This document shows positions 1-43,633 of a stretch of DNA of 43,633 bases, one piece after another (within the stretch, counting starts at the first letter, position 1; every line of letters starts with the position of its first letter). The stretch lies in IMG/VR virus record IMGVR_UViG_2563366881_000003; one strand, 5' to 3'. The notes beneath the pieces are model-generated. The model ran no database searches and was not told the DNA's origin. It saw only the letters and a list, made by a program, of their open reading frames with translations. The stretch comes from a virus (taxonomy: Duplodnaviria > Heunggongvirae > Uroviricota > Caudoviricetes). A program made the position numbers and the translations under genes.

Positions 1-1284
1 CTACTTCTTCGCCTCTGCAACCACTTTGCTACCCACGCCGCGGTTATTGTATTCCCACATGCGGTTGTAGTTAGTGTCATTCAGATTGCGCTGTACTTCG
101 TCGTTATCATCAACGCTGCCGGTGTTACCCGCAAACGGACGATTAGAGATCACCGCATCAGCCCACGGTTTGGCTGTGTTAAAACCTTCGTTGATGGCGC
201 TATCACGGATCACTACCTGACCGTTGGTATTGGCATCAACATCCAGCGAGCGGCCCAGTTGCGCCACGCCATCACCGGAAGCATTGAAACGGCTGTTTAC
301 GGCGAGGAAACCGTAGTAAATGTTGGACAGCGTAGCCGGTGCAAACACATACGCTTCTTGCTGGGTACGGGAGTTCACCACGCGGAATTCGGTGTTATCG
401 AACACCACTGCGCCGCGACCAGAAACGATATCCACATCCCCTTCAATATAGCTGTTGGTCACCAGCGTACGCGGCTGGCGATTCGTTTCCAGACGGTTCT
501 GCACACCGCTGTTGGTGACAAAGAAGGTGTTCTGACGACCGAGAATGTTGACGTTATTGATCTGCACTTTGTCGCCATCAGTACGCAGTGCCACCGCCGG
601 ATGGTTACCCGCATCTACGCTATCGCCCAGCGTGTTTTCGATGGTCAGGTTTTGCAGTTGCAGGCCATTGTTTTGTGACCAGAAGACCGCAGAGCAGAGA
701 ACACCGATACTGTCGCTGCGTTTACTCTGGCAGCTATCGTACATATACCACGCCGGTTTACCTGGCATATATTTGCCGCGCGGGTTGACGTCGTGACGCC
801 AGTCGGCAGGGCTCATGCCACCATCAAGGGAAAGCCCAATCTTCACATCAATCGGTTTTTCACCTGTACCGTACAGAGTAATTCCACCCGGAGCGGCAGG
901 GACATACACCGTTCCCTGATACTCACCAGGCATCACGGCAATATACTGGCGCTTGTTGGTACGCTTGATAATTGCCGCATCTACCGCCGCCTGAATCGTG
1001 GTATGCGTTACACCTTGAGTACCCGCCGGGCCGACAACAAAGTCAGGTTGCGCAGGCAGGGTAATCGGGGAAGGATTCCACGCTGCCGCACCTGGTGTCA
1101 GGGATGCAAAATAGTGTTGAGCATCGAAATTCTGCGCTTCTTTTGCCGACAGAATCGGGCGCGAAGAGGTACCAGGCGCGGTTTGATCAGAAGGACGTTG
1201 ATCGGGCGGTGTTGAGCTACAGGCGGTCAGCGTCACGCCAAAAGCCAATGCCAGCGCCAGACGGGAAACTGAAAATGTGTTCAC
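1..1284 (-). CDS. ybhC: YbhC, putative acyl-CoA thioesterase / pectinesterase-like outer-membrane lipoprotein (host gene left of lambda attB)
   Basis: Full 427-aa ORF with stop at window start; N-terminal signal/lipobox (LTACSS); recalled as the E. coli gene bordering lambda attB. Confidence 0.85.
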   Translation of the reverse strand: MNTFSVSRLALALAFGVTLTACSSTPPDQRPSDQTAPGTSSRPILSAKEAQNFDAQHYFASLTPGAAAWNPSPITLPAQPDFVVGPAGTQGVTHTTIQAAVDAAIIKRTNKRQYIAVMPGEYQGTVYVPAAPGGITLYGTGEKPIDVKIGLSLDGGMSPADWRHDVNPRGKYMPGKPAWYMYDSCQSKRSDSIGVLCSAVFWSQNNGLQLQNLTIENTLGDSVDAGNHPAVALRTDGDKVQINNVNILGRQNTFFVTNSGVQNRLETNRQPRTLVTNSYIEGDVDIVSGRGAVVFDNTEFRVVNSRTQQEAYVFAPATLSNIYYGFLAVNSRFNASGDGVAQLGRSLDVDANTNGQVVIRDSAINEGFNTAKPWADAVISNRPFAGNTGSVDDNDEVQRNLNDTNYNRMWEYNNRGVGSKVVAEAKK

Positions 1285-1330
1285 AGGTTGCTCCGGGCTA
1301 TGAAATAGAAAAATGAATCCGTTGAAGCCT

Positions 1331-1418
1331 GCTTTTTTATACTAAGTTGGCATTATAAAAAAGCATTGCTTATCAATTTGTTGCAACGAACAGGTCACTA
1401 TCAGTCAAAATAAAATCA
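1331..1418. other. attL: attL (core 1331-1345 plus lambda P-prime arm)
   Basis: Matches recalled lambda attP core and P-prime arm (GTTGGCATTATAAAAAAGCATTGCTTATCAATTTGTTGCAACGAACAGGTCACTATCAGTCAAAATAAAATCATTATTTG). Confidence 0.9.
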
Positions 1419-2489
1419 TTATTTGATTTCAATTTTGTCCCACTCCCTGCCTCTGTCATCACGATACTGTGATGCCATGGTGTCCGACTTATGCCCGAGA
1501 AGATGTTGAGCAAACTTATCGCTTATCTGCTTCTCATAGAGTCTTGCAGACAAACTGCGCAACTCGTGAAAGGTAGGCGGATCCCCTTCGAAGGAAAGAC
1601 CTGATGCTTTTCGTGCGCGCATAAAATACCTTGATACTGTGCCGGATGAAAGCGGTTCGCGACGAGTAGATGCAATTATGGTTTCTCCGCCAAGAATCTC
1701 TTTGCATTTATCAAGTGTTTCCTTCATTGATATTCCGAGAGCATCAACATGCAATGCTGTTGGGATGGCAATTTTTACGCCTGTTTTGCTTTGCTCGACA
1801 TAAAGATATCCATCTACGATATCAGACCACTTCATTTCGCATAAATCACCAACTCGCTGCCCGGTAACAACAGCCAGTTCCATTGCAAGTCTAAGCCAAC
1901 ATGGTGATGATTCTGCTGCTTGATAAATTTTCAGGTATTCGTCAGCCGTAAGTCTTGATCTCCTTACCTCTGATTTTGCTGCGCGAGTGGCAGCGACAGG
2001 GTTTGTTGTTATATGGCCTTCAGCTATTGCCTCTCGGAATGCATCGCTCAGTGTTGATCTGATTAACTTGGCTGACGCCGCCTTGCCCTTGTCTATGTAT
2101 CCATTGAGCATTGCCGCAATTTCTTTGGTGGTGATGTCTTCAAGTGGAGCATCAGGCAGACCCCTCCTTATTGCTTTAATTTTGCTCATGTAATTTATGA
2201 GTGTCTTCTGCTTGATTCCTCTGCTGGCGAGGATTTTTTCGTAGCGATCAAGCCATGAATGTAACGTAACAGAATTATCACTGTTGATTCTTGCTGTCAG
2301 AGGCTTGTGTGTGTGTCCTGAGAATAACTCAATGTTGGCCTGTATAGCTTCAGTGATTGCTATCCTCCTGTCTCGGCCTAATCCAAACTCTTTACCCGTC
2401 CTTGGGTCCCTGTAGCAGTAATATCCATTGTTTCTTATATAAAGATTAGGGGGTAAATCCCGGCGCTCATGACTTCGCCTTCTTCCCAT
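1419..2489 (-). CDS. int: Integrase, tyrosine recombinase (lambda Int)
   Basis: 356-aa ORF matching recalled lambda Int (MGRRRSHERRDLPPNLYIRNNGYYCYRDPRTGKEF...); adjacent to att. Confidence 0.95.
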   Translation of the reverse strand: MGRRRSHERRDLPPNLYIRNNGYYCYRDPRTGKEFGLGRDRRIAITEAIQANIELFSGHTHKPLTARINSDNSVTLHSWLDRYEKILASRGIKQKTLINYMSKIKAIRRGLPDAPLEDITTKEIAAMLNGYIDKGKAASAKLIRSTLSDAFREAIAEGHITTNPVAATRAAKSEVRRSRLTADEYLKIYQAAESSPCWLRLAMELAVVTGQRVGDLCEMKWSDIVDGYLYVEQSKTGVKIAIPTALHVDALGISMKETLDKCKEILGGETIIASTRREPLSSGTVSRYFMRARKASGLSFEGDPPTFHELRSLSARLYEKQISDKFAQHLLGHKSDTMASQYRDDRGREWDKIEIK

Positions 2490-2685
2490 TTCTGATCCTC
2501 TTCAAAAGGCTACCTGTTACTGGTCGATTTAAGTCAACCTTTACCGCTGATTCGTGGAACAGATATTCTCTTCCGTCCTTAACCGGTGGTGGAAATATCC
2601 TGCACTCGCGTACCCATCGACGAACTGTTTCAAGGCTTCTTGGGCGTAGCTGGCGAGCGTTCCACTCCTGAAGTGTCAAGTACAT
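2467..2685 (-). CDS. xis: Excisionase (lambda Xis)
   Basis: Internal Met MYLTLQEWNARQ... gives 72 aa matching recalled lambda Xis; overlaps int start as in lambda. Confidence 0.9.
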   Translation of the reverse strand: MYLTLQEWNARQLRPRSLETVRRWVRECRIFPPPVKDGREYLFHESAVKVDLNRPVTGSLLKRIRNGKKAKS

Positions 2686-2712
2686 CGCAAAGTCTCCGCA
2701 ATTACACGCAAT

Positions 2713-2733
2713 AAAAAACCGCATTGATGCGGC
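2713..2733 (-). terminator. Rho-independent terminator upstream of xis (minus strand)
   Basis: Hairpin CCGCA-tcaa-TGCGG followed by T6 on the minus strand. Confidence 0.5.
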
Positions 2734-2791
2734 GATGGTAGGTCTGGATATCTTGAGAAATGAACAGGCCTCATCGAGTGTGAGGCTGTGG

Positions 2792-3136
2792 TTAGTCCTT
2801 GCGTAACTCGCTAATTCTTCTGTAAGTCTCTGGTGCTTTGTTTCCGTGTATCTTCATTTCAGACTTCAACAGAGCAACGAGGGAATCCCATTCGTTGAGG
2901 ATGCCTTTGAATGCCGGAACGCGCTTTGCAACCTTGTCGAATGAATCTCTGATTTCTGGGATCTGCTCAACAAGTGCAACGCATCGCCGGAAGTCTGCTG
3001 CGTCATGTGGAGCGCCGAAGTGATGACCATAGATATTCTTTTTCAGTCCACATGCGATTGAGGCAAGAGTTGCGCTACTGATGCCGACATCGCCAGTCGA
3101 TTGCCATTTCAAAACCTTCATAGCCAAATCTGACAT
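2792..3136 (-). CDS. Hypothetical early-left (ea/b-region) protein, 114 aa
   Basis: ORF in the leftward operon distal to the recombination genes; no family recognised. Confidence 0.5.
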   Translation of the reverse strand: MSDLAMKVLKWQSTGDVGISSATLASIACGLKKNIYGHHFGAPHDAADFRRCVALVEQIPEIRDSFDKVAKRVPAFKGILNEWDSLVALLKSEMKIHGNKAPETYRRISELRKD

Positions 3137-3208
3137 TTCTTGTCTCCATAAAACAAAACCCGCCGTAGCGAGTTCAGATAAAAGAAATCCCCGCGAGTGC
3201 GAGGATTG

Positions 3209-3493
3209 TTATTCATTGCCGATATTCACCTTTATCGCGTACACCTTTACCGGTTTATCGCCGAAGTGAGGATGTGTGATTGTCTTGATTTCATATCCGT
3301 CATACGGGACGTCAATTCTGCGGCTGGAATCGTCGCGCTTCGGATATCCCTTTGTGATAATCAGGCGGTCATACTCCCGGAACATAATTCGCTTATTCCA
3401 GTAGTCATTACACAGGCGATACTCTTCCGTTTTCTCTCCGCGAATCATGGCATCGAAGTATTCACCTTTGACAGCAAGCTGTAGGTTAGCCAC
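3209..3493 (-). CDS. Hypothetical protein, ASCH/DUF3850-like fold suspected; start uncertain (GTG 3493 or ATG 3430)
   Basis: Motif EYFDAMIRGEKTEEYR...REYDRLIITKGY resembles small ASCH-like phage proteins; a GTG lies 7 nt after the upstream stop. Confidence 0.4.
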   Translation of the reverse strand: MANLQLAVKGEYFDAMIRGEKTEEYRLCNDYWNKRIMFREYDRLIITKGYPKRDDSSRRIDVPYDGYEIKTITHPHFGDKPVKVYAIKVNIGNE

Positions 3494-3500
3494 GGTTAAC

Positions 3501-4070
3501 CTACAGTTGTGGTGCTGCCTCAAGAGCAGCCCTGTAACCAGCAGCATGACCGCGAAAGTTAGCAATCTCTGATAGCCACGCTTTAATCATGGCCTGAGTT
3601 GGTTCCTTCGGCACCATAACCCAACCATCCGGAGTTACCGGATAGTTGCCAGCCAGCTCGTTCAACTTGTAAGTCTGGCTTACAGGTTCGGCACCATGAA
3701 GCATGGCGGCACGGCAGGCATTCCAACCATCAACATAATCAAACGTATTGCCATCGTCTGGCTCGATTTCATCCGGCACTACCGGCGCTGGTTGGGCGGT
3801 GACGTTGGAAAAGGCAGCACGCAACCCTGTCTTAATTTCCTCTACCTCATCAGCGCCTGGCGATGAATCTGACAGTGCGTGATGGAATGCGTAAGCCATG
3901 TCGTCGTTGATTTCTACAGGCACACTATCAGCTTTGCGACGCTCCTGTAGCTCGCGCAGAGCCGCTGCAACATAATGACTATTGTGCTGGTCAGCCCACA
4001 GAATGAGCCGAATCAACGTTGCATTTGAAACGTATTCGTCTGTTAGTTTGCTATTGGTAAAAATGGTCAT
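3501..4070 (-). CDS. Hypothetical phage protein, 189 aa
   Basis: ORF coupled to neighbours in the leftward operon; no family recognised. Confidence 0.5.
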   Translation of the reverse strand: MTIFTNSKLTDEYVSNATLIRLILWADQHNSHYVAAALRELQERRKADSVPVEINDDMAYAFHHALSDSSPGADEVEEIKTGLRAAFSNVTAQPAPVVPDEIEPDDGNTFDYVDGWNACRAAMLHGAEPVSQTYKLNELAGNYPVTPDGWVMVPKEPTQAMIKAWLSEIANFRGHAAGYRAALEAAPQL

Positions 4071-4582
4071 GCCGCGTTTCCTTCTTTCTTATTAACAATT
4101 ACACCGTCATATATTTCATTAAGGTGCCCTCTCAACTCCATGCGCCTTAATGCAGATAACATGTAATCGCATTCAACCTGCTTATTTCCAGTAAATGGCT
4201 TATCGTCAGGATTACCCCAACAGCAATTACCCTTGGGCCACCCATGTACTTTCCGTACTCTTCCGTTAACAACGTGAAGTAATCCCCAGCCAGGTGGTAA
4301 ATCCTCAATTGAAATAATTCCCGGCTCACTAATAAAGAATCGCCAGTCGCCCATTCCAAGAGACGGATTTTTACGAAAACGCTTTTTTCTATCTGCCAAC
4401 AAGTCAGCACGAGAACATTTCGCCTCTATCAGGCATGATGCTGAATTTCTGAATCCCATAGCATCTGGCTGTTCTCCGGTACTGGTTACAGCTATAAAGC
4501 GGTCATGAAAACAAACCTTGAACCCGTTGCGCTTAAGGAACTTGTACGCAATCTGACAGAGTTCGCGGTGTGTTAGCGCCAT
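4067..4582 (-). CDS. Putative PD-(D/E)XK-fold nuclease-like protein, 171 aa
   Basis: Candidate catalytic motif D (PDAMGF) ... E-x-K (LIEAKCSR) plus a Cys cluster; inferred by eye. Confidence 0.4.
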   Translation of the reverse strand: MALTHRELCQIAYKFLKRNGFKVCFHDRFIAVTSTGEQPDAMGFRNSASCLIEAKCSRADLLADRKKRFRKNPSLGMGDWRFFISEPGIISIEDLPPGWGLLHVVNGRVRKVHGWPKGNCCWGNPDDKPFTGNKQVECDYMLSALRRMELRGHLNEIYDGVIVNKKEGNAA

Positions 4583-4583
4583 A

Positions 4584-5282
4584 TCACTCTCCTTTGATGC
4601 CAGTGTTTAGAACCTGACAAGCCTCTTTGAGCACCCAGTCAACAGCGTCTTTCCATGCTCCGGTTTCGACTGGCGGATTCTCACGCTTTACCTGTTCATA
4701 GAAACGCACCGCTTTAATCAGTCCTTCAGGTACTACTGGCGATGGCTGTTTAGCTTCTAAATCAGCAATTCTGTCAACTACGGCATCTACTGCATCTGAA
4801 AAACCGAACCAGTTACTCCACTCAGGCCTATCCCCGGTTGCTGCAAAATACATATCAGCTAAAGCAGACTCAGCATGGTCACGCTCGTTAATGAGTTGCT
4901 CTTCGCTTTTCTCCAGTTCAGCAATACGCTTACTTCCATCCGAGATAACACCTTCGTAATACTCGCGCTGCTCGTTGAGTTTTGATTTTGCCAACTCCAG
5001 TTGTTTTGTTAGTTCCGCAATACGGCAAACATCGTTGATACGCGTTTCCTCTAATGCGTTGATCTCATCCAGTAGTGCCAGCACGGTTTCTGGTCCGGCC
5101 AGAAATTTGAAGGCGTTGAGGGCATCAATATCAACACCGCTATCTTTAAGTTCCTGTTCGCTTATCAGATCATCATCAACTGGCAACATTAACAGGCGTT
5201 CCATTGCCGGAATTGCACGCTCTGCCGCCTCACGCAGTGCCTGATAGTCAATCTTGCTCATTGGTTGCCTCCTTTGCGCCAC
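4584..5282 (-). CDS. Ead/Ea22-like protein
   Basis: 232 aa with central coiled-coil region; resembles the Ea22-like family common at this position in lambdoid phages. Confidence 0.55.
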
Positions 5283-5458
5283 GTCGCATTCAGATATCTG
5301 TTGTCGTTAACAGAACCGAAACTCTTTCTCTTAAGCAATTCCTCTCTCGATGGCATTGGCTTTACGCGTTGGCGAATAATCATTTCTGCCGGAAGAATGC
5401 CGGGATTGTATGCAAGTCCTCTCATGGTAAATTCCTCAGTCATTACTGATAGCGCCAT
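5258..5458 (-). CDS. Small hypothetical protein (66 aa; start uncertain)
   Basis: ORF in operon context only. Confidence 0.3.
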
Positions 5459-5732
5459 AGCGTGAGCGGTAATTACGCAGGCGCGGGTCGATATATTCAG
5501 GGAAGTTGGTATATGTGGCTTTGCGGAATGGTCTCATTGCTGTTTCGTTTGTTCGGTCCTTCTCCTGTTTTAGCGCGAGTTGTATATCGCGTCTAAAATT
5601 GCGCTCCGCTTTTGTTTCTGGTGTCAGAGCAAGAAACGCGTCGAAATTGTTTTTGATATTTTCCAGCACCTCCGCCTTGGAGCTACCGGAGCAGTTGCGC
5701 GGGTCATCCGCACCATACAGAGGCGCTGGCAT
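5436..5732 (-). CDS. Hypothetical phage protein, 98 aa
   Basis: ORF in operon context only. Confidence 0.4.
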
Positions 5733-5755
5733 AATGGGAGCCTTATTTTCAGTAA

Positions 5756-6343
5756 TCAGAAAGGAGGGTAATCGTTCTGGCTGTAACCATAATCATCTGC
5801 ATGATTCTGGCTTACGTTTTTAGAGCGATTGTCTTTATCTTTGAGGCTGGCAACCATGTTGGCGATAGTTTCTGGTTGCTTGCCTTCTGCCTTTTCTTTA
5901 AGGGTTTGACCTGTTTGTGCAATAAACGGGATGCGTATTTCCATCTGGTAGCTGTCTGCGCCAGTCTTTTTGTTTGTGGTTAATACTTTCTGGAGCACTA
6001 ACCCGATTTTCTTTCCATGAAATTCAGGTGCAACAAATTTACTGGCGGAAACCATATGTTGTGTTAATTGTCCAATCCCGGCACACCCCATCATGGCGTG
6101 AACGACATTTGCGCCAAATTTGTTTTCCGTGCCGTCATTTTTCTGAACACAAACGCTAAGATACTGGATTTTACGTCCGTCGTCGGATTCTCCAGAAAAC
6201 TCAATAAATTTGGCTCCTTTTTCTGATTGCTTTAGTTCTGCTTCAGTAATGGTAATGATATGAGCGCCAGTTTCGTTAATAAAACCACCTTGCCCTGCGG
6301 TCAGTGCTGCTTCTTCGTTATAAGTAAAAATCACGTTGCTCAT
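5756..6343 (-). CDS. DUF669-type phage ssDNA-binding protein (Sak4-associated)
   Basis: 195 aa, immediately downstream of and overlapping the Sak4-like ATPase gene; a typical pairing. Confidence 0.6.
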   Translation of the reverse strand: MSNVIFTYNEEAALTAGQGGFINETGAHIITITEAELKQSEKGAKFIEFSGESDDGRKIQYLSVCVQKNDGTENKFGANVVHAMMGCAGIGQLTQHMVSASKFVAPEFHGKKIGLVLQKVLTTNKKTGADSYQMEIRIPFIAQTGQTLKEKAEGKQPETIANMVASLKDKDNRSKNVSQNHADDYGYSQNDYPPF

Positions 6344-7020
6344 GCGGCGTTTTCCTTAATTTGATGAACATTATTGATGCCGTAGTAATCACAAACAGTG
6401 GCATCGACGAAAGAGAGATCGTTATCAATCTCATTGGAATCAAACATTCCCATTGGGGATTTAACTGTGTCTGCACCGTTGTTTTTTGTGGTGAAAAAGA
6501 ACTGGTCATCACGGGTAAGGGTGCGAAGAACTATAGTAAACATGCCTTCGACAGTGATTTTCTCGTCCAGCATTTTGCCGATAGTTTTCATTTTCACGCG
6601 CCCAATAGGGGTTTCTTCGGTGTGCGCAAGAAAATAGACTCTCAGGTCATCAGGTGCATCCTGTGCAGCCTTAATCACCTCCCATGCGTGGCGTCCTATC
6701 TCAGTAAATTTATCAAATGATTTCTCTTCTGAGCGGCGCATAAACTCATTGCTCATCACATACTGGAAGTCATCAACAATAACGATTCTTTTCCCGTATT
6801 CGTGAGCACGCTTAATTACGGCAACTATTACGTCCCATTTGTCAGTGGTAACTACGGTTCCTTTTTTTGCTCTGGCATCCCATGCAAGCCAGTCTTTTGA
6901 TTTAAATGGTAGCGGCTTGCCTATTGGTTTTATAAGTATTGCTTCCTCTGGATTGATATTTCTCATGCTGGTTGATTTTCCGGTGCCAGACTCACCGAGT
7001 ATTAATGTCGCAGTTCCCAT
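6340..7020 (-). CDS. Sak4-like RecA-fold ATPase (phage recombination)
   Basis: Walker A GESGTGKS at the N-terminus, Walker B-like IVIVDD; 226 aa. Confidence 0.7.
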   Translation of the reverse strand: MGTATLILGESGTGKSTSMRNINPEEAILIKPIGKPLPFKSKDWLAWDARAKKGTVVTTDKWDVIVAVIKRAHEYGKRIVIVDDFQYVMSNEFMRRSEEKSFDKFTEIGRHAWEVIKAAQDAPDDLRVYFLAHTEETPIGRVKMKTIGKMLDEKITVEGMFTIVLRTLTRDDQFFFTTKNNGADTVKSPMGMFDSNEIDNDLSFVDATVCDYYGINNVHQIKENAA

Positions 7021-7028
7021 AATTCACC

Positions 7029-7229
7029 TCAGAATGGTAATTCGGATGGGGAGGAAAGAAACTCTCGCTCATTCATGCGCTCTCTTTGCGCCTGCCATAA
7101 ACAAAGTTGTTTCTTTGATTTATCTCCCGCTTTACGCCAGTAACGAGCCTCAGCAATGTGATATTCTCTTTTTAATCGACTTAACTCTGGAGTTTTCGCT
7201 AGTTCTACCGGAATCATTTTGACCTCCAT
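7029..7229 (-). CDS. Small hypothetical protein, 66 aa
   Basis: ORF only. Confidence 0.35.
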   Translation of the reverse strand: MEVKMIPVELAKTPELSRLKREYHIAEARYWRKAGDKSKKQLCLWQAQRERMNEREFLSSPSELPF

Positions 7230-7453
7230 TTTCGGTAGGCTTCTACGGCTTCACGAAACATCTTTTCATCGCCAATAAAAGTGGCGATAGTGAATTTAGT
7301 CTGGATAGCCATAAGTGTTTTATCCATTTTGGGGAACTCCTGGCTGATTAAGTACGTCGATGAGTCGTTTCCATCCGTCACGTAATTTACGTGTGATTCG
7401 CTCAAGTAAAGATTCGGAAGGGCAGCCAGCAACAGGCCACCCTGCAATGGCAT
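7214..7453 (-). CDS. Small hypothetical protein (79 aa, or 37 aa from internal ATG at 7327)
   Basis: ORF; internal ATG has a GGAG 9 nt upstream. Confidence 0.3.
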   Translation of the reverse strand: MPLQGGLLLAALPNLYLSESHVNYVTDGNDSSTYLISQEFPKMDKTLMAIQTKFTIATFIGDEKMFREAVEAYRKWRSK

Positions 7454-7541
7454 ATTGCATGGTGTGCTCCTTATTCATTTACACTTGAAATTGCTCCGTG
7501 TATTCACTCGTTGGAATGAATACACAGTGCTTATTCGCAGC

Positions 7542-7868
7542 CTACATAATCATTCCGGTTATTATTACCATTTCAATATCACTATCTTTCATAATGATTG
7601 GAGTTGAGTTATCAACTTTACTTTTACTCCATTTTCCTGCATCAGTTTTTACCGTTCCACAATAAGAAAGCCAATCATCATCACAATGTTCTGGATCGCT
7701 AATTCTAACAAGAACACGTGATAGTGCTTTTTCGATACTTTCATCACAATCAGCATTTATGTAATTGCCGTGAGACAATTTCAAATCGTTAACCTCATCT
7801 TCATTGGCATCAAAAATATAGATTTCAGTCGACTCTGGAACATTTTCATAAACCATTAAAATTTTCAT
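7542..7868 (-). CDS. Acidic hypothetical protein, 108 aa
   Basis: ORF with GGGG upstream of ATG; about 24 Asp/Glu against about 11 Lys/Arg. Confidence 0.5.
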   Translation of the reverse strand: MKILMVYENVPESTEIYIFDANEDEVNDLKLSHGNYINADCDESIEKALSRVLVRISDPEHCDDDWLSYCGTVKTDAGKWSKSKVDNSTPIIMKDSDIEMVIITGMIM

Positions 7869-7887
7869 TTTACCCCATATTGTTTAT

Positions 7888-7912
7888 GCCAAAAATAAAG
7901 GCCGACTATGCG
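7888..7912 (-). terminator. Rho-independent terminator after the membrane-protein gene (minus strand)
   Basis: Hairpin AGGCCG-catagt-CGGCCT followed by TTATTTTTGG on the minus strand. Confidence 0.55.
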
Positions 7913-7920
7913 GCCTGAAA

Positions 7921-8370
7921 TTACTTAACCAATGATGCTGCATATTCGATAAGGTAAAGCTTTGGAGCCAGCCAAATTTTTAACCAAGTCATATTGGTTA
8001 CTGCATCAATAATAAAAATCCCCCACAGAGTCAAAACTCCAACCAATGGCATGATAAGAAGATTAATATCACCTTTGCTATCCCAAACCATTGTCGGCCT
8101 GTATTTGGGATTTCCTTTCTCCCATGAATATCCTTCATCACCGATTTTACCTATCTCAACTCTCTGGCACTGCTTCTTCATAAACCAGAAAACCAGTGGG
8201 ATTGTTAGAATGGCTATTAATGTTTTAATCATACTGTCAACCATATTCCATAGCAGCAACTGATGAACAACATCAGGAATCTGTGCCTGGCTAAATGAAA
8301 CAGCCGCGTCTATTCCATTGCTGGCTTTTTGCAGTAGTTCTACGAGAATCTTGTTTGCTTGTTCTTCCAT
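7921..8370 (-). CDS. Membrane protein with two predicted TM helices, 149 aa
   Basis: Hydrophobic stretches LIAILTIPLVFWF and LLIMPLVGVLTLWGIFII; own terminator; divergent promoter region shared with the SieB-like gene. Confidence 0.55.
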   Translation of the reverse strand: MEEQANKILVELLQKASNGIDAAVSFSQAQIPDVVHQLLLWNMVDSMIKTLIAILTIPLVFWFMKKQCQRVEIGKIGDEGYSWEKGNPKYRPTMVWDSKGDINLLIMPLVGVLTLWGIFIIDAVTNMTWLKIWLAPKLYLIEYAASLVK

Positions 8371-8513
8371 ATATCACCTTAAATAGTGGATTGCGGTTGT
8401 AAAGATTGTGCCTGTCTTTTAACCACATCAGGCTCGGTGGTTCTCGTGTACCCCTACAGCGAGAAATCGGATAAACTCTATTCACCCCTACAGAGAGCAA
8501 AAGAGAAACGCCG

Positions 8514-9095
8514 ATGAACAACTCATGGTGGCAGGAACTAATGCATTTTTTCCTGCAAGGAATGACACTTAAACAGTTGATTCATATGCTAATCATCCTG
8601 ATCATATTGATTATTGTTATGCCGGTAAGCGTAAAAGAATGGATAAACCTGCATAATCCAGAAATCCTTCCTCATTACTGGATGTATTACATCCTGTTGT
8701 TTTGCGTTAGCTATGTGCTTAACGGCGTTGTTAATTCCGCTTATTACGCTGTGACTGAAAGAATTGAGGTATTCGCTGCTCAGAAGCGCAAATCTAAAGA
8801 AGAGAAATACGTGCAAGATTTGTTTGATTCGTTAACTCTTGGAGAAAGAGCGTATTTGGCACTCGCTGTAGTCGCTAATAACCAGCTACAAACGGAAAAG
8901 GGAAGCCCTGAAGCAATCTCATTGCTCGAAAAAGGGCTTCTTATTCGGATACCTTCTGCTACTGGATATCCTGAAATCGACCGTTTTGTTATCCCAGAAC
9001 GCTATAGAAATGAGTGCTACATTAGGTTTGCTGGGAAGAAAGACAGTCTTATGGATGAACTTATCGCTCAGGATAAGCACGGCAAAAACAAGTAA
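8514..9095 (+). CDS. SieB-like superinfection-exclusion membrane protein (candidate)
   Basis: 193 aa, two N-terminal TM helices plus soluble C-terminal domain; size, architecture and early-left location resemble SieB of lambda/P22; transcribed opposite to the leftward operon. Confidence 0.45.
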   Translation: MNNSWWQELMHFFLQGMTLKQLIHMLIILIILIIVMPVSVKEWINLHNPEILPHYWMYYILLFCVSYVLNGVVNSAYYAVTERIEVFAAQKRKSKEEKYVQDLFDSLTLGERAYLALAVVANNQLQTEKGSPEAISLLEKGLLIRIPSATGYPEIDRFVIPERYRNECYIRFAGKKDSLMDELIAQDKHGKNK

Positions 9096-9241
9096 TTAGC
9101 AAATTAATTTATCATCTCGCCGTCAGTTGTTTTGATTTCCGGTAGCCTGCCGCGTAAATGGCTACGTTTGGCAGGCACACAGCACCACCTTCAACTTCCT
9201 TCTAACGCGTTCCTGCAAGCGAAATGGCTCTTGAAACACGT

Positions 9242-9775
9242 TTACTGGCTCCGTCCATGATTTTCATGAAAGCCATATAGTGCATTGGCTTCTTTCCTTG
9301 CTTGTTTGGCATCATCTAAAAGTTTGAATGAGCCTAGGTATTTTCGTTTTCCATCCACAGTTATCGATGCAACATAAAACCCATGCTCTTTTCTTTCTTC
9401 AACACCTGTAACTCCAGTTGATGAAGATGATTTTAAAGGCATGTTTTTCATATTCTCTTTGAAAGAAACGCTTCTTAAATTGGAGATTCTGTTGTCATCC
9501 TTAACGCCGTTTATGTGATCAATCACATCAGGCCAGTAGCCATGCACGTAAAGCCATGCAAGTCTGTGAGACTTAAATTTTTTACCTCCAATATTTATTC
9601 TCAGATAACCCTTGTTGTCAGGTGAGCCAGCCTTTTTACCTGGATACTTCTTGTTCCACGTCAAGGCAGCTCTGTTATCCGCAAACAAATGCTTTGCTCT
9701 CGGCTTCCAATAAAAGTCACCACTCACAGGATTGTAATGAAGAATCTCCCTTACAGACACTTGAGTAAGATCCAC
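9242..9775 (-). CDS. HNH endonuclease with AP2-like DNA-binding domain (paralog 1)
   Basis: Motif HRLAWLYVHG...IDHINGVKDDNRISNLR, C-terminal GV(T/S)... AP2-like segment; paralogous to three other ORFs in the window. Confidence 0.8.
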   Translation of the reverse strand: MDLTQVSVREILHYNPVSGDFYWKPRAKHLFADNRAALTWNKKYPGKKAGSPDNKGYLRINIGGKKFKSHRLAWLYVHGYWPDVIDHINGVKDDNRISNLRSVSFKENMKNMPLKSSSSTGVTGVEERKEHGFYVASITVDGKRKYLGSFKLLDDAKQARKEANALYGFHENHGRSQ

Positions 9776-10017
9776 TTAAACCTCCTAACAAAAACACTTC
9801 AATAACCCTCCGGTTATGGAAATGTTCTTTTGTAGTGAGCAGCATTGCCGTTCATCCTGAACCCGCCGCGCTCCCGACGCATGGTTTAAAGACGCGCCGT
9901 TCGTCTATGGGCTTATGATGTACTTAAAGTTCATTAATGTAAAGTACAAATAGTACATTTTATGGGTATAAAAAGCTCACTACATCATAAGTTAGTGAAC
10001 TTTAAGGAAATTTATTT

Positions 10018-10725
10018 TTATCCGAATCGCTTGTAATCGATTGACTGCCTAATGAGGACTTTGGCTAGAATGTGAAGTTGCTCTTCTTCACCTTCTTCTA
10101 TGTACCATCGATCATAAGCGGCATTGTCAGAGATGACGGCAAGCCTGTTCTTTTGCATTTGCAGGCGCTTAACGTGCATTGTTTTCCCGTATACAAACAC
10201 ATAAATGCCATCGCCATCAAAATAGGTTATGGATACATCAACAAAGATCTCATCTCCCGGATTGATGGTTCCCTCCATGCTGTCACCGCGAACCGTGATG
10301 ACTTTTACGCTTTCCTGTGGCCTTCCATTAAATAAAATTCTTGCCTGCTCGGGCGTATATTCAATTGCTCTTATCTTTTCTATAAATTCATTGGAAACCA
10401 TGGTTCCTGGCCCGGCGCTCGCCTGAACATCCAATACATCAACACGATAAGAATCATTTGATCTTGATAGATGATTTACCGTGATACCGTCATAATCAGC
10501 ATAGCCATGCAGATATGCAGCAGTAGTTCCCAGCACCGAAGCCAGAGATTCCATCTTGTCTTTTCTTGGTATTGACTCCCCGTTGAACCATTTACTAATG
10601 GCTTTTGGTGTGACCTTAAGCCTGACAGCTAAATCAGCCTGCCTACCATGCAAAGGTAATCCCGCTTTATCACAGGCCAGCGCAAGCCTCTGCGAGAAAG
10701 TTTCACGCTCTTTCTGTTGAACCAT
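10018..10725 (-). CDS. cI: CI-type prophage repressor (HTH plus S24 LexA-like peptidase domain)
   Basis: C-terminal GDSMEGTINPGDEIFVD ... HVKRL (Ser/Lys dyad); start at MVQQKE (ATG 10725) lies inside an operator palindrome with no SD, consistent with a leaderless transcript. Confidence 0.8.
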   Translation of the reverse strand: MVQQKERETFSQRLALACDKAGLPLHGRQADLAVRLKVTPKAISKWFNGESIPRKDKMESLASVLGTTAAYLHGYADYDGITVNHLSRSNDSYRVDVLDVQASAGPGTMVSNEFIEKIRAIEYTPEQARILFNGRPQESVKVITVRGDSMEGTINPGDEIFVDVSITYFDGDGIYVFVYGKTMHVKRLQMQKNRLAVISDNAAYDRWYIEEGEEEQLHILAKVLIRQSIDYKRFG

Positions 10726-10733
10726 AAGTTCAA
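10717..10733. promoter_or_regulatory. Operator (OR3/OR2-like) palindrome TTGAACcataaGTTCAA overlapping the cI start codon
   Basis: 17-bp site with perfect 6-bp inverted half-sites; a second copy occurs 57 bp away. Confidence 0.6.
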
Positions 10734-10745
10734 CTATATTAGGTA

Positions 10746-10790
10746 TTGACTGTACTATCAGTTCCGTCATAATATGAACCATAAGTTCAC
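10746..10790 (+). promoter_or_regulatory. pR-like promoter (TTGACT-16/17-CATAAT) with OR1-like operator TGAACcataaGTTCA at 10775-10789
   Basis: Consensus-like sigma70 hexamers upstream of cro; operator palindrome overlaps the transcription start region. Confidence 0.6.
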
Positions 10791-10804
10791 CACAGGAGAG
10801 AAGC

Positions 10805-11035
10805 ATGAACGAAGTTACGTTTGGAGAAGTTATCAAATCCGTTCGAGTTTCTGTTGTGGCTGATGTTTGTGGACTTACGCCAAAAGCCATCTATAAGTGG
10901 CTTGAGCGTGGTTCTCTGCCGCGTACCGAGTTCACTGGTGAAACCGAATATGCGGATAAGATCGCCAAGGCATCAGGCGGCAAGTACTCAGCAGCACAGA
11001 TTCGCCGTATCGGTAAACAGCAGTTTGTTATGTAA
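10805..11035 (+). CDS. cro: Cro-like repressor
   Basis: 76-aa HTH-like protein divergent from cI, SD AGGAGAG upstream. Confidence 0.7.
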   Translation: MNEVTFGEVIKSVRVSVVADVCGLTPKAIYKWLERGSLPRTEFTGETEYADKIAKASGGKYSAAQIRRIGKQQFVM

Positions 11036-11156
11036 TAAAAATGTACTTTTAGTACCGAACGGCCCGGTATACGGTCGGGTGCCCGGCGTGGTCAAGGATG
11101 ACTGTCAATGGTGCACGATAAAAACCCAAATTATTTACCTATGGAGATAGTAAGAA

Positions 11157-11453
11157 ATGACACAAGCAAGTTACAGCAAGCCAACACAGCGAGAAATTGA
11201 TCGCGCTGAAACTGATTTACTCATCAACCTGTCAACGCTTACCCAGCGCGGTCTGGCAAAGATGATTGGCTGTCATGAATCGAAGATAAGCAGAACGGAC
11301 TGGAGATTTATTGCTTCGGTCTTGTGTGCTTTCGGAATGGCATCAGACATCAGTCCGATTAGCAGGGCTTTTAAGTATGCGCTTGATGAAATCACAAAGA
11401 AAAAATCCCCGGTGGCCGCCGGGGACTCTAAGCAAATTGATATGCAATTCTGA
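11157..11453 (+). CDS. cII: CII-like transcriptional activator
   Basis: C-terminus KKKSPVAAGDSKQIDMQF resembles recalled lambda CII C-terminus (KKRPAATERSEQIQMEF); HTH GLAKMIGCHESKISR. Confidence 0.8.
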   Translation: MTQASYSKPTQREIDRAETDLLINLSTLTQRGLAKMIGCHESKISRTDWRFIASVLCAFGMASDISPISRAFKYALDEITKKKSPVAAGDSKQIDMQF

Positions 11454-11478
11454 GGGAATTACTGGATCAATCCACAGG
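11398..11478 (-). ncRNA. oop-like antisense RNA (candidate)
   Basis: Minus-strand hairpin TCCCCGGcggccaCCGGGGA followed by T6 inside the 3-prime end of cII, with a CATAAT-like -10 about 77 nt upstream; mirrors lambda oop. Confidence 0.4.
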
Positions 11479-11485
11479 AGTCATT

Positions 11486-11647
11486 ATGACAAAACGTCGT
11501 AAGAAATACCAGGAAAAAGAAGAGATTCGACACCCTGATTCACCTGAGGGATTAGTGGTAGCCGCAGCAAATAACAGGGCGTTCGCAGAGCGCCTTGTTG
11601 GTGTTTACAGACTAGCCAAAGCAGGAGTGAAACATGGGCGTCGTTAA
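11486..11647 (+). CDS. Small basic protein, 53 aa, at the cII-O junction
   Basis: ATG with GGAG 7 nt upstream; translated by hand; absent from the 60-aa-minimum ORF track. Confidence 0.4.
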   Translation: MTKRRKKYQEKEEIRHPDSPEGLVVAAANNRAFAERLVGVYRLAKAGVKHGRR

Positions 11648-12464
11648 GTTAGCTGATTACAGGCCTCAACTGGAGGTCGTGGAGCATCGCGTGGCAGAAC
11701 TCGAAGATGGCTACACTCGGACTGCAAACACACTGTTAGAAGCCGCCATGCTTTCTGGACTTACTCTACATCAGTTACTGATTGTTATGGCTGTGTGGCG
11801 CAAGACATACGGTTACAACAAAAAAATAGATTGGATCGGAAACGAACAGTTCGCTGAACTCACTGGCATGGCACCAACCAAATGCTCTACCGCCAAAAAC
11901 GAGCTTATCAGAATGGGAGTTCTCATTCAGGTGGGGCGTCAAGTTGGTATGAATACAAACATTTCCGAGTGGAAAACGAAAGTTAACGGATTCGGTAAAA
12001 CATTTACTAATTCAGTAAAACAAACCTTCACTAAATCGGTAAAAAGCAATTTACCGAATCAGTCAAACACAAAAGACAATATACAAAAGACAATAAATAC
12101 AAATACCCCCTTACCCCCTAACGGGGGCGGCGATGGGAAGGTTAAACCTGAACGTCGCAAGGCAGAACGCATCGACTACGAATCCTTCCTGAACGCCTAC
12201 AACACCGAAGTCGGTGACAGACTGCCACACGCTGTTGCGGTCAACGAGAAACGCAAACGCCGCCTGAAGAAAATCATCCCGCAACTGAAAACGCCAAACG
12301 TGGACGGTTTCAGAGCGTATGTCAGGGCGTTTGTGCATCAGGCCAAGCCGTTTTACTTCGGAGACAACGACACGGGCTGGACGGCCGATTTTGATTACCT
12401 GTTGAGGGAAGATTCGTTAACGGGAGTACGGGAAGGGAAGTTTGCAGACAGGGGGATTGCATGA
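11634..12464 (+). CDS. Replication initiator, lambda O / P22 gp18-like
   Basis: N-terminal region resembles recalled lambda O (…[15 protein letters not shown]…WRKTYGYNK…); internal iteron/AT-rich origin. Confidence 0.8.
11995..12120 (+). repeat. Replication origin: iterons TC(G/A)GTAAAA at 12001, 12021 and 12045 plus AT-rich tract, inside the O-like gene
   Basis: Three direct repeats and one inverted partial copy followed by an A/T-rich stretch, as in ori-lambda. Confidence 0.6.
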
Positions 12465-13837
12465 GACAGGATATCGAAGCTAGCGTTATCGGTGGCCTGC
12501 TGATTGGTGGATTAACACCAACCGCCAGCGACGTTCTGGCAACGCTGGAGCCGGAAGCGTTTTCAATTCCGCTCTACCGGAAAGCCTTCGAGGTTATCCG
12601 CAAGCAGGCGCGAAACAGAAACCTAATCGACGCGCTGATGGTTGCCGAGGCGTGCGGAGAGGAGCATTTCACGTCAATCCTGATGACCAGCAAAAACTGC
12701 CCGAGTGCCGCAAACCTGAAGGGATATGCCGGAATGGTCGCGGATAACTATCACCGCCGTCTGGTGCTGGAAATCATGGATGAAATGCGTGAACCAATTC
12801 AGAGCGGAACCATCGACGCATCGAGTCAAGCGATGGATGAGCTTGTAAAGCGTCTCTCAGCCATCAGAAAGCCCCGTGGCGAGGTTAAACCTGTACGGTT
12901 AGGTGAAATCATCACTGACTACACTGACACGCTTGACAGGCGTCTGAGGAACGGAGAAGAGTCAGATACCCTGAAGACCGGAATCGAAGAACTTGATGCC
13001 ATCACCGGAGGGATGAACGCGGAAGACCTGGTGATAATCGCTGCTCGTCCTGGTATGGGGAAAACCGAGCTGGCGCTGAAGATTGCCGAAGGCGTGGCAA
13101 GTCGTGTTATTCCTGGTTCTGACGTCCGGCGCGGAGTATTGATTTTCTCGATGGAAATGAGCGCATTGCAGATTGCAGAGCGAAGCATTGCCAACGCCGG
13201 GAGGATGTCGGTTAGCGTGCTGCGAAATCCTGCATCGATGGATGACGAAGGCTGGGCACGTGTTGCTAACGGCATGAGTCAGCTTGCAGATTTGGATGTA
13301 TGGGTAGTCGATGCCTCGCGGTTATCGGTCGAAGAAATTCGCTCAATCGCAGAACGGCACAAACAGGAAAATCCAAACCTGTCACTCATCATGGCGGATT
13401 ATCTTGGCCTGATTGAGAAGCCGAAAGCAGATCGCAACGACCTCGCAATTGCTCACATCTCCGGAAGCCTGAAGGCGATGGCGAAAGACCTGAAAACACC
13501 GGTTATCTCCCTGAGTCAGCTTTCGCGCGATGTTGAGAAGCGACCAAATAAACGCCCGACAAACGCAGATTTGCGTGATTCAGGAAGCATTGAGCAGGAC
13601 GCAGACTCAATCATCATGCTCTATCGGGAAGCGGTATATGACGAGAACAGTAGCGCCGCGCCATTTGCTGAAATCATTGTGACGAAAAACCGTTTTGGCT
13701 CACTTGGTACGGTTTACCAGCGATTCTGTAACGGACACTTTGTTGCATGTGACCAGGATGAAGCCAGACAGATTTGCATAGCATCAAATGCACCTGCTTC
13801 GCGTGGCAGACGATATGCACAAGGGGCTGACGTATGA
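12461..13837 (+). CDS. Replicative DNA helicase, DnaB family (P22 gp12-like)
   Basis: 458 aa with Walker [13 protein letters not shown] and DnaB C-terminal motifs. Confidence 0.9.
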
Positions 13838-13909
13838 CCATCTACATCACTGAGCTTGTAACAGGCCTGCTGGTAATCGCAGGCCTTTTTATTTGGGGGA
13901 GGGTAAATC

Positions 13910-14116
13910 GTGGCTGAGTTAATTTTCTCTGCATTGAGGCTTCTCGGTGCTATGTGGATGGTGGCGACGTTCATTGTGGTTGTCGGAAGTTTTGTCCGGT
14001 TGGTAGGCGAAGGTAAAGACCTGGTGGGTGTGCTGTTCGGTAGCATTCTCCTGTGGGTGATTATCGGTGTTATGCCTGTCGCTGTAGCAAAAATGGCGTG
14101 GCGTTTTGTGAGTTGA
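13910..14116 (+). CDS. Small membrane protein (68 aa, GTG start)
   Basis: Two hydrophobic helices; ORF only. Confidence 0.4.
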   Translation: MAELIFSALRLLGAMWMVATFIVVVGSFVRLVGEGKDLVGVLFGSILLWVIIGVMPVAVAKMAWRFVS

Positions 14117-14133
14117 ACTGAGGGTAAGTATCG

Positions 14134-14415
14134 ATGGACGAATCAAGAAAGCAGTTTGAAAGCGTAATAGGCGGAAAATGCTGGTCTGTTCAGAGAACCG
14201 ATAGCGGGGATTATGTGCATGAAAGAGTTCATTTGATGTGGATGGCGTGGAGAGAGTCTCGCTCAGCTATCGAGATTGAATTGCCAGCAAAAAATGATAT
14301 CTCCAGCGATGACTACCCCATTCATGACCTGGTTGATTGGGATGATGGAAGAAACGCTGGAATTCAGGAATGTGCAGAAGCCATCCGCGCTGCTGGAATC
14401 AAAGTGAAGGAGTGA
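14134..14415 (+). CDS. Hypothetical nin-region protein, 93 aa
   Basis: ORF only. Confidence 0.45.
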   Translation: MDESRKQFESVIGGKCWSVQRTDSGDYVHERVHLMWMAWRESRSAIEIELPAKNDISSDDYPIHDLVDWDDGRNAGIQECAEAIRAAGIKVKE

Positions 14416-14417
14416 GC

Positions 14418-14603
14418 ATGAGTCGACGAAGTAGCTTTTTGGGGTTTGTAATATTCCTGTCCTGTACTGGTTACATCGTAATCTGGTCAATTTCGAACAT
14501 TGACCGTGGCGGGGAATATCTCATTGTAATGTTCTTTCCTTTGTTTCTTGGGTGGTACGCCGCAAGGTTGCTGGAAGAATGGGTTTACAGGCATAAAAAA
14601 TAA
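14418..14603 (+). CDS. Small membrane protein, 61 aa
   Basis: Internal Met MSRRSSFLGFVIFLSCTGYIVIW of ORF 14370..14603. Confidence 0.4.
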   Translation: MSRRSSFLGFVIFLSCTGYIVIWSISNIDRGGEYLIVMFFPLFLGWYAARLLEEWVYRHKK

Positions 14604-14614
14604 AGGAGTATTCA

Positions 14615-15025
14615 GTGAAGCAAACAATCTTCCTCAGAACTAAGCAACAACAGTAAGCCGCAATCAACGCCATCCTCGCAACACCACTCGATAAAGACAA
14701 GCCAGTCACCATCCGCATTACTGACTACAAGCGCAACCTTGACCAGAACGCAAAATTTCACGCGATGGTCGCAGATATCGCCAGGCAAGTTCAGTGGCGC
14801 GATAAATGGTTAAAACCAGAACAATGGAAGGTTTTGTTGATAAGCGGTCATGCAGTGGCAACAAAGCAGGAAGCTGATGTTTTGCCCGGGCTTGAAGGCG
14901 AATACGTCAACATTCGCGAAAGCAGCGCGCAGATGAGTGTGAAGCGTATGGCAAGTCTGATTGAGTACACGACAGCATGGGCTATTGGTCAGGGTGTCAG
15001 ATTTACCGACAGGAGGTACGAATGA
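14615..15025 (+). pseudogene. ninB: ninB (recombination protein NinB/Orf) interrupted by an in-frame TAA at 14654-14656
   Basis: GTG 14615 with AGGAG upstream encodes MKQTIFLRTKQQQ, then TAA, then the same frame continues AAINAILATPLDKDK...NLDQNAKFHAMVADIARQVQWRDKWL matching recalled lambda NinB across the stop; codons checked by hand. Confidence 0.7.
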
Positions 15026-15198
15026 GACGACAGCGACGAAGTTTCACCGACATCATCTGCGAAAACTGCAAATACCTTCCAACGAAACGCTCCAGAAATA
15101 AACGCAAGCCAATCCCAAAAGAATCTGACGTAAAAACCTTCAACTACACGGCTCACCTGTGGGATATCCGGTGGCTAAGACATCGTGCGAGGAAATGA
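15022..15198 (+). CDS. NinD/NinE-like small basic protein
   Basis: 58 aa [22 protein letters not shown]...; start overlaps ninB stop (ATGA). Confidence 0.55.
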
Positions 15199-15575
15199 CA
15201 ATGGATTATTCACAGTTAAGTGATTTTGAAATTAACTTAAAAGTCGCGCATATCGTGCTAGGAAAAAACAATTACGACTGGGATCCAGAAAAGAAAGAAG
15301 TTTACTTGGCTGGAATTGATGGTGGTGAGTTTTTGCCTTGCGGATATTTTGACCCATGTAATATGGCCGCTGACGCATATCCGATCATCACTGAAAACAA
15401 AATTAGCACCATGTGGATGACAGCGGAAAAAGAATGGTGCGCATGGTCAGGAGGTGATTTAGAGGAAGGTTGTTGGGAATGGGAAAATATTCCTGACTAC
15501 TGCTTCTGCGGTGAATCGCCTCTCCGCGCCGCCATGATTGTATTTCTCATGATGCAGGACGCCAATAATGCTTAG
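15195..15575 (+). CDS. Hypothetical nin-region protein, 126 aa
   Basis: Internal Met MTMDYSQ; start overlaps upstream stop (ATGA). Confidence 0.5.
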
Positions 15576-15744
15576 CCCATCCCAATCCCTTCAATACCAG
15601 AAAGAAAGCGTCGAGCGAGCTTTAACGTGCGCTAACTGCGGTCAGAAGCTGCATGTGCTGGAAGTTCACGTGTGCTCCGATTGCTGCGCAGAACTGATGA
15701 GCGATCCGAATAGCTCAATGTACGAGGAAGAAGACGATGAATGA
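15568..15744 (+). CDS. ninF: NinF-like protein
   Basis: 58 aa [30 protein letters not shown]... matches recalled lambda NinF; hand-translated. Confidence 0.65.
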   Translation: MLSPSQSLQYQKESVERALTCANCGQKLHVLEVHVCSDCCAELMSDPNSSMYEEEDDE

Positions 15745-16459
15745 GTTAATAAATGGCAATGCCATCAAAATGACAAGCATTGAAATCGCTGAGTTGGTTG
15801 GTAAGCGTCATGACAATGTGAAACGTACCATCGAAACGCTGGCTAAAAATGGTGTTATCCGGCTTCCTCAAATTGAGGTTTCCGAAAGAATCAATAACTT
15901 AGGGTTCAATGTTCAGTACGAGTATTACGTCTTCGAAGGCGAACAAGGAAAGCGAGACAGTATTGTCGTTGTAGCCCAGTTGTCGCCGGAATTCACCGCT
16001 CGTCTTGTTGACCGTTGGCGAGAGCTTGAAGAAGCTGCGGTTAATATCCCCAAAACGCTACCAGAAGCGTTGCGCCTTGCTGCTGATCTTGCTGAGCAGA
16101 AAATGCAACTGGAAAACCAGCTCGCAATTGCCGCACCTAAAGTTGAGTTTGCCGATCGCGTTGGCGAGGCCAGCGGAATTTTGATTGGAAACTTTGCAAA
16201 GGTTGTTGGAATTGGTCCAAACAAACTGTTTGCGTGGATGCGCGATCACAAAATCCTTATTGCTTCAGGTTCCCGGCGCAATGTGCCAATGCAGGAATAT
16301 ATGGATCGCGGCTATTTCACAGTGAAAGAAACAGCGGTCAACACAAATCACGGGATACAGATATCGTTCACCACAAAAATCACCGGGCGTGGTCAACAGT
16401 GGCTGACCAGAAAGCTGCTCGATAACGGAATGCTGAAAGTAACAGGGGAGGCTGCTTAA
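15737..16459 (+). CDS. Rha-family phage regulatory protein / antirepressor-like (KilAC-type C-terminal domain)
   Basis: N-terminal motif SIEIAELVGKRHDNVKRTIETL typical of Rha; 240 aa. Confidence 0.65.
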   Translation: MNELINGNAIKMTSIEIAELVGKRHDNVKRTIETLAKNGVIRLPQIEVSERINNLGFNVQYEYYVFEGEQGKRDSIVVVAQLSPEFTARLVDRWRELEEAAVNIPKTLPEALRLAADLAEQKMQLENQLAIAAPKVEFADRVGEASGILIGNFAKVVGIGPNKLFAWMRDHKILIASGSRRNVPMQEYMDRGYFTVKETAVNTNHGIQISFTTKITGRGQQWLTRKLLDNGMLKVTGEAA

Positions 16460-16749
16460 TGGCTAATCTACGCAAAGAAGCACGCGGCAGAGAATGCCAG
16501 GTACGTATTTACGGCGTATGCAATGGCAATCCTGAAACTACAGTTCTGGCACATTACCGGATGGCTGGAATTTGCGGAACGGGAATGAAGCCTGACGACC
16601 TGATCGGCGCATGGGCTTGTAGCGCGTGTCACGATGAAATCGACCGACGCACCTATAATCTCGACAACAAAGACGCCAGACTTTACCACCTCGAAGGCGT
16701 GATCAGGACGCAGGCGATACTGCTGAAGGAGGGGAAGATTAAGTCATGA
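16459..16749 (+). CDS. DUF1364 / YbcO-like putative zinc-binding nuclease
   Basis: 96 aa, motif ARGRECQVRIYGVCNGNPETTVLAH...CSACHDEIDRR recalled from DLP12 YbcO. Confidence 0.6.
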   Translation: MANLRKEARGRECQVRIYGVCNGNPETTVLAHYRMAGICGTGMKPDDLIGAWACSACHDEIDRRTYNLDNKDARLYHLEGVIRTQAILLKEGKIKS

Positions 16750-17270
16750 ACGGTAAAAGATATCCAACACAAAAAGAAATCAATGAATTGTATGAATATA
16801 ATAGCGAAACAGGTTTGTTTATATACAAGAGAAGAGAAAGTGTAAGAGAGTGCTGGAATTCAACATATGCCGGTAAGATTGCTGGTTCTATAGATGAAAA
16901 AGGATACGTTCGTATATCTGTAAATAAAAAAGTTTGTCGAGCTCATAGAATCGCATGGATATCCTTTTATGGAAGTGAACCTGATGGGGAAATTGACCAC
17001 ATAAATGGAGTTAAAAGCGATAACAGAATATGCAATTTGCGCGTTGTAGATGATAAACAGAACTCAAGGAACAGAAAAAAGCCTATTAATAATCGCTCTG
17101 GAGTAATGGGGGTTGCCTACTATAAGAAGAATAAAAAGTGGGGCGCATATATAAACAGTGATAATAAAAAGATATTTCTTGGATTATACGATGACATATC
17201 TCTAGCCGTTAATGCCAGAAAATTGGCGGAATCACGATTGGGGTATCACCATAATCATGGGAGAGGATAA
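16746..17270 (+). CDS. HNH endonuclease with AP2-like domain (paralog 2)
   Basis: HRIAWISFYG...IDHINGVKSDNRICNLR; inserted between the ybcO-like gene and rusA. Confidence 0.8.
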   Translation: MNGKRYPTQKEINELYEYNSETGLFIYKRRESVRECWNSTYAGKIAGSIDEKGYVRISVNKKVCRAHRIAWISFYGSEPDGEIDHINGVKSDNRICNLRVVDDKQNSRNRKKPINNRSGVMGVAYYKKNKKWGAYINSDNKKIFLGLYDDISLAVNARKLAESRLGYHHNHGRG

Positions 17271-17633
17271 ATGGCAGAATACAGATTCACACTTCCGTAC
17301 CCACCGTCGCTGAACACCTACTGGCGAAGACGGGGAAGCCAATACTACATCAGCGATAAAGGCCAGAAATACCGAAAAGACGTTCAGCAAATCATCCGCC
17401 AACTCAAGTTAGACATTTTCACCAAATCACGACTACGAATCAAAGTCATCGCAGACGTTCCAGACTCCCGCCGCCGCGACCTCGACAACATTCTTAAAGG
17501 TTTACTCGACCCCCTTATCCACGCCGGATTTGCGGAAGACGACGAGCAATTCGATGACATTCGCGTAATTCGTGGCGTGAAAGTACCAGGCGGAAGGCCT
17601 GGAATAAAAATCACCGAACTGGAGAACGTATGA
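17271..17633 (+). CDS. rusA: Holliday junction resolvase RusA
   Basis: 120 aa MAEYRFTLPYPPSLNTYWRRRG... with DLDN motif. Confidence 0.85.
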   Translation: MAEYRFTLPYPPSLNTYWRRRGSQYYISDKGQKYRKDVQQIIRQLKLDIFTKSRLRIKVIADVPDSRRRDLDNILKGLLDPLIHAGFAEDDEQFDDIRVIRGVKVPGGRPGIKITELENV

Positions 17634-17818
17634 ACGCCACAATTCAAACGATACCAGAGCTTCTTATCCAGACACGAGGCAATCAGACCGAAGTGGCGAG
17701 GATGCTTTCCTGCGCAAGAGGAACAGTGCTCAAGTACAACCGAGACAGCAAAGGTGAGCGTCACGTAATAGTTAACGGCGTCCTGATGGTCAAACAGGGC
17801 AAGAGGGGAAGACGATGA
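17630..17818 (+). CDS. ninH: NinH-like protein
   Basis: YGNQTEVARMLSCARGTVLKY matches recalled lambda NinH (YGNQTEVARRLKCSRGTVRKY). Confidence 0.75.
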   Translation: MNATIQTIPELLIQTRGNQTEVARMLSCARGTVLKYNRDSKGERHVIVNGVLMVKQGKRGRR

Positions 17819-27557: not shown

Positions 27558-28829
27558 ATGCCTAACAATCTCGATAGTAACGTCAGTCAAATCGTTCTGA
27601 AAAAATTCCTTCCGGGTTTTATGTCAGATTTAGTTCTGGCGAAAACCGTAGACCGTCAGTTGCTGGCAGGTGAAATCAACTCCAGCACTGGCGATAGCGT
27701 TAGCTTTAAACGTCCGCATCAATTCTCATCCCTCCGTACTCCCACTGGTGATATTTCAGGGCAAAATAAAAACAACCTGATATCAGGTAAAGCTACGGGG
27801 CGTGTAGGTAACTACATCACTGTTGCTGTTGAATATCAGCAACTGGAGGAAGCGATCAAGCTTAACCAACTGGAAGAAATTCTCGCGCCTGTTCGCCAGC
27901 GAATCGTTACCGACCTTGAAACAGAGCTTGCTCACTTCATGATGAATAACGGTGCGTTGTCACTTGGTAGCCCAAATACTCCAATCACCAAATGGTCTGA
28001 TGTTGCGCAGACGGCATCTTTCCTGAAAGACCTCGGCGTTAATGAAGGTGAAAACTATGCTGTAATGGATCCATGGTCTGCACAGCGACTTGCTGATGCG
28101 CAGACTGGTTTGCACGCTTCAGATCAATTGGTTCGTACTGCATGGGAGAATGCGCAGATCCCAACCAATTTTGGCGGCATTCGCGCACTGATGTCTAATG
28201 GGCTTGCCTCTCGTACGCAGGGGGCATTTGGCGGAACACTGACAGTCAAAACACAGCCAACTGTTACCTATAACGCAGTTAAAGACTCATACCAGTTCAC
28301 TGTAACATTGACCGGAGCGACAACCAGCGTTACAGGTTTCCTGAAAGCTGGTGATCAGGTTAAATTCACCAATACCTACTGGCTGCAACAGCAGACCAAA
28401 CAGGCGTTGTATAACGGAGCCACACCAATTAGCTTCACTGCAACGGTTACTGCTGATGCTGATTCAGACAGCAGTGGCGATGTGACGGTTACGCTTTCTG
28501 GTGTTCCGATTTATGACACTACAAACCCGCAGTACAACTCTGTAAGTCGTCAGGTAGCGGCAGGCGATGCCGTATCTGTAGTAGGCACTGCTAGCCAGAC
28601 AATGAAGCCAAACCTGTTCTATAACAAGTTCTTCTGTGGACTTGGCTCTATCCCACTGCCGAAACTGCACAGTATTGATTCTGCTGTTGCAACATATGAA
28701 GGTTTCTCCATCCGCGTACATAAATACGCAGATGGCGATGCCAACGTGCAAAAAATGCGCTTCGACTTACTGCCTGCATATGTGTGCTTTAACCCTCACA
28801 TGGGCGGTCAGTTCTTCGGTCAACCTTAG
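27558..28829 (+). CDS. Major capsid (coat) protein
   Basis: 423 aa at the coat position of a P22-like head module. Confidence 0.65.
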   Translation: MPNNLDSNVSQIVLKKFLPGFMSDLVLAKTVDRQLLAGEINSSTGDSVSFKRPHQFSSLRTPTGDISGQNKNNLISGKATGRVGNYITVAVEYQQLEEAIKLNQLEEILAPVRQRIVTDLETELAHFMMNNGALSLGSPNTPITKWSDVAQTASFLKDLGVNEGENYAVMDPWSAQRLADAQTGLHASDQLVRTAWENAQIPTNFGGIRALMSNGLASRTQGAFGGTLTVKTQPTVTYNAVKDSYQFTVTLTGATTSVTGFLKAGDQVKFTNTYWLQQQTKQALYNGATPISFTATVTADADSDSSGDVTVTLSGVPIYDTTNPQYNSVSRQVAAGDAVSVVGTASQTMKPNLFYNKFFCGLGSIPLPKLHSIDSAVATYEGFSIRVHKYADGDANVQKMRFDLLPAYVCFNPHMGGQFFGQP

Positions 28830-28836
28830 TGGAATG

Positions 28837-28858
28837 GCGGGGGTTACCCCGCCTTTTT
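28837..28858. terminator. Bidirectional hairpin terminator between coat gene and the minus-strand HNH gene
   Basis: GGCGGGGG-ttac-CCCCGCC followed by T5. Confidence 0.6.
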
Positions 28859-29350
28859 CTTGATTATTTCGCAGCAAGCATCGAATTTGTTATCGAAATA
28901 TCCCAGATGGATTGCTTTTCCGTTAGCAAATGATTTGGCGCGCCATTTGTACACGTTTTTGACCTTCACATAGTAAAGGCCAGCAATGCCGTATTTGTTA
29001 TTTTTATAAATCGAGGTTCCTTTAACTCGGTTAAGTTGATTTTGGCGACTGCTAACGATTCGCAGATTAGAGATCCTGTTATCAAGTGGGTTTCCGTTGA
29101 TGTGGTCGATTATCCCCTCAGGGTGCTCTCGATAGAAAAGCAGCCAAGCGATTCTGTGCGCCTGGTAATGCACCTTCTTGTACTGAACTTTCAGTCGGGT
29201 GTAATTGTTGCCTGCCTTGTGTTCGAAGGTGGCTACCTTACCTTTTGTCAGGTGCCTGACAGATGCGTTTATCTTGTACTTTATCTCTCCCGTGTCTGGA
29301 GAGTATTCAAACATTTCATCAGCTTGCTCAAAGGTAATCATGTTATTCAC
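28844..29350 (-). CDS. HNH endonuclease with AP2-like domain (paralog 4), antisense within the head operon
   Basis: HRIAWLLFYR...IDHINGNPLDNRISNLR. Confidence 0.8.
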   Translation of the reverse strand: MNNMITFEQADEMFEYSPDTGEIKYKINASVRHLTKGKVATFEHKAGNNYTRLKVQYKKVHYQAHRIAWLLFYREHPEGIIDHINGNPLDNRISNLRIVSSRQNQLNRVKGTSIYKNNKYGIAGLYYVKVKNVYKWRAKSFANGKAIHLGYFDNKFDACCEIIKKKAG

Positions 29351-29395
29351 CGAATGACAAAGGAACCTCCCTCATTATATATCAATGGTGATTTT

Positions 29396-29587
29396 ATGTC
29401 AGATAACAGAATGAGTATTTTCCTTGCCGCAGATAACGAATCCGGGCATGTACAGGCCGTTATCACAGAAAAAGACTTCCAGTTTTTCGAAAAGTTGGGC
29501 TTTGTTGCCTCAGTTGATGAATTGAAACCGACCAGTAAGCGAGGTCGTAAGGCGGCAGACAATGGCAACAGTACTGACAAAGGGTGA
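29396..29587 (+). CDS. Small hypothetical protein, 63 aa
   Basis: Internal Met of ORF 29036..29587 downstream of the HNH gene start. Confidence 0.35.
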   Translation: MSDNRMSIFLAADNESGHVQAVITEKDFQFFEKLGFVASVDELKPTSKRGRKAADNGNSTDKG

Positions 29588-30044
29588 GATCGTCCTTTTT
29601 GCGCTTCGTAAGTTTGCTATTGCTTCTAACGCATCGCTGACTGATGTTGAGCCGCAATCAATTGAAGATGGTGTAAATGATCTGGAAGATATGATGTCCG
29701 AGTGGATGATTAACCCCGGCGACATTGGTTACGCTTTCGCAACTGGAGATGATCAGCCATTACCAGATGATGAGTCAGGTCTTCCAAGAAAATACAAACA
29801 CGCAGTAGGCTATCAGTTATTGCTGAGAATGCTATCTGATTACAGCCTTGAACCAACTCAGCAAGTTCTCAGTAACGCCCAACGCTCATATGATGCCTTG
29901 ATGACCGACACTCTGGTTGTTCCTTCAATACGACGACGTGGAGATTTTCCTGTAGGACAGGGTAATAAATATGACGTGTTCACATCTGACCGATATTATC
30001 CAGGCGATCTCCCTCTGATTGATGGCGATATCCCAAACGCATAG
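29562..30044 (+). CDS. Head completion / tail accessory protein, P22 gp4-like
   Basis: TKGEIVLFALRKFAIASNASLTDVEPQSIEDGVNDLEDMMSEW matches recalled P22 gp4 N-terminus. Confidence 0.8.
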   Translation: MATVLTKGEIVLFALRKFAIASNASLTDVEPQSIEDGVNDLEDMMSEWMINPGDIGYAFATGDDQPLPDDESGLPRKYKHAVGYQLLLRMLSDYSLEPTQQVLSNAQRSYDALMTDTLVVPSIRRRGDFPVGQGNKYDVFTSDRYYPGDLPLIDGDIPNA

Positions 30045-30052
30045 GTGAATAA

Positions 30053-31471
30053 ATGCCTATTCAGCAACTTCCGCTTATGAAAGGTGTCGGCAAAGACTTT
30101 CGAAACGCCGACTATATCGACTATCTGCCAGTGAATATGCTGGCTACACCCAAAGAAATACTCAACAGCAGCGGATATCTTCGCTCATTCCCGGGCATTG
30201 CCAAACGTTCTGATGTGAATGGTGTATCGCGCGGTGTCGAGTACAACATGGCGCAGAATGCTGTTTATCGCGTTTGCGGTGGCAAGTTGTATAAGGGCGA
30301 AAGCGAGGTCGGTGATGTTGCCGGAAGTGGTCGCGTATCAATGGCGCATGGTCGAACATCTCAGGCGGTAGGCGTTAATGGTCAACTGGTCGAATACCGC
30401 TATGATGGCACGGTTAAAACCGTCTCAAACTGGCCTACAGACAGCGGATTCACGCAGTATGAGTTAGGTTCGGTTCGCGACATTACGCGCTTGCGTGGGC
30501 GTTATGCGTGGTCAAAAGACGGCACTGATTCATGGTTTATCACTGATCTTGAAGACGAATCGCATCCTGACCGTTACAGTGCACAATATCGCGCAGAATC
30601 GCAGCCGGACGGCATCATCGGCATCGGAACATGGCGAGATTTCATCGTCTGCTTTGGTTCATCGACGATTGAATACTTTTCCCTGACTGGGGCAACCACC
30701 GTTGGTGCCGCGTTGTATGTCGCACAGCCATCGCTGATGGTGCAGAAAGGCATTGCCGGAACCTACTGTAAAACGCCGTTTGCTGATTCTTATGCGTTTA
30801 TCAGCAATCCGGCAACAGGTGCTCCGTCTGTATACATCATCGGCTCCGGTCAGGTGTCACCAATCGCCAGCGCGAGCATTGAGAAAATCCTCCGCTCCTA
30901 CACTGCTGATGAACTGGCTGATGGTGTGATGGAATCGCTGCGATTTGATGCTCATGAGTTGCTGATTATCCACCTTCCGCGCCATGTTCTCGTGTACGAC
31001 GCATCTTCAAGCGCCAATGGTCCGCAATGGTGTGTGCTGAAAACAGGACTGTATGATGATGTGTACCGCGCTATCGACTTCATTTACGAAGGCAATCAGA
31101 TAACGTGCGGAGATAAGCTGGAATCGGTTATCGGCAAATTGCAGTTCGATATCAGCAGCCAGTACGACAAACAACAGGAACACCTACTGTTTACTCCGTT
31201 GTTCAAAGCGGATAACGCCAGATGCTTCGATCTGGAGGTGGAATCATCCACTGGCGTAGCTCAATACGCCGACCGCCTGTTCCTCTCTGCAACCACTGAC
31301 GGCATAAATTACGGTCGTGAACAGATGATTGAGCAGAATGAACCGTTCGTTTACGACAAACGCGTTTTGTGGAAGCGAGTTGGGCGCATCAGGAAAAATG
31401 TCGGCTTCAAATTGCGCGTTATCACGAAGTCACCTGTAACTCTGTCTGGCTGCCAGATAAGGATTGAGTAA
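30053..31471 (+). CDS. Head-to-tail / DNA stabilisation protein, P22 gp10-like
   Basis: 472 aa at the conserved position after gp4. Confidence 0.7.
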
Positions 31472-32424
31472 TGGCTGATTCGAATCTCAATGAGCCAGTA
31501 ATCATCCAGGCTACGCGGCTCGATACATCAGTCCTTCCACGCAATATCTTCTCTCAGTCGTATCTGCTTTACGTTATTGCACAGGGTACTGATGTTGGTA
31601 ATGTGGCTAACAAGGCCAACGAAGCAGGGAAGGGGGCTTATGATGCACAGGTGAAGAATGATGAGCAGGATGTCACCCTTGCAGACCATGAATCCAGAAT
31701 TGAAACTGCTGAAGCAACTCTCATCAATCATGAACATAGAATCTCAGCAGCGGAAAGCACTCTTGCAGATCATGAAACAAGGATTACGGCTGCCGAAACA
31801 GAGCTGGCTGATCACGAGACGCGAATTGCTGCCAATGAATCTGAGTTAGCAAACCATGATGCGCGAATAACTCAGAATACAACCGATATCGACGCACTTG
31901 ATACCAGGCTCACAGCGGCAGAGGGAAGTATTTCGACGCTACAAAGCACAGTTGGTGACCACTCAACAAGAATATCTGCGCTTGAGTATGCCACCACGCG
32001 CAAGAAATCAGAGGTTGTTTACTCAGGGGTATCGGTAACAATTCCGACAGCGCCTACCAACCTTGTTAGTCTGCTGAAAACGCTCACGCCGTCATCCGGC
32101 ACGTTGGCACCATTCTTCGACACCGTTAACAACAAGATGGTTGTGTTCAACGAGAACAAAACCTTGTTCTTCAAGCTGTCGATCGTCGGGACGTGGCCCA
32201 GCGGAACCGCCAACAGGTCAATGCAGCTAACCTTTTCCGGCTCTGTTCCTGACACACTGGTTAGCAGTCGTAATGCGGCGACAACAACCGACAACATCCT
32301 GTTAGCTACGTTCTTCAGCGTGGATAAAGACGGCTTTCTTGCCACAAATGGCAGTACGTTAACCATTCAGTCAAATGGTGCGGCGTTTACTGCCACAACC
32401 ATCAAAATCATTGCGGAGCAGTGA
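31471..32424 (+). CDS. Tail needle, P22 gp26-like, with extended C-terminal domain
   Basis: N-terminus [43 protein letters not shown] matches recalled gp26; ADHETRI heptad repeats. Confidence 0.85.
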
Positions 32425-32903
32425 TGGAAATAAAGCTCATCGATAATCCGGTGAAGCTTGCAGAATTCCTCAACAACCAGGCAAACACGGGAAATATCGT
32501 AGACAGTGGAGATAAATACTACATCAAGCCTGATGCGGTATACCTCGGCATCTACGAAGGATTAGTGCTGGCTGGCGTTCATGAAGTGCGTAACTTCTGG
32601 CATAGCGTTGTTGAATGCCATGCGGTGTACGACCCCGGATTCCGTGGTGAATATGCACTGCAAGGGCATCGATTATTCTGCAAATGGCTTCTCGAAAACT
32701 CACCATTCCTTAACAGCATCACTATGGTTCCTGACACAACGAAATACGGACGGGCAATTATCCGTTTGCTTGGCGCTACCCGTGTTGGTCACCTTGATGA
32801 TGCTTATACCAGCAATGGAAAGCCTGTAGGCATCACGATTTATCAGTTACCGCGCTCAAAATACGAGGAGCTAAAGAATGTTAATTTTCCAGATTGCCAA
32901 TAA
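32421..32903 (+). CDS. P22 gp14-like protein
   Basis: Position between needle and ejection proteins. Confidence 0.5.
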
Positions 32904-33534
32904 GCACATCAGCAAAGCTGTTTACTGCAAAGGCGGCAGTGATGGCGGTTCAAAAGCCCAGGCACGCGCAACTGAAAAGGGTATCGAATTGCAGCGTGAA
33001 ATGTGGCAAACGAACATGCAAAACCTTGCACCGTTCACGCCACTCGCTCAACAGTACGTATCAGAGTTGCAGAATCTTTCCTCTCTTCAGGGGCAAGGTC
33101 AGGCGCTTAACCAGTATTACAACTCCCAGCAGTACAAAGACCTTGCTGGTCAGGCGCGTTACCAGAGTCTGGCAGCAGCAGAGGCAACGGGTGGATTAGG
33201 CTCTACAGCAACAGGAAACCAGTTAGCATCAATCGCACCTACACTCGGCCAAAACTGGCTGTCAGGTCAGATGAACAACTACAACAATCTGGCAAATATC
33301 GGCCTTGGTGCACTTACAGGTCAGGCAAATGCCGGACAGACCTATGCAAACAATGCCAGTCAGTTGTATCAACAGCAGGCAGCAGCAGTCGCAGCAAATG
33401 CCAACCGACCATCTACAGGTCAGAAATTGATTGGTGGAATAGGTTCTGGTGCTGCTATTGGTGGCAGTGTTGGTGGTCCATGGGGAGCAGCAATTGGTGC
33501 AGGTGTAGGTGCTCTCGGCTCTCTTCTTTACTGA
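32878..33534 (+). CDS. Ejection (DNA transfer) protein, P22 gp7-like
   Basis: Gln/Gly-rich 218-aa protein at the gp7 position. Confidence 0.6.
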   Translation: MLIFQIANKHISKAVYCKGGSDGGSKAQARATEKGIELQREMWQTNMQNLAPFTPLAQQYVSELQNLSSLQGQGQALNQYYNSQQYKDLAGQARYQSLAAAEATGGLGSTATGNQLASIAPTLGQNWLSGQMNNYNNLANIGLGALTGQANAGQTYANNASQLYQQQAAAVAANANRPSTGQKLIGGIGSGAAIGGSVGGPWGAAIGAGVGALGSLLY

Positions 33535-33546
33535 TGGAGGTGAACA

Positions 33547-34929
33547 GTGGCAACTTGGCAACAGAGCATCAACTCCGGTGGTTTTCTGGCTGGAATTGGT
33601 GCGCAAAATGAGAATGCGCCAAAGGCGAGTGATGTAAATGAGACACTGGCTTACATTCGTCAGAATAATGAGGATGCCAGGCTTGGTCGCAACAATATCG
33701 GTCTGCAGGCTCTGCAGGGAATAACAAGCACAATGCAAGGATTGCAGCAATATGATCAGCAGAAGCAAGAGGCAGCATTCAGAAAGGATTATGCTTCTGC
33801 TATTCAATCAGGTGATCGACAGCAGGTTCGAGATCTGATGACCAAATATCCTCGTCAATTAGAGAAGATTCAGTCTGGTATGAAGTGGGCAGACGAAGAC
33901 CAGCGCAATTCTATCGGCACCTTAGCGGCTGGCGCACGCCTTGCGTCATCGTCTCCAGAAGCAATGCAATCATGGCTGCAAAACAACGCCAAGGAACTGA
34001 CTCGCGTCGGTGTTGACCCTAATAACGTTGCTCAGATGTATCAGCAGAACCCTTCAGGATTTGGTGAGTTTGTTGATCACCTTGGGATGGCTGCTCTTGG
34101 TCCGATTGATTACTTCAATGTTCAGGACAAGATGGTTGGTCGTGAAATTGACCGAGGCGGGCTGGCAGAGACAATCCGCAGCAATCAGGCTGGCGAGGCA
34201 CTTCAGGCGAGAGGGCAAAACCTTTCCTATCAGTCAGCAATGACTGGACACGGACTTGCAGCAGAAAGACTGGCACTTGATAAGCAGAAATTCGGTTTTG
34301 AAGTACAACAGGCACAAAAGAAGGCCGATGAACTTATTAATGCTGCGCCAAAACTATCCGTGAACATGGAAAAGGCTATAGAAAAATCAGCAGGTGATGC
34401 GGCAGCTAGTCGTAATGCTGCCGATTCAATGACAACGCTTGCTGACACGCTTGAGAAGGAGAAGCCAACTCCTGGTTTGTTCGGTAACGCTGAAAATATG
34501 TTCACTAAGCTTACGGGGCAAGATAACTACCTCCGAGATATGCGGATTAGATTCAACCAACTAGCCAATGCGCAGGCAACAAAGCTTCTCCCTCCCGGCC
34601 CTGCATCAGATAAGGATATTGAGTTTGCAAGGAAAGGCATTCCAAGCGAAACGGATAATCCAATGGTCATGGCTCGATGGTTAAGGGGTATGGCAAAAAT
34701 GGAAAGTAATAACGCGAAGTTCAACGAGTTTAGGTCAGAGTGGATGAGTGCAAATGGCAGCCCAGGACAATCTGATCGCAACCGAAACATCATGGGGATG
34801 GATGTTAAGAAGGGTGAATCATTGAACTCTGCGGCAAAACGTTTTCTTTCCTCAAGTTATGGCGATAGCCAACCTCAACAGCAATTGTCCGATGACGAAT
34901 TAATTAGCAAATATCTCGGAGGGCAGTAA
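33547..34929 (+). CDS. Ejection protein, P22 gp20-like
   Basis: 460 aa at the gp20 position. Confidence 0.65.
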
Positions 34930-37043
34930 TGGCCTATAGTCGTGAACAGTTGATGACGGCGTTAAGGAATGCTGATGCTGCCGGCGATACTGAGGGAGCA
35001 CGTCGCATTGCTCAGATGCTGTCTTCTGGTGATCAATCCACTCAAAACCAATCGCAGCCAGAAGAACAATCTCTGGTGGGAAAAGCTACTGACTGGCTCA
35101 CTGGTGGTCAAAGTGCAGGGCAAATTGCAGAACAGGCTGGTCGTGGTCTGGTAAACATACCATTTGACGTATTGCAGGGTGGCGCAAGTCTGATTAATGC
35201 AATCAGTCAGGGGCTTGGTGGCCCCAAGGTTTTGGATGATGTTTATCGCCCTGTCGATCGACCGACAGACCCTTACGCGCAAGCCGGTGAAACAATTGGT
35301 GGGTATCTCCTGCCAATTGGCACAGCGGCAAAAGCTGCTGGAGCGCCAGCAAAGCTCGCTGAAGATATCGGTTCCGCAGGAAACATGATTGCAGGTTCTC
35401 TTGCTGATTCTGCAAATCAGGAGGGCGACTTTGCACAAAATGCTGCCATTAACGGTGGTATCAATATTGGTGCTCAAGGCGTTCTTTCAGGTGTCGGGCG
35501 CGTTATTGCGCCAAGGGTTTCACAGGCTCTTGGTGGTGCAGCACTGAATTCTGCTAATGATGTTTCCAGGATGGCAAAGTCAGGTTCTGGGCGTCAGTCA
35601 ATTGCCAGTCAGGCCGCTAATGTGTCAGAAGATGTAGCAAAAGCGGCTGAGTCTGCTGGAATTGATATAAACGCATTAACACCAGGAATGCGATCTGGAA
35701 GTCGTGGAATTGCACAAGCCGAAGGCGCATTGGCATCAACACCAGGAATTGTTCAGGACGCCCATCAGGCAGCATTTAACGAAATATCATCAAAGTTAAG
35801 TCGAAACCTTGATGAATTTGGGGCCGCATCTGGAACGGCATCAGAAAAAAGTGCGGCTATAAAACAAAGGATTCTTCAAAATCTTGATCAGATGAAGGAT
35901 GCCGAGCGCGCGGCATGGGATGACGTGCGGTCAACAATGCCAAATCAAAAAGCAAGAATGCTAAATGGTAATGCCGTTATTCAGGCAGAGCGATCTGCTG
36001 GCATACCGCTTACTCCTGAAATGAAACAGTTTGTTCAGGCAAACAATCAAGGTGGAGTAACATTTGATGGCATGAAAGCATGGAGAGCGAAATTTGCTGA
36101 TGCGGAGCAAAAATATAAGCGTAGCGGAGAGGCAAATGCGGCAAGGAGAGCAGGGGAAATACGCCGGGCAATTACTGATGATATGCGCACAATGGCGGAA
36201 AACGGCGGATTTCTTGATGACTGGCAAAAAGCTAATGATCTGTCTAAAGCGAGGTTATCAGCACAAGAGAATGCAGAGTCTGTTTTCGGGCGTGATTTGG
36301 CAACAGATGCACTGATTACGAATGGAGTAAAATCCCTTCAATCATCGTCAGCTAAAGGTCTTAATGGTCCTGCTGGATTCCATTCTATGATCCGCGCGCT
36401 GCCAGAATCAGAGCGTGTTCCTGCTATATCATCAATGTTGCAGGATGCTATCTCGCATGGTGTACGTGGTGGCAAATCTGATGCAGCAGGAATTAACCAT
36501 ATCGCAGAGATACTCACGCCACAAAATGTAAAAGCCATTAGCCGATATTCCTCAGAGCTTGGAAGAATTGCTGATGCATATGGCACTCTTGCAAGAGCAG
36601 CAGTGAAACCTCAGCAGCATATTGAAAGAACAGGGCGAACTGCCAATGTACTACGTGATCTGGATGCTGGTTTATCCAACGTTACATCAACAGTGTTAAA
36701 TGCAATTGCCAATTCAACATCAGGTGCCATTGTTGGTGGAGCAGGAGGAGGGGGCGTTGCTGGCGCTGCCGCTGGCGCTTTAGTTGGCGCAGGGTTAAAA
36801 GGCGCTGTATCTAAAATTGCCACCACACGTAGTGGTCGGTATGCGATAGAGAAAGCAGTTCAGGAAGCCACTAAAGCAGTAAGAACCGGCGGAAGCAAAG
36901 AAGCATTAGCTGCGGCGGAACGCAGATTTATGGCAAATAAGGCCGCTGTAAAAGCGATACGTGATACAGTCGGAAACGAAGAGTTTCAGCGATTAGCGAG
37001 AGCTGGGATTGTGGCATCGCTAAGCGGAATGGCACAGGAGTAA
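34929..37043 (+). CDS. Ejection protein, P22 gp16-like
   Basis: 704 aa at the gp16 position, Gly/Ala-rich C-terminal region. Confidence 0.65.
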
Positions 37044-37138
37044 TTAGTCGTCCACGGATGGATTGATCTTATCTCGTGCTTCACATTTGGTTGTTTTGTC
37101 ATTAGGATGTTTCCGGTTTTTTAAATATGGAAATTGAT

Positions 37139-37429
37139 ATGAAGAGGCTCATTGCGGTTGCTTGTTTTAATGTCTTTCTTTTATCTGGTTGTGCAACATC
37201 TTCTAAAACATACGCCCCTGATGGTAGAGAAGCATACACTATTGATTGCTCAGGTCTGGGGGGATCATGGGGGATGTGCCTAACTAAGGCTGGCGATTTG
37301 TGTGGAAGCAAAGGATATGATGTACTGACATCAGCTGGAGATAAAGGATTTATAGCATCAGCAAACCCCGAAATGGCGTTTGCAGGCAATACCATCTCAA
37401 GGAATTTACTCATCGCTTGTAAAAAGTGA
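37139..37429 (+). CDS. Moron lipoprotein, 96 aa
   Basis: Signal peptide with lipobox LLSGC; Cys-rich mature region. Confidence 0.55.
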   Translation: MKRLIAVACFNVFLLSGCATSSKTYAPDGREAYTIDCSGLGGSWGMCLTKAGDLCGSKGYDVLTSAGDKGFIASANPEMAFAGNTISRNLLIACKK

Positions 37430-37446
37430 ACTAGCGCCATGGATGG

Positions 37447-37824
37447 CTATCTTATTGATTTACCATAATTATACATCTCAACATGAGCGCTGGCATACGC
37501 TCTCGCTGAATGATCATCAATTAAAGCTTTCTTTGCAGCTTTATAGTTATATTCCCATAATAAATTTGTATCATATGACTGATTTTCAATTCCTTTTTCA
37601 CAAGTAAATATCAATCCGTTTATTGTTGATATTTCAACCGGGCTAATTTTCCCATCGGTTCCACTGCGCAATCCTGAGAGGATAAGGTCTCTATCACCTG
37701 TAAGTAACTTGCGATAATAAACATCTGCTGCCTTTGCAGAGCATTCTGCACTAGATGCAAAAGATGCATTAGATATTATCAAAAGCATACCAATAAGAAT
37801 TAACTTTAGGGCGCTAACCTTCAT
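37447..37824 (-). CDS. Secreted (signal-peptide) protein, mnt-linked, about 125 aa
   Basis: N-terminal signal peptide MKVSALKLILIGMLLIISNASFASS; start overlaps mnt stop. Confidence 0.5.
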   Translation of the reverse strand: MKVSALKLILIGMLLIISNASFASSAECSAKAADVYYRKLLTGDRDLILSGLRSGTDGKISPVEISTINGLIFTCEKGIENQSYDTNLLWEYNYKAAKKALIDDHSARAYASAHVEMYNYGKSIR

Positions 37825-38071
37825 TGTTCTTGCCATAAATTCTTTTCAGTGTATCGAATACCATTTTTTTTACAATTTCAGACTGCTCATCAGCAATTTT
37901 CTCAGCTTCGTTGCGATAACCAACTACAGGAGATGGTTTTGATAGAGCGTCTTGGACGATTTGCAACAGCTCGGAGTTCATAGATCTCCCATTCGCCTCT
38001 GCTCTGAATTTCAATTTTTCTCTCACTTCCAAAGGCATGCGGAAGTTAAAGTGCGGATCATCTCTAGCCAT
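37814..38071 (-). CDS. mnt: Mnt repressor (P22 immI)
   Basis: MARDDPHFNFRMPLEVREKLKFRAEANGRSMNSELLQIVQDALSKPSP... matches recalled P22 Mnt. Confidence 0.9.
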   Translation of the reverse strand: MARDDPHFNFRMPLEVREKLKFRAEANGRSMNSELLQIVQDALSKPSPVVGYRNEAEKIADEQSEIVKKMVFDTLKRIYGKNNEG

Positions 38072-38093
38072 GCCGTTACTCCAAGTCAGTGTA

Positions 38094-38145
38094 TTGACAT
38101 GATAGAAGCAGTCTACTATATTCTCAATAGGTCCACCGTGGACCT
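38094..38145. promoter_or_regulatory. Pant/Pmnt control region: Pant TTGACA-17-TATATT, Oarc at 38099-38119, Omnt palindrome AGGTCCACCGTGGACCT at 38129-38145
   Basis: Oarc and Omnt match recalled P22 operators (one central change in each). Confidence 0.8.
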
Positions 38146-38161
38146 ATATTGTGAGGTGAAT

Positions 38162-38323
38162 ATGAAAGGAATGAGCAAGATGCCGCAGTTCAATTTGCGG
38201 TGGCCTAAAGAGGTATTGGATTTGGTACGCAAGGTGGCGGAAGAGAATGGTCGGTCTGTTAACTCTGAGATTTATCAGAGAGTAATGGAAAGCTTTAAGA
38301 AGGAAGGGCGCATTGGCGCGTAA
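38162..38323 (+). CDS. arc: Arc repressor (P22 immI)
   Basis: [53 protein letters not shown], 53 aa, matches recalled P22 Arc. Confidence 0.95.
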
Positions 38324-38324
38324 A

Positions 38325-38400
38325 GTTGAAGCCCCAACTGCGGGAACAGTCAGGGCTTCTGTTGTCAGTAAATCCGTGGAGAAAAACCAACATGAATAGT
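38325..38400 (-). ncRNA. sar-like antisense RNA covering the ant ribosome-binding region (candidate)
   Basis: Arc-ant intercistronic hairpin GAAGCCC...GGGCTTC at 38330-38361; P22 has sar here. Confidence 0.35.

Positions 38401-43633: not shown

Follow-up and report, generated by a model that had tools for sequence, protein, structure and literature searches.

The 43,633-nt stretch of DNA analysed here (IMG/VR record IMGVR_UViG_2563366881_000003, called the window below) carries a group of genes and control elements which an initial annotation had read as an intact P22-type immI circuit, in which both operators differ from those of P22 by one central base and in which a sar RNA possibly lies between arc and ant. 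The locus raises the question whether it holds a complete immI module of the P22 kind, and whether the two operator changes and the supposed antisense RNA make it anything other than an ordinary copy of that module.

Extent and identity of the immI module

Reading of the sequence between 37500 and 39600 along with the list of ORFs gave a leftward ORF of 85 aa, a gap of 90 bp, a rightward ORF of 53 aa, a gap of 68 bp and a rightward ORF of 300 aa, followed by a stem-loop with a T-run and by the start of the tailspike gene at 39395. As listed in Table 1, the three ORFs are mnt, arc and ant, and together with the overlapping and divergent promoters Pant and Pmnt, the operators Oarc and Omnt, the leftward sar with its promoter Psar, and the ant terminator they make up a complete immI module over 37814-39337. 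The range 38072-38400, which had been assigned to the circuit at first, lies inside this module but omits mnt, Psar, most of ant and the ant terminator. P22-type immI is defined by a leftward mnt and rightward arc-ant with a control region of about 90 bp holding overlapping divergent promoters, by a 21-bp Oarc set between the two hexamers of Pant and a palindromic Omnt of 17 bp just 3' of the -10, and by the domains of its proteins, namely a ribbon-helix-helix (RHH) domain plus a tetramerisation C-domain in Mnt, a 53-aa RHH protein in Arc, and the N and C domains of Ant. All of these were found in the window, the protein domains far above their gathering scores (PF03869 and PF11423 for Mnt, PF03869 for Arc, PF10547 and PF10548 for Ant), and we found no feature of the sequence that contradicts the P22-type immI explanation.

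Table 1. Features of the immI module, with positions counted over the whole window
Feature	Position	Strand	Details
mnt	37814..38071	-	maintenance repressor, 85 aa; Pfam Arc 2.5e-28 and Repressor_Mnt 1.6e-16; nearest solved structure PDB 1mnt (P22 Mnt), 6.6e-43
Pant	38094..38122	+	-35 TTGACA 38094-38099, 17-bp spacer, -10 TATATT 38117-38122; 11/12 in consensus scan
Pmnt	38099..38127	-	TTGAGA, 17 bp, TATCAT; divergent, overlaps Pant; 10/12 in consensus scan
Oarc	38099-38119		21 bp, ATGATAGAAGCAGTCTACTAT; C->G at 38111 (position 13); 20/21 match to P22
Omnt core	38129-38145		AGGTCCACCGTGGACCT; centre C (38137), G in P22
Omnt palindrome	38127-38147		21 bp, ATAGGTCCAC-C-GTGGACCTAT
arc	38162..38323	+	53 aa; Pfam Arc 9.8e-31; nearest solved structures PDB 1arq/1par (P22 Arc), 5e-31
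sar	38391..38324	-	antisense RNA, 68 nt; 5' end abuts ant ATG, 3' end abuts arc stop codon
sar stem-loop II	38328-38359	-	terminator hairpin, 14 pairs including 3 G-U; collinear with P22 sar terminator 15021-15058
ant	38392..39294	+	antirepressor, 300 aa; Pfam P22_AR_N 1.8e-44 and P22_AR_C 5.7e-30; SD GGAG 38378-38381
Psar	38398..38426	-	inside ant codons 3-12; extended -10 TTGCTATACT (38407..38398), poor -35 GTGTTC
ant terminator	39313..39337	+	intrinsic; 7-pair stem (5 G-C) then TTTTTTT; collinear with P22 and epsilon34 terminators

Megablast of 37800-39400 against phage records matched epsilon34 at 95.6% over 1556 bp and about forty P22 and P22-like records at about 87%. BK000583, a curated record of P22, and EU570103, that of epsilon34, served as annotated references. 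An alignment to P22 immI, which the initial annotation had named as a check of its reading, was performed, and the annotated elements aligned column for column. Over the control region the three-way alignment of the window, P22 and epsilon34 was gap-free with a mean column identity of 98%, and each annotated feature can thus be transferred by coordinate.

The immI of epsilon34 (genes 16-18 and sar; EU570103, PMC2629481) resembles that of the window in gene order, in spacing and in all regulatory elements. Its Ant is identical at 297 of 300 residues and its Arc at 52 of 53, and the two sar RNAs are one linker base apart. The epsilon34 copy differs in having C at position 13 of Oarc and G at the centre of Omnt, and in the last ~10 codons of mnt along with everything downstream of mnt, where epsilon34 has hkcB and gp15 and the window has two unknown ORFs; furthermore, its host is Salmonella Anatum, whereas the window has the backbone of an E. 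coli prophage. The paper describing the epsilon34 genome reports the module, its frequent mosaicism and mosaic variants, and its presence in P22-like prophages of E. coli (PMC2629481). In the archetype, P22 immI (BK000583, X01916), the order and coordinates of the elements and the hexamers of Pant and Pmnt are identical to those of the window. At the DNA level P22 is more distant (87.3%), and its Arc agrees at 52 of 53 residues (R16K) and its Ant at 257 of 300. P22 Mnt, of 83 aa, shares 72 identical residues with the Mnt of the window, with M14L as the sole difference in residues 1-49 and with a different C-terminal tail. Three substitutions separate the two sar RNAs (in loop II, the linker and loop I), and Psar shows a change from GTGTTA in P22 to GTGTTC here in the -35 region plus one change in the spacer. 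P22 also has sieA and orf59a beside mnt, where the window has neither.

Similar control regions were noticed in E. coli itself. The 90-bp mnt-arc control region was matched at 89 of 90 positions (98.9%) in prophages of six complete E. coli genomes (UID2309220041, UPEC_U013, ST12468, P13-6, ETEC1716 and ET245), which come from human, pig and frog isolates on three continents. UID2309220041 is 98.7% identical over 37000-39400, including the two unknown ORFs, and some of these prophages, such as that of UPEC_U013, have an ant module different from that of the window.

The presence of a P22-type immI circuit, as read at first, was confirmed by these identities and by the Pfam and Rfam matches. We consider it very probable, with little room for doubt, that 37814-39337 is a complete and sequence-intact copy of immI (the "ant moron") in an E. 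coli prophage of the P22-like kind whose relatives include HK620 and Sf6, and that both of its operator differences are neutral or near-neutral natural alleles. By its sequence, the copy is an already known system in an ordinary allele, in which every feature that defines P22-type immI or the sar family at the level of sequence is present. The immI system, with its Arc, Mnt and sar, is among the best-studied regulatory modules of phages; the present copy adds one natural-allele data point to it and is of little importance beyond annotation.

We also weighed whether the module could be a decaying, non-functional remnant which is only passively carried. In the late operon of P22-like phages, mosaicism is greatest in the ant moron, which is also frequently degraded, ant or arc being degraded in HK620 and Scho1 (PMC2629481), and the sar hairpin is absent from 24 related loci. 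In the window, however, mnt, arc and ant are all full length with intact ribosome-binding sites, and both hexamers of Pant, both operators, the extended -10 of Psar, both stems of sar and the ant terminator are conserved. Substitutions relative to epsilon34 and P22 are mainly synonymous: ant differs from that of epsilon34 in 17 codons with 3 amino-acid changes and from that of P22 in 114 codons with 43 changes, arc differs from P22 in 6 codons with 1 change, and mnt codons 1-76 differ from P22 in 31 codons with 6 changes, a pattern in all three genes which fits purifying selection. Four substitutions of the window are rare or unique among related loci, and all of them lie outside the hexamers, the operator half-sites and the stems: A->T at 38415, in the spacer of Psar, which is also Ant E8D; G->T (+ strand) at 38360, in the linker of sar, a base seen in eight loci of the Oarc-anchored set including the window; a change at 38075, in the mnt leader; and the divergent C-terminal tail of Mnt, residues 77-85. 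We regard decay as extremely improbable, and the word "intact" in the original description holds at the level of full-length ORFs and conserved elements.

RefSeq phage records and phrog_795 name homologues of Mnt "partition protein ATPase", although Mnt is a ribbon-helix-helix repressor of 83-85 aa, and this label looks like a propagated misannotation. It is advisable to label mnt, arc, sar and ant as such in the present record, which would stop the spread of this and of the automated label "hypothetical".

Promoters, operators and their natural alleles

Pant is collinear with the annotated arc/ant promoter of P22 (BK000583 14793-14821) and Pmnt with the annotated mnt promoter (14798-14826). 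Pant had been credited with consensus hexamers at a spacing of 17 bp, which is correct for its -35 and its spacing, but not for its -10, TATATT, which departs from consensus. Among 109 related loci, both hexamers of Pant are unchanged in 108-109.

Omnt is the only site of its kind in the window, with about zero expected by chance. It had been described as one central base off the P22 operator, and this proved right on the + strand, where the 17-mer shows G->C at 38137; read on the minus strand, it has no mismatch to P22. Since Omnt is a palindrome of odd length, the central G->C change is the same as the P22 site read from the other strand. The apparent Omnt variant is thus an artefact of the choice of strand on an odd-length palindrome. 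The symmetry of the site extends here over 21 bp (38127-38147), exceeding that of P22 (..CCTGT) and epsilon34 (..CCCAT), each of which is broken at one outer position. A column table was made from 109 related IMG/VR loci plus P22 and epsilon34, in which the centre of Omnt was found to be the most variable column of the mnt-arc intergenic region (G in 70, C in 37 and A in 2 of the 109 loci), while in each of the half-site columns flanking it 0-2 loci deviate. T was seen at the centre in another locus, whose sequence was too short to enter this table, so that all four bases occur there. As the centre column is the most variable and its flanks are nearly fixed, the central base pair of Omnt looks unconstrained, and natural variation confirms that it is free.

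Oarc is the sole match in the window to the 21-mer of P22 at up to 3 mismatches (0.00 expected by chance), and it differs from P22 and epsilon34 alike by the single C->G at 38111. The earlier description of one central base was right as to the number of bases only; the change affects the 13th of the 21 bases, which lies between the half-site cores and two places off the centre (position 11). On the bottom strand of the right half-site it turns ATAGTAGAG into ATAGTAGAC. The left half-site, ATGATAGAA, has A at the equivalent place (position 9), as against the G on the right bottom strand of P22, and wild-type Oarc is therefore already asymmetric at the position that changed.

Under a rival reading, G at position 13 (G13) alone, or together with the C-centre Omnt, would measurably alter the affinity of Arc or Mnt and thereby retune Pant and Pmnt or make immI partly hetero-immune. 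To be unbiased for Oarc, a sample of 109 loci was anchored on Omnt. Canonical Oarc was found in 95 of them and G13 in 6, which makes it the commonest natural single-base variant of Oarc. Other single-base changes were seen in 4 loci: C18T in two (L116 and L118, the former differing also upstream, in the Pant -35 region), T14C in one, and TTGGCA in one, the last of which sits in the Pant -35, outside Oarc. In 5 further Omnt-anchored loci, positions 8-14 of Oarc are largely different, with the outer AT[G/A]ATAG heptamers kept and the Arc beta-strand PQFNLRW unchanged. These five (L120, L121, L122, L124 and L125) have ATGATAGGATGATGCTATTAT, ATGATAGGACCATGGTATTAT or ATGATAGGACCATGCTATTAT as their centres, and it may be noted that their Arc differs at M4A and V18S.

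Some observations are in keeping with a functional change. G13 is nearly always found on one control-region haplotype, which includes the C-centre Omnt, beside at least three different ant modules, and the spread of a selected allele by recombination could account for this; position 13 also falls in the spacer of each of the two promoters, Pant and Pmnt. Against this, no co-variation of the Arc protein with G13 Oarc was seen among related loci: the Arc of the window (K16) is the commonest Arc allele there, being present in 63 loci, and the same allele accompanies C13 as well as G13, so that no compensation is seen on the side of the protein. Replacement of the whole of positions 8-14 is tolerated in loci sharing the Arc beta-strand, the changed position is asymmetric in wild-type Oarc to begin with, and the Omnt change is symmetry-equivalent to P22 at a column where all four bases occur. 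A functional effect of the operator changes is, in view of these findings, very unlikely. The same low estimate applies to the more specific proposal that the linked haplotype of G13 Oarc and symmetric 21-bp C-centre Omnt is a functionally distinct allele, spread by recombination onto several ant modules of E. coli prophages; we doubt it strongly, and if it were true, the haplotype would shift the timing or level of antirepressor, for example through a weaker right half-site for Arc and tighter binding of Mnt.

Of the six E. coli genomes described above, the three that were aligned (UID2309220041, UPEC_U013 and ST12468) carry both operator alleles exactly, and their only difference from the window in the control region is at 38075, in the mnt leader. 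Both alleles are established natural polymorphisms and not sequencing errors or new mutations. To return to neutral or near-neutral alleles, the reading we prefer, the changes in Oarc and Omnt do not, as far as comparison of natural sequences can tell, constitute demonstrable functional variants, the Omnt being symmetry-equivalent to P22 and the Oarc a recurrent polymorphism outside the half-site cores. Position 13 of Oarc appears to be tolerated, a view which is based on natural variation and not on published Kd values. It is the base of Oarc which varies most often in nature, and this fits the specificity of Arc lying in the outer half-site cores.

No P22-type Oarc was found in 185,579 species-representative genomes (596 Gb). 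A match to the Oarc pattern in a Dorea sp. MAG (CAJTVY010000013.1; L112 3079-3099) was rejected, as it was an isolated 20/21 match with unrelated flanks, and about one chance match is expected in 596 Gb.

A separate observation was made in another related locus, IMGVR_UViG_2907847951_000001 (L076, 8608-8680), in which Pant and Oarc (G13) are kept and Omnt is replaced by the palindrome GGTCAC-G-GTGACC. The Mnt of this locus has the beta-strand changes H6K and N8T (MARDEPKFTFRMP...), which looks like natural co-variation of the recognition residues of Mnt with its operator.

The sar antisense RNA and its promoter

Between arc and ant, where a possible sar-like antisense RNA had been proposed, we found a full-length match to the sar family of Rfam (RF00262; model positions 1-68 of 68) at 92.3 bits and E=1.5e-19, as compared with a gathering score of 43 bits, with no non-standard pairs flagged. 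Its position is that of the annotated sar of P22 and of epsilon34. The minus strand of the segment is predicted to form two stem-loops, with -29.4 kcal/mol (z=-4.75), as compared with -18.0 kcal/mol (z=-1.14) for its + strand. The RNA thus predicted is antisense between arc and ant, covers the SD of ant, has its promoter inside ant and its 3' hairpin near the arc stop, and in sequence and structure lies above the gathering score of the family. This supports its identification, from sequence and predicted fold, as a bona fide homologue of sar and not merely a "possible" one.

A hairpin at 38330-38361 had been proposed earlier as a sar-like RNA against the ribosome-binding site of ant. The hairpin does belong to sar, but it lies at 38328-38359 and is the terminator (stem-loop II) of the RNA and not its anti-RBS part, which is the 5' half, nt 1-28 (38391-38364), covering the GGAG of ant. 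Stem-loop II is more stable on the minus strand (-21.9 kcal/mol) than on the plus strand (-16.0 kcal/mol), where its three G-U pairs become A-C mismatches. Such strand asymmetry is as expected of a terminator for the leftward sar that lets rightward transcription of arc-ant pass. A role of the hairpin as an arc terminator or attenuator on the + strand was ruled out by these three mismatches and by the lack of a U-run after it.

The annotated Psar elements of P22 and epsilon34 are collinear with Psar of the window, whose extended -10 stops 7 nt short of the sar +1. Psar was missed by a simple consensus scan because its -35 is weak. The extended -10, as the motif AGYATAGCAA, is kept 70-71 nt from the start of the hairpin in most related loci bearing the hairpin, across different ant modules and sar 5' halves. 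We considered whether the diverse 5' halves found with other ant modules form a new class of RNA, and rejected this, as the representatives tested all pass as sar in Rfam, at 65-81 bits. Also rejected was a match of ctRNA_pGA1 over stem-loop II, which scores 22.8 bits where the gathering score is 45 and is not significant. Only in P22 itself have transcription of sar and its repression of Ant translation been shown (Liao 1987 and Wu 1987, cited in PMC2629481), and by RNA-seq sar is an abundant transcript of P22 (PMC13397905).

Predicted operation of the module and its prophage surroundings

Apart from the two papers cited below, the mechanism of immI in P22 is established knowledge owed to Susskind, Youderian, Sauer and McClure. 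By homology, the module of the window should work as it does in P22. In the lysogen, Mnt made from Pmnt would bind Omnt just 3' of the -10 of Pant and keep Pant off, so that no antirepressor would be made. Upon infection, a brief burst from Pant would produce Arc and Ant, and Arc would then bind Oarc, a site that sits between the two Pant hexamers and also covers Pmnt, and bring down both promoters. The sar RNA, transcribed leftward from Psar within the start of ant, would be expected to pair with the arc-ant mRNA, including the SD of ant, and block the translation of Ant. Ant, if made, would inactivate a prophage repressor of the CI/C2 type. The P22 mechanism behind this proposal is cited in PMC2629481 and PMC13397905. 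A repressor with HTH and Peptidase_S24 domains, encoded at 10018-10890, would be the expected kind of target for Ant.

The immC neighbourhood, in which this repressor gene lies on the - strand, also holds SieB at 8514-9095 (+) and an ORF for an HNH_3 endonuclease at 9242-9775 (-); the 290-aa ORF at 10018-10890 probably starts internally. Taken as a whole, the window is a prophage of E. coli with HK620 and Sf6 among its relatives, and a tRNA scan of it gave no integration-site tRNA.

The DNA-transfer gene and mnt are separated by two unknown ORFs, at the place occupied in P22 by sieA and orf59a. The first, at 37127-37429 (+), encodes a lipoprotein-like protein of 100 aa with the lipobox LSGC (phrog_5685), and the other, at 37447-37836 (-), a protein of 129 aa with a signal peptide (phrog_32609); neither has a Pfam match. 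The 129-aa ORF overlaps the 3' end of mnt by 23 nt on the same strand and may therefore be co-transcribed with mnt from Pmnt in the lysogen. On the other side of the module, the tailspike gene at 39395-41383 (+) encodes a P22 head-binding domain (residues 1-113) and a C-terminal Peptidase_S74 intramolecular-chaperone domain, and in this it differs from the tailspikes of P22 and epsilon34, which are endorhamnosidases.
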